The notes under the pieces: generated by a model
Told to the model about the DNA's origin: nothing
The model's input: the letters and a program-made list of their open reading frames with translations, nothing else
The model's database searches: none
Shown here: positions 1 to 64,000 of the stretch, piece after piece
Numbering within the stretch: the first letter of the stretch is position 1
Layout: the number at the start of each line of letters is the position of its first letter
Origin: Fonticula alba ATCC 38817
Taxonomy: Eukaryota; Protista; Nucleariida
Strand: one strand, 5' to 3'
Length of the DNA: 64,000 nucleotides
NCBI GenBank assembly: GCA_000388065.2
Contig: KB932205.1
Made by a program: the position numbers and the translations under genes

Positions 1-267
1 AATTTCCGCCAGAGCCGCCCAGAGCATGGCGCCACAGCCGAGACCCAGCGAGGCCGACAGAGCTCGTGGGCTTCGGGCGGCTGGCAGCAGAACGGCCGCC
101 GCGCCGATCACAGTCCCAAGGCTGGCAATGAGGACGACACGCAGGCCGCGCCCGGGGTCCAGGGTGCTGCCGGCGGTGGCCGCCTCGAGAGCCGCGCGGC
201 CCAGGACCGCGGCCAGCCGCGGCCCTCCCGGCACCCCGGGGGCAGGCAGCGCCGCTGGCAGGGGCAT
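1..267 (-). CDS. ZIP (ZupT-like) zinc/iron transporter, N-terminal part, truncated by window edge
   Basis: Frame not in the ORF track. ATG at 267 reads MPLPAALP...GLRVVLIASLGTVIGAAAVLLPAARSPRALSASLGLGCGAMLWAALAEI to base 1. This matches the TM1-TM2 pattern of ZIP transporters (..GxxIG.. then ..LGFxxGxMLxxxxxEI). Confidence 0.65.
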   Translation of the reverse strand, partial: MPLPAALPAPGVPGGPRLAAVLGRAALEAATAGSTLDPGRGLRVVLIASLGTVIGAAAVLLPAARSPRALSASLGLGCGAMLWAALAEI

Positions 268-3248
268 GAGCCGCGCGGTTGGCAAGCAGGTAGCAAAACA
301 CCCGGAGGAGGGGCACAATCAGGCTGGGGGGGGGCTCGGGGAAGGGATGGCCGAGTGGCATGCGACTCGGCCGACCGGGGCGCGGGCAAGGACCGGAGGA
401 GGAGGCTGCGTATATGTATGTGTGTGTGTGTCTGGGAGGAAAAAAGGAGGGGGGAGGCAAAGAGGGAAAGGAGGTGGCGGATGACGGATTCCTGGGCTAC
501 GCCAGCGGGCGGGGCCCCTGGTACTCCATATAGCTGATCCGCGCTGGGGCGCCTGTTGCCAGCTCGGCGCAAAGACCGGGGGGGGCGGGGCTGGTATGGC
601 GAGGCGACGCCAAGAGGGGAGAAGACGAGACGCGCATGCACACACCGGCACACATCGAGGAACCTCCCAGGAGACCGGAGGGGGGGGGGGGGGGCGCCGG
701 GGCGATGACCATTTCCTCGAGGGCCCCCGGGAAAATATGGGCACGCCAGCTAGATCGCAGAACCACGCATTCTCCGGCCGATGGGGCGGGGGCTCGGTCG
801 CGGGGAACATCCCGGCCCCTGGGAAGGGGCGGAGAACCGCAAGCAAGGGCCGGGGGAACGAAGACAACCGGGCCGGACCGAATTTTCCGAGGCGGCGACC
901 GGCCGGGGGCGGGGCCAGTGGAGACCGGCCCCCGGCCCCTACCCTTGTTGCGGCCGATCGGCGCGGCGATCGCGGCCCCTCCCCCAAGCCGGGGAGCAGG
1001 GGCTGGGGGACGCCTCGCATAGCGGCATCCGGACAGAAAGGCACGTAAAGCCGGGGTGCACGCGGGCGGAGGTGGGAGGCGGGCTTCGTTGCATGCTGGC
1101 AAGCATGCCTGCGAGCGGGCGCCGGGTTTGTGGTCGTCCAGCCACGCGCACATGTCCAAGGCGAGGCGGCTGCCCGGAGCCCCCGAGGGAGACCCCACCT
1201 GAATGACACCCATCGCTCAGGCCGGCGCCCCTCAACCTGCTTGTCGCCCGGCCGCGAGCGCGCCTCGGAATCCCGCGATTCCGAGGACAGGGGAGGCAGA
1301 GAGAGAGAGAGAGGCAGAGACAGAGAAGGAGAGGCTGAGCGGGAGCAGCAAACGGCAGGCCCCCGGACCGTCGGGCGTCTCGCGGGGGACGGGTCCCGGA
1401 TCGCACGGGTGCCCGCGAGAGGGAGTCCAGATGCGCTTGCCGAGAACGCACGGAGCCCGGCCCGACCCCCCGTGCCCCAGGGGCAGCAGGGAGGCTCAGC
1501 CGAGCGTGCGTATGCGCCGCCGCCCTTCGGCAGGGAGCGCTCTCACGAATCGTGAGAAAAAGTCGCGCGGAGCGCGGTCGCGCCAGAGGGCGCCCCTTCG
1601 CCGAGTCCACCCCGGAGGCTGACAGGGAGCGGCGGCTGTTAACAGACCAAGCACGGCGAGGGAGAGAGCGCCCCGCCCGGGCGCTCGGCCCGGTGACGCG
1701 CGGCGAAGGCCGCATCGGGCTCGGAGCGTGCAGTTTGCCCGCATCCCCGCCCCGTGCCCCCCGGCCGGTGCCTCCGGGCGGCCGCGCCGCAACTCGCCGC
1801 CCCGGGATCGAGAGCGGGCGAGGCGGCCCAGGAGGCCGGGGGTGAGCGGGGGAAAGAACGGCAGGGAGAAGGGAAGAAGGGTCTCGAGCCACCGCCTGCC
1901 CTGGCGCACGCGTCAGCACCGGGGGCCGGGGGCGGGGGGGGGGGGGGGGGGGCGAGGATCCTGGGGGGGGGGGGGGGGGGGGGGGGGACCGAGCCGAGGC
2001 ACGGTCCGCTTGAGCAGGGCTGCTGGCCGTCCGACGCACGCTGACGGGGCGAGGCCCCCGGACGTCGGGACGCGGGGGCCCGATAGGGACTCGGCCTCCG
2101 AGCCCGGGGAAAGGAGGCCGGGATGCGGGTCGCCAAGGTGCAGGGCGTGCGGGGGGGGGGGGGGGGGGGGGGCAGCCTACGGCGAAGGCCCGTGCGACGG
2201 ACAGCAGGAAGAAAAGGGCCCGATCCGCGCCCCACCCGAGCTCCCATGCCGAAAACGGCCCCCGGTAGGGGGGGCTCCGCGCGTCCGTGGGGTTCTCACT
2301 GCGAGTCTCAGTGCGCCGTTCGCTGGGGAACGCCTGCCACGGCCGAAGCAAGTCAAACGGACCTGGGGCGCGTCCAGGGAATAAACCCCCAGCCGGGCGA
2401 CGCCCACGCACCTGGGGAGCCTGGTGTCCCAGAACATCTCCGAACAGCCGGGCGGGGCGCGGGGGCGCGGGGGCGCGGGGGCGCGGGGGACACCAGGGGA
2501 GGGGGGCCTCCACGCACGAGCCAGCATGCGCGGGCACACCCCTCGGGAACAGGGGGGAAAAGTGCCCGCCCCCTCTGCCGCCAGCTGGCAAGGGAGCCGC
2601 ACGCGCGTGCACGCACACGGGCGCATGCGTAAGCAAATAAGTGCGCCCCGGCGCGCATTTTTCGCCTTCCACCTAAGTGCCGGCTGATCTCCTCGTGAGT
2701 GATCACGCCCGCCCTTCCCGCGCCATTCCACGCCATCCATTGGCATATGCCACGGCTCCCCTGGATTCACCGGGGGCCGTTTGCGGCACGCACGGCCGAT
2801 CGCCGCCACCGGCCCCGAGCCGGGAGCGGGACACCATCTCAGCCCGGCCATTCCGTCTGATCCGGCCGACACCGGCGCGAAAGGACACGCCGGGCCAGGG
2901 GGGGAGAGAGACAGGGACACAGAGAGCGCCAGGGGGGGNNNNNNNNNNNNNNNNNNNNNNNNNNNNNNNNNNNNNNNNNNNNNNNNNNNNNNNNNNNNNN
3001 NNNNNNNNNNNNNNNNNNNNNNNNNNNNNNNNNNNNNNNNNNNNNNNNNNNNNNNNNNNNNNNNNNNNNNNNNNNNNNNNNNNNNNNNNNNNNNNNNNNN
3101 NNNNNNNNNNNNNNNNNNNNNNNNNNNNNNNNNNNNNNNNNNNNNNNNNNNNNNNNNNNNNNNNNNNNNNNNNNNNNNNNNNNNNNNNNNNNNNNNNNNN
3201 NNNNNNNNNNNNNNNNNNNNNNNNNNNNNNNNNNNNNNNNNNNNNNNN

Positions 3249-6032
3249 CCACAATCAAGCCGCACCGCCTTGTCCGGGCCCTGGCCGAGCATCCCCAGCG
3301 GACATACGAGGTCCGTGCAGGCTCCACGACGAGCCCCCTGCTGTTGCCGATGCCGGGTCCCTGACGCGCGCATCCCCCTGTCCCCTTTGTGCAGTCGGCG
3401 CTTGGGGTATTGAATTCCCTCCAGTCGAACTCGGGTGTCCTCGCGGCCGTGCATCGCGCGTGCATCGAAACCCCCGGCCCTCGGACTGACAAGTCTCCCC
3501 CCGAGGCTGCTGACGCCCCAAGCACCTGCCATGCCTCGGTTCCCGTCTTCGGCAAGGGGAACCCCATGAATGAGCGCAATTTGCCGGAGATGCGCGCCTG
3601 CCTCGCACGCATGGGCTACTCTGTACGATGAGGGTGGCCTTCTTCGCGCGGGCCTTGACGCGATGTCTCCCCCGGCCCTGGCCCCTTGCCACCCTGAACG
3701 TGTCCCACTGACCATCGATGCGCACACATAAATGCCCGACTCGACACTGGCAGGCTGGCGACTTTGACCAGCTCAATATCATCCATGTGACTGGCACCAA
3801 GGGCAAAGGCTCAGTCTGCGCCATGACCGAGTCTGTTCTCCGCAGCGCCTTCGAGGCGGCGGCCCCCCTGTCGGTGGACACCCGGCATCGGCCCCTCCGC
3901 ACTGGGCTCTACACTTCGCCGCATCTGGTGCGTTGGAGGAGGGCGGCCGTCCGGCGGTGATGGCCCCTCGCGGCATGTGCACCCGGTCTGCTGACACGCC
4001 ACACGCATGCATACACCGTGCAACCATGCTGCTATACATGCATGTGTATTTTTTTGTGTCAGATCGATGTCTGCGAACGTATCCGCCTCAACGGCCAGCC
4101 CATCAGCCAGGATGCCTTTGCTCGATACTTCTTCGAGACCGCCGATGCCCTGGTGACCGGTCGGCCACCGGCCGACGCCTCGGGCTGGCCACCATTCTCC
4201 GGGGGCACGGTTCCGCCGGTGGCCGAGCACGGCCCTGCGGAGGAAGCCGCGCCGGTTTCGAGCCCGGCCAACCCCCTGCCGGACTTGCCGCCGGTGTCCT
4301 ACTTCCGCTTTCTGACCCTCATGGCGCTGCATGTGTTCATGCGCGAAAAGGTATGCCAGCGTCCTGCCACATGCTTTCCCTCTCTCTCTCTTGTCCTCTC
4401 CCTTTCTCTTTCTTTCTGCATTTCTCGCTGCTCCATTCGCCGCCCTGCCGCCCACTTACCAAGCCGGCACAAATGCCTCGCGTAGGTCGATGTGGCCATC
4501 CTCGAGGTTGGAATTGGCGGAGCCTATGACAGCACCAATGTAATCAAACACCCGCTGGCGATCGGCATCACGCCGGTGGCCAACGACCATGCGGCCACCC
4601 TCGGCACCACGCGCGAGTCTGTTGCCTGGCACAAATCCGGCATCATCAAGGTACCACACGGCCCGGGGGCGCCCGCCGGCGATCCAGACAACCGGATCAG
4701 TCACCGTGCGGCTGAGATGCTGCCTAACATGTCGCCCCATCCCCCTGCTGCATTTCCATTCCCCTCCTCGCCTCCCCGCCCCCCCCCCCTTGCATTTTCC
4801 CCCTCTCTCTCTCTCTGTCCGGCTTGGTTGTAGCCCGGCTGCCTGGCCTTCGCCACACGGGAAGACCAAACCCCGGCGGTCCTGGCAATGTTGGATGCTC
4901 GCGCGCAGGAACTCCAGGTATGTGTCTGTCATATGCGTCCTTTTCGGCCTGACCGCGCCGGCCCTGCTAACCCGAGCAAATGGAAACCACACAGGCCCAT
5001 GGCAATCGCATTGAGTATGTCACTCGAGGAGACTACCCGGCCGATGTCCTGGATGCGGTCAGCCTCTTTGGCGATCACCAGCGTCAGAATGCCGCTCTGG
5101 CTGGGGCTCTGGCGCGATCGGCCCTCGGTGTCCTGGCACGCTCCCCGGACCCGGCCCTCGCGACCCTGGCCCCGGTTGGTACGTGCCCAAATGCGCCTGC
5201 CATCTGGTTTTGCACGCACACCCAACCAATCCCAGCCTGAACACTCACCCGTGTGCATGCGCGTGTGTGTGTGTGTGTGTGTGTGCGTCTGTCCCCCGGC
5301 ATGTGTCCCACCAAAGCCGAGGGCGATGCCTTCCTGGCAGCCATGCGCGAGGGGCTCAGCCAGGTCCAGTGGCCGGCCCGGTGCCAGACCATCGAGGGAG
5401 TTCCCGATCGGCCGGGCGTTCGGGCCTCGGAGGCCGGGCCCCGGGTGCTAAACTACCATGTGGACGGTGCACACACCCCGGAGAGCCTGGCCCTGTGCGG
5501 CCAGTGGGTTGGTGGGGACGTGGTCCGGCGATCGCCCGGGCCCCTGGGGCTGCTGTTCACCTTCACCCACGGCCGAGATCCCGAGCAGCTCCTGGCCGCT
5601 CTGCTGGCCAACCTCCCGTCCGGGGCCACTGCCACACACCCGGCCGGGCTCTTTTCCATGGTGGCCTTCTGCCCGGCCCCGGTGGAGTTGAAGCCGGGCG
5701 CCGTGGCGGCCACCGTCTCCGAGCAGCCGGGGGCCGACCCGGCCGACTGGCCCGAATCGGCCGAGTACCACGAACAGGCGGCCCTGGTGGAGGCCTTCCG
5801 CCGGCTGGCTCCGGCCGGGGCCCCGGAGCCGCGGATCTTCCGCACCGTCGACCAGGCCATGGCTCATCTGCATGCGAAGCTGCTCGATGAACAGGCCGCC
5901 GGGGCTGGTGGTGGCGGGCCGACGGCGGGTGCTCGTCCTGGGGTCGTCGTCACGGGCAGCCTGTTGCTCTCGGGCGCGGTGCTCAGTCGGCTGCGCTTCG
6001 CGTATGGCGTTGGCCTGGGCCGGGGCGTGTAA
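3249..6032 (+). CDS. FPGS: Folylpolyglutamate synthase; start lies in or before the gap 2939-3248
   Basis: Exons <3249-3310, 3395-3622, 3754-3927, 4063-4350, 4486-4650, 4834-4917, 4995-5178, 5317-6032 with GT-AG ends and matching phases. Motifs: [28 protein letters not shown] (P-loop), [52 protein letters not shown]. Confidence 0.96.
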
Positions 6033-6844
6033 GTGACATGGCTGCACGTACGGGCACGGTGCCTGCCGGGGCCACACACCCCTCCGGACGTGCGTGCTCC
6101 CTTGCCATCCTGTATTCCGGCAAATAGATGTGAGGAAAAGGGAAGAAGGCCGCACGGCTGTCTTTTGCCCCGGGGCTCATGCCTGCGCTTGGCCGAAGAT
6201 CCGGACATGCTGAAATGACGGGGACACGCCGATCGATGGGCAGACAGACGAATGTGCACACTTGGGGGTATGTGTCCCCCCTCCCCCCCCCCGCTCAAAC
6301 ACCACACGCATGCACATTCGATGGCAGAGGCGCCGCCTCCTCCTCGCGCCCTTGGCCGTAGACGCATGGGCCAGGCGCGCGCCTGGACATCACGCACCGA
6401 GCAGCCCCCTCCCTCTCGACAACGCAAAGGGGGGGGGGGAGGAAAGAATGAGGTTGAAACTTTTATATTATATGGTTTTTTTAGGGGGGGAAAGGGGGAG
6501 AGGGGGGAGCGAGTTTGTCCCTCACTTTGTCGCCCTCTCTCTCGATCTATCTCGGCGTGTCCGGCGCCCAGAGAGGGGACAGCATCGCGCACAGGAGAGG
6601 GAACATCCAGCCTGGCACGCATGTTGTTCCCCACACCGGGGACGGAGAGAAAGGGACAGGCGAAGAGGCGACAAAGAGGGACCGCCCCCACGTGTGCTGT
6701 GGAGAAGGCGTGCGCATGTGCGGACGGCTGCGCGAGGACTGAGGGGGAGGGGAGTGGGGGGCCATCAATCACACACGCGCTACGGCTCCAGCGTCTACGC
6801 GAACATGTGTACAACCGGGAAGAGGACGGCGCGCAGCGCTTGTC

Positions 6845-7715
6845 TTACTGGTTGTGATAGCCGGAGTCGGTGTTGCCGGCCGGGGCCTGGACACCGGGGT
6901 CCTGGGTGGCGGTGTAGGTGCCATGGCTGGAGGTGGGCCCGGCACGGTCGCCCATCGGGCGGTGGTAGCCGGAGTCGGTGTTGCCGGCCGGGGCCTGCTT
7001 GCCGGGGTCCTGGGTGGCGGTGTAGCCAGCNNNNNNNNNNNNNNNNNNNNNNNNNNNNNNNNNNNNNNNNNNNNNNNNNNNNNNNNNNNNNNNNNNNNNN
7101 NNNNNNNNNNNNNNNNNNNNNNNNNNNNNNNNNNNNNNNNNNNNNNNNNNNNNNNNNNNNNNNNNNNNNNNNNNNNNNNNNNNNNNNNNNNNNNNTGCTT
7201 GCCGGGGTCCTGGGTGGCGGTGTAGCCAGCGTGGGAGGAAGTGGGACCGGCACGGTCGCCCATCGGGCGGTGGTAGCCGGAGTCGGTGTTACCAGCGGCC
7301 TGCGAGACACAATCGGGGAAGGTCGAGCCCGGACAGGGGGAGGAGGGGAACAGAGTCAGAGAACACGACCAGGGGGGGGGGGGCAGGGCGGGGCGGGCGG
7401 GGGGTGAAGGAGGAAGGCGACACGCACAGCCTGCTTGCCGGGGTCGTGAGTGGCGGTGTACTCGGCGTGCGAGGAGGTCGGGCCAGCGCGGTTACCCATC
7501 GGGCGGTGGTAGTTGCCGTCGGTGTTGCCGGCGGGGGCCATGGCACCCGGGTCGTGGGTCGAGGTGTACCCGGCGTGCGAGGAGGTCGGGCCGGCCAGAT
7601 CACCGGAGCGACGGAAGCCGGGGCCGGTGGGGGCGGCGCCGTACATGCGGCCGGGGTCGTGGGTGGCCTTGTAGGTGCTGGTGGAGGAACCAGGGCCGGC
7701 AAGAGTGCGACGCAT
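6845..7715 (-). CDS. Hydrophilic disordered protein made of ~36-aa tandem repeats (PAGNTDSGYHRPMGDRAGPTSSHAGYTATQDPGKQA)
   Basis: ATG 7715; exon 7715-7428; intron GTGCGT..CAG; exon 7299-6845 interrupted by gap 7031-7195; TAA at 6847-6845. Strong optimal-codon bias (ACC, GCC, GGC, TAC, CAC). A 5'-UTR intron precedes the ATG (GTATGT near 7915, CAG near 7726). Confidence 0.85.
6860..7600 (-). repeat. 108-bp coding tandem repeat, partly collapsed at an assembly gap
   Basis: At least five AGPxSSxxxYxxTxDPG units are visible. An identical 35-nt stretch flanks both sides of the gap (6996-7030 and 7196-7230). Confidence 0.85.
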
Positions 7716-8084
7716 GATGTGGTGTCTGCGCCGTGTACGGGCGCCCGGGGAGGGGTGCGGGAGAGAGAGAGAGAGAGAGAGAAGGGGCATGAAAGTCAGT
7801 GGGCAGAGAGGAGGAGGAGGAGGAGAGAGGGAGATCGAAGAGGAGCATGATGAAGAGGAGGAAGAACAAGGATGGGAGGCGGCAAGGCGCGGCCGGCAAC
7901 GGGAGGGCGACATACAGTAAAAGGGACCGGGGTGGAACCGCGGAGGAAGGAGGGGCGGAGGACAAAAGGGGGAGAAAAGAACAATCCGAGGATCATCTGC
8001 CACGCCGCTGGACGAGCGACCCGGCGAGGGTGGGTGACTCTTATACCCATGCTCGCTGACGCATGCGCCCCCGCGCGCGCACAC

Positions 8085-8156
8085 ACGCACAGACGCACAG
8101 ACGCACAGACGCACAGACGCACAGACGCACAGACGCACAGACGTACGGACGTACGG
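8085..8156. repeat. Octamer minisatellite (ACGCACAG)x7 + (ACGTACGG)x2
   Basis: Read directly from the sequence. Confidence 0.95.
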
Positions 8157-9867
8157 ACCGGGGGGGGGGGGGGGGGCGGGGGGGGAAAACCCCCGGGGGC
8201 CGGGACGCACATCGGGCGCCACACACCCCGCGCACCTTCCACCAGGGACGCGGATTGTACCAGCCCCTCGCGCCCGGAAGTGGTGGGCAGGGGTGTCTCA
8301 GGGGCCCTGGGGGGTCGCAAGCCCGCGGCGCCGGAAACCATCGAGCTCGCCGGACGCCCCGTGTGCCTCGGGGCAGAATGCGCGGGAATGCATGTGCGCC
8401 GAGGGAGGCGGGCCGGGGCACACCGCCGCCGGCGAGGGGAGGGGGGAGGATTATGCCGCGGGCTGGTGGGAATATGCTGGACTGCCGCGGCAAACGACGC
8501 CAGTGGAGGCCATGGTCCGCGGCCCGTCGCGCGCTCGTGCAAAGAGCCAGGAGAATTCCCCACGCCATCGCCCGAGAGAGCCCTGCAAAGGGCCTCTCCT
8601 GCACGATTGCCGCACGCGCGCGCTCTCGCCCCAACAGGCCGGGCGAGACACTGGCCGGGCGCGGGGGTGGGCATTAATTTATCGGCCCATTGCACCCGGG
8701 CATGCCAGCAGCCCGGTATCCGACACTAGCGCGGCTAAGGATCTCCCTGCGAACCGGGCCGCCAGGCCCGAGCACATTCCTCGAGCTCCGGTTTACATGG
8801 GGAGCATGTGTCGGACGCCCGGCCGGCCCAGGGAGCCGCTGGGCGCCGGAAGGAGGTTGCTCCACCCGGGGCGCAGCCATCGCATGCGGGTGCCCCATCC
8901 TCCCTCGTCCGACCGACTGACCGGCAGGCAGACAGGACCTGCGGGGCGGGGGCCACTGTCGCGACATGCTGCAGCCGAAAGGGCGATTCACACCTGATGG
9001 GCCCTCCAACAAGGCGGATAATAAAAAACCCATATTACTCGTGCCGCCCGGCCTACGCCCCTTGGCGAAGCGTAAGGAGAAGCCGGGGCGCCCCTTTCGG
9101 CAGTGACAACAGCGCCCTGGAGAGGTCCCCACTGCACCAAGCGCGAGGGGCGGGGGGGGGGCGGGGCGCAGTCAGGACCCCCTTGCAACTTCCTGCCAAG
9201 CGCCGCGGCGGGGCCCCGGGCCGGCGCTTGACTCGCGTCCGCGTACGCGGGCGCACTCTTGCATTCTCCCGGCCCTCCCCCGGGGGTTTCCAGGCGGCCA
9301 TACACACGGGCCGGTCGAGCACATTCCTCGCCCGCGCACCACGCAAGTGGTAGGCCCGACCCGCGGCCGCAGCCGAAAGACATGTCATTCCTGGCCCCCT
9401 GCGGAACCCCATCCCGTGCCGGCCAATCACCCCACCCCTCGCACACATGCCCGATCACACCACCACGTCCATGGGTCGGCAGCTCACGATGGCAGATCGC
9501 GGGCCAAGCCCAGCACCAGCCCCCGCCAATGGGGCCGGCCCGACTCGGACCCAAGATCGCCGAAGCACGCGTGTGTCTGTGTGTCTGTGTGCGTGTGTGT
9601 GTGTGTATGGCCACCGGCGGTGTCCTGGCTGGGAGACGCGTTGCGGTTCTTGCCGGCCGCCCTGCCCGCCATCCGACCCCCGGCCCGGAGCGTTTTGATG
9701 TACCAGCTGGGAGTCCTTGTTACATGCCGAAACGCCGAGCTAGCTGACTGCCTACCCCTGCCTGCCTGCCTGCCTGCCTCTCGCCTCCCGCCTCTCGCGC
9801 CTCCCGCCCCCGCCCTCCCTCTATCTCCCCTCGCCTGCCCTTTCGTTGCCTTCCCGCCCTGGTGCGC

Positions 9868-10156
9868 ATGCTTCGGCGGCACATTTCGCGCGTCGCCCTC
9901 GGCCGCACCTTCTGCACCTTCACCCCAGCACCCCGCCTCGTGCCTCGCTGCCGAAGCTTCTCCCACGTGCCCTTCGCCATGGGGCCCCCGGCGCCGGACG
10001 CTCGGTCCCTGCCCTGGCGCACATGGGATGCCGTGCCTGTCCAGTCGTCTGAGCGTTTTTTCTGCCTGACAATGGTGCGCGCATGCTCACGCCGCGCCGC
10101 CATCGGCAGGACCCCGGTCCGCCTCGGGATACTCACCTACGGCCTGTCCACTGTCG

Positions 10157-10190
<34 letters not shown>

Positions 10191-11582
10191 CTAGCGCCGC
10201 TGGGTGGAGAACTTCGAACGCGTCATTCCGCCAGTCGGGCGGGTGGAGATTCGCGGCCAGCCGGCGGCCGTGCTGTCGGCCCTGCTGGCCGAGCAGGCGG
10301 ATCTCGATGACGAGGCCCTCTTCCTGGAGCGGCAGCGCGCTCTCGAGGCCGGAGACTTCTCGCTGGAAGACAACCATCATCATGACCATGAGCAGTCGCC
10401 GGCCAGCCCGTACCATGACCATCCCTTTGGGGAGGATCTTTTGTTCAAATCGCGCGTCGGCCACCTGCCGGTGCGCGTGCTGGGCTTTGGCCCGGCGGCC
10501 CTGGCCTCCGAGGTGCCGTCCGATGCTCCCGGCCCGGAGGACATCTATGAGCTCCTGCTCCATGCCGAGCGCACTCTCCACAGCAGGCGCCCGGACAAGG
10601 ACCAGCCGCTGGCCGAATTGGTGACCCTGGCCCGGTGGCCGGACGCCGACCGAGCGGGCTTCATCTATGCAGCGACCTTTGCCCCGGAGGGATCCCCGAT
10701 CGAGGTGGCCGCCGGGCTGCCCTTCTACTACCCCCGGGCCCTGGCCTTCCGGCTGCTGTTCGCCCGATCAACCGGCAGCATGGCAGCCGCTCTGGCCATG
10801 CAGCCCGAGGACATGCAAACCGGGCCCGGCGGCCCCGGCAGGCCTCTCGAGGGGCGCGCCGGGCCACCCCCGCTGCCCGAGCATCCCGGCCCCTGGATTG
10901 CCCTGCAGTATGCTCCCCTGCCTGTGGGATCCGACCTGGGGCCCCGGGCCCCGGCGCACAATGCCCGTGCCTGGCAGCACATCCTGAAAAAGGCGCGGGC
11001 CTGGTGCGTCAATGCCCAGGTCGGATACCGGGGCCTGCGCAGCGAGCGCCTGCTCAGCTCGCTGGAGTACTCGGGCTTCGAGGCGCCGCTCGGCGGGACC
11101 CGGCCCCGGTCGACCGGCGTCACGCCGGCGTCCGAGCTCCGGTGGACTTCCGGTCGCACCCCGCGCCTCGATCGCGAGTGGCTGTATGTCGCGCTGAAGG
11201 AGCGCCTCGGGGCCCGGTGGCTGACCACCTGGTCGGAGTTCGAAACCACCGACCCGGAGAAGAATGTCCACGAGGACTTGGCCATTGCGGCCTACCTGAC
11301 GGCCCTGTGGCGTGCACATGGGTACTTCGGCCGGCCGGGGTCCCTGTGCGCGGCTCCCGAGGGCGACCGCGAGCCCGCCGCCCGGAGGCGATTGTACTTC
11401 GTGGATCTCGGCTGTGGGAATGGCTTCCTCACGTATGTCCTGCGGCAGGCCGGCTTCGAGGGGCATGGTGTGGACCTGGCCCGGCGGCGGATCTGGTCGG
11501 CCCTGTCGCCGGAGGCCGATCTTCGTGAGGGTGCGTGTCCAGCAGCGGCGCGGCCAGCCGGCGGGAGCGAGAGATAGAGAAG

Positions 11583-11615
<33 letters not shown>

Positions 11616-12475
11616 AGGGAGGGATCCATGTATGTTGCCTGTAGTCGGCTTGCCATTCTGACCTTCCCAATGCAGAGACCCTTCACCTTCCCACCCTCAC
11701 CCTGGAGAATCCCTTCACCGATGGGCCTCGGCCGGGAGATGTGGTTTGGCTGATTGGCAACCATGCTGACGAGATCACCCCCTGGCTGCCGATCATTGCG
11801 GCCCGGACCGCGGCGGCGGCCAGGACCACGTCGGCCACCGGCGAGGGCCCGGCCATCTGCCTCTTCAGCATCCCCTGCTGCTTCCACGACCTGACTGGGC
11901 GCTTTACGCAGCTCGGCAAGGACCGGCTGGCTGGGCTGGCGGATCTCTGCGCCGCTGATGGGGTTGCCGGCCCGATGGAGCGTGGCAGCGGTGCCGCTGG
12001 CCAGGGCTGCGGCCGCTATGGCGAGTATCTCCTGTATAATGAGTTCCTGGCCCGGCGCTTGGGCCTGCACCTGGAAACCGACCTGCTGAAGATCCCGAGC
12101 ACCAAGAACTACTGCCAGGTGGCTCGCTTTTGCCGGCGGCTTGGTGCGTGCTGCCAGTCAAGACACGTCCTCCCTCGGGGCTTCCCCCATATCGCTGACA
12201 CCCTGATGACTCCATCTCCGCCCCTTCGGGGGGGTCGCTTGGGCCGCGGCGAATGCCCAGATCCCGTCGAGCTGGATCGACGCATTGAGGCCCTGCTGGA
12301 GGAGGCTGGCTATCGCGGCTTCACCGGGCCTGGGGCTGTCTCCGAGCCGGGCACCGAGGGGGGCGGCATTTGGAAGCCACGCGTTGCCGACCGCGAGCTT
12401 ACTCGAGCAGCCTTCCTGAAGAAGAAGCTCCGTCCGGCGACACGCTCGGCCTCGCCCCCGGCCCCAATCGAGTGA
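9868..12475 (+). CDS. TRMT44: tRNA (uracil-O2)-methyltransferase Trm44
   Basis: Exons 9868 (or 9979)-10074, 10195-11530, 11676-12143, 12261-12475. Motifs: DPEKNVHEDLAIAAYL, FVDLGCGNGFL (SAM motif I), GHGVDLARRRIW, WLIGNHADEITPWLP, IPCCFHD, LKIPSTKN. Confidence 0.92.
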
Positions 12476-12735
12476 GTGTGTGTGTGTGTGTGTGTATGTG
12501 CCCCGCCCACCCTCTCTGCTTGTGCAGCTATCCTTCTTGACTGCGAACATGGAGACAGGTTTGATGATGGTGTGTTTCGCATGGGATGTACATTGTGAGC
12601 TGGGAGGCTGCAAACCAAGCCGCGGGACAGGGGAGGGGGGCGGGGGTCTATGTCGTGCATGGGAGCAGCCTGCCAGGGGGGGAGGGAGGGAGGGAGGCAA
12701 GGTGAGCCTAACCTCGGTCCAGGGGTCCGGCGCAC

Positions 12736-13112
12736 TTACGAGGAGCTGGCCGGGGCGGTGCCCGAGGCGGGGGGGATGTTCCACCCGGCAGCGGCGGTCG
12801 GCTGGCTTTGCATGGCGGCCTGCAGACGCGCCTCAGCCTCGGCGGCCGCCGCATTGGCCGCCTCCAAGGTCATGAGCTCGTCATACACGCGCCTCCGGCG
12901 GTCCAGATCCCAGCGCACGAAGATGTATGCGCCGAGGGTCATCCCAGACAGGATGCCCCTGCGCGAGGACCAGCCAACCGAAAAGACAGAGGAGGAGAGG
13001 GGGAGGGAGGAACGGGTGAGCGGGAGAAGAGAAAAGCAACCCGGGGAATGACTGCCACATCCACGGGCACAGGGGGGACGTACCACCACTTGAAAATCTG
13101 ACGAGGTCCCAT
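12736..13112 (-). CDS. Small single-pass membrane protein of unknown function (~83 aa)
   Basis: ATG 13112; exon 13112-13084; intron GTACGT..CAG; exon 12958-12736. Reads MGPRQIFKWWGILSGMTLGAYIFVRWDLDRRRRVYDELMTLEAANAAAAEAEARL... A further GTAAGT..CAG intron (12739-12670) could move the stop to 12648. Confidence 0.6.
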
Positions 13113-13759
13113 GGTGAGCGGTGTGCTGAAGGAGAGGAAGAGGAAGAGGGAGGTGAAGATGGGAAGTAGGGAGGTGCTGGATCGCGGACGTCACTCCGGC
13201 GCCGGGTAGGTCGCCCTTTGCGGCTGTTTCCTCCTTTCCCCGCCGGCGGGAAGCCGGACAGGGGATCCGGCCTCGTTCCCGAGGAAAAGACCGCCTGCGA
13301 GCGTGCTGCCCTCTGCTCGGCCCTTGCCCGAGGCTTCACGTACACACGGCCAGGCGTGGGAAGCCCCCGGCACATGTGTTTGTGTGCGCCCAGGCAGGCA
13401 GGCAGACCAGGAAGAGGGCGGAGCCATCGGCCTCACACCGCGCTGGGCAGCACCCCCCGCCCCCCCCCTGGCGTGAGCGAGGGATGACCCATCCTTCCCT
13501 TGCCTGAAAATGAGGTTGGCAGCTGCGCTCCACGTTGATCACGCCAGGTGCCAATGGATGGTGAGGCTGTACAGCGAGTCTGGGATATATTGTCGAGTGC
13601 GAGCGGCGAGCGGCGGGCAGCGAACGGCGAGCGACAAGCGGCGAGGCCCGGGGGCGGGCGGGACGATACCCAAAAGCAGGCTCTCAGAGACACGCGCGCA
13701 CAGATGCATCCCCCGCTCGGCCGGCTGCGAGCACACAAGGGAGGTCTCTCCCTCCCTTG

Positions 13760-15116
13760 TTACGGATGTGCATGCTCCGTCCCGGTCGACGAGCTACACA
13801 GGGAGGGGAGAAGGAGGAAAAGGAGAGAGAGAGAGAGAGAGAGAGCGAGATCAGTCCGACCTCGATGGGAGCACCGGCGTGGGGACCGCCGCCGCTGCTG
13901 CCGTCGTGCAGAAGTGCCGGTACTTGCTCCACTTGAGGGCGAGCTTGGGCGGGCCGGCGCCCGTTGGCCGGCCAGCCCGGCGGCCGGCACCGGCGGTCGC
14001 CATGCGCGCCAGTGCCTCCTGCGACCCGGGCCACGGGTCGACCGAGATTGTCAGAGTACCAGCCCCGGCGGGCGACCCACCTGCCGCTGGCACGGATGCC
14101 CGGAGGATCGAAGTGACCCAAGCCAACCGAGCCAAGCACCCGAGTGGCGACACGTCGTCACCCGACCCGGCCGCCTGGCGAATCAGTCGCAAGGCCGGGC
14201 TCCCGCCAGCATCCGGCCAACTCGGCAGCAGCAGGGCCAGGGCGGCCTCACGCTGTACCAGCACGACGGACAATGCCGACGCGCCGCCGGTGCTGGGGGC
14301 CTGGTCGAGAGGCCAGGCGATCCGGACATCGGTCTGGCCACGGGCACTGAGAGCCGTGGCCTCGGCCTCCGACAGGCAACGGACCCCGCCCGCGGCCCCG
14401 GGTCCAAGTAGACCAGCCAGCTCCGAGTGCAGGCTTGTGCCCCCATCGGGCGAGCCGGGCTCCAGCCCCAGGGCCCGGGCTAGGTCGGCCGCGAAGAAGA
14501 AGCGCTCTTCGCTGCCCGGGAATCGGGCCTCGCGAAGGGGCTGCACCGGGCCCAGGGCTTCCAGCGGTGCCTGCATGTCATGCAGCAATGTCCCATTCGC
14601 TGGGAGGGAGAGGGACGCCGCCGCGCAAGTTGAACACAGACAGGCCGGCCGCTGATCACACTGCGTGCAGAGGCCTGGAGCGATGGCACACCATGGTGAN
14701 NNNNNNNNNATGGAAATTTGCCCGGGCTCCGGCTCGGAGTCACTGCCGGCATCCTGGGAGGCCGGCACGGCGGCCAATCGAGGCCCCGCAGGAGGCCCGG
14801 ACACCGGCACAGACACCGGCGTGGGGGGGATCGCCGGCGTTGGCGTCGGCACCGGTGCCGGCACCGGCGTCGGCACCGGCGCGGGTGCTGGCGCCGGAGT
14901 GGAGAAGCGCGAAGCCGCGGCGGGTGGCCCGCCAGTTGCTTCGGCCGCCGCTCGGGCCGTTGTGAAGACCACCTTCACATCCAGCCCGTCAATGGTCAGC
15001 TGGTCGTTGACCGCCCGGATGGCACTCTGGATGGTGACAAAGTTGACATAGGCGGCATTGGTGGCGCGGCCCATGGGGGTCACGGAAAAGCGCTTCATCG
15101 TGCGCATGGTGTCGAT
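13760..15116 (-). CDS. RRM-like domain plus C-terminal globular region; probably the 3' exons of the RS/ankyrin gene
   Basis: GC3-biased frame IDTMRTMKRFSVTPMGRATNAAYVNFVTIQSAIRAVNDQLTIDGLDVKVVF shows the RNP1/alpha2/beta4 pattern of an RRM. It continues across the 10-N gap to ERFFFAADLARALGL...LKWSKYRHF. Stop at 13851, or at 13760 via an extra intron. The junction to the upstream exon is unresolved. Confidence 0.6.
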
Positions 15117-15314
15117 CTGCCCCGGGGCCAGACAAACACCAGGTGCCGAAGAGGAGGATCGCATGTCAGTGAGAGGCCTGGGAATGCAAAGGAGGGAGCC
15201 GCGAGCAGCAGGCGGGGGGGGGGGGGCGCGGGGGATACATGTGCGGAGGTGCACACAGGGAAAGCTCGGGAGGCGATGGCAGCAGGAAGGGCGATGGCAG
15301 CAAGCAGTGCGTAC

Positions 15315-15853
15315 TGGGCTTCGGCGCCACTGGCGACATTGGGACCGAGGATCGCGGCGAGCCGGGCCCAGAGGCGCCCGCGATATCCGGGCTGGTTACA
15401 TCGGCTGCTCTCGATGGCTGAGTCACCGCCTCGGGCCCGAGCAACTTGCCATCTAACAGGGTCTGTGCCACGGAATACACCTCCGAGGCCGCGTCGGGGG
15501 AAATGTGCGCGAATCCGGCGCTATTCAGCCGTCCGGGCCCAAGACGCCCAGCTGGGGGGGTGGACACCGCCCCGGCCGGTGAGTGCCGGGCCTGGGCCTC
15601 CAGCAGCCGGCTAGTCCGACGGAAGTCCCCGGCGGACATGCGATCTCGCGACAGGAGATCCAGCGGCGTTTGCTGGCGGTCGGTCCGGGCGTGAACATCT
15701 GCCCCGAAGACCAGAAGCAAGGCCACGGCAGCAAATTGGCCCCGCTCGGCGGCCTCATGCAGGGGAGCCACGCGATGGGGCCCGCGAACATTGGGATCCG
15801 CCCCGTACTGCACGCATGTACATTTCAGCATGCGTTGTTATGCGTACATGTGT

Positions 15854-15901
<48 letters not shown>

Positions 15902-16633
15902 GCGTGTGCGTGTGCGTGTGCGTGTGCGTGTGCGTGTGCGTGTGCGTGTGCGTGTGCGTGTGCGTGTGCGTGTGCATGGGGAAGAGTAGGACAGTCAGTC
16001 GGGATAGTTTGGGGAGGAGCGAAAGACCAAGACAGAAAAGATCATCGTAAAACAGGGGGGGGGGGGGGGAGGCGCTCCAGCCACACGGGAAACGCACGTG
16101 CAACAAGAGGGACCCGACATCTGTGTGGTCGCCAAGAATTGCCTCGAAGAGCGGCGTCCGGCCACTGTCATCTGGCTGGTCGATGGCCGCCCCGGCATTG
16201 AGGGCCCGTCGAACGGCCGTCGTGTCGCCATCAGCCGCCACACGATGAAGATGTGTTTGCCCCTGGGGCAGGGTTTCCTGAACAAGCTGCAGGTCTTTGG
16301 AGAACTCTGCCAAGAGCCAGGGGTAAAAAAAAAGCCAGAAAAGAAGTCAGACGCGAGCGTGGCCACAGCATATGCTGGCCAATCAGGGCAACGTGACACG
16401 AACCGTGCATGAAGCCATCCAGGTTCGGGGGGCAACACTGCTGGGGCGTTTGCCGCTGGGCGTTTTCCCGAATCGTGGCGCCCAAACGAACCAGCAACAA
16501 GAAGGCCTGCGCGCCGGTTGCACGGACCAGTGGAAGAGGATAGAAAGATGTCAGAGCATACCATGGGCAGGGCATGGGCCAGGTGGAGGATGCGAGGGAA
16601 GGAGGGCAAATGAAAAGATGTGTGTGTATGTAA

Positions 16634-16692
<59 letters not shown>

Positions 16693-19110
16693 CGCCTGGC
16701 GTACCGGCCGGTGACCACCAAGCGAGGCCATGTGCAACGCCGTCTGACCATCGTCCGTTTGGGCATTGAGATCGGCCCCAGCATCATAGAGCTGCAGGTG
16801 CAGATGCACACCGCGCAGGAGGGGGGGGGGGGGGATCACGCGTCAGCACTGGGACACCAGCGAATGGCGCCCGAGCTTTTCACCAAAACCCGACCCAAGC
16901 AAGGGGAAACACATACCAAGATGATGGCCGAGATGTGGCCGCGCAGGGCGGCCGCGTGAACCGGCGTCCAGCCAGCCGCATCGCGCGCATTCACATCGGC
17001 GCCCTGACCGAGCAGCGTGCTCGCAGCCAGCAATTGCCGGTGATAAGCCGCCAGGTGAAGCTGGGTCCGGCCGTCGGCGTCTCGCGATTGCGGGGTCGCC
17101 CGATCCAGCATCACCGGGCTCTCAGGCCAGGGGGCCACCCCGGGCAGGTACCGCGCCAGAGCGGCCGCCTCACGGCCAAGGTCAAGCCCGGAGCGACGCG
17201 GGAGGCCGGAGGTGCTCGAACGGCGAGCCGGTCGCCCAGGCGTGCCGACCCCCGGCACGGGGGAGCCCCGTCGAATCAGACCTTCGCCGCTCGCCGGGCC
17301 GGAGGCACCTCGGCTGTACGCCTTGCTCAGCTCGCGTGCCTGCTGCTGGTCGAGGGTGATGGACAACCGGCGGAGCCGCTGGTTGGCTGGCTCCGGCGAG
17401 GACCCCTCGTCATCTGATCGGAGGAGATCCTCGTCCTCTTCTTCTTCTCCCCCCTTCGCGCCATCCTTGCCGGTCTCGGCCCGGTCCGGGGCTGCCAGAG
17501 AGGCTGGCGACAACGACGATGCCATGCTCGAGACAGCCGGCGAGCCGGCCGAGGCAACTCCAGCTGCCGCGGTGACAATTGCCCCGGCGGCCCCGGGCTC
17601 CGGAGCGCCGGCCGCCGTCGAGCTGACGGTCGCCACGCCACTGCCCCTGTCAGCATGCTCAGCCGTGGCTTCCTCCTTCTCGGATGCAGACTCCGAGCCC
17701 GAGTTATAGGCGCTCAGGGAGCTCAAGCCGCTGATGTCCGACTCGCTGAGGCTGCTCTCGGTCAGGGAGCTGAGCGAGGAGAAGTCCGACACCAGTGCCA
17801 GGTGGTCGTCGAGCTTGGCCATGGCGCTGGGCACCTCGCTCTCCGAAGAGAAAAGAGCCCGCGGAGAGGGAGGGCCGGCGGGCCGGTGCTTGGCCCGGAG
17901 AAGCGGAGTTGACCGGCGGGCTGGCAGCCGGCTGGGCGACCGCGTGTCCGAATCCGAAGAGCTGGACATGTGGGTGGGTCGGGTGCGCGGCGCCGGCCGG
18001 GCCGGCTGGCCGGGCCGGCTTCGCGCCGGCGAGCCATCCCGTCGACCGGCCATCGACGCCGCCGAGGAGGAGTCCGACGCGTCCGAAGAGTCCGAGCTGA
18101 ACCCACTTCGACTGCTGTCGCTATCGACTGACATGGACATGCGCTGCACCTGCGGCGGGGAGGGAGGCGCAGTCGGCGGAACATCCGGCACCGCCGCACC
18201 CGGATCTGCCACCCGGCGAAGACGCCCAAGGGACGATGCCTGGGGCGGGGGCTGGTCGGCCTTGAGCTCGGTGGACTCATGGTCGCTGTCATCATCGGCA
18301 TCGCTGCCGGAGAAGGCCGGCCCGCGGCCAGCACTGCCACCACCAGGAGCAGCAGCTGCGGGGGTGTCCGGAGCCGGCTTGTTGTGCGGCGGGCCAGAGG
18401 CGTCCATCGAGTCGGGTGAGCGCGACCGCGATCGCGACCGCAGACGCCGAGGCTGGTCCACTGCCATGTCGACGGGTGCCTCATCCGCAGCAGCAACAGG
18501 AGCAGGAGCACCGGCAACGGTGGCGGTGGCGGTGGCGGAGGCAGCAGTGACAACGGCGGCCGGGGGCATGGCCGTAGTCAGAGCCGGCGACGAAGGGGAT
18601 AGCGCCAGCTTGGCCGCCTCGGCAGCCGGCGCCGGGTGCCGGATGGCACCATCAGGCACCGGCGCAGCAGGGTTACCGGAAGGGGGATCCACCTCACTGG
18701 ACAAGCGCAAGGTGGCCAGCTTGGCCGGATCCGTGGCCAGGGGGGCCGAGCGATCGGGCGAGCTGCTGGCCGGGGTGGCAGCCGCCGGGCCGGAAGTCAG
18801 GCTGGGCACTGCTGCCACGGCCGAGGGATCCGCCTGCAGGGAGAGGCCCTCTGACCCGTGGCCCGGGCCTCGGCTCTGATCGCGGGCCCGGCCTGGGCTC
18901 CGGCTTTGAGACCGGCCCCGACTGGGGCTGAGATTCGGCCCGCCACGCGCCCGGACCATACTCGGGCTGTGACTGCGGCTGTGGCTGCGACTGCGACTCC
19001 GAACAGGGCTCCGGCTCCGGCTACGGCTCCGGCTCCGGCTCCGGCTCCGGCCAGGGCTCCGACCAAGGCTACGGCTGCGACTACGGCTGCGGTCACGCCC
19101 GTGGCCAAGA

Positions 19111-19143
<33 letters not shown>

Positions 19144-19162
19144 ATGAGACGGCCGCGCCCAG

Positions 19163-19201
<39 letters not shown>

Positions 19202-19467
19202 TTCGACTCCGGTGGCGATCCAGGGCCGGCCGATCGAAGGGACCAAGTCGGCCCATGTACATTGGCGATCGCCCAGGCCCGGGCCAGCGGCCTGAGGCAT
19301 ATGGCGAGCGCGACCGAGGCGATGGGGCCGGTCGCCGGGGCGAAGAGTAATACCGCCGGCGAGAGGGAGAGTGGCCCCGAGACCGACCAGCGCCAGATGG
19401 CCCAGGCCGATCGTAGCCACCAGCCCCGGCACCGCCGGCACCGCCGCCGCCGCCGCCACGGCCTCGA

Positions 19468-19498
<31 letters not shown>

Positions 19499-19658
19499 TG
19501 ACGCTGCGATTCCGGCTCCGGCTGAAGCTCCGGCTTCGACTGCGCAAGCGACCCAGGCTCCGGCTCCGGCTGCGACTCCGGCTGAAGCTACGGCTGCGGC
19601 TGCGGCCACGGTCGGCCAGGCGGCCGCGCATGCGATTCCGATCGCGCCGAGGGCTGAA

Positions 19659-19696
<38 letters not shown>

Positions 19697-21655
19697 TGAA
19701 GCCCCGGCCGCCGCGGCTGACACTATCACTGCGACTCCGATGGGGCGGTGAGGCGGACCGGCTCCGGCCGCGACCACGACCCCCTCGGCCAGTGGCGAGT
19801 CGCCGCGGAATGCGCCCATGGTGACTGGGACTCCGGCTGCGACTCCGGCTGCGACTGTCGCTGCGGCTGCGGCTTCGGCTGCGGTGTGAGAGGAGCGGGC
19901 GCCGGCCGCGGCCGCGACTCCGGCTGCGAGACCGGCTGCGAGACCGGCTGTGCGAGCGGCTCCGGCTGCGGTCATCGCGCCCGCCAGCGGCCGGCGTGCG
20001 CATGGAGGATGCGCCCGATCGCCCGGCGGGGCCGCGCCGCACCGGCATGGCATAAGATCCACCATCGAGCGCCTGCGTGGAGCCTGGTGAACGGCTTCGA
20101 GCGCGTCTGGACGCCACGCCCAGGGGAGGCAAGAGCAGGAAGGGAGAGAGAGAGAGAGGGAGGGAGAGAGAAAGCGCGAGCGAAGGGTGAGAGAGGTGGT
20201 CGTGAGGAGATGCGGACGCAAAGGCATGCATACCAGCGGAGGTCCATCCGCGCTGTGACTGGGAATGAGGGGAAAGGGGGGGGGGGGAGGGGGGGGCGGA
20301 CGCACGACAGGGACTGCTCCTCAGACTCGGCGGATGGCCGGCCCGGGAGCGGGCTCAGATCCCGGCGTCCGGGGACATCTGGCTCCGAGGTAGAAGGCCG
20401 GCGCCCGAGCGATGGGCCGCCCCCGGGGGAGAAGGGACCTGGCCGAGATGCATGATGATCCATATCCGCCTCATTGGTGCCCATCGATAGGGAGGGCCGT
20501 CTTCCGGGCCCGGAGCGGTCTTCCGGGCTTCGGCTGCGACCGGTGCCCATGCTGGATCGGCCGCCGCCACCGCTGCCAGCGCCACCGAGGGACCCGGGCG
20601 CGCCCAGCGACGCAAGAGGCGGCGATCCCCCAGGCGGAGGATGTCCCAGGGCCAATGGCGTGCCGAGAGGCGACATCGGCGCGCCGAAGGGCGGCACCGC
20701 CTGCCCGGCGCCGGTGGGAGGGCCGCCCGAGGGCCGACGCCCAGCCAGCAGAGTCCCCGGAACCGGACCCGGACCCGGCCCGGGCAGCCCGGTGGAATGC
20801 ATCCGAGGCGATAGTGGCCGATCGAAGGAAGGCCGGCGGCCCGGAGAGAGAACACCCTCACCGCCCATGGAGAAGGAGTTCGACCGGCCCCGCGAGCCCC
20901 CTGCCAGGTGAGAAGCATGCCGGTGAGAAGGGACCACGAGCAGGCGCAATCCGAGGGAGCAATCGAGGACACATACCTAGGCCGGGCGGTGGCGAGAGCG
21001 GCGAGGAGGAGCCGGCACCGGTGGCGGAGGGCCCCGCGCCACTGAGGGACAGTGTCGGCCCGCCGAGGGGCGGCGGTGGCGACGGCGGCGGCGGGGACGA
21101 CACATGAAGGCCGTGCAGCTGGTTGCCGGACAGAACGGGGCCTCCGGCTGTCCCGGGTGGCGGGAAGTGCACCATGCCCGAGCGGAAGCCCCCGGCCGCG
21201 GAGCCGTGCGCGCTCGGCGCCCGGTGGCCGAGGTGCATGAGTGGCGGGGCCGGGGAAGAGCCCGGCCCGCCGGGGCCCGAGCCAGGGGCAGGTGGCCCCG
21301 ATGGCGGCGGTTGGTGCATCATCGGTCGCGACGAGTGAGGGTGGGCATGGGGGGCCCCCACCATCATGCCTGACATGTAGGCACCAGGTGGTGGTCCGCC
21401 AGGCGGGGCCCCCGGCGACATGGGCATCATGGGATGCACCATGCCGGGCAAGTGAGGCGGCGGGCCGCCAGGAGCCCCAGGCGGGCCGTGGCCCCGAGAC
21501 AGGGGCAGGTGCCCCATGATGGATGACCCGCCGGAGGGGGGGGGACCTCCGGAGGGAGGCCCGCCACCGGTGCCGCTGCCTCCTCCACTGCCGCTGCCAG
21601 TCCCAGAGGACGCCCCGCCACCACCGCCAACCATCTTGCCCTGCTGGGGGAGCAT
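15315..21655 (-). CDS. Large protein: Pro/Gly/Met-rich N-terminus, long RS domain, ankyrin repeats
   Basis: Phase-consistent exons 21655-20977, 20900-20306, 20106-16917, 16791-16705, 16506-16404, 16306-16098, 15807-15315. Ankyrin units: DGRTQLHLAA, AGWTPVHAAALRGH, DGQTALHMASLGGH, SGRTPLFEAILGDH, RVAPLHEAAERGQ, RQQTPLDL. RS dipeptide runs at about 18870-19990. Confidence 0.85.
15840..15978. repeat. Intronic (TG)n/(TGCGTG)n microsatellite, unbroken purine-pyrimidine alternation
   Basis: Read directly; lies in intron 16097-15808 of the ankyrin gene. Confidence 0.95.
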
Positions 21656-21675
21656 CACCACGGGGGGGGGGGGGG

Positions 21676-21725
<50 letters not shown>

Positions 21726-22776
21726 CTTTTTTCTTGAAGAAGGGAGCGCGGGCGCTTCAAGGCAGGGGAGAAGAGGAACGTCTTCCCCACCGCACGTCCC
21801 TGCTGACGAACACGGGTGCGACTGGGCCGAGGACACGAACAGAGGGCAGGAGCAGTATCCTCACGCCCTCTTCGGCGTTGGTCCGGGAGGTCGGCACAGG
21901 CAGAGAAAGAAGCCACACGAGGGGGAAGCAGGAGTCCGTGCGCTTGTCCGAACGGCGCAACAAGGAGCGAGAGAGGGGGAGAGAGGGTGGAGCAGGGAGA
22001 GAAAGAACAGAGGGCGACAGAGGGGGTGGGGAGTGGCTGCTAGATGCTCCAGCGGGGCGGCCACTGGCGCCCTCGGAGAAAAATGGCGCGACTTCGCGCC
22101 CTTGCCAGGGAGCCGACATGGAAAAACGGGACACCGGCCCGGGGGCCGTCCCCCCCCCCCCCCCCTAACCACACACAGCGGCCAGGAGGGGCCACCCTTG
22201 CCAGAGTTGGAGGAGAAAAAACCGTACCCAGCTGAAACGGTGCGCTGGTGCCTGCTGGGGGACCGTGCCCGCCAGCCACCCACTGACGCGAGGTCGAGCC
22301 ATGCAAAGTTCGATTCGTCGATTCGTTGGTGTGTCGCTGTAACGTTGGCATTCCGAGAGTGCGCGGCGTCGCGAACGCCCGCCCGAGCAGCCGGCGCACC
22401 GCACCAGCTGGCGACCCCCGCCCCGTTCTGCCGGCTCCCCTCGCGTCCGCCCTCTCTCCCTCTCTCCCTCTCTCTCCCGCTCGCTCCTTCCCTCTTCGTC
22501 GCTGGGCCTCTGCCTCGGTGATACGGCGACACACGGGCACCCCTCCTCACGGGTGAGCACGCGCACAAGAGGGGCGCCCTGGTGCCTGTCGTCGAACTCC
22601 GGGTCGCACCCCCGCTCGGTATATCTATAGGTGTATTATTTGGGACAAATTGGGGAAGTAAAATCAAGGACAGACAGTAGAGAGAAGTAGGCAGAGGCAG
22701 GGGGGGGGGGGTGCGCGACGACGGTGGCGGCGGTGGAGGCAACGCCGGAAGGCGAGTGTGGAGCACGCGTAGGCCA

Positions 22777-23047
22777 CTACGCCGAGCGGAGCTTAAGAGC
22801 ATGAACGGTCTGAACGTAACGCTCAAGCGAGGAGCGCTTCAGGTAGGACAGCATGCGCTGGCGACGGTGCACGAGCTGCACAATCCGACGGCGGCAGCTG
22901 GAATCCTTCGGGTGCATCTTGATGTGGTTGGTCATGTAGTCGATGCGGGTGGTGATGGCAGCGACTGAGGGAAACAGAAGCAGGCGGGCAGGCGGGCAGG
23001 CAGGGGAGCGGGGGAGGTGTGAGCACACAGAGGAAAAGAGTCAGCGC

Positions 23048-23086
<39 letters not shown>

Positions 23087-23096
23087 NNNNNNNNNN

Positions 23097-23133
<37 letters not shown>

Positions 23134-24119
23134 GAGAGAGAGAGAGAGTAGAGTCGAAGCATGGGTGCGCGCGCGAGCGGAAGATGGCGTACTCTGAGCC
23201 TCGGGAGAGCCGCTGTCCACGGGCGAGCGGCGCATGGCATCCATCGACCGGCGGATGTTGAACTTGTTGATCTCCGCCTGCGAGGCATTGGCCAGGGAGA
23301 AGATCTTGCGCACGTCGGAGGAGAGGCCCTGGAACTGGAGCGGCGACAGGCCGTCCACATACTGGCAGCGGCGGCGGCGGCGGGGAGGACCAGGGCATGG
23401 AGAGAGTCAGAAAACCCGGGTGGCGATCGGGAAGGCGCGCCAGCGAGGAAGCAGGAAGCAGCAGCCCCCCATGGGTGCACAACAACGCACGGTGTTCGGG
23501 TCGATCGAGGGCGGGGCACTGAGACGCGAGTCGTAAAGGCTGGTCTTGTTGATCTCCTCCTCTGCCCGCAGGGCGACCTCGATGGCCTCGGTGATATCCT
23601 CTGCCGGGATGTTCATGGTGTCGTTGCTGTAGGACAGGTTCATGCGGTTCACCTGGGAGATGATGTCGGAGAAGGCTGAGCGGGAGCGCGGCGAGAGGGG
23701 CGAGGTCAGTATGCACATATGGCATGCGCATGGGCCCCAGCCCGACCGGGGACAAAGGCGACAAACAAGGAGAGACAGGGGAAGGACATACAGGGAGTCG
23801 AGGCGGAGGTCGGCGAAGTGGCCGAGAAGACCGGCACCTCGGAGTCATACATGTACTTGGAGAAGTCGTTCAGGTTGCTCTGGCCATAGAACAGCTGGTC
23901 GGTGTCGCTGGACTCGAAATCCAAGTCGGACCCCAGGGCCGCGCCCTTCTTGTTGGAGAAGGAGTCATTCGTGCGGTGGGGATTGTTCAACTGCCGGAAG
24001 AAGTCGTAGTCCGAATCCGAGGAGGAGGGATGGCCAGCACCGCCGGACCGTTGCGAGACGGCCGGAACGGCGGTGCGAGAAAACTGCCGGGCGGCGACAC
24101 CGCCGAAGCGGGAGGCCAT
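22777..24119 (-). CDS. MRPS15: Mitochondrial ribosomal protein uS15m
   Basis: Exons 24119-23792, 23675-23491, 23361-23193, 22964-22777. S15 core DSGSPEAQIAAITTRIDYMTNHIKMHPKDSSCRRRIVQLVHRRQRMLSYLKR. Arg/Ser-rich presequence MASRFGGVAARQFSRT. Confidence 0.92.
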
Positions 24120-26137
24120 CGGGACCACGCGGGAGCTTTGACCAATAGAGGGGGGGGGAGAGGGGTGGAGGGGGGGGAAACCCCCAGGAGGCGAGGTCAG
24201 TGAGGAGCCCGGAACACAGGCACAAGGAGTGGCAGAGTCAACACGCCGCAAAGGGGCGACCCCGTACAGCATTCTTGTCACGGAGGGGGGCGGGATCGGC
24301 GCTCAGGGGGGGGGGGGATGGTGGGGCGGGCCTGCAAGGAGCGTGTGCGCGCATGAGAAGATCACCGTCGAGGGGAAGAGCAAGAGGGCAGGCCGAGGTC
24401 AGGAGGAGGGTGATGGGGGGTGCCACAAATGAGGACGCCAGGTCGGCGCAGAGGAGGCGGGTGCAAAGGGGATGCAAAGCGGAGGAGGAGGAGGATGGGA
24501 GAGGGGGCGAGAACAAGCGGGAGAGGGGGCGAGAACAAGCGAGAGAGGGAGGGAGAGAGGGAGGGGGAGGGTGGGGCGGAGGGGGGCGCGAACAGGAGGG
24601 GAGGAGGAGAGGCGATGCCACGTTGGTGATGAGACACTGGCAGGCGCTCGCGGTCGGGATGGCCCTTTCTCTTCCATCTTATCCGAGGCCGCTGGAGAGG
24701 GGGCCGCCAGCCATCTCGCGGGCGGACACCCGAAGCCTCAGGAAAGGACAGAGCACACGAGGCAGGCAACCATCGGGCCTCCACAGAAGGCAGGAGGCCA
24801 TCGGTTCGCCGGGGCCGCTCCGGCCAATCAATCAACACGACCGGCGTCCCGCACCTTTTGTTTGGTGACTCCATTGCCGGGGCGCCCCCCCCCCCGGTAG
24901 CTTGCCTGGGACAGCCCGGAGGAGCACGCACGGGGGCGGATCCGCGAATTGTAGCATAGAATGGTGTTATGCGGCGGGCGCGCACGTTGTTCTTGTTTTG
25001 TAGATTGTTAGGGTATTCGTCTGGGCTATTCTGGCACCGGGGCAGCAGCACCGTCCCCCCGGCCGCCCTTGTTTCGGGGGGCGGGGAGGAGCCGGTGCCG
25101 GCCCTGGCCGGATACTGAAAGAGGGAAGGAACGGCCAGTCCGCAACAGCTTGCGCCCAGGGGGGGGGGGGGGGTAGGTTGTTTTCTAACCGGCCGCGCGC
25201 CCCTCCCTCCGCTCGGCCAAGCCCAAAATGCAGCGGCCTTCCCCCTGCATGTCCCTTCCCCCCCCCCCCCCGTACCAGGCATCCCAGCCTTCCGGCATCG
25301 TTGTTTCGTGCGCCGGGACCTGGTGCCCGAAGGCGGGGGATTCCGGCCCGCCGGAAGGCCGGGCGGGGCCTGGGGGGCCTGGACGTGCAATATGCTGATG
25401 GAGCGGGCCCGCGAGAAAGGAATGTGCCGACGCCCTGGTCGGCATGAGCCGCCCAAATGGAAAGACCTAGATGCATATTACTGGGGCATGCTTGCCCCCG
25501 CCCCGCCCCCCCCCCTGGATAAATGGAGACCCCGGGGCCCTTACCCTTGGTCTCCGGCTACCTGTTCGGTTCTACTTGCGCGCGAGCGCGCGCGTGTTTG
25601 TCGTGTGTCTGTGTGTGCCCCCCCCCCCCCCCCCGGGCGGGGCCTTGCCCTGCTTTTGTCTGCGTGCGGTTATTTTCCCCGACGCGTGTGGCGGCCCCAT
25701 GCGGATTGGTGTAGATCCGCACCCATTGCCGGCGGCCTCTCGGAGAGGCGGGGGCGGACAACGACAGGGGGGGGGGGGGGATGGCCTTTGGCCAAACAGG
25801 CCTCTCCCCGAGGGAGCCCTGTGATCGCTCTTCGCGGTTGGCTGCTCCTGCTGCTTCCGCCCCTGTTGCCGTTCCCCCGGTCTTGCCCTGAATGCACCAC
25901 CCGCCTGGCCGCCCGGGGCGGGGCGGGCTGCGGGGGCGGGCGTTTTATCGGCCCCCAGCCCAATGAGCGCGTCGCTGCCCCGTGCGCCCAAGTCAAAGAC
26001 GCCGCTTGCCACGCCCCCCTGTGCCTGCTGCCACTTTCTCCCCCCCCTCCTCCTCCTCCCTCCCCCTTTCGCCGCCTGATTCACTCCTCGCCGGTCGGTG
26101 ATCTGCCCCCCCCCTCCCCCTCGACCCCACCTCCAAG

Positions 26138-28692
26138 ATGGCGATGCGTATCCCCAAGTCCGGCCTGTCCGAGCTCCTCAAGGATGGCTACAAGGTGCGC
26201 GAGCCTGCCGGCTTGCTTCGCCCCTCTTGCCTGTGCTTCTCGCGTGTTGCTGACCTGCATCTGCCCCGCCCCCTCCTCACAGCACCACCAGGGCCTTGAG
26301 GAGGCCGTCCTGCGCAACATCCGCGCTTGCCGTGAGCTTTCTGCCGTTACCCGCACCTCTCTCGGTCCCAACGGTCCGTGGCCTCTTGCCTGCCCTCTGC
26401 TCCCTGCCTCGGCCCTCCGCACGCCTGTCGCCGCAGGAACTGACGCTGTCCTCCCCCTCTGTCTACATTGCTGGAAATTCCAACCACCCGCACGCACATG
26501 CACACACACACAGGCAAGAACAAGCTGATTGTCAACAACCTCGAGAAGCTGTTCATCACCAACGACGCCGCCACCATCATTCAGGAGATGGACGTCATCC
26601 ACCCGGCTGCCAAGCTGATCGTCATGGCCACCGAGCAGCAGCGCAAGGAGGTTGGCGATGGCTCCAACCTGGTGTGCGTCCTGGCCGGCGAGTTCCTCAA
26701 CCAGGCCGACGAGCTCCTCCGCATGGGCCTCCATGCCACCGACATCACCGAGGCCTACAGCCGTGCCTCCAAGAAGGCGCTCGAGCTGCTGGAGAGTGCG
26801 TGCCCCGCTCCCTCTTTCGCCCCTACCCGCCGTCTCCCCTCGGCCATCGCGGGGGCCTCCCACGCCTCCATGGTCTGCCCCCTTGCGCGCCTCCCTGGCT
26901 GACAATGATCTTCCCCCCTGCGGCGACCGGCCCTGCTCCAAACTCAACGTCCAGCCCTCGTTGTCAAGAAGGACATCGATGTCACCGATCGCGATGGCCT
27001 GATCGCCGCCGTTAAGTCCTCCATCAGCAGCAAGCAGGTATGACAGCCCGGTCCCCCTCGGCCCTCCCCATCCACACATACGCCCCGGGGGCCTCCCGGT
27101 GAGAGAAGCCAGTGGTCCAGCCGCGGCTCCCATATGCTAACCACAAGCACTCCCCGTCCGTCCGCCCGCCCGCCCGCCCGCCCGATGTGCCTGGTCCTGG
27201 CGACGCCGCCCGCGCGCATTCCAGTATGGCAACGAGGACTTCCTCAGCGCCCTTGTTGTGGACGCCTGCATGGCGGTCCTCCCCAAGGTCCCGGCCAACT
27301 TCAACGTGGACAATGTCCGCACCATCAAGATCATGGGCAGCTCGCTGAACAACAGCACCTTCGTTCGCGGCATGGTCATCGACCGCCAGCCGGATAGCAC
27401 CATCAAGAAGGCCACCAATGCCAAGGTTGCCGTGTTCACCTGCCCGCTGGACATCTCCCGCACCGAGACCAAGGGCACCGTGCTGATCCACAACTCGGAG
27501 GATCTGATGAAGTTCTCCCGCGACGAGGAGGCCCAGCTGGAGGGCGCCATCAAGGAGATCGCCGACGCCGGCATCAAGGTCCTGGTCACCGGGTCCAGCA
27601 TCGGCGAGCTCGCCCTGCACTACATCAACCGGTACAACCTGATCGCCGTCAAGGTTCTGTCCAAGTTCGACCTGCGCCGCCTGTGCCGCTCCGTCGGCGC
27701 GGTGGCCCTGTCCCGCCTGGTGCGCGCCCTCTTTTTTCTTTTCTTTTTCTCCCTCTCCGCGCGGATCAGCGGGGGCCCCCCCGCTTCGCTGTGCCGCCTT
27801 CCTGCCTGTCTGCCATCGCGCTGTGTGCTCCGCTCGCGGGAGGGACCCCTTCGCTGACTCGCCTGGCCTCGCCCTCTCTTTCGTCTGCGCCCCTCCCCCC
27901 GCCCCAGGGTGCCCCCACTGTCGATGAGGCTGGCCACTGCGATGTCGTCGAGACCATCGAGATCGGCTCCGACCGCGTGACTGTCTTCCGCCAGAACGAC
28001 TCGGGCTCCGCCCTGTCCACCATCGTCATTCGTGGCTCCACCCGCAACTACATGGACGATGTCGAGCGCTCCCTCAACGACGCCATCAACACCTTCCGGA
28101 CCATCGTTCGCGACCCGCGCCTCCTCCCTGGTGCCGGTGCCACCGAGATGGAGCTGTCCCGCCTGCTGGGCGAGCTGGGCGACACCATCCCCGGTGTCGA
28201 GCAGTACGGTGTCAAGCAGTTCGCCGAGGCCTTCGAGGTCATCCCCCGCACCCTGGCCGACAATGCCGGTCTGGATGTGCGTCCTTCCCGGCCAGCACCG
28301 CGTGCCGCCCCTCCCGCTCCCCTGCCTTCCTCCGACCCCTTTCATTGACCCTGCGCCACGCTCTAACTCGCCTGCCCGCCCGCCCGCCCGCCCCTCTTGT
28401 GCTGCCTCCCGTCCTGTGCCCGCCGCGCTCCTAGGCCACCGTCATCCTGGCCAAGCTCGGCGCCGCCCACCGCAAGGGCGAGTCCTCCGCCGGTGTGGAC
28501 ATCGAGACCGAGGATGCCTCCCTCCTGGATGCCACCGCTGCCAACATCTTCGACACCTTCTCCAGCAAGTACTGGGCCATCAAGTATGCCGCCGATGTGG
28601 CCATGACCGTGCTCAAGGTTGACCAGATCATCATGAGCAAGCCGGCCGGCGGTCCCAAGCCCCGCGAGAACGGCAACTGGGACGAGGACTAA
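26138..28692 (+). CDS. CCT8: Chaperonin CCT/TRiC subunit theta
   Basis: Exons 26138-26194, 26283-26373, 26514-26795, 26955-27037, 27225-27719, 27908-28276, 28435-28692. Motifs: GLEEAVLRNIRAC, LFITNDAATI, EVGDGSN, VLSKFDLRRLC, LLPGAGATE, VDQIIMSKPAGGPK, NWDED. Confidence 0.98.
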
Positions 28693-29623
28693 TCCGCATG
28701 TGCCTGAGTGCGCATGCGCTCACGTCTCCTCTTCCTCCCCCCCCCCTGCCTGCAGCGCCTGTCCCCTCGCCCTCCTCCCTGCTCCTCCCCTTCCCCCTTG
28801 GGCGCAAGTTCATGCGCGCGCATGCCTCTCTCCGGGGCTTGCGCGCCTGAAATGTGCACTCCCTTGTTGGCGTGTGACTCCCCTCCTCCTGGGCCGGAAC
28901 GCGGGGGGGAATGGGGAGGCAGGCGTCATGGGCAGGGCCCGCAGGCGTGTCCAGTGTTTCCACCCTGCGTGCCCACGCCTTCCCCCTTTTCCCCTCTCTG
29001 TTCCTTGTGCACTATCCCCCTCCCAAATAGACCTGATCTCTTGTCTTTCCTCACCTCTCTCCCTGGGGCTTGGGGCCCCTCCCCCAAAATGCGCGCGCAC
29101 ACATGCACGGGGATCCCCCGACTGGTGGGAGGACAGAAGAGGACTGAAGTGAGGAGAGGAGGGACATGGCGTGTCCCGTGCTGCGCGCACACTGCGGCCT
29201 CTAGATGTATATTCGCGGGGGGGGGGGGGGAGGGGGAGGGAGGGGGGCCGGGCAAAACCCCACCCGCGCCCGGCGCGCGGCACGCGATGTACCGCCATGG
29301 CGCGCACAGACACGCACTCAAAGGAGGAGGAGGAGGATGGTCGCACAAGGTCGGCCCTCGCAGCCACCCTCTTTGCTTGCTTGCCGCCCCCGACTCCGGC
29401 CACCGGCGCTGAGCAGACTTTGCCAGCGCGTTCACGCAGTACAGGCGGGAGAGGGCGGCCGGGGTCGGGGCCGGGGCCGGGGCAAGAGGAGAAAAGACAA
29501 GCCTCATATGCACATATGCAGGCCAGCTGCATGAGAGACGCATACGGAAATAGGGAGAGGGAGAGGGAGAGGGAGAGAGAAACAAGGGAGCCGGAGCTTG
29601 GCAGAGAAGGAGGGCGGGGGCCA

Positions 29624-30789
29624 CTAGTTGAGGTCGTAATACTCGCAAGTGACCGGGTTGTACATCTGCTCGCGCGTCGGGTCGTAGTAGTGCTGCAGGG
29701 CCGACACGTAGTATGTCCCGGAGTCGGTGTCGTAATCGTCGCCGGTGACTTCGTAGTCGCGACCGCGGATGGTGATGGTGTACACCTCGCCGGCGATGGA
29801 CACCACGCGGGGGGCAATCCTGGCCGTGCGCGCGCGATACTCCACCCCGGTGGGCTCCTTGTCCAACGGGCTCAGGGCCACGGATGGCAGATCCGGCGAC
29901 ATGCCGGCCGCCGAGGACTGCGGAGTGGCGGCGGCCGTGCTCGGCGCGGAGGTCTGGCTCCGGCGGCTGCTGCTGCCGGCGGCCGACTCCCGGTCAGCAG
30001 TGGCCTTGGCGGCGCCGCTACGCAGGGCCGGCCGGCCGCCTGGAGGGGTCCACGCCTCGCCACGGAAGGCCGAATAGAAGTAGATTACCGAAGCCGAGAG
30101 CATGAAGAGGGCCCCGGCAAAGGTGGGGGCCAGGGCAAAGCCAGGGGCGGCGAACCTGTGGCCGAGGCACACACCCCGGGAGCGAGGCATGTGAGTGGCG
30201 GCCTGCGAGGCGGAGGGCGGAACACCCCCGGGGGAATGGGCACAGGAGGAAACAGGCCAGAGTGGAGGAGGAGGAGGAGGAACGCACAGGAAGTAGATGG
30301 CTGCCCGGACGAAGAGGTTGTGCGAGAAGAAGCCGAGGTGTTGCACTCCAGGGAAGGGGTACTCCAGAAGGGCGGTGAAGACACCGGCCGCGCTGATGAA
30401 CACAAGGAAGAGGTCAGTGGGGGGATGAACAAAAAAAAGGGGAGACCGCAGACCGGTGCCACGCCATCAGGTCCGCACATGCAGAATGCGGCGATCTGCC
30501 AGAGAGGATAGAACATGCCGAAGATGCCATTGGCCATGTAGACTGCGGCCGGAGCATCCAAAGCCACCGGTACACATGCATGGCGCTCGGGGGGGGGGGG
30601 GGGGTTGAGGCAGTCCGAGAGCAAGGGGGAGGGCGAGCATTGTCAGCCTCTGGCACGGAGGATGGCGAGATCTGGCGCTTGGGCGGGGAAACTCCCCCCG
30701 GCAAGGGGGAGGTGGGTCGTACAGCCAGCAGCGCCGAGGCCGGCATAGCGGCCCCAGACGTGAAAGAAGATCCGCCGCACCTGGGACAT
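29624..30789 (-). CDS. CYBA: p22phox (cytochrome b-245 light chain, NADPH oxidase partner) with a Tyr/Asp-rich C-terminal module
   Basis: Exons 30789-30723, 30542-30479, 30392-30288, 30155-29624, all phase-consistent. Spliced protein MSQVRRIFFHVWGRYAGLGAAGFYMANGIFGMFYPLWQIAAFCIAAGVFTALLEYP...FFSHNLFVRAAIYFLLFAAPGFALAPTFAGALFMLSASVIYFYSAFRGEAWTP aligns with recalled human p22phox motifs GAYSIVAGVFVCLLEYP, FTRNYYVRAVLHLL and IYLLAAVRGEQWTP. Confidence 0.9.
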
Positions 30790-33048
30790 GGTGGAGTGTG
30801 GCAGCAACAGGGGTGGAGGCAGGGGAGGCGAGGGGGGCGGGCGAGGGGGAGAAGGAGAGAATGTGTCACACGCAGCGGCGGGGAGGGCGAGGACTGTGGA
30901 GGCGCTTCCCTGCGCGGGCCAAGCGGAAGCGCGCCCGAGATCGACCCCTGAAATGTGCCCAGCACGAAGGCAGCACAGGACCAGGGACCCCCCCGCGAAG
31001 GAGTCGCTCGCCCGGCAGAGGGGGCGAGCAGGCAGGCCCTGCAAGGGAGACCCCAACCGCCGACCGGCCCCTGCGGAGCCGGGGGACATATGAGAGACCC
31101 CCGCGCGTCCATCCCGGCTCGGTACCCCTCCCTCCCGCACCTCGCCGGGGCGGCCGGCCGGCCGGCCGGCCAGGACGGGGAAACATTGATCAGGGGAAGC
31201 TCCTTCAGTCGGGGGGGGGGCGGGGGAGGAGGGCGGGGGGCCGGACATGGGGCCCGCGGTGGGGTCCATGGGTAGCTGCCCGGCGCCGGTGCCCTCGTTC
31301 CCTGCTCCAGCCGCAGGGGGAGGACGGCCGGCTGGGGCGCCAGGTGCGACGTACGCACGCCGAGCGGCCGGCGGGGGGAGGGACGCATTGGGACAACGAA
31401 CAGCCCCCCCCCCCCCGGCCGGACCCACGGACAAGGCATGGGGGCGCCGAGACACCGGAGCCGGAGGTGGTCCGATTTTTGGGTGATGGGGGCCGCAGGC
31501 ACCGCCCAGACGCCCCAGCATGCCGGGGCCGGGGGATGGAGCCCGGCACTATTGGGCCGCGGACTTGCCGGCCGGAGGGGCGCCGTGCGGGCAGGAGTGC
31601 GCGGCCGCCAAGGATGCCGCCCCCGCGGCTGCTGCCCGGGGGGGGGGGGGGGGCGGCCAGACGCACAGGAAGCGCCCCGCAGGCGAGGACAGCGCCGCCG
31701 ACCGAGCCATCAGCCGATTAATAGGATGGCAGCACGGCTGGCCGGGAGAGGCGAGGTCCGCTGTTGGGGTTGGCCACTCTCGGCGGCTTCTCTCGGCGTA
31801 GGCCCTCGCCACCCGGATGGGGACCGAAGGCAAGAGCGGCCCAATGCGCGCCAGCGTGGACGATCCCCGGAAAGACCCCGCGCAAAGGGCAGGCAGCCCC
31901 CCGGCCCGGCGAAACAGCTGGGCCCTTCGTGGAAAGTACTTTGAACCGAATTAATATACCCCCCACTCGCCCGCCCTCAGTCCGCGCCGCCCGAGGCGGC
32001 GTGCTCCCAGGCGTCGGGCCGGCGCATTTCGGCTGCTTCCAAAAGGCACGAAAACGGGGGGGGGGGGGGGACATCGGGGGAGACACAAGCTGGCGGGCAG
32101 CCCTGCGGGAGCCTGGTTTTGTTGCGGATACGCCCCCCGCGGAAAGCGCGCTCTCTCGGCCAGGGCCATAAACAAAGGGGCCCCGGGCGCACGCGCCCTC
32201 CCGGGAGGCGGATATGAAGTTCTCTATTTTTGCCACCCACGACACAATGTAAATGATACAGGCTGGCCTCACAGCGGACCGTCGGCGGGGGGGTGGTGTC
32301 CATGCCCGAGTCCTGAAATATTGTGGCAATAATAAATGGGCAGTTTCCGCGGCCACTGGGCCGGCCTCTCGCCCAAGGAGAAAGCACCCGGCCGCCCCGC
32401 CCATATCCCCTGGCGGCCAAGCCCATGTTGGGACCCGGGAGGGGGAGCCCGAGGGCCGGTAGCACACGGGGTGCCCGCCGCCGCGGCGCTTCGCCGCCCC
32501 GCACCGTCCGTCCAGCTTGTTGCACCGGGGCCAGGCCAGCCCTCCTCTCCGGGGCCGGCGCCGGGGGGGGGGGGGGGGGGAAGGAGAAAAATGGACCCCG
32601 GGCACGGGGCATCCCCGGAGGCTGGGCAGGGGGAGAAGGATGAGGGAATGCCCACTAAAACGGCCGGAGAGTAAGAGGACCGCGCCTCATGCGCGAATAC
32701 CGAACGCCGTCACGGGAAGGGGCAATGTAAACCAGCCCCACGCCCGGCCCCAACTGTCCGGCCCCCCCCCCCTCCTTCGAGGGGGCGACCCGCGGCGCAG
32801 GAATGCCACCCATGCCCGTGATATCTCGCATGCACACCCTGATCCAAATATCCCATATCCAGGTGCTCAGTTAACAGCATTGCCATCTAGGGCCACATCC
32901 GGCCGGCAACCCTCCGAAGCAGGGCTCCAGACATGCATGCCCTGCCGGGAAGAATGAGCGCGCCAATGGCCGGGCATCCAAGGGGAGGGTGTGAATTTTT
33001 GGAGTGGGGAACGAAGATAAATGGCTTTCTCCGGGTTGAGTTGTCACA

Positions 33049-33121
33049 GGGGGCGTAGCTCAAATGGTAGAGCGGCCGCTTAGCATGCGGCAGGCAGGGG
33101 GATCGATACCCTCCGCCTCCA
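33049..33121 (+). tRNA. tRNA-Ala (anticodon AGC)
   Basis: 73-nt cloverleaf: acceptor GGGGGCG/CGCCTCC with the G3:U70 Ala identity pair, D-arm GCTC/GAGC, anticodon stem GCCGC/GCGGC with loop TTAGCAT, T-arm GGGGG-ATCGATA-CCCTC, discriminator A, downstream T5 Pol III terminator. Confidence 0.97.
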
Positions 33122-33355
33122 TGTTTTTGCCCTTCTCGCGGCCACACTGACCCCCCATGCATGCATCCTCGGTGACGGCCCGCCCCCCCTCTCTCGAGGC
33201 CCGGTCTCACACCGAGCTACGGGTGCGGGGGGGGACGGGACCAGGCCAATGGGGGGCGGCATACATCCATGGCATTTGTTTGGTGTCGTGTGGCAGTACA
33301 GGGGACGGGAAGTCGCTTGCGGGCTTTTGCAGGCCCGGCAGCCGGGGGTCTCCCC

Positions 33356-34030
33356 TCAGCCCAAGGCGATGAGCGCCAGCAACACGGCCAGCAGCGATGC
33401 GTAGACGGCCCCCGCCGGGGGGCTGGCCCGGGGGAGGTGGCTGGCGGCATTTGGCCGAGAAGGCCCCCGGTGCATGGCATCGCTCCGGCGTCCGCGCCAG
33501 TCCCCTCCGCCCCGCATGTACGACCCGCCGATGCGGTCGCATTTGAGCTCGGCATCGTCCGACGGCAGGAGGGCCGCGTAGGAGGCTGGCGCCGTGCGAA
33601 TGCAGTGTCGAACATATCCGGCCAGCGCCTCGCCACACAGGCGCGGGTACTTGGAGGGGACAATGCACCGGGTCTCATCGCGGAAGGCCTCGAAGCAGGG
33701 CCGCGAGCATTGGAGCGCCGCCCGGCGGAGGGCCTGCTGGGCTGCGGTGCGGAGGAGCTCATCGGCCGAGGGGCCCACCCCGCCGCCGCCGGCGACCGAT
33801 CTCGGCGGGATAACCGGGGCCTGGGCACGGGCGCCGCAATCCTGGTCCAGCGTGCGCCGCCGGGCAAGGGTGGCCGTGTGACTGCAGTCGAGACCGGAGC
33901 CGCCAAAGTCCGCGGGGTCCTGCCAGGTTGCCTCGCCGTTGCCGGCCCGGGGGCCATGTGCCGGGGGATCGGCCGGGGCAAACTGCCGGCCGGGGGGACT
34001 CCCACTGGTGGGGTCGAGTGGCGGCGACGA

Positions 34031-34061
<31 letters not shown>

Positions 34062-35632
34062 TGCTGCTGTTGCTGCTGCTGCTGTCCAGAGGGGCGAATG
34101 GGCTTGCTTGGCGATTCAAGTTGGTTGATCTGCTTGCTCGGCTGGCCTGGCTGCCTGTTTGGCTGGCCAGACTGCTTGCTCGGCTGGCCGGTTTGCTTGC
34201 TCGGCTGGCCGGTGGGCTTGACCGGCTGCCCGGCCTGGCTGCCCTGCTTGGCAGGCTGAGCAGGCTGGCTGGTGGGCTTGCTCGGAGATCGAGTGGCGGA
34301 GCCCGGCGGCAGGACGCTGGGAGGGGCACTGGGCTTGGCCGGCACCAGCACCTTGACCAGCTTCCCCGGGCCCGGCCGATCGGCAGGCGGCGAGGGACTG
34401 GCCATCAGCTTCGGCTGCAGGGACCCGGGGGGCAAGGCCCCGGGTGGCAGGGACGGGGGCGGCTCGGCCGGCACACCGACAAAGCGAGCTGCCCGGGGCA
34501 CGGCGCCCGGAACCATGGGTTGCGGCATCGGCGGGACCAGCGGCGGCCCGAGAAGGGTGTTCGGCGGGGCGGAGCCCGATCCCGGATACCCCGGCACGGT
34601 GGGCGGCATTGGCGGGGGCTGGTAGTGCTGCTGGGGCTGCTGCCCGTAGGTCGCCCCATGGTCGGCGATGGTGTCCTTGACTTGCTGAACCGGGGCCACG
34701 CTGGCCGGCTGTTGCGCTTCCGCGCCCTCGCCGGGGGTCAGCTCCTTACCCCGGCGACCGGCGTTCGGGAAGATCCCTGCATCGGGGAGGGCGGGTCGAG
34801 GATGAGCCGAGTCAGCGTCGACGAGAGGGGGGGCGGGGGGGGTGTGGCAAGAAGAGCGGCCGGAGGCATTCGAGAGTGGGGGGAGGCGGGTCGTACGGCG
34901 AATCAAGCCATCGGGGCCGAGCAGGAAGAAATCATGCGTGCGCATGGTTTCCTCGCCACGAGGAAGCGAGCGCCGTGTTCGATGGCCCTCAGGGGAACTC
35001 GCCCTGGCGGGGGGCGTGGCCCGTGGACCATATGCCTGCACGGGCTCGAAGGGCTGCGCGGCGACCGGGTCACTGCTGACGATCGGGCCGCGCGCACCCT
35101 TCGGCCAAATGAGAATGGACTTACTGCCGGGTGGGGGGTGGCCGTGGCTCGGGGCATGGGAGCCGCGCGTGCCCGGCTCGCGGTCGCGCCGGGTGTGCGG
35201 GCGGGCGCGGGCCGCCCCGGCCGCCCCCAGTCCCGCTCGGCGCAGCACGCGCCCGGAGTCGTACGGCACCACTGACGGGGAGCTGGCCGAGAATTGGGCC
35301 CGGTGGTGCGGCAGGAAGGGCGAGTGCAGGGAGCCCACCGCGGGCTGGGGCCAGTCGCCATCGGGCACATCGGGGCGGGCGGCCCGGCCTAAAGGAGGGC
35401 GGCTCGACTGGATGGCAAAGCTGGGCAGGGTCCCGGGCCGCGCGAAGGCATCCATCTCGGCATCCGATGCTGGCGAGGGGGCCCCGGCGCCAGATGCTCC
35501 GGCAAGCTGGTCGCAGAAGCCGGCGCCGCAGATAACCGGCGCCGCGGCTGCCGAGGCCAGCTGGAACAGCGACAGGAGCAGGAGGGAGATGCGCATCAGG
35601 GCGAGCCCGGCTGACTTGCCTTGAAGAGGCAT
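33356..35632 (-). CDS. Intronless secreted, probably GPI-anchored, Pro/Gln-rich protein with a Cys-rich C-terminal domain
   Basis: Open frame of ~750 aa from ATG 35632 or 35596. Signal peptide MRISLLLLSLFQLASAAAA, heptad repeats (T/S)GQPSKQ, polyQ/polyP, a cluster of Cys near the end, hydrophobic tail AVYASLLAVLLALIALG-stop. Confidence 0.75.
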
Positions 35633-36107
35633 GACAGGCAACGGGGCCAGGCGCGGCCGGGACCAGGCCCAGAGGAGGGGCCAAAGTGAGCAGGTGCGAA
35701 AGAACACGAGGGGCGGATGCGGGGGGGGGGGGGGGGGGNNNNNNNNNNGGGGGGGGGGAGAAAGGAGGAGCGAGGGACACGGGCGACGAAGCGACGGAAA
35801 GCGAGAGGTTGCTGCTGCCAGGCCCAGCCTGTCTGGAGGGAGATCCCAAAAAAAAGTCGCCCACACCCCCTCCCCGCCTCACCGGCCCCGATCCGGCCGC
35901 AGGTCGCAAATGGCCGAGCCCAGGAAAGGGACGACAACCACGGCGGATCTGGAACTGACATGCCGCCCGTGGGCTTGGCCGCTGCGGTATGCCCCCCCCC
36001 TCCCCATGGAAGAGCTTCCCCAGATGGCGTGGACAGCCTCCATGAGTGGGGGTGATGGGGAAAATGCGGCCAGATGTCCTCCAGTGCGTGTGAGGGGTGT
36101 GCGTGCA

Positions 36108-36138
<31 letters not shown>

Positions 36139-36550
36139 GAGGAAGCGAAAAAGGGGCACCCCCAAGCGGCGATCGCACTTGGTTGAGGGGTAGATGCAAG
36201 ATGACGTGATCATGTGACGCCGGCGCACCCGCGCCAGAAGGCGGCCAAACACACCGGCCCCGGTGTTGTGCGCACGAACGCGCGCGCGCGCGCGTGAGAA
36301 CGTGCGTAACCACGACGCCCTGGGCGCTTGCGGTCAAAGGCCTGTGTGGCCCTCTCTCTCTGGGGCCGCCCCGCCCCGTGCGCCAGGCCCCCCCTCCTCC
36401 CCCTCTTCCGGCAACGCGCGCTGTGCGCCGCCCCCGCGCGCCCCCACCAGCCGAGACAATTCCCCCCTGGCCCCTTCCGCACGCTACCAGAGAGAATATG
36501 AGAGAGAGAGAGTGCTGTATGACAAGAGGAGGGAGAGGGAAGTTTGAAAC

Positions 36551-36556
36551 TTTATT
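36551..36556 (-). terminator. AATAAA polyadenylation signal of the snoRNA host transcript
   Basis: About 110 nt into the last exon, followed on the minus strand by a U/C-rich stretch. Confidence 0.55.
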
Positions 36557-36783
36557 GTTTGATTTGCTCGCCGCCCGGCCGGCCCCCACAGCAGGCACCG
36601 ACGACGCAGCAGTGTGCGCACACACGCCGTCGATATGTCGCGACAAGGCCACCATGCTCCGCTCTACAAGGAGGAGGGGGGTGAGAGAAGAAGGCGATGA
36701 GTGCGTGTGTTAGAGAGCAATGGGAGGGGGTGTGTGTGCAGGAGAGAGAGAGAGGGGGGGTGTTTTACTCAACAAGAAAAGTG

Positions 36784-36852
36784 ATCATCAGGCGGCCCTT
36801 TTGGGGACGGCTGTAGGTATTAGCATGAAAATTTTTGGCAATCATCGTAATC
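36784..36852 (-). ncRNA. snR53: Box C/D snoRNA snR53-like (SSU Am796, yeast numbering)
   Basis: C box CGATGAT (36847-36841), guide TTTCATGCTAATA (36830-36818) antisense to SSU TATTAGCATGGAA, D box CTGA (36791-36788), terminal stem GATTA/TGATC. The D' box is degenerate (CCTA). Confidence 0.65.
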
Positions 36853-37465
36853 GACACGCGTATTGCGCGCGCGCGCGCCGGGGAGAGGAGGGGGAAGCGG
36901 TGTGACCGCAGGGAGGGGGATATACGTACGTATTTGGTGGGAAGGGGGACATGCCCGAGAGATGTGGAGAACACACACGGGCTGCCGAGTGCACGGGATG
37001 CGCGCGATGTGTACCACCGCAGACACAGCGCGAGAAGTGCGCGGCCAGGAGTGGGGGGCTGTGTGTGGGGGGGAGATAGGAAGAGAGAAGGAAACACGGA
37101 TGTAAGAATGTGTATGGAAAGAGGATGGTTTCTATTTGGGGGATATATATGTGGGAGAAGCGCCAAAGACACACACACGCAGGAAGGTCCGGGAGGGAGC
37201 AGGCAGAAGTGCCCCCTCTCTCAGATGCCTCCCCACAGGGAAAGTGTGTGCAAAGGTGCAACAGAGGAAGAGAGAGAGAGGCTTGGGCGCACATGAACCA
37301 TGCACAGACACCGCGCTCCCCCGTGAGAGGGTGGGGAAGGGGGCCGAGCGACCCGGCGCATTCTCAACAAGGAGGGATGTTTGGCTAAGAGGGGGAGAGA
37401 GAAAGAGGGTGTCAGAGGAAGGATGTGGCGCGGGGTGGAGGGCGGGCGTGGAATAAAAAGGAAGA

Positions 37466-37532
37466 GAACTCAGGCATCAGAATGTGGACATCATGCTTCA
37501 GACGAAAGATGGTTTTGATGAACATCAGAGTG
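37466..37532 (-). ncRNA. SNORD51: Box C/D snoRNA U51/U32/snR39-like (LSU Am807, yeast numbering)
   Basis: C box CTGATGT (37528-37522), guide ACCATCTTTCG (37513-37503) + T-CTGA, antisense to LSU CGAAAGATGGT. C' ATGATGT, D box CTGA (37473-37470), terminal stem ACTC/GAGT. Confidence 0.8.
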
Positions 37533-37745
37533 GATGTGGGGAGGAGAGAGGATAGAGGGAGAGACGGGCATGGACCCAGGGGGGTTGTGTATGTACCTTG
37601 TCGTGCGTGTGACCGACACATGGGGAGGGTCGGAACACGGAGAAAGGGAGGGCGCACACATCCACAGGAGGTGTGTCTACAGAGGAGGGAGGAGAGTGTG
37701 AGAAGAGAGTGGCGGAGGAGGAGGGAAGATGCGCAGAGGGCAATC

Positions 37746-37823
37746 TAACTCTGAATTGAACAGTCGTCACTGAACATCTGACGGCCTTTCCTATCATTAT
37801 TTGTTGCGGTTCTCATCATAGCA
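37746..37823 (-). ncRNA. SNORD49: Box C/D snoRNA U49-like (LSU Cm in CGG[C]TCTTCC)
   Basis: C box ATGATGA (37819-37813). ATAGGAAAGGCCGT-CAGA closely matches recalled human U49 ATAGGAAGTGCCGT-CAGA and is antisense to LSU CGGCTCTTCCTATCATT. C' GTGACGA. The terminal D box appears as CAGA (37753-37750). Confidence 0.75.
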
Positions 37824-37941
37824 CTATAGGGGGGAGGAGAGGGGAAGGAGGAGAGGGGAGACGTCTGTGGGAGGGGGGAGAGAGGGAGGAGTTAGGAATG
37901 GGGAGGGAGGAGGGGGATGAGGCGGGAGAGAAAACGCGTGT

Positions 37942-38020
37942 TTTCTCAGTGCGTATCGCGAAATACAAAACCGTTCGAATCATCAGATTCATACAGCCAA
38001 GGGTGAATTTCATCAAGGAA
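37942..38020 (-). ncRNA. SNORD53: Box C/D snoRNA U53-like (LSU Cm in ACAG[C]CAAGGG)
   Basis: C box TTGATGA (38016-38010), guide CCCTTGGCTGT (38003-37993) + D' ATGA, internal C' CTGATGA, D box CTGA (37949-37946). The +5 rule selects the C equivalent to human 28S C3848 (older numbering). Confidence 0.75.
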
Positions 38021-38225
38021 GGACACGGGAGGCGGAGAGAGGGCGGGCAGCCGCGGACGTACACTGTGTGTGTGGGGAGGGACACCACAGAACAAGGGCC
38101 ATGGAGGAGAGAGGCACATGCATCTCCACCCCTCGGGTGGATGAGCGACAGGGCCACTGAGAAGAGGAAGAGAATGTTAGAAGAGAGGCGGAAGGGAGGA
38201 GAGGGAGGAAGATGGGCTGATGGAG

Positions 38226-38319
38226 GGGATCAGACATCTAAGGAAGGTCCATATATTCCGTCATCTACCTAAGGTATAAGGTGGAAACTGCGAACATGGC
38301 TGGTTTTTCATCACGAATA
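38226..38319 (-). ncRNA. U14: U14 box C/D snoRNA
   Basis: C box GTGATGA (38314-38308), domain A TTCGCAGTTTCCAC, domain B CCTTCCTTAGATGT directly before D box CTGA (38233-38230). Both hallmark 18S-complementary elements of U14/snR128 are present. Confidence 0.95.
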
Positions 38320-38574
38320 GGGGGGAGGAGGGGAGGAGGAGGGGGGCGGGGCGGGTATGCGTACACTCTTCGCCAAGTAGGATGGCTGGCCCTGGGGGAG
38401 GGCGGCGGCGGCTCGAGGTGGGGGCCAAGAGCCAGGGAAAGTGACCGGCAACAGCTTCGGAGGTAGGGGCGTGCGCGCGTGCTCTCACATGCAGAAGGGC
38501 GGCCTACGATGGGAGGAGGGGAGGCGATGTCAGAAAGGGAGTGGCGAGGAGCGGGGGAGATGGGAGGGGGAAGG

Positions 38575-38660
38575 GCGTTCAGGTAAACCCGTTTGGCTGT
38601 GGGCACTGCATTTATCAGCAGAGTCTCGTATGACTGGGGCGGCAGGGTCTCATCAGGACA
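38575..38660 (-). ncRNA. SNORD31: Box C/D snoRNA U31/snR67-like (LSU P-loop Gm, E. coli G2251 equivalent)
   Basis: C box CTGATGA (38656-38650), D box CTGA (38582-38579). A 14-nt guide TGCCGCCCCAGTCA (38644-38631) is complementary to the conserved LSU segment TGACTGGGGCGGCA. Confidence 0.8.
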
Positions 38661-38917
38661 AGGGAGGGGGGAGGGGGAAGGAGGCGTACTCTGACTGTGT
38701 GAGGAGGGGGGAAGCTCGCGTCGCAGGCGCAGACATACTCCAAGATGCCCGGTCCCCAGAGGGAAGGGGGCTCTCTCTCATGGATCTCCAACACTATGGG
38801 ACTGCTTGGGGAGGGGGCTATCGAGAGGAGAGGGGGAAGGGGGGGGGCGAGAGGAGTTAGAAGGAGGGAGACATGTGGAGGGGAGGAGGGAGGAGAGGAG
38901 GGGGGGGGGATGACAGA

Positions 38918-39032
38918 CGCCGAGTGATCAGCTAAAGCTGGCTTGCGCCGTAGGGGGATACCCAACGACGGGCAAAATTTCTTCAACACGGTCGTTTTGA
39001 CGGGATAAGAAGACAAGGCATCATTTCGGCGC
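38918..39032 (-). ncRNA. snR190: Box C/D snoRNA, snR190/SNORD12-like
   Basis: C box ATGATGC (39024-39018), D box CTGA (38931-38928), terminal stem CGCCGA/TCGGCG. Guide GTCTTCTTATCCCGT + D' CAAA is antisense to LSU rRNA GCGGGGAAAGAAGAC. The following ACGACC-GTGTTGA resembles the recalled snR190 TTCGACC-ATGACGA. Confidence 0.75.
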
Positions 39033-39469
39033 GCGTCTGCGGAGGGGCAATGGCAGGAGAATGGAGGGGGGGGGGAGAACGCGCGGGGGGGGAAGCGGGT
39101 AACGAACCAGACACAGTGGGGGGGAAAGGGGGCACAGAGAGAGCGCGAGTGAAGGAGTGGGCGGCGTGGGATCCTCCGACAGCACGAGACACGCAAGCAC
39201 AAGAGCCGGCCACCAAGAAGGAGCACATCCACACAGTGCCAAGGTCTCCTTCCGGTGGTAAGCGGGCACACGCGCAGCAGCAGCAGCGAGCATGCACACA
39301 AACACACAGGCAAAGGCACAGAGAGAGGAGAGGCAAGACACGGGGGGGGGTGGGAGCACAAGGTGGGGCACAGCGCACGCGATGCAAGGCTGAAAGAGGG
39401 CCGCCTCACTCCACACAGAGTGAGGCTGTGACCCTCTTCGCTTCGTCTTCAGTGGCCGCCCGGCGGCCC

Positions 39470-39477
39470 CTTATATA
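39470..39477 (-). promoter_or_regulatory. TATA box of the snoRNA host transcript
   Basis: TATATAAG on the minus strand in otherwise GC-rich DNA, about 90 nt upstream of the first splice donor. Confidence 0.6.
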
Positions 39478-42477
39478 GTAGGCCATTTTCCCCCTCGACG
39501 CTCCCCCGCCCCCCTCCGTCCCGCCCCCCCCAGGGCGCGGGGGGGCCTGTGGCAAGACGTCCCCGGGGCGGGGCTGGCCGGGCAACGATTCGAGCAGCAC
39601 CGGAGAGGAAGGCCACCAGAGCCAGGCTGGGGCGGGGCGCGAAGGGGGGGGGGGGGGCCGACCATGCAGCCGCCCCGTGCCCGGCCTCCAGGGGACTCAC
39701 TCCCCCATGCCGGGACACACGGCGCCCATGCGACACGGTCGCCGAGGACCAGGCCGCCGGGCACGACTGGCGCCGGAGCCACCACCAAGAGCTGGCGGGC
39801 CCCAGGAGTCGCCCCCCCCCCCCCGCCCTGGTCGGCAAATGACCCGACCGCCGGGGTAGGGCAGCGGAGTGCGCTGATCCGCGAGTGCTCGCCCCTTCCC
39901 GTCCCAAGGCCCGCACCCAAGCGGGGCACGGCAGACGGAGCAAGCCGGCTGGCGAACCGGGAGGGGCGCGTCACACACGCACCCCCCCGGCTGCCCTCCT
40001 CCCCGGCCCCCGGGCGGAGACAAAAACCGAACCCACGTTGGGCGCCAAAAAAGAGCGGCGCCGAGCGACAAGCCCGCCTCTTCCCTCGTGGCATAAAAGG
40101 GGGAGGGGGAAAGCCCGGTGGACCGGGGATGCCTCTCGCGCTGGGCGTGCGTCCTCCCCCGTTCTCGCTGGTCCCCGCCCCCCCCCCCATGGCCACTCGG
40201 AACAGCGGGCCCCTTTGTCGAAGGCAAGGAGCACAGCGCCAAACCCCGCAGCACGACCGGTCCGCACGAAGGTGCTGGAAAGAGACGGCCGCCTGGTGCC
40301 TTCGCCCGGTGTCTGGTCTCCCTTTTCTCCGCCGCCTACGGCCCCCCCTCGGTCCTAATGTGCACTCTCCGAGGAGGCAGGAAACAAGGGACCGCCCGGC
40401 CCCGGCCTCCAGCGGGCGACCGCGCGGACAGCCGGGTGGGAGGATTTCTATATAATGCCATTGTGGTTCCATGATGGACTAAGTGGCATTGTTGAGGGTG
40501 CACATGATTCCGTCGGGGACTTGGAATCTCAATTCAAAGGGGGCGTGTTTTAAGAGCGTTCGGGACGGAGATGATCACATTGGCCTCTCCTGCCGGCGCC
40601 CGTTCTGAATCAACCTCACTCGTTGCCGGCCAGTCTAGAGCTTTATTGCTGAATAAAAAGCACCCTTTTTTGTTGCAAACGACCAACAGGCCGTGTGCCC
40701 AACGAGATTGTTGCCGCCATGTTTCGGCCCACCTCCTCTCTCGCTCGGATCGGACCGTCGCCGGCCGAGCGAACGGTCTCCTATTGGGTTGGTGTATTCT
40801 CTTCGGCACAGACCGCCCCACGAAAGCAGGGCGCCCGGGTCTGTGGGATGCCCCACCCCGGGCGGGGGGGGGGGGGGGACTTGACAGTGCCCGAGGGCTG
40901 CCGCGGCCTGCCTCCCTGGGCGTCGGCGAGTCGGCCCGAATGCCGGCGGACGGGGTGGAAAAACTCAGGATGGCCTCCCCACTGCGGGGGGCGCCCCCGC
41001 GCGCCGCGAGAGTCGCGCCAGCACCAGACCTGGAAATGCGAGGGGGAGGGGAGGCTGAACGTCGCGCGAGCCCCTGTTGGATGTACCCCCAGGCTCTTTT
41101 TTGCAGTACCGAAGACCAGGCACGCGCGGGAGCGGCGAGGGGCGAAGGTACCGTCCAGTGTCCTCTCCCCCCGCCCCCCGTGGGCACATGAAGCCCTGCG
41201 CCGCCGGGCTGGTGGCCATGCGCCAGGGGGCTGCTTGTGTGTGCCTATGCCCGGGGGCGGTGCAGTGCAGTGTGCGTCCGGGTCCCTGGTCCCTTTTGCC
41301 AGGGGCCTGGGCAAGCAGTCCCCCCGCCCCCCCCCCCGGGAGTCCGTGCCTAACTGGGGGGGGGGGGAGAGACGTGTTGCCCGGGGGCGGGGGCTGGTGG
41401 CAGGCAGGCGGGTGTGGACGGATGGCCGGCAAGGGGGGGGGACGCCCGCTTCCGCCGATCCGCCCCCCCCCCTCCCTGCATATCTCCTCGGACACCGCCC
41501 TCCCTCCCTGAGTGGTGGGAGGTCGGCGGATGGCGTGCACAAACGGGCGGGGATTTTTCAGCCGGACTATTGCCCGGCGCACTCCGGAAAGGGTTCGTCC
41601 TCGCCAGCCCGACCCGTTTTCCATTTGTTATCCCTAACTTTTGAGGTAAAGGTCGTAAGGTCCGTATTTATCCCTTCCCCCTTTCCCCCTCCTCCTTTCC
41701 TCCCTCTCCTCCCCCCCCCCTCTCGTGTGCGTGTACACGTCCACATCCGCGGATGGTCCTGCCGTCGTCGGGCGTAGATGCTGTGTGGCCGGCCGGCCCG
41801 CCCCTCTCCCCCCTCCCTCCCCGTGAGCGCGTATCCACACCCGCCTGCGTGTGCGGTTGGGCCGATCTGCGCGCGTTTCTCGCCCCCCCCTCCTCCGTCG
41901 CCCTCGGGGGCTGTCGTGTCTCCCCTTCTCCTCTCTCCCTCGCTCGCCCCGTGGCTGTCACTTCGACGTGAGGAGATGGGGGGACACCTGGATGCGCCGC
42001 GCCCATACTCGCTCGCTCTCGTGCGCGCGGGCATGTGTGTCTGCATGGGGGGGGAGGCCTGGATTGTCTCGCCTCCGACTGCGCGGCAGCAGGAGGGCCC
42101 CCCGCCCCGCGCCCGGCACATGGCCAAGTGCCCTCCCTGCCTTGTGCCTGGTCGCGCAAGGGCGGGGGGGGAGAACCGTGTGCTGTGTCCACCCACGACG
42201 ATCCGCCTCCATCGTGTGGACGGCATCGGATGTACCACCACGGATGCTGCATCCGATGTTCCCCCCCTGATGAGCGAGCGTCGTGTCGCCTGTGGGAGGG
42301 CCATGCTCTCTCTCCCTCCCTCCCTCATCCTTTCCTCCTCTGGAGCCCAAGCGTAACCTCCCCCCCTCGTGCCGAGACTGACTCTCCCTCTCCCCCTCGC
42401 TGCGCGCCCGCCCCCTTCACCGCCGCCCCCCTCCCGCCCGTTCGTTTATCCCCCTCTCCTCCTCTCGCACAGCAAAA

Positions 42478-43245
42478 ATGCGCCCGGTCCAGACTCTCCA
42501 GAAGATTGTCTACCCGGAGGACGTCTCCTGCAAGTTCAACGGCCGCACCGTCACCGTCACCGGTCCCCGCGGTACCCTGACTCGCACCTTCGACTACGTC
42601 TCCATCGAGCTTAAGCACAACAAGGCCTCTCGCACCATCAGCGTTTGCGTCTGGTTCGGCCACCGCAAGCATGTTGCCTGCGTCAACACCATCGTCACCC
42701 ACATCAAGAACATGATCACCGGTGTGACCAAGGGCTTCGAGTACAAGATGCGCTACGTCTACAACCATTTCCCCATCAACGTCATCGTCGAGGGTGGCAA
42801 GTCCGTTGAGATCCGCAACTTCCTGGGTGAGCGCCGCGTCCGCGTCATCGAGATGCTCGGCGAGACCGTTGCTGCTCCCTCCTCCATGAAGGATGAGCTC
42901 ATCCTCACTGGTAACGACATCGACCACGTCTCCCAGTCCGGTGCGTGTCACACAGCCCCTTCTTTTTTTTTTCGCGCACGTGTCCTCTGCGGCGCGCTTG
43001 CTTCGTCCTCGCTCCGATGACGTGCCTGGCCCCCCCCCTCTCTCTCTCTCTCTCCTCTCTCACACACATACTGATCGTCCCTCTCTCCTCCCCTTCCCTT
43101 CCCCTGCGCGCGCCCGTGTGACGTGTGTGCCCCCCCCACAGCCGCCTCCATCCAGCAGGCCTGCCTTGTCAAGAACAAGGATATCCGTAAGTTCCTTGAC
43201 GGTATCTACGTCTCTGAGCGCGGCACTGTTGTCAAGGACGATTAA
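42478..43245 (+). CDS. RPL9: 60S ribosomal protein uL6 (L9)
   Basis: Exons 42478-42940 and 43142-43245. Motifs [60 protein letters not shown]. An acceptor CAG lies 5 nt upstream of the ATG (leader intron). Confidence 0.98.
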
Positions 43246-43711
43246 GTCGCCACAACCTGTTGGTCGCGTGCGGTCGTCTGAGGGGGGGTGGCGCCGCTCT
43301 CGGTGCTCGCTCATGCGTGCGTGCACCCATGTCCCTGCGGCTGCGCGGGGGGGGGGCGCGCCGGCACCAACCGTGTGCAACTCCCCCTCCCCCGCTCCCT
43401 CTCGGCCGCGCTCGCGCGCGTCCTTCTTGTCGTGTCTCGATATGTGCTTCCTCCCACATTACGCTCGTCATCAATACAGAAAGCATGATCTTTTCCCGTC
43501 TCTCCTTCTCTCTCCGTGCCTCTTCGCCGCGTGTGTGTTGTCAAGTGCGCATTCGGGCGCGAGCCGCCCCCTCTCTCTCCTCCTCGGGGCCGGGGGCGGG
43601 GGGGGGGATCGAGCAGCCTCCCGACACGCGCGCGATGGGTCGGCGGGGCTTCTCCTCCACGGCCGTTGACCCTGCGTGAGGTGGGGATTTGTTGCAGGAC
43701 GGATGTTCCTG

Positions 43712-43749
<38 letters not shown>

Positions 43750-45003
43750 TGGCGGGGACGGAGGCATGCATCTGCCAGGGGAACGCCTTGTCTCTCTCTC
43801 TTTCTCTCGGATCGCGGCTCCCTCGGGCGGCCCCCTTCCGGCGCTTTGGAGGAGGACGAGAAGTAAGGCAAGCAGGGCCACCCCTCGCCCTCCTCGGGGA
43901 TGCGTGTCCCAAGGCGCGTTCCATGCCCCGGCAAGGGAGTGCGCGGCAGGACGCCGCCGCCGCCGCCGCACATTGTCATGGGCCAGACCATGGAGATGTG
44001 CCATCTTCTCCGGTCGCTGCCGCGAGCCGCCACCGCGCGCATGCCCTTCTCCTCGGCCCGGGGCTTTCTGTTGGCCGCCTTTCCCGATGACGGATTTTCT
44101 TGCCCAGTGCGAGGGACATTCCTCCGGACAGGAAGGGGACTCCCTCCTGTGCATGGCTCGGCTCCGGGGAGGAAAGGCCCCCCTCGCGCATGGACGCGCG
44201 CGCCTCTCCGGACACATAGACGCGGAGCATCGCCCATCGAAAGCCACACTGCCAGGGCCACTGGCGAGGCCCGGCGGCACGGCCCAACAGGGCGGGAGAG
44301 CGGGGCTTCTCCGAGCGCGCGCGCGCTGCTCGGCCGGGGATGGCAGGGGCGCCTGGGGCCTACATGCCACCGTTCGGGGCTCCCCCTCCCCGCCCGGTTC
44401 GGGCGCATCGGCCAACCTTGCGGCAGGGCCGGCCAATACGCCGGCAGTCGCCGGGCCCGAAGACCCAATTAACACCATTTGGTTAACTCATAGGACATTA
44501 CACAAGCGCAATCACATGTGCCACAGGCGTAAATACACGGTAAATGTCCCCCCCTCCCTAGAGTCTCGTCCGTGCTGGCATTCACTCGACCTATGGGGTC
44601 CCGTGTCGGGCTCCCCGGTCAGGGAAATTGATTCCAGCTCCTGCCGAATGATGAGTATGCGGGGGGAGGGACGCGGGGAGGGGGGGGGTGCGGACCGAGC
44701 GGGGGGATGTTACCGTTCTTTCGCAGACCCTCGCCCGCCGGGAGCCGGGGGTAGGAGGGGGGGGGAACGCGAGTGGCCGATTCGCGGTAGACCTGCCGGG
44801 ATTGGGTTGCAATTGCGCCGCGCCACGATTTCCCCTGAGGCCCGATTTTCCCCACGGTGGGCGGCGTCGTCGCCCCCCTCCGCCGGCCAGCCATTTGGGT
44901 TGCCAGCCTGCGGCCCTCCGGCTGCACCGGCTCCCAAACAGCAGCCACCCCCCTTTGCTCCCCTTTGCACCTTTGTCATCTCCCTACTGGCCGTCGTCGC
45001 ATC

Positions 45004-46252
45004 ATGTTCCTCTCCCGGTCCCTGGTCCGGGCTGGCGCGTCCCTCCGCAACACCACCTCCCTCGTATGTGTTCCCTGCGTGGCCCTTTTGCCGTTCCCCT
45101 GGTCCTCTGTCTCGCCCCCCTCCCTCGCCGGCTAACACTGCTCGCGCTCGCGCTCGCGCTGGCCGCTCTTCGCAGATTTCCGTGCGTGCGTTCACCCAGA
45201 GCGTTCCCCGGCGCAACGAGGACAGCCCCTTCTCGTCGGCCGGCGTCCCGCAGGAGACCGCTGCCCGTAGCCCGGTCGTTGACACCGGTGTTTTCAATGA
45301 GGTGAACCTCCAGATCGAGGACTTCCCCGGCATTGCCCAGGGGGCCTTCGACCCGTCTATCACCGCCAAGCTCCTGGCCCCCCTGGACCCCGATGAGATT
45401 GAGATCAAGCCCGGTACGTGCACGAACGCGCGCGCGCGCGCACACACACACACACACATGCATGGTTTGCAAATGTGCATATACACGCCGCCTGCCTGGT
45501 GTCTCTCTCCCTCTCTCTCTCTCTGACAAGAGCCCCCTCCCGACAGACGGCCTGATCTATCTGCCTGAGATCAAGTACCGCCGCATCCTGAACGCCTCCC
45601 TCGGCCCCGGCGGCTGGGGTATGGTCCCCCGCAGCCCGCACACCTTCCAGGACCGGATCCTCTCGCGCGAGTATGCCCTCTTCGCCATGGGTCGCTTCGT
45701 GGGCCAGGCACGCGGCGAGCAGGTGTGTTGCCTCGTCCTCCTCTCTCTCTCCCCCCCCCCCCGTCCGACTTGCCCTTGCTCACTCTCGTTCTCCCGTCGC
45801 GCCTCTTCCCATGGCAGATTGTCTTCGACCGCCATGGCTTCCCCACCGCCTCCGAGGGTGTCAAGTCCAACGCCCTGGTGCGCTGCTGCAAGGATCTCGG
45901 CATTGCCAGCGAGCTCTGGGACCCGCGCTTCATCCTCGAGTGGAAGCAGAAGTATGCCGTCGAGCGCTGGTGCGTGTTTCCTCGTCTCTGCCCGCCTCCT
46001 CCCCGCGCATCCCCTCGCCGGCATTCCGCCACCTACTCACGCTTCTCCGCGCCCCCGCCGGACTGCCGGCAACACAGGGTCACCGACACCCGCACCAACA
46101 AGAAGTCCAAGGCCTGGCGCCGCAACGACCGCGTCTTCGACGCCCCTCTCGTCGAGTCGACCTTCTCCTCCAGCGCGGCTGGCGGTGCCAAGCCCGGGGT
46201 CCCCGGTGCTGGCGGTGCGCCCCCCGGCGCCGGTGCCCCCCAGACTCGCACC
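45004..46252 (+). CDS. MGM101: Mitochondrial genome maintenance protein Mgm101 (Rad52-like); 3' end in a gap
   Basis: Exons 45004-45063, 45176-45413, 45547-45722, 45818-45969, 46078->46252. Motifs [62 protein letters not shown]. Mitochondrial presequence. Confidence 0.96.
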
Positions 46253-47901
46253 NNNNNNNNNNNNNNNNNNNNNNNNNNNNNNNNNNNNNNNNNNNNNNNN
46301 NNNNNNNNNNNNNNNNNNNNNNNNNNNNNNNNNNNNNNNNNNNNNNNNNNNNNNNNNNNNNNNNNNNNNNNNNNNNNNNNNNNNNNNNNNNNNNNNNNNN
46401 NNNNNNNNNNNNNNNNNNNNNNNNNNNNNNNNNNNNNNNNNNNNNNNNNNNNNNNNNNNNNNNNNNNNNNNNNNNNNNNNNNNNNNNNNNNNNNNNNNNN
46501 NNNNNNNNNNNNNNNNNNNNNNNNNNNNNNNNNNNNNNNNNNNNNNNNNNNNNNNNNNNNNNNNNNNNNNNNNNNNNNNNNNNNNNNNNNNNNNNNNNNN
46601 NNNNNNNNNNNNNNNNNNNNNNNNNNNNNNNNNNNNNNNNNNNNNNNNNNNNNNNNNNNNNNNNNNNNNNNNNNNNNNNNNNNNNNNNNNNNNNNNNNNN
46701 NNNNNNNNNNNNNNNNNNNNNNNNNNNNNNNNNNNNNNNNNNNTCCTGCTCACCCGGCGCTGCGTCTTCCGTGCTGGGGGGGGGACGCGGGTAGTATGCT
46801 GGCCTGTGTGCATGCGGGGCCCGGCTCGCCCCCCTCCACTCCGCCTGAATATGGTTCGGCGGGACAATGAAGGGGGGTGCCGGGCAGCCCGCCGGTGCCT
46901 CTGCCCTCTCTGGCTCGTGGCCGGGGCGGAAGGCCTTGTCGGTGCGATGGTAGTTGACTAAAGATCCGTCGGCACTTGTCCGTGGCCAGGCGGGTCGTCC
47001 AGTATTCTGCCGACCGCCGGCCCTTTAATATTCGACCCGGTATATTTGCTCCAAAGGGACACCTCCTCGGCGGCTGGCGGGGCGACTTTCGGGGGCTGGT
47101 CCCTTTGTGTGCCTGACGTATGTGTTTCCCGAGGCAGACCGGGGGCGGGGCGGGGCCGTCGTGGGCGGAGATAGGCAGGGAGTCGCAGCCCCCCCCCCCC
47201 GCCCCTGTCCGGGGAGGGTGCTGGCGCGCGCGCGCATATTTGCACCGCCAGGTGGCCAGCATTCTTCCGAGAATTGTCACCCTGTCCGCTGGGGCTCCAT
47301 GCATATGCGCGCGCGGCCCTTGTGCATGCGTCTGTGGGCCGGTCTGTTTACACACATTCGGCGTCCGATCTTGATGTGCGCTCGGCCTCCCCCCNNNNNN
47401 NNNNNNNNNNNNNNNNNNNNNNNNNNNNNNNNNNNNNNNNNNNNNNNNNNNNNNNNNNNNNNNNNNNNNNNNNNNNNNNNNNNNNNNNNNNNNNNNNNNN
47501 NNNNNNNNNNNNNNNNNNNNNNNNNNNNNNNNNNNNNNNNNNNNNNNNNNNNNNNNNNNNNNNNNNNNNNNNNNNNNNNNNNNNNNNNNNNNNNNNNNNN
47601 NNNNNNNNNNNNNNNNNNNNNNNNNNNNNNNNNNNNNNNNNNNNNNNNNNNNNNNNNNNNNNNNNNNNNNNNNNNNNNNNNNNNNNNNNNNNNNNNNNNN
47701 NNNNNNNNNNNNNNNNNNNNNNNNNNNNNNNNNNNNNNNNNNNNNNNNNNNNNNNNNNNNNNNNNNNNNNNNNNNNNNNNNNNNNNNNNNNNNNNNNNNN
47801 NNNNNNNNNNNNNNNNNNNNNNNNNNNNNNNNNNNNNNNNNNNNNNNNNNNNNNNNNNNNNNNNNNNNNNNNNNNNNNNCCCCCCCCGCGCGCGCGCGCA
47901 G

Positions 47902-49103
47902 CATCCTCACCGAGGAGTTCCTCTACCTTCAGACCACATTCCAGGACCAGCAGGCCTCCGCCGGTGTGCTGCGCATCAACCGCGATGACGGCGCCATCTC
48001 CCTCGAGCGTATGTCCATCCTTCCTGGATTCTGCCCCTCCCCTCCCCGCCCTACAGCTCCGGCTGCTGCCCTGCTCTCTGACCCCCCTTTGCTCTTACCT
48101 CCTCGAAAGGCGAGATGCCCAGCGGCTCCCCGAAGCTGATCGATGCCTTCCTCGGCCTGATCAACCTCCACAGCGGTGCGTGCCCTCCTGTCTGCATGTG
48201 TCTTGCTCCGGTTGCTCGCTGGCATGCCGGATGCCCTAACCCTGTCTCCCCCCTCCCAGGCCTGCACATGGTCACCGTCGAGGCCTCCCGCCGTGTTGGC
48301 CGCATCGGCGAGTCCGATGCCGTTTACATGCTGCAGGATGTTTCCATCACGCGCATCTCCCGCAGCCCCGAGGACAACCTCACCCCTGTGCAGGTACGCA
48401 GCCTCCCCCTGCACCGTTTCTCGGATGACCCACCTGCCTTCCAGACATCTCACCCCCCCCCCCCCGCCTTCCCCCTTCCCCTGTCCGTCATGCGCAGCTC
48501 TCCACCGATCGTGACCATTGCGACATGATCGCCCGGCTGCTGGTCAAGGGCGGCTTCTACTTCAGCCCTACCTACGATCTGAGCCGGTCGCTGCAGGCCC
48601 AGCGTGACCTGCAGCAGGCCAACCCCGCGTACCAGGACAAGCTCCTGAGCCGGCGCTTCGACACTGCCTTCAACTGGGCCTCCTTCCTGCAGTTCCCCCT
48701 GATGAAGCAGATCATGGCCGACTCGACTGGCAGCCTGGCCGGCGCCGCTGCCTTCCTGATGCCCATCATGTGTGGCTTCGTCTCCATCAGCCCCGTCACC
48801 ATGTCCAACGGCCGGTCCTTCGATTACATCCTGCTCACCCGGCGCTGCGTCTTCCGTGCTGGCACCCGCTACAACACTCGCGGTGTGGATAGCACCGGGC
48901 GCGTGGCCAACTACAACGAAACCGAGGTCCAGGTCCGCCTGGCCGGTGCCTCCGGCCCGGGTGACATTATGTCCTACCGTCAGACCCGCGGTTCGATGCC
49001 CTTCTACTGGCGCCAGATCACCAACCTGCGCTACACCCCGGCGTTGGAGTTTGACAACCTCGCTCTTTGTGTGCGTCCGCGCCTTTTGCCGTTCTCTCTC
49101 CCT

Positions 49104-49136
<33 letters not shown>

Positions 49137-50996
49137 GCCTCTGTCCCCTTCCATTTTCCTCCCAACAAATGCCTCGCCCGATGTCCCTTTTTTTTCATGC
49201 ATCAATGCTCACACTCTGCCTTCTCTGTCTCCTCCCCTCTCTCCTCTCCTTGTTCTTCCCCTTAGCTCGATGTCTTCAAGAAGCACTTCAACGACGAGGT
49301 CAGCAAGTATGGCGACGTCGTGGCCGTGAACCTGATCAACGCCGGCGGCTATGAGGGTCGCCTGGGCCAGATGTTCGGCGAGCTCATCGAGAACATCGAT
49401 AACCCGCGTGTTCAGTGCGTTGGTTGTTTCGGGCCTTGTCTTTCTCTCCCTCTCTCGCATGTCCTTTTCTTGTTCCCCCCCCCCCCCCCCCTTTCGCTTC
49501 CACCCATCTCACATCATCCCATTCCGCCTGTCCTCCTTCAGCTATCTGCACTTCGACTTCCATGCCGAGTCTAAGGCTGGGCGCCTTGCCAACCTGACTG
49601 CCAAGACCGAGGCTCTCGGCGAGCGCCTTGCTGTTCAGGGGTACATGCACAAACATGCACCCAATCTCCCTCTCTCTGCCTCTCTCTCTCTCTATGCTTC
49701 TCTGCCTCGCTTCCCCCCTGCCTCTCTCTCCCTCTTTATTCGTCGCCTGCCTACACATGCTCACCGTTTGCACTTTCCCATCAAACTCCTTCTCAGCTTT
49801 TTCCATGAGTCCCCCGACGGCCAGGTTCTCTCGCGCCAGCACTCGATCGTGCGCACCAACTGCATGGATTGCCTGGACCGTACCAATGTGGCGCAGGAGA
49901 TGTTCGCCCGCCTGGCGCTGGTGGATTTCCTCAGCCGCTCCGGCATCCTCTCCTCGGCCAGCAGCGATGCCATCCCCTCCAACCTGGACTACATCCTGCG
50001 CAACGGTATGTCACCATCCGGTGTCTTTCTCTCCCTCTCCTTCTCTCTCTCTCTCTCCACCTTGACACACCTTCCCAAACTGACCCCTCCCTTCTGCTCT
50101 GCCTCCCTTCCCCGCATGTGCACAGTTTGGGCCGATAACGCCGACGCCGTGTCCACCTTCTACTCCGGCACTGGTGCTCTGAAGACCGACATCACCCGGT
50201 ACGCGGAGCAATATGTCCTGCCGTTCCTCCCAAGCCGCTCCTCTCTCTCTTCCCACCACTGGACGCCTTCTTACCAGGTTTCATTCCCCCCCCCCCCGCC
50301 CCCCCCCCCCCCCCCCTTGTCTACGCCTGTGCATCTTCTCAGCACTGGCAAGCGCACCATGCGTGGCGCCCTCCAGGACGGCATCAACTCCCTGCAGCGC
50401 TACCTGACCAATCAGTTCCTGGATGGCCGCCGTCAGGATGCCATTGACGCTCTTCTTGGCCAGCAGTCCACCACTGCCAGCCCCGATGACGATGCCAACG
50501 CCGCCAACAAGGTCGTCCGCCCGGCCGGTGTCAAATACGTATGTCTCCCTCCTGTGTTCTCGGCCCACCTCCCGCCCCCGCGCCCCCGCGCCCCCCCCTC
50601 CCCCATCGTGCTCTTCCCTTTGGCCAAGGAGCGACTCCAAACTTACCCCCCCCCTCCTCCAGATGCCCTTCCTGTTCTTCCTCTCCCTCTTCAACGTGGC
50701 GGCCACCCTGGTCAACCGGCCCTGTACGTGGTGCCTCGCATATTCGCCTCTCACTTGGGGTCCCCCCTCCCTCTTCTTCCCCCTCGCTTGGCCCTCACTC
50801 ACCGCGCGATGCAGCTTCCCCGACCTACACCTTCCTGATTCTGGCCTTCTGGTCGGGCCTGGCTTTCACTTCGGCTCGGGGGATCCTCAACAACGGGGGA
50901 CACCTGGTCAGCCGGCCCCGGATTTGGGATCCCCGTTCCGGCCGTGTCAAGCCCTTCTGGAGCCCCAGCTGCCTGTCGGATGGCGACTGCCAGTAA
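47902..50996 (+). CDS. SAC1: Sac1 phosphoinositide phosphatase; first exon probably in gap 47395-47879
   Basis: Exons 47902-48008, 48110-48175, 48260-48393, 48498-49070, 49266-49414, 49542-49640, 49797-50005, 50126-50198, 50343-50538, 50663-50723, 50815-50996. Motifs FYFSPTYDL, RAGTRYNTRG, QTRGSMPFYW, catalytic RTNCMDCLDRTN, WADNAD, YSGTGALK, two C-terminal TM helices. Confidence 0.96.
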
Positions 50997-51575
50997 TAGG
51001 CGCTGGCCCGGGGCCGGGAGAGCAAGTCCACGGCCCTGGCTTCGTGACTCATCATCTCCTCGCTCGCGCGCGGAGGTATCCGCATGTCCGACACATATGC
51101 CACACGATCGCGAGGAGGGGGTGCCCCCCCCCCCCTCCACGGAGCTCCAATGGTCAACCGCCGAACATTCCTCCGAGGGAGTGCATTAGTGCATGTCCCA
51201 CCTCCCCCCCCCCCTCTCTCTCTCTCCTGCCCGAAAGGGGTGAAAAAGAATAAAAAGAAAGATTGTCCAGCCGATTGCGCCCAGTCCAAGGGAAGGCCCA
51301 TTCCTTGCCTTCTGCCAAGCTGGCATGCGCGCGAGTGGGGGTCAAATCTATCAATGTATATTGTATGTGTGTGAGGGGGAAGGGAGGCGCGCGGATGGGC
51401 TGCCGCTGGCGATGGTTTTTTTTTCCGTCTCCCGTTGAGGCATGAGGAAAGGCCCGGCAGGTGTGGATGCGGATATACGGTGCGATGGGCACACTGGACG
51501 CGCTGAGGCACACGCCATGTGAACAAGGTAGGACGCGCCGGGGAGGCTTCCTGCCAGGGCTTTTTTTTTTCCTTC

Positions 51576-52323
51576 TTAGATCTGCGTGATACGGGGCTTG
51601 TGCGGCGGGGTGTCCATCGGGTCCAGCATGTCCAGGGGCATGGTGCGCTCAAGGGCCGGCTTGAGAGCGTACGCCGGCGAGCCGAGTGGCACATTGGACC
51701 AGGACTCGTAGCGGCGATCGATGACACGGAAGAGACGCGGGGCGTCGGTTTGCAGCTCCAGGCGCGCCTCGCGATGGAGGGCCACCTTCCTGCGGATGTG
51801 CTCCACATGCAGGTTATGCTGGGCCTGGCGGAAAATCCGGTTGGCGTAGAGGATGAAGTTCACACGTTCGCGGTTCTCCAGAGTGTCGGGCGAGTACTTG
51901 GTGGGGATGTCACCGACGGGGTTGATGAAGTCCACCGTGCGGGCCAGGACGGCCTGAGCCTCCTTCGGGTCTTCGGGCGAGGGGTGGTGGTGGTGGTGGC
52001 GGCGGCGACAGTGGGCATGTGAGCATAAGGCGGGCGGGGCGGGCGGAGCAGGGGAAGACAGAGAGGGCAGGGAGGCAGGCGTCGCGCCGAACGGCAAAGA
52101 GAGGGGCGAGGAGAGGCGAAGAGGAGGGAGGGGGAGAAGGCGCACCCATGATGATGTCATCCTCGCTGACAGTCTTCTTCTTGGCGGACTTCTTGGCGGC
52201 CTTCTTGGAGTAAAACTGGGCACCAGCTGGGGTGGCCAGGACCACCTGGGGGCGCGCAGCGGCGACGGCGGTAAGACGGTGCGCGGCGGCGGCGGAGGTG
52301 GAAAGCAGCCCACGAGAGAGCAT
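51576..52323 (-). CDS. MRPL40: Mitochondrial ribosomal protein mL40 (yeast MrpL28 family)
   Basis: Exons 52323-52146 and 51970-51576. Presequence MLSRGLLSTSAAAAHRL, Lys-rich KKAAKKSAKKK, core ERVNFILYANRIFRQAQH...REARLELQTDAPRLF and terminal DTPP, similar to recalled mL40 (QQEALEELQLESPKL...YTPP). Confidence 0.68.
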
Positions 52324-53566
52324 TTTCGGGCGACTTCTCCTGAGCGATTCTGGAGAGCCCCCCGACGAGGAAAAAGGGCCGCACGTAAACATTCGAACAG
52401 GAGGTCAGTAGCTGCAGCGAGAGGCAGGACAGGCCGGTGGAGAGGAGCGGGATGCGTGGCAGGCGAAGTGCGCGAGGCGGAGGCACGAACAGGGTGCAGG
52501 GGCGACAGCAGGCGGATGGGCAGAGGAGCGGGGTGCGGGATCGGCCCGGCCGGCCCGGCCCCCAGGGGTGGCCGCCGAAAATGATGCGCCTGACGGATCG
52601 CCGCGCCTCCCCCACCGACCCCAGGGCCGAGCGGAGGTGGTGTGTGGGAGCGCGCGGACCCTCCCCTTCCTCCCCCCCCCGGCCGGTCGCCCTCCTGCAC
52701 TGTGCCGTCTGCGCTGCCAGCCAACCGCCCGGGGAGGGGGCGCGGGGGGGGGGGGGGGGCAAGGACGCCGAGCCCTGGGGTTGAACGTGGCCTTTGCAAA
52801 TAGGTCGCACGTGTGAAGTGCGCTGGCACTTCTCTCGGGTGGGCGCGTCTCTCGCGTCGCGGGGTTCTGCAACTATAGAAGGCCGGCCGCTCCGTTCCCC
52901 TTTGCATGGGGAGGGGGGGGGGCTTGGGCATTGTAGGCTCCGATTCGGAATAAATCGGCTCCTTGTGGGGGTGGCGAGATGCAGAGGAGGCTCGGCCGGA
53001 GGGCCGAGGGGAGGGCCCCCCTCGACGCGAGATTTCCGCCGAGGGAGAGTCCGTGCACATGCGCGTGCGCGAGCACACACCCTCTTCTCCCCCCTCCCCT
53101 TGTCCTTGGTCGTGTGTCCCGCGACGCCCAACGGAAATATCATGCTTCCTGGCGGTGAGGCCGGCCCGGAGGCCAGCTCGGCTCAGTTGGCAGGCGCCGC
53201 CCCGGTCCTAGGCTCTTGGCCCTTGGCCGGCGGGCACGCGCGCGCGCGCACGCACGCACGCACGCAGGTGTACACTCTCTCTCTCTCTCCCCGGGAAAAT
53301 GTGTGCCGGCTCCTGTAGGGCCGTTCCGTGGGAGGGGGTGGCCGGTGCCCGTGGAACAGGGGAGGTGTTGAGGCCTGTTGCACACGGGCCCACAGGGGTG
53401 CACGGTCGATCTGCCCGGATTTGGGCCCCCCCCCCACCGACCGACCACGGAAAACGCCCCTCCCACCAGTCCGACCCCTCCTTCCACTCTCGCCATTTGA
53501 TTGCCCTGCGTGTGTCCCTGCCTTCTCCGGTCGCCGAAGGCACTCTTCCCCCTGTCCTCCATCGGC

Positions 53567-56500
53567 ATGACTTCCAACGCCGCGAATGCCGCCCGCCGCG
53601 ATGAGCATCAGCTGCGCTTTATCCTGGTACCGCCCTCCCCTCCTCCCTGCACCTTTCACCTTGTGGGCGATGGCATGCCTCCCGGGATCCCCGGGCGCAC
53701 TGTCATCCGGATGCCTCTCTTCCTCCCCTTCGGTCGTGCTCTTACTGACCTGGCTTCCTCGCTCCGCAGCAACTCCACGACTCGCAGCAGTATCGCAATG
53801 CGCTCAAGGAATGCGACAAGATCCTGAAGAAGCAGCCGACCAGCGGTGGTTCGTTTGTCCCCCCCCCCCCCCTATACTTCCATGCCTCGGCCCCCCTCAC
53901 GTCCAACCACCNNNNNNNNNNNNNNNNNNNNNNNNNNNNNNNNNNNNNNNNNNNNNNNNNNNNNNNNNNNNNNNNNNNNNNNNNNNNNNNNNNNNNNNNN
54001 NNNNNNNNNNNNNNNNNNNNNNNNNNNNNNNNNNNNNNNNNNNNNNNNNNNNNNNNNNNNNNNNNNNNNNNNNNNNNNNNNNNNNNNNNNNNNNNNNNNN
54101 NNNNNNNNNNNNNNNNNNNNNNNNNNNNNNNNNNNNNNNNNNNNNNNNNNNNNNNNNNNNNNNNNNNNNNNNNNNNNNNNNNNNNNNNNNNNNNNNNNNN
54201 NNNNNNNNNNNNNNCCCCCCCCCCCCTCGCACCGTATTCAGGTGTCCTCGCGCTCAAGGCCCTGACGCTGAACTTCCTCAAGCGCAAGGAGGAGGCCTAT
54301 GAGCTTGCCCGTCAGGCGGTGCAGAACAACCTGACCAACTTCCTGTGTGCGTTGCCTCTGTCTGTGCGCCCCTGCTTCCCTGTTGGTTCCTCCTCCCCTC
54401 TGGCTGACTGTCTTGCCGCTGGTCATCTCCCTCCCTTCCCTTCCACCTTCGCGCTGGCAAACAGGCTGGCATGTCATTGGTCTGATCTATCGCTCGGACC
54501 GTAACTACACCGAGGCCATCAAGTGCTATCGCAATGCGCTTCGCATCGACCCTGTACGCCGGCCTCGCCTTCCGCCGCCTTCTCTCGCCCATTTCCCTCT
54601 CTTCGTTGCCGATTGCCTCCCCGCTGACGCCCCCTCCCTCGCCCGCCAGACCAACTACAACCTCCTGTATGACATGAGCAACCTCCTCCTGCAGGAGCGC
54701 AAGTTCACCGAGTGCCTGGTACGCACATGCACATCTATCCCCCCCCCCCCCNNNNNNNNNNNNNNNNNNNNNNNNNNNNNNNNNNNNNNNNNNNNNNNNN
54801 NNNNNNNNNNNNNNNNNNNNNNNNNNNNNNNNNNNNNNNNNNNNNNNNNNNNNNNNNNNNNNNNNNNNNNNNNNNNNNNNNNNNNNNNNNNNNNNNNNNN
54901 NNNNNNNNNNNNNNNNNNNNNNNNNNNNNNNNNNNNNNNNNNNNNNNNNNNNNNNNNNNNNNNNNNNNNNNNNNNNNNNNNNNNNNNNNNNNNNNNNNNN
55001 NNNNNNNNNNNNNNNNNNNNNNNNNNNNNNNNNNNNNNNNNNNNCCCCCCCCTCGCTCCCTCGGTCTCTCTCTGCACTCGATAGCCGACCTTCTGGCCAA
55101 CCTGAACCGCACGGCCGAGGCCGAGGCCATCCTGCTGGCCGAGTTTGACCGGAACCCGGAGAACGCCGACCTGGTGCGGGCGCTGCTGCGCGTGCGCGGC
55201 GGTGCCGACGCCGAGGCCGGCCTCTACGCGGAGCTGGCCCAGCGCCGCCCCCGGTCGCAACTGGTCCGCCATCTCCAGCTGACGAGCAGCACCGGGGCGG
55301 ATTTCGCCCGGCAGCTGGCCACCGGGGTGGTGGCTGGCATCCGGCGCTGCGTGCCGTCGACCTTCAACTCGCTGAAGGCTCGGCTGTATGTGGATGCCGA
55401 GTCGCGCACCATCACCGAGACCCTGGTGACGGATCTGCTCCGGTCTTCGGAGGCCGGCGGGCGTCTGCAGTCGTCGCTGCTGCCGGCCGGCGAGGAGAAG
55501 GCCGACTTCTCCGAGCCTGCCTCCTCGCGCCTGTGGGTGCTCTATTTTGCGGCCAACCACTATGCCGCTGTGCTGGACCTGGAGCGGGCTCTGGAGCTGG
55601 TGGATCTGGCCATCGCCCATACCCCGACCCTGCCCGATCTGTACATCCTCAAGGGGAAGCTGCTGAAGGTGGGTTGTGTCCTCCTGCTCCTCGGCCTTCC
55701 GCCGGCTCTTCGGGCCTGGCTCTCTCTCTCTCTCTCTCTCTCTCTCGGGGCATCCGGTCCTTCCCACTGACACTCCGTTTCCCACTCATTCGCTGGCTCA
55801 CTTCCTTGCGGTTGCATATGTGACGGGCGGCGTCCAGTCGTGCGGCGACCTGAAGGGCGCCATGGCCGCCTCGACCTACGCCTTCGACCTGGACAAGCAG
55901 GACCGCTACCTGAACACGGAGGCCTGCAAGATCTCCCTCGAGGCGGGGGATCTCGCGCATGCCGAGAAGCTGATCGAGAACTTCACCCGCGCCGACCCGG
56001 ACGGCGCCAGTGTCCTCAAGTCCCTGGACCAGCTGCAATTCTCCTGGTTCTCCACCCTGGCCGGCAAGGCGCTGCTGAAGGACCGCCAGGCGTACAAGGC
56101 CCTGGCGCGCTTCCGCCAGGTTCACCGGATCTACCTGGAGTTCTGGGATGACCAGCTGGACTTCCACACCTATTGCCTGCGCAAGATGACCCTCCGTGCC
56201 TATGCCAGCCTCATTTCCTATGAGAACCGCATCCGCAAGGATGTGGCCTTCTTCGATGCCGCGCTCGGCGCCATTGAGGCGTACATCTTTGTGCATGACC
56301 ACCCGGCCGAGGCGGGCCGCGAGCTGGCCACAGTCCTGAAGGCGCAGGAGAAGGTCGCGGTCAAGCAGCGTGCCGCGGCCGCGGCCGCCGGCAAGACGTA
56401 CAGTGCGTGGGGCATTTGTTCGCCTTCTGCTCTGTGTTTCTTTCCTTCACACACCCCCTTCCTCGGGCGGTCGGGTATTTGACATGGCTTTCCCGTGGGT

Positions 56501-57466
56501 TTCTTCTCACCAGCCTCTTTTCCTGTCGCTCGCTTGCCTCGTTCCCATCCCTTCAATGCCCGGTGTTGGCTGTGTGATAGCCGTCCCGGCCACCGATGTC
56601 GAGGCCGTTGAGGATCTCCTCCAGGAGGCCATCGACAACTTTGTCCGGCCGCTGGTCCAGGACTACCCGGGGGACATTCGCGTGCAGGTTGGCGCGGCGG
56701 CGATCTACGCACGCAAGGGCCTGCTTGATCTGGCCCAGCGTGCCCTGCTGGCTGGCCTGGCCATTGACGCCTCGCACCCGGACCTGCTGGTGGCTCTGGT
56801 GTACTTCCTGACCAAGGCTGTTCCGGCATCGAGCGGTTTCGCCCCCGACGCTGGTCTGCCTACTTCGGCGGAGGCTCTCATCGCCGCGGCCCCGCGTAGC
56901 AGCATCCCCCACCTGAGTGGTGGTGCGTTCTCCCTTGTCTGTCGCTTCTCTCCATCCCTCTTGATCCCCCTCTCGTCCATCTTGCGCCCCGGCCGGCGTC
57001 TTGTCTGCTGTCTTCCTCTCTTTCTCTTCCCCCCCCCCCTTTGCCACCCTCCCATTCCCGCGCTTGCGCTCCCCCCTTGATTGCTGCACACGCGGTGTCC
57101 CGACGTCTGACGTTCGCGCCCCTCCCCTCTCCGCCTCGAATGACAGTCCTCCGGGCCACGGCTCTCATGCATGGGCCGACTGCCGCCGAGACCCAGGCCG
57201 CCGGGATGGCTTTCGCCACGGCGACCGGTGCTCTGACCGCGGACCAGATCAGCGTGGTCGAGGACCTCCCGGTGGCGGAGGCCGCTCTGGCCTGGCTGAA
57301 GGCCCATGGCCAGGAGGCCGCGGCCAGCGCCTTCTCCGAGGCGTGCCAGAAGATTTGGCCGCGTGCCACCGCCTTCGGCAGTGCCGCCTTCTCGATAGAT
57401 GAGCTGCGCCAGTCTCTGGCTCTGGCGTCGGGCTGCGAGAAGGAGGGCTTCTCGCCGCTCGCCTGA
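53567..57466 (+). CDS. NAA15: NatA N-terminal acetyltransferase auxiliary subunit
   Basis: Exons 53567-53626, 53770-53848, 54242-54346, 54465-54553, 54650-54718, [gap], 55085-55668, 55838-56402, 56581-56922, 57147-57466. Motifs [88 protein letters not shown]. Confidence 0.96.
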
Positions 57467-58655
57467 GCGGGCAGCTGCGCGCACGCACAAGCATGTAATG
57501 GCACAAGGTGGCAGAGGGTCTCGCGGTGAGGCAGCAGCCACCCTTTTGCCAGGCCCCTTCCCCTCCGCCTCTTCCTCCTCCCCTCCCTCTCCCGATAGCT
57601 CTCCATGAGCGCCGCGTGGCGGTGGGGGCATCTTCCGGCACCCTCGCGGCGCGTAGGCAGTCAAGCACGAGCGGGTTCGCATGCCCTGGCACGGCGATGT
57701 GTGTAGTCTCCCGGTCATTAGATCTCGGGTTCTCCTTCTCAATAGGAGGGACCGTCTCCCTGTGGACAAACACAGGGGTGGCCGTGGAGGCGGACCCACA
57801 TCTCCTGGGCCAGGGTGTGTGAGCCTGCCCCGTGGCTCACCGCGGGGACCTTCTTTCGCCTGCCCCCCCCGCGGAGGGCCTCCCTTTTCAAGCCTCCTTC
57901 CTCCCCGCTTCCCCAACCGCGGGAGCCTGGGCGAAACGTCGCGGGGGCACGCAAAAATACACAGCACCGCGTCTTTCCGCCGCCTTTTTCTTGGCTGCGC
58001 GCTCCGCGCGGCGCGGCTTTTCGGGGTCTCTCTCTTCTTTTGCGCGGGCTGAATGTCGCGGCCTGGTGGCGGGCAATGTGCCAACGGATGGGTGCTCCGT
58101 CGGGAGCTCGCGATGCCGGCGGCTCCATCAGGCGCCGCGGCGCCGGCCGCTCCGGTGGTCTGGGGGAGAGCAGCACACAGACACAATTCCGCACTAGCGT
58201 GCAGACTTACGCCTGATTTGCCTTCCCCCCCCCCCNNNNNNNNNNNNNNNNNNNNNNNNNNNNNNNNNNNNNNNNNNNNNNNNNNNNNNNNNNNNNNNNN
58301 NNNNNNNNNNNNNNNNNNNNNNNNNNNNNNNNNNNNNNNNNNNNNNNNNNNNNNNNNNNNNNNNNNNNNNNNNNNNNNNNNNNNNNNNNNNNNNNNNNNN
58401 NNNNNNNNNNNNNNNNNNNNNNNNNNNNNNNNNNNNNNNNNNNNNNNNNNNNNNNNNNNNNNNNNNNNNNNNNNNNNNNNNNNNNNNNNNNNNNNNNNNN
58501 NNNNNNNNNNNNNNNNNNNNNNNNNNNNNNNNNNNNNNNNNNNNNNNNNNNNNNNNNNNNNNNNNNNNNNNNNNNNNNNNNNNNNNNNNNNNNNNNNNNN
58601 NNNNNNNNNNNNNNNNNNNNNNNNNNNNNNNNNNNNNNNNNNNNNNNNNNNNNNN

Positions 58656-60611
58656 CCGATGGTGATAGTGAGCAAGATGATGATGATGATGATGATGACG
58701 ACGACGACGATGACGACGTACGCCCGGGCGTTTAGCTGTTGGATGTTCCCTCCCCCCCCCCCTGTCACCCCTTGCCTTGTTATGGTTTCTCATCTTGCCC
58801 TACCTTCACAGATCCACGTCAGTTTGGATTTCTCCCAGCTTGGTGCTCCGACTGTGTGCGTCGCCAGCTCATCGGGCAGCCGCGTCCTTTTGTCGCTCTT
58901 GCTTGGGGCAATGCACTGATCCTCTTCTCCCCATGTATTGCGCGCAGCCCGGATAAGACTCGTGTGGCGGTAGCCGCCCCGGAGCCTGAGCCCGCGGCGC
59001 CCGGCACGCCGACATCCGCCGACCCCTCGGCGCCGCGATCCCTTCAGACCACGGCCACCAGCTCCAGCGGTGGGCTGCTCATCCTCTCAACCGCCACGGC
59101 CAAGGCTGACGGCGGCACAAGTGCGTCCGCCTCCTCCGCCACCCTTTGGTCGGCCTCTGTCCGGATGTTCCCCCGGTTGCCCCCCCCCCCCCCCCCCTCC
59201 CCCGCTGACACAAGCCCTGCATGCAGCGAATGCCGCTGGCCAGGCGCCGAACGCCGTGGGCTCGGCCGCGGCGCCAGTGGATCTCAGCACCATTCCCACG
59301 TTGGGTGACCGGCCCATCATCGAGGTGGACACCTTCTCCTTCAAGGAGAAGCCCTGGCGCAACAAGGGTGCGTGGCCTTACACCTGCCCACTTTCCTGCG
59401 CCGGAGGCGGCAGTCGCTCACCTATCTCTTTCATGGCTGGTCGCCGCCTTGCTGCCCGCCCGTCCATCCCGCCCGCCCGGTCCCCCCCCCCGCTCTCTTC
59501 CTCTCTTACTGTTGATTGTGCATGTGCATGCGCGACACAGACGCCAACCCCNNNNNNNNNNCCCCCCCCCCGCTCTCTTCCTCTCTTACTGTTGATTGTG
59601 CATGTGCATGCGCGACACAGACGCCAACCCCAGCGATTACTTTAACTTTGGTTTCAATGAGGACTCCTGGCGGGAGTACTGTAGACGGCAGTTGGCTGCG
59701 CGGGGTCTCCTGGCAACTGGCCAGAAGGATGTCATCTCCCCGGGGACAGCCTCCATGGCTGAGTACCGGGCCTTGCCGTCGTCGGTGATGGCTGGCCTCG
59801 GGGCCGGTGGGATGATGGCCTCGCCGCCGCCGGGGCTCTTCCACATGGGTGGTCTGCCGCCGCCGCCGCCGCCACCAGGGCACCTGATGCATCATGGTCC
59901 GCCCGGAGGGGGCATGATGCCGCCCGGGCGGCATCCTCTGCCGCCGGGCATGTCTATTCCCGGGATGCATCCCATGCCGCCAGGGATGCCAGGGATGCCG
60001 CCGATGTTCCCGCCCCATGGCCGGCCCCCGGGTCCCGGAGGGGACATGGTGCCCTCCGTACGTGTCCCGGCTCTCTGTGCCGATTCCCCTGCTCTATTCA
60101 TCTCTCTCTCTCTCTCTCTCCCTCTCTCTGGGTCTCTTTGGGTCTCTTTGTCTCCCTTCTCTCACACTTCCTCCTCACGGGCAACCGTCTTTGTCCATCC
60201 ATTTCCCCCATGCCCCATGTCCTCCCAACATTCCCGCAGATGGGCCACCATGGTAACTTGCGTGGACATGGTGATGCTCCAGACCGGGGCCATCGGTCGC
60301 GGTCGCGGGCCGACGATCGGGATCGGGATCGGCGATCTCCATCCCGGTCATCCTCGCGTGCTCCCGCCGCCGACCATCATGATGAGTATGCCGGCGGATC
60401 GGCCGGCTCCGGGCCCAACGACGGGTACGCCTCTTCGTCTTCCTCACGAGACCGGGCCTCGCGATCCAGTCGCCGGCAGTCCCCCGCCTCATATCGCGAT
60501 CGGAGTCCAGACCGACATGGGGATGGTGGCCGCGGCCGCAATGGCGATGGCGGTGGCCGCCACCGAGGGTCCTCCACACGCAACCGAGACCGGAGCACTT
60601 CTGGCCGGTGA
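58656..60611 (+). CDS. FIP1: Pre-mRNA polyadenylation factor Fip1; start in or before gap 58236-58655
   Basis: Exons <58656-58717 (poly-Asp), 58812-58855, 58948-59120, 59227-59367, 59621-60057, 60240-60611. Fip1 motif [35 protein letters not shown], Pro/Met-rich region, RD/RS tail. Confidence 0.93.
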
Positions 60612-61140
60612 TAGGGCGCCTCCTCCCTGTCATCCCCGCCTCCCCTCCCCTCCCCCCCCCTCTCTCTCTCTCTCCCCGGGCTCTGTGTATACCCTCCCCC
60701 CTCCTCCCCCTCCTCTCTCAAGCACCAAATACACGCCCTTTCAGCACACAACACTCAGCACCGCGGGTGGGGGGCGCGCATGCGCATGATGGGAGTTGCC
60801 TTTTTTTTTCTTATTCTGACGCTGCCCTGAAAGAAAGTAGGACACCGGGGCAGTGGGAAAGAGGAGGACAAAGCACGAAAGCAGGCAATAGCTGCCCACA
60901 TGCCAAAACGCGAGAGGCACACAAGGCACGGGGAATGGGCTGCACCACATGTGTGGATGTGTGTCACAAAACCGGGATGCAATAATAAGCGCTCACGCAT
61001 TCGCACGGACATAGGTGCGCATGCCCGGCATGTGAGGGCAAAAAAAAAAGAAGGAGGAGCAGCGCAGACAACAAGCGCTCAAGGACAGGCAGGACATTGT
61101 ATGGTGGGGAGAGGGGGGCAACAAACGCTCACAGCTCGGT

Positions 61141-62865
61141 TTACTTCTTCGGGCGGGCGACAGCACCGGCCCCGGCCGGGGCCCCGGTGGCCGCGAAGGA
61201 CTGCAGCGCATCGCGGATGTCCAGGCCAGTCAGGGACTCGACCACGGTCGGCAGCTGGGCCGAAAGGGCGGTGATGTCGCCGATGCCACCGGCGCCGCCG
61301 CCACCGGCACCAGTGCCAACCACCACAATCTTGGAGGTGTTGTTCAGCGGGGCCACCAGGGAGTTGGCCAGCTGCGGCAGCTGCTTGATGATCATCTCGG
61401 TGAAGGCGCCGTCGGTGAACTGGCTGTAGGCTTCGGCGTGGGCGTTCATGCGCACGGCCTCGGCCTCACCCTTCATGCGAAGGACCTTGGCCTCGGCCTC
61501 ACCGGTCAGGCGGATGCGCTCGGCCTCGGCCTCGGCGCGACGCATCTGGATCATGCGCTGACCCTCGGCCTCCTTCTCCAGGCGGTAGCGCTCGGCCAGG
61601 GCCGGCCGGCGGACGGTGGCCTCGAGCTCGCGCTCCCGGCGGCTGACCTCCTGGGCCTCGACCTCGATCTGGGCACGGCGACGAATCAGCTCGATCTCCA
61701 GCTCCTCATGCTTGAGCTCCTGGTTGATCTTGGCCTCCTGCAGGCGACCGGCCAGCTCGGCCTTGGCGCGCTCGACATTCACCTCGCGGTCGTAGGCGGC
61801 CGAGTGGATCTCGCGAGTGCGCTCCGAATCCGCGGCCTTGGTCTGGGCACTGTACTGCCCGACGCTGTGCTGCAGCCGGGACTCGCACTCGTGCTGGGTG
61901 GCCTCGCAGTCGGCGTCGGCCTGGCCGACCGTGGCGTCGCGCTTGACCTCGGCGATGCGCTTCTTACCGAGGGCCTCGAGGTAGCCAACATCATCCTGTG
62001 TGTGGGGGAGACGGAGGGGCGCGGGGGGGGGGGGGGGAACAATTAGACACCATCAACAGCGGGCACCGGGCAGCGGCGAGCCGGCGGAGTGGACATGCGC
62101 AGGGCAAATGTGGCGGTCGGGCGCCCGAGTGGAGGGGGGGGGGGGGGGACACGCACAATGACCTCCTTGATGGTGTACGACAGAATCTGCAGGCCGAGGC
62201 CGCGGATGTCGGCGTCGGCGATCTTCTCCACCTCCTCGGCGAACTTGGTCCGGTCGGTGTAAATCTCCTCGATGGTCATGGTACCCATGATGGCACGCTG
62301 GTGGCCCTCCATGGTTTGCGAGGCAATGGAGCCAATCTCCTCGCCGCTCATGCCGAGGAAGTGGTCGGCCGCCAGGCGCATCTGGTCCGGCTGGCGGGAG
62401 ATGCAGATAACCGCCACCGAGGACACGGTGATCGGCACACCCACGCGGGTGTACACGAGCTTCGAGCAGATGCTGATGGTCATGACGCGCAGGTCCAGGC
62501 TGGGCGTCGCATGGGCAGAGCCCAGCGCAGGGGGGGGGGGAGGGGAGGGGAGGAGAAAGTGTCAGAGTGATCGGGGCCCCGGCCGCCGTCGGGTGTGCAA
62601 GAGCCACAGGAGCAAGCGTACCGATCAACCTGCTGCACGCAGGGCATGCGGAAGGAGTACCCATTGCTGATGATCTTCGGCCGCGACTGGAAGGCACCTG
62701 CGGGGGCGGGGAAGAGGGGGGGAGGGGGGGGGGGCAGAGCAAGAGGGGAGAGAGGAAGGTCAGAGGGCTGCCCGGCACCGGAGGTCATGAGAGTGAGCGG
62801 GCGGGGGAGGGCGCACCCGACTTGACGAGGGCCTCCTCAGGGCCACAGGTATAGATCAGACCCAT
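61141..62865 (-). CDS. Flotillin/reggie (SPFH domain plus coiled coil)
   Basis: Exons 62865-62817, 62697-62622, 62499-62157, 61995-61141. Motifs YTCGPEEALVKSG, PCVQQVDRLDL, VYTRVGVPITV, TMEGHQRAIMG, LSYTIKE, DDVGYLEALGK, EAEA repeats, KQLPQLA..LVAPL. Confidence 0.95.
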
Positions 62866-64000
62866 CCGGGGAGAGGGCGTGGGGAGTGGAGGCGACGGGG
62901 GGAGCCTCGGACGGGAAGGGAAAAAACGGGGAGTGGCACTGGCGCAGCGGGGGCGGGAGTGCACGAGGAGGGGGGAGCTGGTGGGGATACCGTTGGCTGG
63001 GGGAGGGCCGGGCGTCCACAGGGCTTGCCTTTTTGGCTGTGGCCCCTGGTCGGGCCGCTGGCCGCCCTCTACCGGGCGGCAGCGGGTGGCAGCGGGCGGC
63101 GCCCGGCCAGACAAGGAGTCTGGCTCCGGTTGGCGGAGGCTGAGACACACGCACACACACAGAGAACGGGCGGGCCCCCCCCCCCCCCCCCCCGCCGAAG
63201 GGGGTGTCGGGTGTGTTCCGGGTCTTGCTCCGCCGCGCCCTTGAACCTCAACGGGCCGCCCTTACCCAACCGGGCGACGGGCCTCCCGCGCCCAGTGATC
63301 GGGGGCCACACACTGCGGCGAACGGGACCAGGGGGGGGGGGGGGGAAACGGATCGGTTGGGCCTCCGGAAAAAGGCCTCGACCGCGCCGCTCCGTCAGGC
63401 CGGCGACTTTTTCCCGGGCCTGCTCCGCCGCCCCCCCCCCCACACGGGCATCGCCGGCCTTTTACCGGCGGCGATGGACAAATGAGCCCTAACTGGGAGG
63501 AGGCATTGCCCCCAGCCCAGGGTCCGTTGGGGGGGGGGGGGGCCACCGCAAGGTGCGACCAATCGAGCAACTGCTCGGGGAGTCGGCTGTTTCCCAAGCC
63601 ACACGCGGTCGGAGGGGGGAGCGGGGCCATATTCGCGCGCGCGCGCGCGCGCGCCCCGGCAAGGGGGTCTCCCAGGCGGGGAGGAGGGGCGGCGGCGGGG
63701 TCTCACACGGGCGTACGGGTGGATTCCGCTGCGAGCAGCGTCCCGCCGCACCAACGCCTCCCCGGCCACGGCCAGGGTCCGGCGAAGGGGGGCCGTCGCG
63801 GCCACGGGCCGGCCAGGCGATGCCTACTGCCAGCGCACATATTGGTCCCGTTGGCCGGGCCAGGCCTCTGCACATTGGCGCCCGCGTCCGCGTCCAACGC
63901 GCGCCGGCGCACACACGTACCCTCCCCATGTCCCCTGCGGCTGGGGTAGGCCTTGCGCGGCGCCTGTTCTGCCCGTCCCCCCCCCCCCCCCCCCCCCCCC

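What the first reader, a model, noticed from the sequence alone, without database searches (positions are those of the whole stretch)
29624..29830. p22phox fused to an OCRE-like tyrosine-repeat module instead of the PxxP tail
Seen: after RGEAWTP there is a low-complexity linker and no PPxNPPPRPP. The protein ends ...GEVYTITIRGRDYEVTGDDYDTDSGTYYVSALQHYYDPTREQMYNPVTCEYYDLN, with aromatic clusters about every 8 residues. Known: animal p22phox recruits p47phox/NOXO1 SH3 domains through its proline-rich tail; OCRE domains (RBM5/RBM10/AGGF1) are YD/YY octamer beta-meanders that bind proline-rich peptides. Inference: a NOX activation interface of reversed polarity, in which p22phox carries the proline-reader. 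I know of no such fusion.
Basis: partly seen in the sequence, partly recalled or inferred. Interest (0 to 1): 0.78.

Follow-up and report, generated by a model that had tools for sequence, protein, structure and literature searches.

The report
Fonticula p22phox with OCRE-like tyrosine tail
The amoeba Fonticula alba makes a real, spliced mRNA for the small membrane partner of the NADPH oxidase (p22phox), and this protein ends in a tyrosine-repeat segment resembling the proline-binding OCRE domain where animal p22phox has its proline-rich docking tail; whether it binds anything is untested.

Summary
The gene is Fonticula alba H696_03345 (255 aa), on the minus strand, with four exons. RNA contigs from two samples splice all three GT..AG introns. 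They also run without a break through the tyrosine-rich tail and the stop codon.

Residues 1-124 are a genuine p22phox core:
- Pfam PF05038 scores 50 bits against a cut-off of 25.
- Human CYBA in the PDB matches at E 1.6e-12.

There is no proline-rich region. After a roughly 70-residue Ala/Ser-rich linker comes a roughly 65-residue tyrosine-rich segment.

Evidence that this segment is OCRE-like:
- Its tyrosines have a strict period of 8 (0 of 20,000 shuffles reach it).
- The last 36 residues align to RBM5 OCRE strands β1-β5, better than shuffles that keep every tyrosine in place (5 of 20,000).
- The three tyrosines crucial for proline-motif binding in RBM5 align to tyrosines here.
- The nearest structures to the ESM Atlas model of the tail are mostly OCRE families.

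Evidence against full membership:
- The Pfam OCRE score (17.8-20.5 bits) is below the cut-off of 24.7.
- The sixth strand is missing.
- AlphaFold confidence is low.
- No orthologue or second such fusion was found among 1.84 billion proteins.

Verdict: a real, unannotated p22phox variant with an OCRE-like tail, seen in one species. "Reversed polarity" docking remains an inference.

The parts
30723..30789 (-). Exon 1, with ATG at 30789-30787 (residues 1-22, start of the p22phox core)
   Evidence: The spliced translation equals P0001. RNA contigs join 30723 to 30542.
30479..30542 (-). Exon 2 (p22phox core, first helical hairpin)
   Evidence: The flanking introns are 30543-30722 (180 nt, GT..AG) and 30393-30478 (86 nt, GT..AG).
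30288..30392 (-). Exon 3 (p22phox core, LLEYP motif and third helix)
   Evidence: Aligned to human CYBA.
30038..30155 (-). First part of exon 4: the last membrane helix and the RGEAWTPP motif (residues about 80-118)
   Evidence: Pfam PF05038 covers residues 11-124. Human CYBA residues 77-141 align to query residues 60-124. Intron 30156-30287 is 132 nt with GT..AG ends.
29825..30037 (-). Ala/Ser/Thr/Pro/Arg-rich low-complexity linker (residues 119-189), predicted to be disordered; holds the only PxxP (PDLP at 166-169)
   Evidence: Composition, pLDDT 30-50 with no secondary structure, motif count.
29627..29824 (-). Tyr-rich beta-strand module (residues 190-255) with 10 Tyr at period 8
   Evidence: Periodicity reached by 0 of 20,000 shuffles. 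Seven predicted strands, at low confidence. Nearest structures to the ESM Atlas model are OCRE families.
29627..29734 (-). OCRE-like core (residues 220-255), matching Pfam OCRE profile positions 7-42 of 52 and RBM5 residues 464-495
   Evidence: Pfam 17.8-20.5 bits, E 5e-4 to 3.5e-3, below the cut-off of 24.7. PDB phmmer best hit is 5mf9 RBM5. Shuffle tests.
29624..29626 (-). Stop codon TAG
29588..29623 (-). 3' UTR covered by RNA contigs (minimum extent; the contigs are cut at a simple repeat)
   Evidence: table 8.
30790..30898 (-). 5' UTR covered by RNA contigs (minimum extent)
   Evidence: table 8 (records reach 30880-30898).

Best explanation
This is the p22phox/NoxD-type small membrane subunit of the NADPH oxidase of Fonticula alba (gene H696_03345).

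Residues 1-118 form the helical membrane core. In animals this core pairs with and stabilises the Nox catalytic subunit, and the fungal homologue NoxD is regarded as the equivalent adaptor. That pairing is inferred here by homology.

The C-terminus, cytosolic by homology to human p22phox, has no proline-rich docking site. It carries instead a flexible linker of about 70 residues, followed by a tyrosine-repeat beta-strand module of about 65 residues. The last 36 residues of that module resemble strands β1-β5 of the OCRE domain, including the three tyrosines that RBM5 needs to hold a polyproline-II helix.

The most likely role (inferred) is a tethered protein-docking module. It would present a tyrosine ladder and capture a proline-rich segment of a cytosolic partner at the oxidase. 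In that way it would replace the proline-rich-region/SH3 link of animals by a link of opposite polarity.

Shown here: the gene structure, transcription as one open reading frame, p22phox homology, absence of a proline-rich region, the period-8 tyrosines, and specific sequence similarity to OCRE.

Inferred: the fold, the ligand class, the partner, and any role in Nox activation.
For: Gene and mRNA:
- Searches give the gene model, and one search shows all three introns spliced and an unbroken last exon.

p22phox core:
- Pfam PF05038 scores 50.2 bits against a cut-off of 25.
- Human CYBA (8gz3, 7u8g) matches at E 1.6e-12.
- The ESM Atlas model's best structural match is the cytochrome b-245 light chain, with TM 0.63 by the match.

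Tail:
- Tyr period 8 is reached by 0 of 20,000 shuffles.
- OCRE is the top Pfam hit for the tail, at 20.5 bits and E 4.8e-4.
- RBM5 OCRE is the top PDB sequence hit.
- The Smith-Waterman score against RBM5 462-495 is 74. Full shuffles give 26.9±5.6 (0 of 20,000 reach 74), shuffles with Tyr fixed give 39±7 (5 of 20,000), and the reversed tail gives 39.
- RBM5 Tyr479, Tyr488 and Tyr495, shown crucial for proline-motif binding (PMC5127646), align to Y235, Y244 and Y251.
- AlphaFold strands at 226-229, 235-237, 242-244 and 249-252 fall in register with RBM5 β2-β5.
- 7 of 10 rows of nearest structures to the ESM Atlas model of residues about 197-255 carry PF17780.
- GC3 of the tail is 0.89, like the rest of the coding sequence.

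Precedent: a swapped SH3/proline-rich polarity has been proposed for the Ciona p47/p67 interface (PMC2121648).
Against: - The OCRE score is below Pfam's gathering cut-off (24.7).
- The protein ends at profile position 42 of 52, so it lacks strand β6 and the Lys453-Glu503 clasp of RBM5. The N-terminal extension of RBM5 is replaced by two further hairpins.
- Two of the five RBM5 contact tyrosines (Tyr470, Tyr486) are Thr226 and Gln242 here.
- The alignment is partly driven by the tyrosines themselves.
- Both AlphaFold single-sequence models have pLDDT of about 50 or less in the tail. They give no OCRE match with Foldseek, the Atlas shape search or VIA-align.
- No orthologue exists in the searched collections, so conservation cannot be tested.
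- No partner is known.
- It is a single species.
Confidence: 0.55

Rival explanations
1. The tail is a lineage-specific tyrosine-rich beta-hairpin segment that only resembles OCRE, by convergence or as a degenerate relic. It does something other than read proline motifs. Possibilities are self-association or clustering of oxidase complexes through a Tyr-rich beta-meander, or carrying tyrosine-based sorting signals (YNPV at 244, YYDL at 251) that direct trafficking of the Nox complex.
For: - The Pfam score is below threshold.
- β6 is missing and 2 of 5 contact Tyr are replaced.
- Two YxxPhi motifs lie in the last 12 residues.
- The low-confidence AlphaFold model shows no OCRE structural match.
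- No OCRE protein was retrieved at E<=1e-3 by exhaustive phmmer.
Against: - The non-tyrosine positions (D, SG, DP, N, T) also match RBM5 beyond chance when Tyr are fixed (5 of 20,000).
- The ESM Atlas neighbours are dominated by OCRE families.
- The three functionally crucial Tyr are retained.
Confidence: 0.3
2. The C-terminal extension is a neutral, recently acquired appendage without function. The p22phox core alone does the work, as in fungal NoxD, which I recall from memory to be a short protein (not checked here).
For: - No homologue of the tail was found anywhere.
- Fungi are reported to lack a p22phox orthologue with a proline-rich region (PMC2121648), so a special tail is not a requirement of the family.
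Against: - The tail keeps an open frame with genome-typical GC3 of 0.89.
- It has a highly non-random period-8 Tyr pattern.
- It is present in the mRNA of both samples.
- A random extension would not be expected to resemble a specific domain beyond composition.
Confidence: 0.12
3. The fusion is an annotation or assembly artefact: the Tyr-rich segment would belong to another gene, or be removed by splicing or early polyadenylation.
For: None was found. Contigs cannot exclude minor isoforms.
Against: - In each of four runs, contigs (two samples, one study) cover 30153-29588 with no joint and no differing letter, in line with the three spliced upstream exons. In two of the runs a single contig spans all four exons.
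- There is one continuous open reading frame.
Confidence: 0.03

Closest known systems
Animal and choanoflagellate p22phox (CYBA, cytochrome b-245 light chain; PF05038)
   Same: The membrane core is homologous, with the LLEYP and RGExWTP motifs. Pfam is above its cut-off and human CYBA matches at E 1.6e-12. The tail is expected to be cytosolic, and the role expected is that of a Nox partner.
   Different: - There is no proline-rich region (PxxP docking site for the p47phox/NOXO1 bis-SH3), which is reported as highly conserved in all p22phox orthologues analysed (PMC2121648).
- The stretch of about 20 residues at human 57-76 is absent from the alignment.
- The tail carries a Tyr-repeat beta module.
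Fungal NoxD/Pro41 (the p22phox homologue of fungi)
   Same: Both belong to Holomycota. Both are p22phox-type cores without a proline-rich region. Both work in a system whose activator is NoxR rather than p47/p67; a NoxR without SH3 domains is noted for this genome by an earlier, unchecked scan note. NoxD is described as the p22phox equivalent in PMC5611593.
   Different: From memory it is a short protein, but this was not checked here. The Fonticula protein scores better against the animal-derived PF05038 model than against DUF7727 (27.9 bits, cut-off 27). I could not establish what DUF7727 represents.
OCRE domain of RBM5/RBM10/AGGF1 (PF17780)
   Same: - Octamer repeats of aromatic residues.
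- Local motifs (YD..SG.YY, YYDP, YN..T..Y) in the same register.
- The three Tyr crucial for polyproline-II binding are retained.
- Predicted strands are in register with β2-β5.
- The ESM Atlas neighbours are OCRE families.
   Different: - The score is below the Pfam cut-off.
- The module is truncated after β5.
- A different N-terminal part (two extra hairpins) replaces the packing extension.
- Tyr470 and Tyr486 are replaced by Thr and Gln.
- It sits at the C-terminus of a membrane protein, not in a nuclear RNA-processing protein with G-patch, RRM or FHA domains.
Swapped SH3/proline-rich polarity proposed for Ciona p47phox-like and p67phox-like proteins (Kawahara and Lambeth 2007, PMC2121648)

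Membership tests
p22phox / cytochrome b558 alpha subunit (PF05038) | Score above Pfam's curated gathering cut-off | tested here: met
   50.2 bits against 25, E 3.1e-13, residues 11-124 on profile positions 7-140.
p22phox / cytochrome b558 alpha subunit (PF05038) | Significant similarity to experimentally solved p22phox, including the LLEYP and RGExWTP motifs | tested here: met
   Human CYBA chains 8gz3_A and 7u8g_B match at E 1.6e-12 in two collinear stretches.
p22phox / cytochrome b558 alpha subunit (PF05038) | Helical membrane core of p22phox shape | tested here: met
   Hydrophobic stretches lie at 28-58 and 68-109. The best structural match of the ESM Atlas model is the cytochrome b-245 light chain cluster, with 127 residues aligned and TM 0.63 by the match. 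My single-sequence AlphaFold model gives only two long helices at pLDDT of about 70.
p22phox / cytochrome b558 alpha subunit (PF05038) | C-terminal proline-rich region that docks the bis-SH3 of p47phox/NOXO1 (a feature of metazoan and choanoflagellate orthologues) | tested here: not met
   The protein has one PxxP (PDLP at 166-169), one PP, and no Pro run.
p22phox / cytochrome b558 alpha subunit (PF05038) | Forms a heterodimer with a Nox catalytic subunit | not testable with these tools
   The Fonticula proteome could not be searched, and no experiment was possible.
OCRE domain (PF17780) | Score above Pfam's curated gathering cut-off | tested here: not met
   17.8 bits for the whole protein, 18.5 for the last exon and 20.5 for the 78-residue tail, against a cut-off of 24.7. 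E is 4.8e-4 to 3.5e-3, on profile positions 7-42 of 52.
OCRE domain (PF17780) | Tandem imperfect octamer repeats with clusters of aromatic residues | tested here: met
   Tyr lie at 204, 213, 220, 227/8, 235/6, 244 and 251/2. Period-8 power is reached by 0 of 20,000 shuffles.
OCRE domain (PF17780) | Six-stranded antiparallel twisted sheet with a packing N-terminal extension (RBM5 451-511) | tested here: inconclusive
   The protein ends at the equivalent of RBM5 residue about 499, before β6. AlphaFold strands are in register with β2-β5, but pLDDT is about 50. ESM Atlas model neighbours are OCRE families in 7 of 10 rows, at TM 0.49-0.56 over 40-53 residues. There is no OCRE hit with Foldseek or VIA-align on the AlphaFold model.
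OCRE domain (PF17780) | Tyrosines that contact the polyproline-II ligand (RBM5 Tyr470, 479, 486, 488, 495; of these 479, 488 and 495 are crucial) | tested here: inconclusive
   In the phmmer alignment, Tyr479, Tyr488 and Tyr495 correspond to Y235, Y244 and Y251. Tyr470 corresponds to T226 and Tyr486 to Q242. The alignment is partly driven by Tyr, but it beats Tyr-fixed shuffles (5 of 20,000).
OCRE domain (PF17780) | Binds proline-rich peptides | not testable with these tools
   This needs binding assays or complex prediction with candidate Fonticula ligands.

The most novel reading that the evidence does not exclude
The tail is a working OCRE-type proline reader anchored to the membrane by p22phox. 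It recruits a proline-rich segment of the oxidase's own regulator (NoxR, the Nox C-terminus or an unknown organiser). Alternatively it is held in check by the protein's own TPPGGRP or PDLP segments. That would be a Nox assembly interface with polarity opposite to that of animals, and it would show an OCRE-like module working outside RNA processing.
Probability: 0.18. Interest if true: 0.7.

Novelty: new variant of a known kind. Interest (0 to 1): 0.45.

Why it matters
How the p22phox/NoxD subunit connects to cytosolic regulators outside animals is not settled. A 2007 survey reported that fungi lack both a p47phox-type organiser and a p22phox orthologue with a proline-rich region (PMC2121648).

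Fonticula is described as the closest relative of fungi (PMC6733946). A p22phox that carries its own candidate docking domain would give a concrete, testable hypothesis for a different way of assembling the oxidase.

It would also add a membrane-tethered context for OCRE-like modules, which have been studied only in splicing factors.

The significance is limited for three reasons:
- Only one species shows the fusion.
- OCRE membership is below threshold.
- No partner is known.

The gene is already public but is annotated only as a hypothetical protein or p22-phox, and the tail is not described.

Tried and rejected
1. Word-indexed homologue searches with the last exon, the core (1-125) and the tail (196-255, E<=10) returned only the protein itself.

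2. Exhaustive phmmer of residues 176-255 against 1.84 billion representatives gave four hits besides self (E 8e-20 to 2e-4).
- All four are giant repeat proteins (Big_13 Ig-like arrays, an archaeal pilin/LamG protein, and two unannotated repeat proteins).
- Rerunning phmmer locally shows the 86.6-bit score for P0002 is the sum of 42 stretches. None of them exceeds 6.7 bits, and the bias term is 66.8 (alignments).
- I reject these as homologues. They are repeat-amplified matches to one beta-hairpin (PRVVSIAGEVYTITIRG).

3. A metagenome scan for relatives found none.

4. AlphaFold2 without an alignment, for the whole protein and for the tail alone, gave pLDDT of about 50 or less in the tail. Foldseek against the PDB, the Atlas shape search and VIA-align wide on the tail model gave only weak, unrelated small beta folds (E>0.3, Z<=3.6). 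This is uninformative and does not count against OCRE. No alignment could be supplied because no homologues exist.

5. The language-model feature search of the tail gave no usable hit.

6. RBM10 as a second OCRE comparator is nearly identical to RBM5 in this stretch, so it adds nothing independent.

7. A control of the Pfam OCRE score with reversed or shuffled tails was not run. The RBM5-based shuffle test was used instead.

8. The literature search found no paper on Fonticula p22phox or on a p22phox-OCRE fusion.

9. The ITAM reading is rejected: Y244 and Y251 are too close together.

10. The neighbouring genes give no functional clue. A CCT chaperonin gene lies convergent downstream, and the long GC-rich ORFs tested elsewhere in the window have no Pfam hits.

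Full report
**What is there.** The minus strand of window 29624-30789 holds a four-exon gene with exons 30789-30723, 30542-30479, 30392-30288 and 30155-29624. Its spliced translation is identical to a 255-residue public protein, H696_03345 of Fonticula alba, which UniRef labels 'p22-phox'. The finding's coordinates (29624-29830) are residues 188-255 plus the stop codon.

**Transcription.** Four public runs (two samples of one study) hold assembled contigs that skip exactly the three predicted introns. The introns are 180, 86 and 132 nt long, each with GT..AG ends on the minus strand, so these runs contain spliced RNA.
- In every run a contig covers 30153-29588 without a joint, gap or differing letter.
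- That stretch runs from the last membrane helix through the linker, the Tyr-rich tail and the stop codon into the 3' UTR.
- The fusion is therefore made as one mRNA and one reading frame.
- Contigs cannot exclude minor isoforms or show the poly(A) site.

**The p22phox part.**
- Pfam PF05038 (cytochrome b558 alpha subunit) matches residues 11-124 at 50.2 bits, against a cut-off of 25.
- The human cytochrome b-245 light chain from the cryo-EM entries 8gz3 and 7u8g matches at E 1.6e-12, with the LLEYP and RGE(A/Q)WTP motifs aligned.
- The ESM Atlas model of the protein has the cytochrome b-245 light chain cluster as its best structural match.
- The alignment skips human residues 57-76, so the Fonticula protein lacks that stretch.
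- After RGEAWTPP there is no proline-rich region. The protein has one PxxP (PDLP at 166-169) and one PP.
[quoted passage not shown] Fungi are said to have no p22phox orthologue with such a region (PMC2121648).
- The fungal p22phox equivalent, NoxD, was identified later (cited in PMC5611593).
- Fonticula is described as the closest relative of fungi (PMC6733946).
- An earlier, unchecked scan note reports a NoxR without SH3 domains in this genome.
- The absence of a proline-rich region is therefore in line with the Holomycota pattern and is not surprising in itself.

**The tail.** Residues 119-189 are an Ala/Ser/Thr/Pro/Arg-rich segment with no predicted structure. Residues 190-255 hold 10 tyrosines and no other aromatic residue, at 204, 213, 220, 227/228, 235/236, 244 and 251/252. 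The period-8 signal is reached by none of 20,000 shuffles. GC3 is 0.89, as in the rest of the coding sequence.

**Is the tail OCRE?** Evidence in favour:
- OCRE (PF17780) is the best Pfam hit of the tail, at 20.5 bits and E 4.8e-4 for the 78-residue piece. Residues 220-255 lie on profile positions 7-42 of 52.
- The RBM5 OCRE domain (5mf9) is the best sequence hit in the PDB, although at E 0.46.
- In that alignment RBM5 residues 462-495 pair with residues 218-251, with 14 of 34 identical.
- The Smith-Waterman score of 74 is reached by 0 of 20,000 full shuffles of the tail. It is reached by only 5 of 20,000 shuffles in which every tyrosine stays in place. The reversed tail scores 39.
- The resemblance therefore goes beyond composition and beyond the Tyr periodicity. 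The D, SG, DP, N and T positions also fit.
- The RBM5 study shows that Tyr479, Tyr488 and Tyr495 are crucial for binding the proline-rich tails of SmN/B/B' (PMC5127646). They align to Y235, Y244 and Y251.
- The strands of my low-confidence AlphaFold model (226-229, 235-237, 242-244, 249-252) fall in register with RBM5 strands β2-β5 (470-473, 478-481, 486-489, 494-498).
- The nearest structures to the ESM Atlas's own model of residues about 197-255 are, in 7 of 10 rows, families that carry PF17780. These include AGGF1, RBM5, OCRE with G-patch, Cript with OCRE and zf-U1 with OCRE, at TM 0.49-0.56 over 40-53 residues. OCRE families appear again in the whole-protein search.

Evidence against:
- The Pfam score is under the curated cut-off of 24.7.
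- The protein ends where RBM5 has residue about 499, so strand β6 is absent.
- The N-terminal packing extension of RBM5 is replaced by two further predicted hairpins.
- RBM5 Tyr470 and Tyr486 are Thr and Gln here.
- AlphaFold confidence is about 50, and the model finds no OCRE structure with Foldseek, the Atlas shape search or VIA-align. Such a weak model makes those searches uninformative.

I therefore call the module OCRE-like and do not file it as a proven member of the family.

**No relatives.** Exhaustive phmmer of residues 176-255 against 1.84 billion representative proteins found only the protein itself and four giant repeat proteins.
- Their scores are sums of many tiny matches to one hairpin.
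- For the best hit, P0002, 42 stretches add up to 86.6 bits, none exceeds 6.7 bits, and the bias term is 66.8.
- I discount these as homologues.
- Word-indexed searches and a metagenome scan found nothing else.
- No second p22phox with this tail, and no orthologue, is available, so evolutionary conservation cannot be tested.
- No Atlas cluster combined PF05038 with PF17780.
- No paper in the held library mentions such a fusion or Fonticula p22phox.

**How it most likely works.**
- By homology, the core sits in the membrane with a Nox catalytic subunit, and both termini face the cytosol.
- The long flexible linker would let the terminal Tyr-repeat module sweep the cytosolic face of the complex.
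- If the module folds like OCRE, Y235, Y244 and Y251 would lie on one face and embed a polyproline-II helix of a partner.
A similar swap was proposed for the p47/p67 interface in Ciona (PMC2121648).
- It could also be an unrelated protein, or the protein's own TPPGGRP or PDLP segments acting as an autoinhibitory ligand.
- None of this is shown.
- My estimates are about 0.55-0.6 that the module is a folded OCRE-like docking unit, and about 0.18 that it reads a proline motif of a Nox-complex component.
- The rivals are: a convergent Tyr-rich beta segment with another role, such as clustering or YxxPhi sorting signals at 244 and 251 (about 0.3); a neutral appendage (about 0.12); and an artefact (about 0.03, contradicted by the RNA).

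**Verdict.** The p22phox identity is solid and already public. The OCRE-like nature of the tail is moderately supported but below family thresholds. The functional reading is untested. This is a new domain-architecture variant of a known subunit, seen so far in a single species. It is of moderate interest, mainly as a testable lead on how non-animal Nox complexes dock their regulators.

Noticed in passing
window 27683-28692 (+): The 3' exons of a CCT/TCP-1 chaperonin subunit gene (Pfam Cpn60_TCP1, E 1.6e-38). The gene ends at 28692 and is convergent with the p22phox gene, whose stop codon lies about 930 bases away.
   Followed up: partly
window 29542-29587 and 29454-29483: A (CTCTCCCT)n-type simple repeat lies in the 3' UTR of the p22phox gene, and the RNA contigs are cut there. 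A GC-rich CCCCGG-type stretch is matched by many separate 31-letter contigs at high depth, which suggests a motif repeated in many transcripts.
   Followed up: no
window 30264 and 30589: Loose ends of unrelated RNA contigs attach at a (CCT)n tract in intron 3 and at a poly-C run in intron 1. These look like cross-matches of other transcripts to simple sequence, not alternative splicing of this gene.
   Followed up: no
P0002 (2690 aa, from a 23.5 kb Logan contig): A giant protein made of more than 40 copies of a roughly 52-residue repeat (P.IV.VSGDVYAIAYRG.DGDG...LEFD) with no convincing Pfam family. It appears to be an undescribed repeat type. Its apparent E 8e-20 match to the tail is repeat-amplified noise.
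   Followed up: partly
ESM Atlas clusters, rows 2 and 7: According to the Atlas's automatic annotation, OCRE (PF17780) co-occurs with Molydop_binding/Molybdopterin domains in mostly bacterial (Actinomycetota) proteins, and with Cript in green-algal proteins. OCRE-like modules are therefore not confined to RNA-processing proteins.
   Followed up: no
P0001 residues 57-60, against human CYBA residues 57-76: The Fonticula p22phox lacks the stretch of about 20 residues that human CYBA has at 57-76: the alignment jumps over it. From my own knowledge of the human sequence, which I did not check here, that stretch includes the Lys/Arg-rich patch.
   Followed up: no
P0001, Pfam DUF7727 (PF24853): The core also passes, marginally, the cut-off of DUF7727 (27.9 bits against 27; residues 39-112 on profile positions 67-139). 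I could not establish what that family is. It may be a p22phox-related family of other eukaryotes.
   Followed up: no

What the first reader, a model, noticed from the sequence alone, without database searches (positions are those of the whole stretch)
36535..39480. Hidden non-coding host gene carrying seven intronic box C/D snoRNAs
Seen: about 3 kb with no real ORF, but a minus-strand TATA box, an AATAAA, and eight introns with the same donor, branch and acceptor grammar as the neighbouring protein genes. Seven introns each hold one C...D unit about 40-85 nt downstream of a donor (further in intron 1), each with a guide antisense to a conserved rRNA segment. Known: one-snoRNA-per-intron non-coding hosts (GAS5/UHG type) are best described in animals and also occur in some fungi. 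Inference: this is such a host in a unicellular opisthokont. Protein-centred annotation would miss it, so it may be undescribed for this lineage.
Basis: partly seen in the sequence, partly recalled or inferred. Interest (0 to 1): 0.92.

Follow-up and report, generated by a model that had tools for sequence, protein, structure and literature searches.

The report
Non-coding snoRNA host gene, Fonticula alba
This stretch is a spliced, apparently non-coding gene of the amoeba Fonticula alba whose introns carry seven small RNAs predicted to guide ribosomal RNA methylation; this gene layout is already known in fungi and animals, and here the public annotation calls it an orphan protein.

Summary
RNA contigs from four public runs show one minus-strand transcript of about 1.05 kb (36535-39371) with eight exons and seven GT..AG junctions. 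It starts about 100 nt below one of only three minus-strand TATA motifs in the window and ends 15-20 nt after an AATAAA.

The introns hold seven box C/D units. Rfam places them, all below its curated cut-offs, with SNORD12/snR190, SNORD31/snR67, U14, SNORD53/92, SNORD49 and the SNORD32/51 type. The seventh matches snR53 (N. crassa CD11) by both guides.

Each D box lies 49-71 nt upstream of a branch-like A. Two units share intron 4, which looks built for nested two-step splicing. Intron 6 holds no snoRNA.

The organism is Fonticula alba, and the locus is annotated as "hypothetical protein H696_03348". Every protein model there ends inside a retained or partly spliced intron. The fully spliced RNA has no in-frame stop, the frame shows no codon periodicity, and no homologue exists among 1.84 billion representative proteins.

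Such hosts, the snR190-U14 linkage and nested splicing in them are already published for fungi. This is a new member of a known kind, in the sister lineage of fungi. Other first-reader notes of this scan flag this same stretch and similar hosts elsewhere in the genome.

The parts
39471..39477 (-). TATA box (TATATAA), about 100 nt upstream of the first base of the RNA contig
   Evidence: one of 3 TATA[AT]A[AT] motifs on the minus strand of the 64-kb window; the contig 5' end is at 39371. The true start site was not mapped.
36535..39371 (-). Host transcription unit as covered by RNA contigs (about 1053 nt after splicing). Exons: 39371-39108, 38817-38690, 38503-38365, 38156-38065, 37676-37597, 37384-37293, 37058-36930, 36663-36535.
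   Evidence: pieces table, contigs of 1051 and 1054 nt in X3 and X4. (GT..AG ends, donor consensus GTACG).
38917..39033 (-). Unit 1 in intron 1 (39107-38818), SNORD12/SNORD106/snR190-type C/D snoRNA. C box ATGATGC at 39024-39018, D box CTGA at 38931-38928, terminal stem of about 7 bp.
   Evidence: RF00581, 35.5 bits, E 7.8e-5 (below the gathering score of 43); the fold closes the terminal stem. PMC2780460 equates snR190 with HBII-99.
38576..38660 (-). Unit 2 in intron 2 (38689-38504), SNORD31/snR67-type. C box CTGATGA at 38656-38650, D' guide GCCGCCCCAGT followed by a degenerate D' (CATA), D box CTGA at 38582-38579.
   Evidence: weak hits to SNORD31 (E 0.6), plant U31b, Giardia GlsR4 and Tetrahymena TtnuCD11, all sharing this guide; a 13-14 bp duplex with LSU ACTGGGGCGGC. 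PMC5824354: the snR67 D' target is 25S-2619.
38228..38319 (-). Unit 3 in intron 3 (38364-38157), U14. C box GTGATGA at 38314-38308, domain A TTCGCAGTTTCCACC, domain B CCTTCCTTAGATGT directly before D box CTGA at 38233-38230.
   Evidence: RF00016, 33.3 bits, E 3.1e-4 (gathering 64); domain B forms 14 Watson-Crick pairs with SSU ACATCTAAGGAAGG in 20 eukaryotic SSU sequences; domain A matches 11.
37944..38020 (-). Unit 4 in intron 4 (first half), SNORD53/92-type guide. C box TTGATGA at 38016-38010, D' guide CCCTTGGCTGT before ATGA at 37992-37989, C' CTGATGA, D box CTGA at 37949-37946.
   Evidence: sR48 E 0.028; SNORD53_SNORD92 aligns the same guide directly before its box; 11 bp with LSU ACAGCCAAGGG in 5 panel loci.
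37748..37823 (-). Unit 5 in intron 4 (second half), SNORD49-type. C box ATGATGA at 37819-37813, D' guide ATGATAGGAAAGGCCGT before CAGA at 37780-37777, C' GTGACGA, D-like CAGA at 37753-37750.
   Evidence: RF00277, 28.3 bits, E 8.7e-4 (gathering 37); duplex with LSU CGGCTCTTCCTATCAT at -23 kcal/mol against a shuffled mean of -16.
37468..37530 (-). Unit 6 in intron 5 (37596-37385), SNORD32/51 / snR39/59-type. C box CTGATGT at 37528-37522, D' guide ACCATCTTTCGT before CTGA at 37501-37498, C' ATGATGT, D box CTGA at 37473-37470.
   Evidence: ceN109 E 0.0055, snoMe28S-Am982, TtnuCD1, all with the same guide and box; 11 Watson-Crick pairs with LSU CGAAAGATGGT in 41 panel loci.
36765..36851 (-). Unit 7 in intron 7 (36929-36664), snR53 / N. 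crassa CD11-type. C-like ACGATGA at 36848-36842, D' guide TTTCATGCTAAT, C' CTGATGA at 36791-36785, D guide GATCACTTTTCTTG before TTGA at 36772-36769, and a 4-bp stem TTAC/GTAA flanking the boxes.
   Evidence: No Rfam hit; a 12-bp duplex with SSU ATTAGCATGGAA in 10-11 loci; that site lies 380-383 nt after the U14 site, that is, at yeast 18S-796 / N. crassa 793; the D guide pairs with LSU near position 341-357 of a fungal-like LSU. PMC2780460 lists CD11 targets 18S-Am793 (D') and 26S-Am356 (D).
37865..38064 (-). Nested-splicing module of intron 4. Tandem donors GT|GTACGT at 38064/38062, internal branch-like CTAAC (A at 37892) and internal acceptor AG at 37866-37865, followed by ACGT. After a first splice this ACGT rebuilds the donor GTACGT.
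   Evidence: annotated variants 4/5 (P0003) are reproduced exactly by joining 38063 to 37864; the final junction is 38065|37676; distances and donor consensus.
37059..37292 (-). Intron 6. It holds no snoRNA and is often retained. It contains an imperfect hairpin of about 85 nt (about 37168-37252).
   Evidence: unspliced contig 37115-37322 in X1 and X2 at a depth similar to the spliced one; the main annotated protein P0002 reads into this intron; fold z-score -3.4; no Rfam hit and no H/ACA layout.
36551..36556 (-). AATAAA poly(A) signal, 15-20 nt before the contig 3' ends (36535-36537)

Best explanation
The locus, Fonticula alba gene H696_03348, is a dedicated non-coding snoRNA host gene of the UHG/GAS5 kind. 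RNA polymerase II makes a precursor of about 2.9 kb from a TATA promoter. The spliceosome removes the introns, and seven box C/D snoRNAs are the functional products.

Each snoRNA sits about 50-70 nt upstream of a branch point. In animals this position couples snoRNP assembly to splicing. After debranching, exonucleases would trim each intron down to the snoRNP.

The predicted roles are:
- U14: 18S processing plus the conserved 18S Cm site.
- snR190/SNORD12 type: LSU domain V.
- snR67/SNORD31, SNORD53/92, SNORD49 and snR39/59 (SNORD32/51) types: LSU methylation sites.
- snR53 type: 18S, and possibly LSU and U6.

Intron 4 carries two snoRNAs. It is most simply removed in two nested steps, so that each snoRNA gets its own lariat. 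The spliced, AATAAA-terminated 1.05-kb RNA is a by-product. Its first AUG opens a 69-codon ORF that ends in exon 2, so it is a likely NMD substrate.

Shown here: the splicing, the box and guide anatomy, the family resemblance, and the lack of coding signal. Inferred: the processing route, snoRNP formation, methylation, the order of the nested splices, and NMD.
For: Splicing and transcript ends: seven junctions, contig ends; TATA, AATAAA, GTACG donors.

snoRNA identity: Rfam hits are strand-specific, one per intron, and the only ones in 64 kb; guides directly before D or D' boxes pair with rRNA segments conserved in up to 41 of the eukaryotic rDNA loci fetched; box enrichment P 2.6e-5 and an AT-rich composition island for each unit.

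Coupling to splicing: (D box to branch A distances of 71, 49, 53, 54, 53, 58 and 62 nt).

Non-coding status:
- the first-AUG ORF is 69 aa, and the second AUG opens 303 codons with no stop before the RNA end.
- all three annotated protein models end only inside a retained or partly spliced intron, one at a TGA inside unit 6.
- no codon periodicity, against clear periodicity in Pfam-supported coding segments.
- no Pfam family.
- one hit in 1.84 billion representatives, and it is this gene itself.

Precedent: PMC2780460 (N. crassa UHG-like hosts with ORFs of 159-267 bp, and snR190 plus U14 co-transcribed from introns) and PMC5033589 (nested and recursive splicing in Candida snoRNA hosts).
Against: - No Rfam hit reaches its curated gathering score.
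- Mature snoRNAs were not seen. The RNA contigs give no depth over the units, and no small-RNA data were examined.
- Terminal stems are weak or absent in six of the seven units.
- Units 5 and 7 have non-canonical boxes: CAGA, and ACGATGA/TTGA.
- The D' boxes of units 1, 2, 4 and 7 are degenerate and were placed after seeing the guide.
- Fonticula's own rRNA was not available, so targets rest on other eukaryotes' rRNA.
- A 362-codon stop-free frame is longer than in 995 of 1000 dinucleotide shuffles.
- The poly(A) tail and the start site were not mapped directly.
Confidence: 0.88

Rival explanations
1. H696_03348 is a genuine, lineage-specific protein-coding gene, as annotated, that also happens to host intronic snoRNAs, as ribosomal-protein and other coding hosts do.
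For: A stop-free frame of 303 codons runs from the second AUG through all exon junctions. It is longer than in 995 of 1000 dinucleotide shuffles. The public annotation gives protein models of 270, 221 and 176 aa.
Against: The fully spliced RNA has no in-frame stop before its 3' end. Each annotated model gets its stop only from a retained or partly spliced intron. An upstream out-of-frame AUG opens a 69-codon ORF.

GC1/2/3 is flat (0.63/0.62/0.66), and A at third positions is 0.12, against 0.69/0.54/0.82 and 0.03 in real coding segments.

Stop triplets are scarce in all three frames (2, 3 and 1). About 7% of window tiles are equally poor in them, and the shuffle expectation fails on this low-complexity DNA. 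The open frame is therefore compositional.

There is no Pfam match and no homologue in 1.84 billion representatives.
Confidence: 0.05
2. The snoRNAs are real but are released mainly by endonucleolytic cutting of the precursor (the RNase III / polycistronic route of budding yeast and plants). Splicing of the host would then be incidental rather than the maturation step.
For: In S. cerevisiae, homologues of several of these snoRNAs (snR190-U14, snR67-snR53) mature from polycistronic precursors (PMC5934358, PMC5824354). Two units share intron 4 in the mature-RNA junction map.
Against: Every unit lies inside an efficiently removed intron. Every D box lies 49-71 nt from a branch-like A, a spacing with no role in an endonucleolytic route. 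The one intron without a snoRNA is the poorly spliced one. Intron 4 has an internal acceptor used in annotated variants, which gives one snoRNA per lariat. No strong stem-loops flank the units.
Confidence: 0.07
3. Intron 4 is removed in a single step from the GTGTAC donor. The transcript that uses the internal acceptor would then be a dead-end alternative isoform, and units 4 and 5 would be separated by another nuclease, or only one of them would mature.
For: The RNA contigs show only the 38065|37676 junction. GTGTAC is a possible donor. The intermediate junction is known only from annotated variants.
Against: The direct donor departs from the locus consensus GTACG. The downstream donor and the donor rebuilt after the first splice both fit it. 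The four bases after the internal AG are exactly those needed to rebuild it; by composition this is roughly a 1-in-500 coincidence (my estimate). Both units keep the 53-54 nt spacing to their own branch sites. The same device is published for Candida snoRNA hosts (PMC5033589).
Confidence: 0.35

Closest known systems
Neurospora crassa snoRNA cluster V and other UHG-like hosts (Liu et al. 2009, PMC2780460)
   Same: A non-coding, multi-intron host with one C/D snoRNA per intron and only short ORFs (159-267 bp there; 210 bp here for the first-AUG ORF). snR190 (CD16) and U14 (CD37) are co-transcribed from introns. The snR53 homologue CD11 has a D' guide to 18S-Am793 and a D guide to 26S-Am356, as predicted here for unit 7. 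Alternative splicing of the host is seen.
   Different: Here one host carries seven snoRNAs and joins members of two clusters that are separate in fungi (snR190-U14 and snR67-snR53), plus SNORD53/92-, SNORD49- and snR39/59-type units. The organism lies outside Fungi proper.
S. cerevisiae dicistronic snR190-U14 and snR67-snR53 units
   Same: The same snoRNA families are physically linked and co-transcribed.
   Different: In yeast they are intron-less polycistrons cut by Rnt1. Here they are intronic, the pairs are interleaved (order: snR190, snR67, U14, ..., snR53), and they lie in one gene.
Mammalian GAS5 / UHG (SNHG1) / ZFAS1 hosts
   Same: A spliced non-coding RNA ending after a poly(A) signal, with C/D snoRNAs about 70-110 nt upstream of 3' splice sites and a short upstream ORF that predicts NMD. 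ZFAS1 hosts the SNORD12 family (from my own knowledge).
   Different: No 5'TOP start could be shown. The snoRNA sets differ, and no sequence homology of exons is expected or testable.
Nested/recursive splicing in Candida snoRNA clusters (PMC5033589) and fungal stwintrons (PMC8469720)
   Same: Removing one snoRNA intron rebuilds the 5' splice site needed for the next one. The internal 'exon' has zero or negative length. In stwintron terms, a donor is split by an internal intron.
   Different: Here the split falls between donor bases 2 and 3. A weaker direct donor (GTGTAC) also exists, so the nested route may not be obligatory. The order of the steps is not shown.

Membership tests
Box C/D snoRNA | C box (RUGAUGA) near the 5' end and D box (CUGA) near the 3' end, 60-130 nt apart, on one strand | tested here: met
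   all seven units have them. Deviations: unit 1 ATGATGC, unit 6 CTGATGT, unit 7 ACGATGA/TTGA, unit 5 D box CAGA; enrichment P 2.6e-5.
Box C/D snoRNA | A guide of at least 10 nt directly upstream of D or D', complementary to rRNA or snRNA, with the target paired to the fifth position | tested here: met
   Units 3 and 6 meet it with canonical CTGA boxes. Units 2, 4, 5 and 7 meet it with degenerate D' boxes, supported by the matching Rfam family alignments. Targets were taken from other eukaryotes' rRNA, not Fonticula's own.
Box C/D snoRNA | Short terminal stem bringing C and D together | tested here: inconclusive
   clear only in unit 1 (about 7 bp). Unit 7 has 4 bp. The other units have none.
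Box C/D snoRNA | Accumulates as a stable small RNA bound by fibrillarin, Nop56, Nop58 and Snu13 | not testable with these tools
   Only contigs of apparently long-RNA libraries were available. They give no depth over the units.
Rfam families SNORD12, SNORD14 (U14), SNORD49 | Score at or above the curated gathering cut-off | tested here: not met
   35.5 against 43, 33.3 against 64, and 28.3 against 37 bits. The E-values (7.8e-5 to 8.7e-4) and the shared guide elements support distant membership.
U14 | Domain A (18S-complementary processing element) and domain B (guide for the conserved 18S Cm site) | tested here: met
   alignment; domain B forms 14 Watson-Crick pairs with 20 SSU sequences. The A in the guide matches the T variant (ACATCTAAGG) carried by many eukaryotes.
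Non-coding snoRNA host gene (UHG/GAS5 type) | Spliced Pol II transcript with snoRNAs in its introns | tested here: met
   Six of the seven mapped introns hold snoRNAs; one holds two, and one holds none.
Non-coding snoRNA host gene (UHG/GAS5 type) | No functional or conserved ORF in the spliced RNA | tested here: met
   Conservation in close relatives could not be tested, because no eukaryote genome collection was at hand.
Non-coding snoRNA host gene (UHG/GAS5 type) | 5'TOP transcription start (vertebrate hosts) | tested here: inconclusive
   The start site was not mapped. A CCCTCTTTC tract lies at 39400-39392, upstream of the contig start.
Non-coding snoRNA host gene (UHG/GAS5 type) | Intronic C/D snoRNA placed about 50 nt upstream of the branch point | tested here: met
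   49-71 nt for all seven units. Branch points were inferred from CTNAC motifs, not mapped.
Nested / recursive splicing (stwintron-like) | The first splice rebuilds a functional splice site used by a second splice, and both the intermediate and the final junction are observed | tested here: inconclusive
   The final junction is in the RNA contigs. The intermediate junction is seen only through annotated variants 4/5. The rebuilt donor GTACGT follows from the sequence. The order of the steps was not tested.

The most novel reading that the evidence does not exclude
The snoRNA linkages known as separate fungal clusters (snR190-U14 and snR67-snR53) were part of one larger intron-based host gene in the common ancestor of Fonticula and Fungi. 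Nested splicing that yields one snoRNA per lariat was already in use there. Fungal clusters and yeast polycistrons would then be fragments of this ancestral host.
Probability: 0.4. Interest if true: 0.45.

Novelty: new member of a known kind. Interest (0 to 1): 0.3.

Why it matters
- It corrects a public annotation. The orphan 'hypothetical protein' H696_03348 with several variants is best read as a non-coding host, and seven snoRNAs are missing from the record.
- No paper in the searched library describes snoRNAs of Fonticula.
- It places the fungal-type organisation one node deeper, at the base of the fungal side of the opisthokonts. That organisation comprises UHG-like hosts, conserved snoRNA linkages and probably nested splicing.
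- It gives concrete sites for RiboMeth-seq in this organism.
- It is not a new kind of system.

Tried and rejected
- Rfam at gathering thresholds found only a tRNA.
- A crude 10-mer antisense scan against fetched rDNA did not discriminate: 17 runs here against 9-25 in control tiles.
- An all-CTGA null showed that duplex length alone is weak evidence (28% of controls reach 11 bp). Only conservation across loci separates guides from chance (2% of controls).
- RNAduplex with shuffles singled out only the unit 5 D' guide and the unit 7 D guide. The D guides of units 1, 2, 4 and 6 have no convincing target in the panel. The unit 1 D guide matches one unrelated rRNA in a variable helix.
- An 11-mer match of unit 5 to SSU (AACCGCAACAA) and a 10-mer match in intron 6 to LSU were judged to be chance.
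- Intron 6 has no H/ACA or C/D layout.
- A simple recursive model with a 2-nt exon 'AC' was rejected, because the contig has no extra letters at the junction.
- GC3 on raw long ORFs was uninformative. It was replaced by Pfam-supported segments.
- Lineage from the protein atlas was uninformative. The look-up of encoding contigs had no record. Pfam on flanking ORFs found nothing. The bacterial promoter scan is irrelevant here.
- The spliced protein could not be searched whole, because it has no reference. Only the exon-1 piece was searched.

Full report
**What is there**

Read on the minus strand, the stretch shows seven AT-richer islands inside very C-rich DNA. Each island has a C-box-like and a D-box-like motif. 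The islands have GC 0.41-0.55, against 0.62 for the rest of the introns, where C alone makes up 0.51. TGATGA occurs six times on the minus strand within the introns against 0.56 expected from the rest of the window (P 2.6e-5).

**Transcript**

Four public RNA runs (two samples, 2012) hold contigs that lie on the stretch only after seven segments are skipped. All seven segments have GT..AG ends on the minus strand. Two contigs of 1051 and 1054 nt span everything. The intron 3 junction was dropped from the joints table by a repeat filter, but it is contiguous in the contig records.

| Exon | Coordinates |
|---|---|
| 1 | 39371-39108 |
| 2 | 38817-38690 |
| 3 | 38503-38365 |
| 4 | 38156-38065 |
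| 5 | 37676-37597 |
| 6 | 37384-37293 |
| 7 | 37058-36930 |
| 8 | 36663-36535 |

The contigs end 15-20 nt after AATAAA (36556-36551). They begin about 100 nt below TATATAA (39477-39471). Each motif is one of only three on that strand in 64 kb. The donors follow GTACG. The acceptors follow a pyrimidine tract with a CTAAC, CTGAC or CTCAC motif 19-47 nt upstream.

**The seven units**

At curated thresholds Rfam reports only a tRNA in the window. With E-values it reports three snoRNA families:
- SNORD12/SNORD106 at 39033-38944 (E 7.8e-5)
- U14 at 38319-38228 (E 3.1e-4)
- SNORD49 at 37823-37748 (E 8.7e-4)

All three are on the minus strand, each in its own intron. In the whole 64 kb at E<=0.1 these are the only hits besides the tRNA.

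Short-range scans give weak hits for three more units, and each hit shares the guide-plus-box element:
- Unit 2 resembles SNORD31, plant U31b, Giardia GlsR4 and Tetrahymena TtnuCD11.
- Unit 4 resembles archaeal sR48 and SNORD53/92.
- Unit 6 resembles ceN109, snoMe28S-Am982 and TtnuCD1.
- Unit 7 has no Rfam hit.

**Guides and targets**

To test the guides I fetched 120 eukaryotic rDNA loci from metagenomes with a 5.8S 17-mer. I oriented their rRNAs using L014, which holds complete SSU, 5.8S and LSU. The guides directly before D or D' boxes pair as follows:

| Unit | Guide | Pairing |
|---|---|---|
| U14 (unit 3) | domain B | 14 Watson-Crick pairs, 20 SSU sequences |
| U14 (unit 3) | domain A | 11 SSU sequences |
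| 6 | D' | 11 pairs with CGAAAGATGGT, 41 loci |
| 7 | D' | 12 pairs with ATTAGCATGGAA, 10-11 loci |
| 4 | D' | 11 pairs with ACAGCCAAGGG, 5 loci |
| 2 | D' | 13-14 pairs with ACTGGGGCGGC |
| 5 | D' | -23 kcal/mol with CGGCTCTTCCTATCAT, against a shuffled mean of -16 |

Among 295 control CTGA sites in the window, only 2% reach 11 bp on a target shared by at least 4 loci.

The unit 7 site lies 380-383 nt after the U14 site in fungal-like SSUs. That places it at yeast 18S-796 / N. crassa 18S-793, the snR53 D' target (PMC5824354, PMC2780460). Its D guide pairs near LSU position 341-357 of a fungal-like LSU. This matches the 26S-Am356 D target listed for the N. crassa snR53 homologue CD11 (PMC2780460). 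The same papers list a U6 target for this D' guide.

PMC5824354 gives 25S-2619 as the snR67 D' target, and PMC2780460 equates snR190 with HBII-99. The human site numbers I attach to SNORD12, SNORD31, SNORD49 and SNORD53/92 come from my own memory and are not verified here. The D guides of units 1, 2, 4 and 6 have no convincing target.

**Geometry**

The D box end lies 71, 49, 53, 54, 53, 58 and 62 nt from the nearest downstream branch-like A. For unit 4 I counted to the internal CTAAC at 37895-37891. The spacing of about 50 nt is the one reported as optimal for splicing-coupled C/D snoRNP assembly in mammals (Hirose and Steitz, from my own knowledge). It resembles what PMC2780460 reports for N. 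crassa and Drosophila. As is usual for C/D snoRNAs, the units themselves are unstructured, and only unit 1 has a clear terminal stem.

**Intron 4**

The mature junction 38065|37676 spans 388 nt and two units. After unit 4 come a branch-like CTAAC, a pyrimidine tract and the AG at 37866-37865.

The public protein variant P0003 is reproduced exactly by joining 38063 to 37864, that is, by using the donor GTACGTCC at 38062 and this internal acceptor. That ligation places the GT of 38064-38063 in front of ACGT and so rebuilds a consensus donor exactly at the final exon 4 boundary. A second splice to 37677 then gives the junction seen in the contigs.

Nested and recursive splicing of this kind is published for Candida snoRNA clusters (PMC5033589), and split donors are known from fungal stwintrons (PMC8469720). 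The order of the steps is my inference. One-step use of the weaker GTGTAC donor is not excluded.

**Coding or not**

The first AUG opens 69 codons that end in exon 2. The second AUG opens 303 codons with no stop before the RNA end.

A search of the exon-1 part of that frame against 1.84 billion representative proteins found one protein, and it is identical to the query. Its cluster holds three Fonticula alba models of gene H696_03348: 'hypothetical protein' and its variants. I rebuilt all three:
- The 270-aa model reads into retained intron 6.
- The 221-aa model reads into retained intron 5 and stops at a TGA inside unit 6.
- The 176-aa model stops in the second half of intron 4.

No model exists for the fully spliced RNA, which has no in-frame stop.

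The frame has GC1/2/3 of 0.63/0.62/0.66 and 12% A at third positions. Pfam-supported coding segments of the same window (AdoMet_MTase, Mgm101, cytochrome b558 alpha, ankyrin) give 0.69/0.54/0.82 and 3%. Pfam finds nothing in the exon translations.

Stop triplets are scarce in all three frames. About 7% of window tiles are equally poor in them, and dinucleotide shuffles misjudge this low-complexity DNA. The long open frame is therefore compositional.

**Comparison and novelty**

[quoted passage not shown] They include a co-transcribed snR190-U14 pair and ORFs of 159-267 bp (PMC2780460). Five such clusters are conserved in fungi (PMC5033589, PMC5824354).

What is new here:
- The lineage. Fonticula alba is a sister group of Fungi, and no paper in the library treats its snoRNAs.
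- Members of two fungal clusters lie interleaved in one host with three further snoRNAs.
- The locus is misannotated as protein-coding.

Other first-reader notes of this scan flag the same stretch (s1-065667, s1-065925) and several similar hosts elsewhere in this genome. I did not check those other loci.

**Limits**

- Read laying could be called only once, so the intermediate junction, the start site and intron 6 retention could not be re-examined.
- Fonticula's own rRNA was not available.
- No small-RNA data were seen.
- No eukaryotic genome collection was available for synteny.

Noticed in passing
window 37059-37292 (minus strand): Intron 6, the only intron without a snoRNA, is covered by an unspliced contig (37115-37322) in runs X1 and X2 at about the depth of the spliced form. 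It holds an imperfect hairpin of about 85 nt built partly from (CA)n/(GT)n arms (z -3.4). The main annotated protein model depends on retention of this intron.
   Followed up: partly
window 38592-38602 (minus strand): The region upstream of the D box of unit 2 contains CACAGCCAAA. This is the same-sense sequence as the LSU segment targeted by unit 4's guide, so units 2 and 4 could pair with each other over about 8 nt. It may be chance.
   Followed up: no
window 39392-39440 (minus strand): An inverted repeat (GAAGAGGG ... CCCTCTTTC) and a pyrimidine tract resembling a 5'TOP lie between the TATA box and the first base of the RNA contig. The start site is not mapped.
   Followed up: no
window 33049-33121 (+): A tRNA gene, the only Rfam hit above its curated threshold in the window (57 bits).
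   Followed up: no
window 10204-11577 (+), 45333-46961 (+), 29624-30403 (-), 16836-20231 (-): ORF pieces with Pfam support: AdoMet_MTase (PF07757), Mgm101p, cytochrome b558 alpha (p22phox, marginal at 26.2 against 25 bits) and ankyrin repeats. They were used only as coding controls.
   Followed up: partly
L037 (metagenome contig Ga0182739_1001515): A eukaryotic rDNA unit fetched as a reference carries five group I introns, three in SSU and two in LSU.
   Followed up: no
window 36535-39371, exons: Stop triplets are rare on the sense strand of the exons in all three frames: 5 in 1053 nt, none in exon 1 (264 nt). This is at about the 5th-7th percentile of window tiles. I read it as compositional, but no cause was established.
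   Followed up: partly

Follow-up and report, generated by a model that had tools for sequence, protein, structure and literature searches.

A predicted non-coding host gene in Fonticula alba with seven box C/D snoRNA-like units, among them homologues of two separate yeast snoRNA pairs

Contig KB932205.1 of Fonticula alba carries seven box C/D snoRNA-like units, minus strand throughout, at positions 36784-39032 of the 64,000-nucleotide stretch that was analysed (the window). The first-pass annotation had described seven snoRNA units here, and their existence and coordinates are confirmed. Its order of families (snR190-like, U31/snR67-like, U14, U53, U49, U51, snR53-like) was right on the minus strand as well: because the snoRNAs are on that strand, the order reads from 39032 down to 36784, and the units are numbered 1 to 7 in this direction of transcription (Table 1). 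All seven have a C box near the 5' end and a D box near the 3' end (consensus RUGAUGA and CUGA, respectively), with variant C boxes in snoRNAs 1 (AUGAUGC), 6 (CUGAUGU) and 7 (CGAUGAU) and a variant D box, CAGA, in snoRNA 5; the D' box is degenerate in five of the six units in which it was assigned (snoRNAs 1, 2, 4, 5 and 7). The locus is a continuous pyrimidine-rich block of the minus strand, bounded by TATATAAG and AATAAA. A Pfam search of the ten open reading frames on or beside it returned no credible domain, the one weak match being under its threshold. The seven predicted rRNA-methylation guides are carried by an apparently non-coding gene of 2.9 kb, and the minus strand from about 39477 to 36540 is probably a non-coding snoRNA host gene transcribed by RNA polymerase II.

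Table 1. Features of the Fonticula alba snoRNA locus, listed in the direction of transcription (positions in the window)
Feature	Position	Strand	Basis
TATATAAG, candidate TATA box of host gene	39470..39477	-	sole TATATAAG on both strands of the 64 kb window; start of pyrimidine-rich block
GTTCGT, candidate first-intron 5' splice site, uncertain	39102..39107	-	sequence reading; 74 nt upstream of snoRNA 1
snoRNA 1, snR190 / SNORD12 (HBII-99) type, 115 nt	38918..39032	-	SNORD12 35.5 bits, guide register, boxes, fold
CTAAC (38860-38856), pyrimidine tract, AG (38819-38818): predicted intron 1 3' end	38818..38860	-	branch-point-like motif
GTATGT, predicted intron 2 5' splice site	38733..38738	-	motif
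snoRNA 2, U31 / snR67 type	38577..38660	-	C box CUGAUGA at 38655, D box CUGA 38582-38579, guide register
CTGAC branch-like motif + AG, predicted intron 2 3' end	38504..38533	-	branch A 49 nt past D box
GTACGC, predicted intron 3 5' splice site	38359..38364	-	motif
snoRNA 3, U14	38228..38319	-	SNORD14 33.3 bits, E 4e-4; domains A and B
CTAAC + AG, predicted intron 3 3' end	38157..38180	-	branch A 53 nt past D box
GTACGT, predicted intron 4 5' splice site	38057..38062	-	motif
snoRNA 4, SNORD53 / plant SnoR37 type	37944..38020	-	C box UUGAUGA at 38015, D box CUGA 37949-37946, guide
CTAAC + AG, predicted intron 4 3' end	37865..37895	-	branch A 54 nt past D box
snoRNA 5, U49 type	37748..37823	-	SNORD49 28.3 bits, E 1e-3; C box AUGAUGA at 37818; variant D box CAGA 37753-37750
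CTCAC (variant branch motif) + AG, 3' of snoRNA 5	37677..37702	-	branch A 51 nt past D box; spacing as in other units
GTACAT, predicted 5' splice site of snoRNA 6 intron	37591..37596	-	sequence reading
snoRNA 6, U51 / U32 / snR39-snR59 type	37466..37536	-	guide register, canonical D' CUGA
CTGAC + AG, predicted 3' end of snoRNA 6 intron	37385..37415	-	branch A 58 nt past D box
TATATAT, second TATA-like motif	37143..37149	-	TATA[AT]A[AT] occurs three times on the minus strand of the window
GTACGT, predicted last-intron 5' splice site	36924..36929	-	motif
snoRNA 7, snR53 / plant SnoR53Y type	36784..36852	-	C box CGAUGAU at 36846, D box CUGA 36791-36788, guide
CTAAC + AG, predicted last-intron 3' end	36664..36713	-	branch A 78 nt past D box
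AATAAA, candidate polyadenylation signal	36551..36556	-	sole minus-strand AATAAA in 36400-39600; end of pyrimidine-rich block

Guide-target pairing was tested on 119 eukaryotic rDNA loci, that is, on the rRNA of other eukaryotes and not on Fonticula's own, with a guide of at least 10 nt and with the modified rRNA nucleotide facing the guide position five nucleotides 5' of box D or D'. Each of the seven units pairs with a conserved rRNA site in this way, its +5 position falling on a nucleotide methylated in yeast and/or Arabidopsis, and the guides match conserved rDNA sequence in up to 70 independent loci. The registers were verified for A796 and C414 in yeast-like 18S and for A807 in yeast-like 25S, while site spacings of 30 nt and 42 nt reproduce those of Arabidopsis C2366/G2396 and C2880/U2922. 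By these registers all seven family labels of the annotation fit, including the two it had treated as decisive, snR190-like for 38918-39032 and snR53-like for 36784-36852. With the Rfam models that it had called for, six units have sub-threshold matches, but at gathering thresholds the whole 64 kb window gave only a tRNA and none of the seven snoRNAs. The sub-threshold matches are to SNORD12 (35.5 bits, E 9e-5; gathering score 43), SNORD14 (33.3 bits, E 4e-4; gathering 64), SNORD49 (28.3 bits, E 1e-3; gathering 37), SNORD31 (14.3), SNORD53_SNORD92 (12.8) and ceN109/Me28S-Am982 (21/16.5); their alignments are family-specific and have the guide elements in common. The second (D-box) guides have no conserved rRNA target in snoRNAs 1, 2, 4 and 5, and those of snoRNAs 6 and 7 give weak or variable-region rRNA matches only. 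The literature searched contains no description of Fonticula snoRNAs.

The guide of snoRNA 1, GUCUUCUUAUCCCGU, is shared with the fungal snR107 family. It is followed by the degenerate D' box CAAA (the D box, CUGA, lies at 38931-38928) and pairs with 28S GCGGGGAAAGAAGAC, in a duplex with the 28S of other eukaryotes that holds two G-U pairs and one internal mismatch. The register points to the third G of GCGGGGAAAGAAGAC, as in the SNORD12 consensus; this G lies 30 nt after the site of snoRNA 4, matching Arabidopsis C2366/G2396, and corresponds to the 25S G2395 position in the root helix of 25S domain V. The predicted fold has a 7-bp terminal stem and an internal stem in which GUCUUC of the guide pairs with GAAGA next to a C'-like UGUUGA, thereby covering part of the guide. 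Yeast snR190 likewise has degenerate C'/D' boxes and an internal stem over part of its box A. Its box B has a 15-nt complementarity to 25S domain I; the corresponding search in snoRNA 1 recovered no recognisable box B, its sole match to 28S, near nt 299, being 10 nt long and thus at chance level; this match adjoins an 8-nt match of the D guide.

The guide of snoRNA 2, GCCGCCCCAGU (also written CGCCCCAGU), is shared in identical register with SNORD31, snoU31b, GlsR4 and TtnuCD11. It is followed by a degenerate D' box, CAUA, and pairs with 28S CUGGGGCGGCA, so that its target is 25S G2619 (the G2620 / human G4166 site). The second guide of yeast snR67, directed to U2724, was not found in snoRNA 2; a survey of fungal snoRNA families places that guide in Saccharomycotina only. 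In snoRNA 3 both U14 domains align to the Rfam SNORD14 consensus. Domain A, UUCGCAGUUUCCACC, pairs with 18S AAACUGCGAA (about nt 85) in 26 loci, and domain B, CCUUCCUUAGAUGU, directly 5' of the D box, addresses the 18S C414 site, with perfect pairing in 2 loci and one mismatch in 25. From domain B we would predict ACAUCUAAGG in the 18S rRNA of Fonticula.

The guide of snoRNA 4, CCCUUGGCUGU, stands before AUGA in the register of the SNORD53 consensus, CUUGGCUGU-CUGA, and pairs with 28S ACAGCCAAGGG in 8 loci; the target C, 30 nt before the site of snoRNA 1, matches Arabidopsis C2366. In snoRNA 5 the guide AUGAUAGGAAAGGCCGU stands before CAGA and base-pairs with 28S GUCGGCUCUUCCUAUCAU, and the target C lies 42 nt before the A-loop U, as does Arabidopsis C2880, which is guided by U49. 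The guide of snoRNA 6, AACCAUCUUUCGU, precedes a canonical D' box, CUGA, is shared with ceN109, Me28S-Am982 and TtnuCD1, and pairs with 28S CGAAAGAUGGU in 70 loci; the +5 rule selects the A in the middle, equivalent to A807 of yeast-like loci and to Arabidopsis A816, whose guide is U51. Finally, the guide of snoRNA 7, UUUCAUGCUAAUA, forms 13 bp, including one G-U, with 18S UAUUAGCAUGGAA. As AUUAGCAUGG begins at 793 in yeast-like 18S, A796 stands opposite the U five nucleotides 5' of the degenerate D' box CCUA, and the target is the snR53 site (18S A796 in yeast, A801 in Arabidopsis). An Rfam scan of 161 nt around this unit found no match up to E = 10, RF00338 and RF01279 included, and its identity therefore depends on the guide alone.

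Splice-like signals surround the snoRNAs with regular spacing and far over background. GTAYGY-type 5' sites stand upstream of five snoRNAs. A CTRAC branch motif occurs 49-78 nt 3' of the D box in six of the seven units, CTCAC at 51 nt taking its place in the seventh; the background chance is 0.011 per 15-nt window. A pyrimidine tract and an AG come after each of these motifs. The donor of the first intron could also be GTGAGG at about 39408, and the interval 37864-37824 offers snoRNA 5 no convincing 5' splice site; snoRNAs 4 and 5 possibly share one complex intron. Together with the pyrimidine-rich block, these signals fit a spliced non-coding host gene with one snoRNA per intron, a kind already known from fungi and animals. 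Each intron would carry one box C/D snoRNA; after splicing, the lariats would be debranched and trimmed to the core protected by the C/D snoRNP, and the spliced, pyrimidine-rich exons would have no function of their own. The freed snoRNPs would then direct 2'-O-methylation at 25S G2619 and A807, at the U49 and SNORD53 sites and at 18S C414 and A796 (numbered as in yeast for those sites that yeast has). U14 would additionally act in 18S processing via its domain A, and the first snoRNA, like snR190/SNORD12, would base-pair with the root of 25S domain V. One would argue that the precursor is instead polycistronic and unspliced, cut by endonuclease in the spacers and trimmed by exonucleases as in S. 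cerevisiae and plants, with the splice-like motifs as mere relics; that is the processing route of the yeast and plant clusters, and the missing clear donor of snoRNA 5 would agree with it. However, canonical donor, branch and acceptor motifs recur here at regular distances far above background, and we regard an unspliced precursor as very improbable.

We infer that the seven snoRNAs lie in one transcript. In the gap between snoRNAs 6 and 7 the first-pass annotation had seen an empty intron; such an intron is only a possibility, and the 455 nt may just as well belong to an exon or mark the limit of a gene. The TATATAT at 37149 may likewise be an internal promoter or part of that putative intron. 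Hence there could be two adjacent units, snoRNAs 1-6 being transcribed from the promoter at 39477 and snoRNA 7 from a small host gene of its own with the TATA-like motif at 37149, and the yeast pairs discussed below would then be neighbours and not members of one transcript. The motif is one of only three of its kind on the minus strand of the 64 kb, the 455 nt from the acceptor at 37385 to the donor at 36929 are much longer than the other predicted internal exons (about 79-139 nt), and the authors of the Neurospora study saw putative promoters before each snoRNA of the snR190-U14 cluster. Those Neurospora snoRNAs are nevertheless co-transcribed, the Fonticula minus strand has no AATAAA between 37385 and 37150, and the pyrimidine-rich composition is unbroken across the gap, so that we consider two units rather unlikely. 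An H/ACA or other structured RNA in 37300-37050 was rejected: the fold is no better than that of shuffled sequences (z -1.7) and Rfam gives no match.

The closest counterparts of the locus as a single spliced gene are the host genes of fungi (Neurospora crassa clusters I-V; Candida, Yarrowia, Schizosaccharomyces) and vertebrate UHG/GAS5, which also have several short introns with one C/D snoRNA each. Outside Saccharomyces, fungal snoRNA clusters are non-coding host genes of this one-per-intron kind. The fungal and UHG genes have short, poorly conserved exons without coding potential, which the predicted exons of the Fonticula locus may resemble, and the fungal genes share with it canonical donor, branch and acceptor signals and a constant spacing from each snoRNA to the branch point that follows it. 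Fonticula differs in being a non-fungal holomycotan in which splicing is predicted, and its combination of seven snoRNAs has no fungal report in the literature examined. Linkage of guides is also seen in plants: the Arabidopsis U31-SnoR4-U33-U51-SnoR5 (HID2) cluster joins the G2620 (U31) and A816 (U51) guides, both of which are in the Fonticula gene. The HID2 cluster, however, also contains an H/ACA snoRNA, is of the plant polycistronic kind processed without splicing and differs in its other members, and the shared U31-U51 linkage may be a coincidence. Plant U14 clusters may also contain U49.

The comparison with S. cerevisiae is of particular interest, since, as the annotation had stated and the yeast cluster listing bears out, snR190-snR128(U14) and snR67-snR53 are separate polycistrons there. 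In Fonticula the homologues of all four lie within 2.25 kb on one strand, and each pair retains its yeast order. An snR190/SNORD12-type RNA stands upstream of U14 on one strand both in the yeast dicistron and in N. crassa cluster V (CD16-CD37), and this RNA is long in Fonticula (115 nt) and in Neurospora (122 nt), with degenerate C'/D' boxes and an internal stem over the guide. In contrast to the yeast dicistron, which is processed without splicing, Fonticula has a U31-type snoRNA between the two and four more snoRNAs after them. The target homologues of snR67 and snR53 (25S G2619 and 18S A796) likewise share a strand, the snR67 type coming first, but they are four snoRNAs and about 1.7 kb apart. 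In Neurospora the snR190 and U14 homologues, which are co-transcribed, lie on chromosome II, and chromosome I carries the snR53 homologue and CD26, which the fungal survey places under the snR67 family.

Could both yeast pairs have come together in one cluster by chance? For five random yeast snoRNAs, a permutation test gave p 0.005-0.007 for pairs from two different yeast clusters and p 0.024-0.032 for at least two linked pairs whatever their kind; it is a post hoc test that takes random assortment for granted. Chance is therefore unlikely. The co-location of the snR190, U14, snR67 and snR53 homologues could still reflect chance or a fusion specific to Fonticula and so tell nothing about the fungal ancestor. 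Introns bearing snoRNAs are known to shift between loci in fungi, and the fungal family survey argues that the genes of the snR72-78 cluster were dispersed until the base of Ascomycota, where they first came together; U31 stands between snR190 and U14 here, unlike in yeast, the two pairs are on different chromosomes in Neurospora, and the statistical support was obtained post hoc. Set against the low p value for two-cluster pairs and the retained order inside each pair, we judge this explanation possible but doubtful. Inheritance of the linkages from the ancestor that Fonticula and fungi share is more likely than their assembly by chance, which suggests that the snR190-U14 and snR67-snR53 linkages are older than fungi. 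A more far-reaching proposal is that this ancestor, or an older one, had a single multi-intron host gene with at least snR190, U31/snR67, U14, U51 and snR53, which was split in fungi into the snR190-U14 and snR67-snR53 units and of which the Arabidopsis U31-U51 linkage is a further remnant. We hold this to be improbable; if true, the gene would rank among the oldest non-coding gene arrangements that eukaryotes have conserved.

For Fonticula alba itself, the locus adds seven snoRNAs, with the rRNA positions at which they are predicted to guide methylation. Since snoRNA genes are held to shift freely from one intron or locus to another, a linkage kept for roughly a billion years would be unusual; it would also be a marker for the evolution of intronic versus polycistronic snoRNA organisation. 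The locus offers a concrete case in the lineage that is the nearest outgroup to fungi. It favours the view that the polycistrons of yeast, which are unspliced, go back to host genes with one snoRNA per intron, and it raises the question of whether the two yeast dicistrons were once one gene.

The first-pass annotation had claimed that two yeast snoRNA clusters, snR190-U14 and snR67-snR53, lie in one transcript of Fonticula alba. The co-location is real, and the seven box C/D snoRNA-like units (snoRNAs 1-7, numbered in the order of transcription) of a predicted non-coding host gene (about 39477-36540, minus strand) had been assigned to the right families. The plus strand of the stretch is strongly purine-rich and every feature of interest reads on the minus strand, where the ends and the order of the units proposed in that annotation agree with the coordinates derived from the boxes.

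Box C/D snoRNA-like units and canonical-looking upstream donors in the predicted host gene
Feature	Position	Strand	Basis
SnoRNA 1, snR190/SNORD12 type (C box + D box)	39032-38918	-	
SnoRNA 2, U31/snR67 type (C box + D box)	38660-38577	-	
SnoRNA 3, U14 type (C box + D box)	38319-38228	-	
SnoRNA 4, SNORD53/SnoR37 type (C box + D box)	38020-37944	-	
SnoRNA 5, U49 type (C box + D box)	37823-37748	-	
SnoRNA 6, U51/snR39 type (C box + D box)	37536-37466	-	
SnoRNA 7, snR53/SnoR53Y type (C box + D box)	36852-36784	-	
Donor of snoRNA 2, GTATGT	38738	-	sequence
Donor of snoRNA 3, GTACGC	38364	-	sequence
Donor of snoRNA 4, GTACGT	38062	-	sequence
Donor of snoRNA 6, GTACAT	37596	-	sequence
Donor of snoRNA 7, GTACGT	36929	-	sequence

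At gathering thresholds the sole Rfam match in the whole window was a tRNA gene (57 bits; 33049-33121, plus strand), on the strand opposite to the host gene and about 3.4 kb beyond where that gene ends. None of the seven units is a family member by these curated thresholds; it is their guides that carry the evidence. When Rfam was rescanned with E-value thresholds, snoRNA 1 matched SNORD12 (35.5 bits, E 9e-5; its guide is also common to the fungal snR107 family), snoRNA 3 matched SNORD14 (33.3 bits) and snoRNA 5 matched SNORD49 (28.3 bits). SnoRNA 2 matched SNORD31 and three protist or plant U31-type families, all via the common guide GCCGCCCCAGU, snoRNA 4 the 3' half of SNORD53_SNORD92 via CUUGGCUGU plus box, and snoRNA 6 ceN109, Me28S-Am982 and TtnuCD1 via ACCAUCUUUCG plus CUGA; snoRNA 7 had no match in either scan.

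Antisense pairing was tested on 119 eukaryotic rDNA loci, retrieved from metagenomes by a conserved 28S 5' pattern, and not on Fonticula's own rRNA; the nucleotide five positions upstream of box D or D' was taken to mark the target. SnoRNA 6 pairs with CGAAAGAUGGU in 70 of the 119 loci and its target is the middle A, equal to A807 in two yeast-like loci that share the 25S start of yeast. SnoRNA 3 has both U14 domains, domain A pairing around nucleotide 85 of 18S and domain B at the C414 site; for snoRNA 2 the partner is CUGGGGCGGCA, in the same register as in the SNORD31 consensus. SnoRNAs 4 and 1 pair in the eukaryotic rDNA loci with ACAGCCAAGGG and GCGGGGAAAGAAGAC, respectively, and 30 nt separate their target nucleotides in each of the five loci holding both, a spacing that matches C2366 (SnoR37) and G2396 (SnoR28) in the Arabidopsis RiboMeth-seq map (PMC8053127). 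For snoRNA 5 the target is the C of GUCGGCUCUUCC, which precedes the A-loop U by 42 nt; in Arabidopsis the U49-guided C2880 has this distance from U2922 (PMC8053127). SnoRNA 7 forms a 13-bp duplex with 18S UAUUAGCAUGGAA. Numbered on a yeast-like 18S of 1799 nt, on which the C414 check also comes out right, the A of AUUAGC is A796, and the nucleotide that pairs with it stands five positions before the degenerate D' box CCUA. A796 is the snR53 site; in Arabidopsis the SnoR53Y site is A801 (PMC8053127). Therefore, all seven labels are backed by the function-defining elements, guides pairing at known sites, including the snR190-like and snR53-like labels that had been named as decisive. Of the six D' boxes that could be assigned, five are degenerate (CAAA, CAUA, AUGA, CAGA, CCUA), so weakness or loss of activity is possible for some of the guides.

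The D' guide of snoRNA 7 (CAUGCUAAU, 36811-36830, minus strand) is also complementary to AUUAGCAUG, a stretch of U6 snRNA. The Neurospora snR53 homologue has predicted targets in both 18S and U6; no U6 gene was found in the window. The D-box guide of snoRNA 7 (CCCCAAAAGGGCC, 36792-36806, minus strand) forms 12 bp, one of them G-U, with the 18S hairpin GGGCUCUUUUGGG in 15 rDNA loci. This hairpin is not known to be a methylation site and may represent a second target particular to the lineage. One metagenomic rDNA locus (L028) leaves the conserved 28S directly after CACCCACTAG, adjoining the A loop and about 60 nt after GTCGGCTCTTCC; the divergence suggests an inserted element, for instance a group I intron.

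SnoRNA 1 is long, with 115 nt (122 nt in the Neurospora homologue CD16). In its predicted fold a terminal stem of 7 bp surrounds the C/D boxes, and GUCUUC, a part of the guide, is paired internally with GAAGA beside a C'-like UGUUGA (fold z -2.45). Yeast snR190, a chaperone and not a methylation guide, shows the same pair of traits, C'/D' boxes that diverge and a stem within the RNA over part of box A (Jaafar et al., PMC8536666); box B of snR190 was looked for in snoRNA 1 and was not identifiable. Two separate parts of snoRNA 1 (38932-38985, minus strand) pair with adjoining stretches of 28S domain I, AAAUUUCUUC-UAAAGCU, near nucleotide 299, namely GAAGAAAUUU over 10 nt and AGCUUUAG, directly upstream of the D box, over 8 nt; each is at chance level singly, and the two taken jointly look like a guide with additional pairing.

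Canonical-looking donors precede five of the seven units (2, 3, 4, 6 and 7), and GTTCGT at 39107 may be the donor for snoRNA 1. All seven are followed by a branch-like motif (CTAAC or CTGAC in six cases, CTCAC behind snoRNA 5) and then by a pyrimidine tract that leads to AG. For snoRNAs 1-7 in turn, the D box is followed by the branch A at 71, 49, 53, 54, 51, 58 and 78 nt, and in all of them by the AG at 73-124 nt. CTRAC occurs only 48 times on the minus strand of the 64 kb (probability 0.011 per given 15-nt window), thus this regularity is not due to chance. Vertebrate intronic box C/D snoRNPs assemble in a splicing-dependent manner, which the spacing fits, and in Neurospora, too, how far a snoRNA stands from the 3' splice site was treated as meaningful. 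Since no usable donor was found between the acceptor at 37865 and snoRNA 5, snoRNAs 4 and 5 may share one complex intron, such as those reported after exon loss in fungal clusters (PMC3596301). A perfect 8-bp hairpin, GAGAAAAC-acgc-GUUUUCUC (37928-37947, minus strand), begins within the D box of snoRNA 4 and has no like in any other snoRNA of the cluster.

Between about 39400 and 36500, pyrimidines make up 57-85% of the minus strand, against 37-39% on both flanks. One edge of this block carries TATATAAG at 39477, the only copy in the window, and the other AATAAA at 36556, the only minus-strand copy between 36400 and 39600; single ORFs over the locus contained no Pfam domain. Such a gene would work in the usual way of non-coding host genes that carry box C/D snoRNAs in their introns. 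Just past the 3' end of the gene stands an uninterrupted run of about 30 G (36105-36138, plus strand), and G+C is 0.36 at 46001-48000 against 0.6-0.74 otherwise, with smaller dips at 54-56 kb and 58-60 kb.

It is plausible from the sequence that all seven units come from a single transcript. Two points speak against a single unit, the long 455-nt gap from the acceptor at 37385 to the donor at 36929 and a TATA-like motif at 37149, the second in the locus and one of only three on the minus strand in the window. However, the gap has no polyadenylation signal, its pyrimidine-rich composition is unbroken, and the Neurospora snR190 and U14 homologues are co-transcribed although each is preceded by a putative promoter; the two-gene model is the less likely one, though not a remote one. 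Motifs alone make possible the 'empty intron' of the first-pass annotation (such as one from GTTCAT near 37298 to AG near 37058), and a fold test found no structured RNA in this stretch.

In yeast, snR190-snR128(U14) and snR67-snR53 are, as the first-pass annotation held, separate members of a list of five polycistronic snoRNA units (bioRxiv 10.1101/352906). Neurospora has an intronic co-transcribed cluster CD16(snR190)-CD37(U14) on chromosome II, and CD11 (snR53) and CD26 (snR67 family according to a survey of fungal snoRNA families) on chromosome I. Fungal clusters outside Saccharomyces are non-coding genes with one snoRNA per intron, from which the yeast polycistrons are thought to derive through loss of splice signals (PMC3596301), and the Fonticula gene is of this same kind. 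It brings together homologues of all four members of the two yeast dicistrons within 2.25 kb, each pair in yeast order, with U31 placed between snR190 and U14 and with three more snoRNAs (SNORD53, U49 and U51 types).

When five snoRNAs were drawn at random from 43-47 yeast C/D snoRNAs, at least two yeast-linked pairs appeared in 2.4-3.2% of draws and pairs from two different yeast clusters in 0.5-0.7%, which is suggestive of non-chance linkage and not decisive, because the test is post hoc and assumes random assortment. U31 and U51, both represented in the Fonticula gene, are linked in one polycistronic cluster of Arabidopsis (PMC8053127), a hint in the same direction. An ancient super-cluster is a plausible reading of the gene order. 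The alternative to an ancestral gene, a Fonticula-specific fusion, draws on the movement of snoRNA-bearing introns between fungal loci (PMC3596301) and on the snR72-78 cluster, which, in the view of the fungal survey cited for CD26, took shape no earlier than the root of Ascomycota. The literature searched makes no mention of Fonticula snoRNAs, the genome being used in passing in an intron survey. The kind of gene is already known; what is new is its content, and its synteny is modestly interesting.
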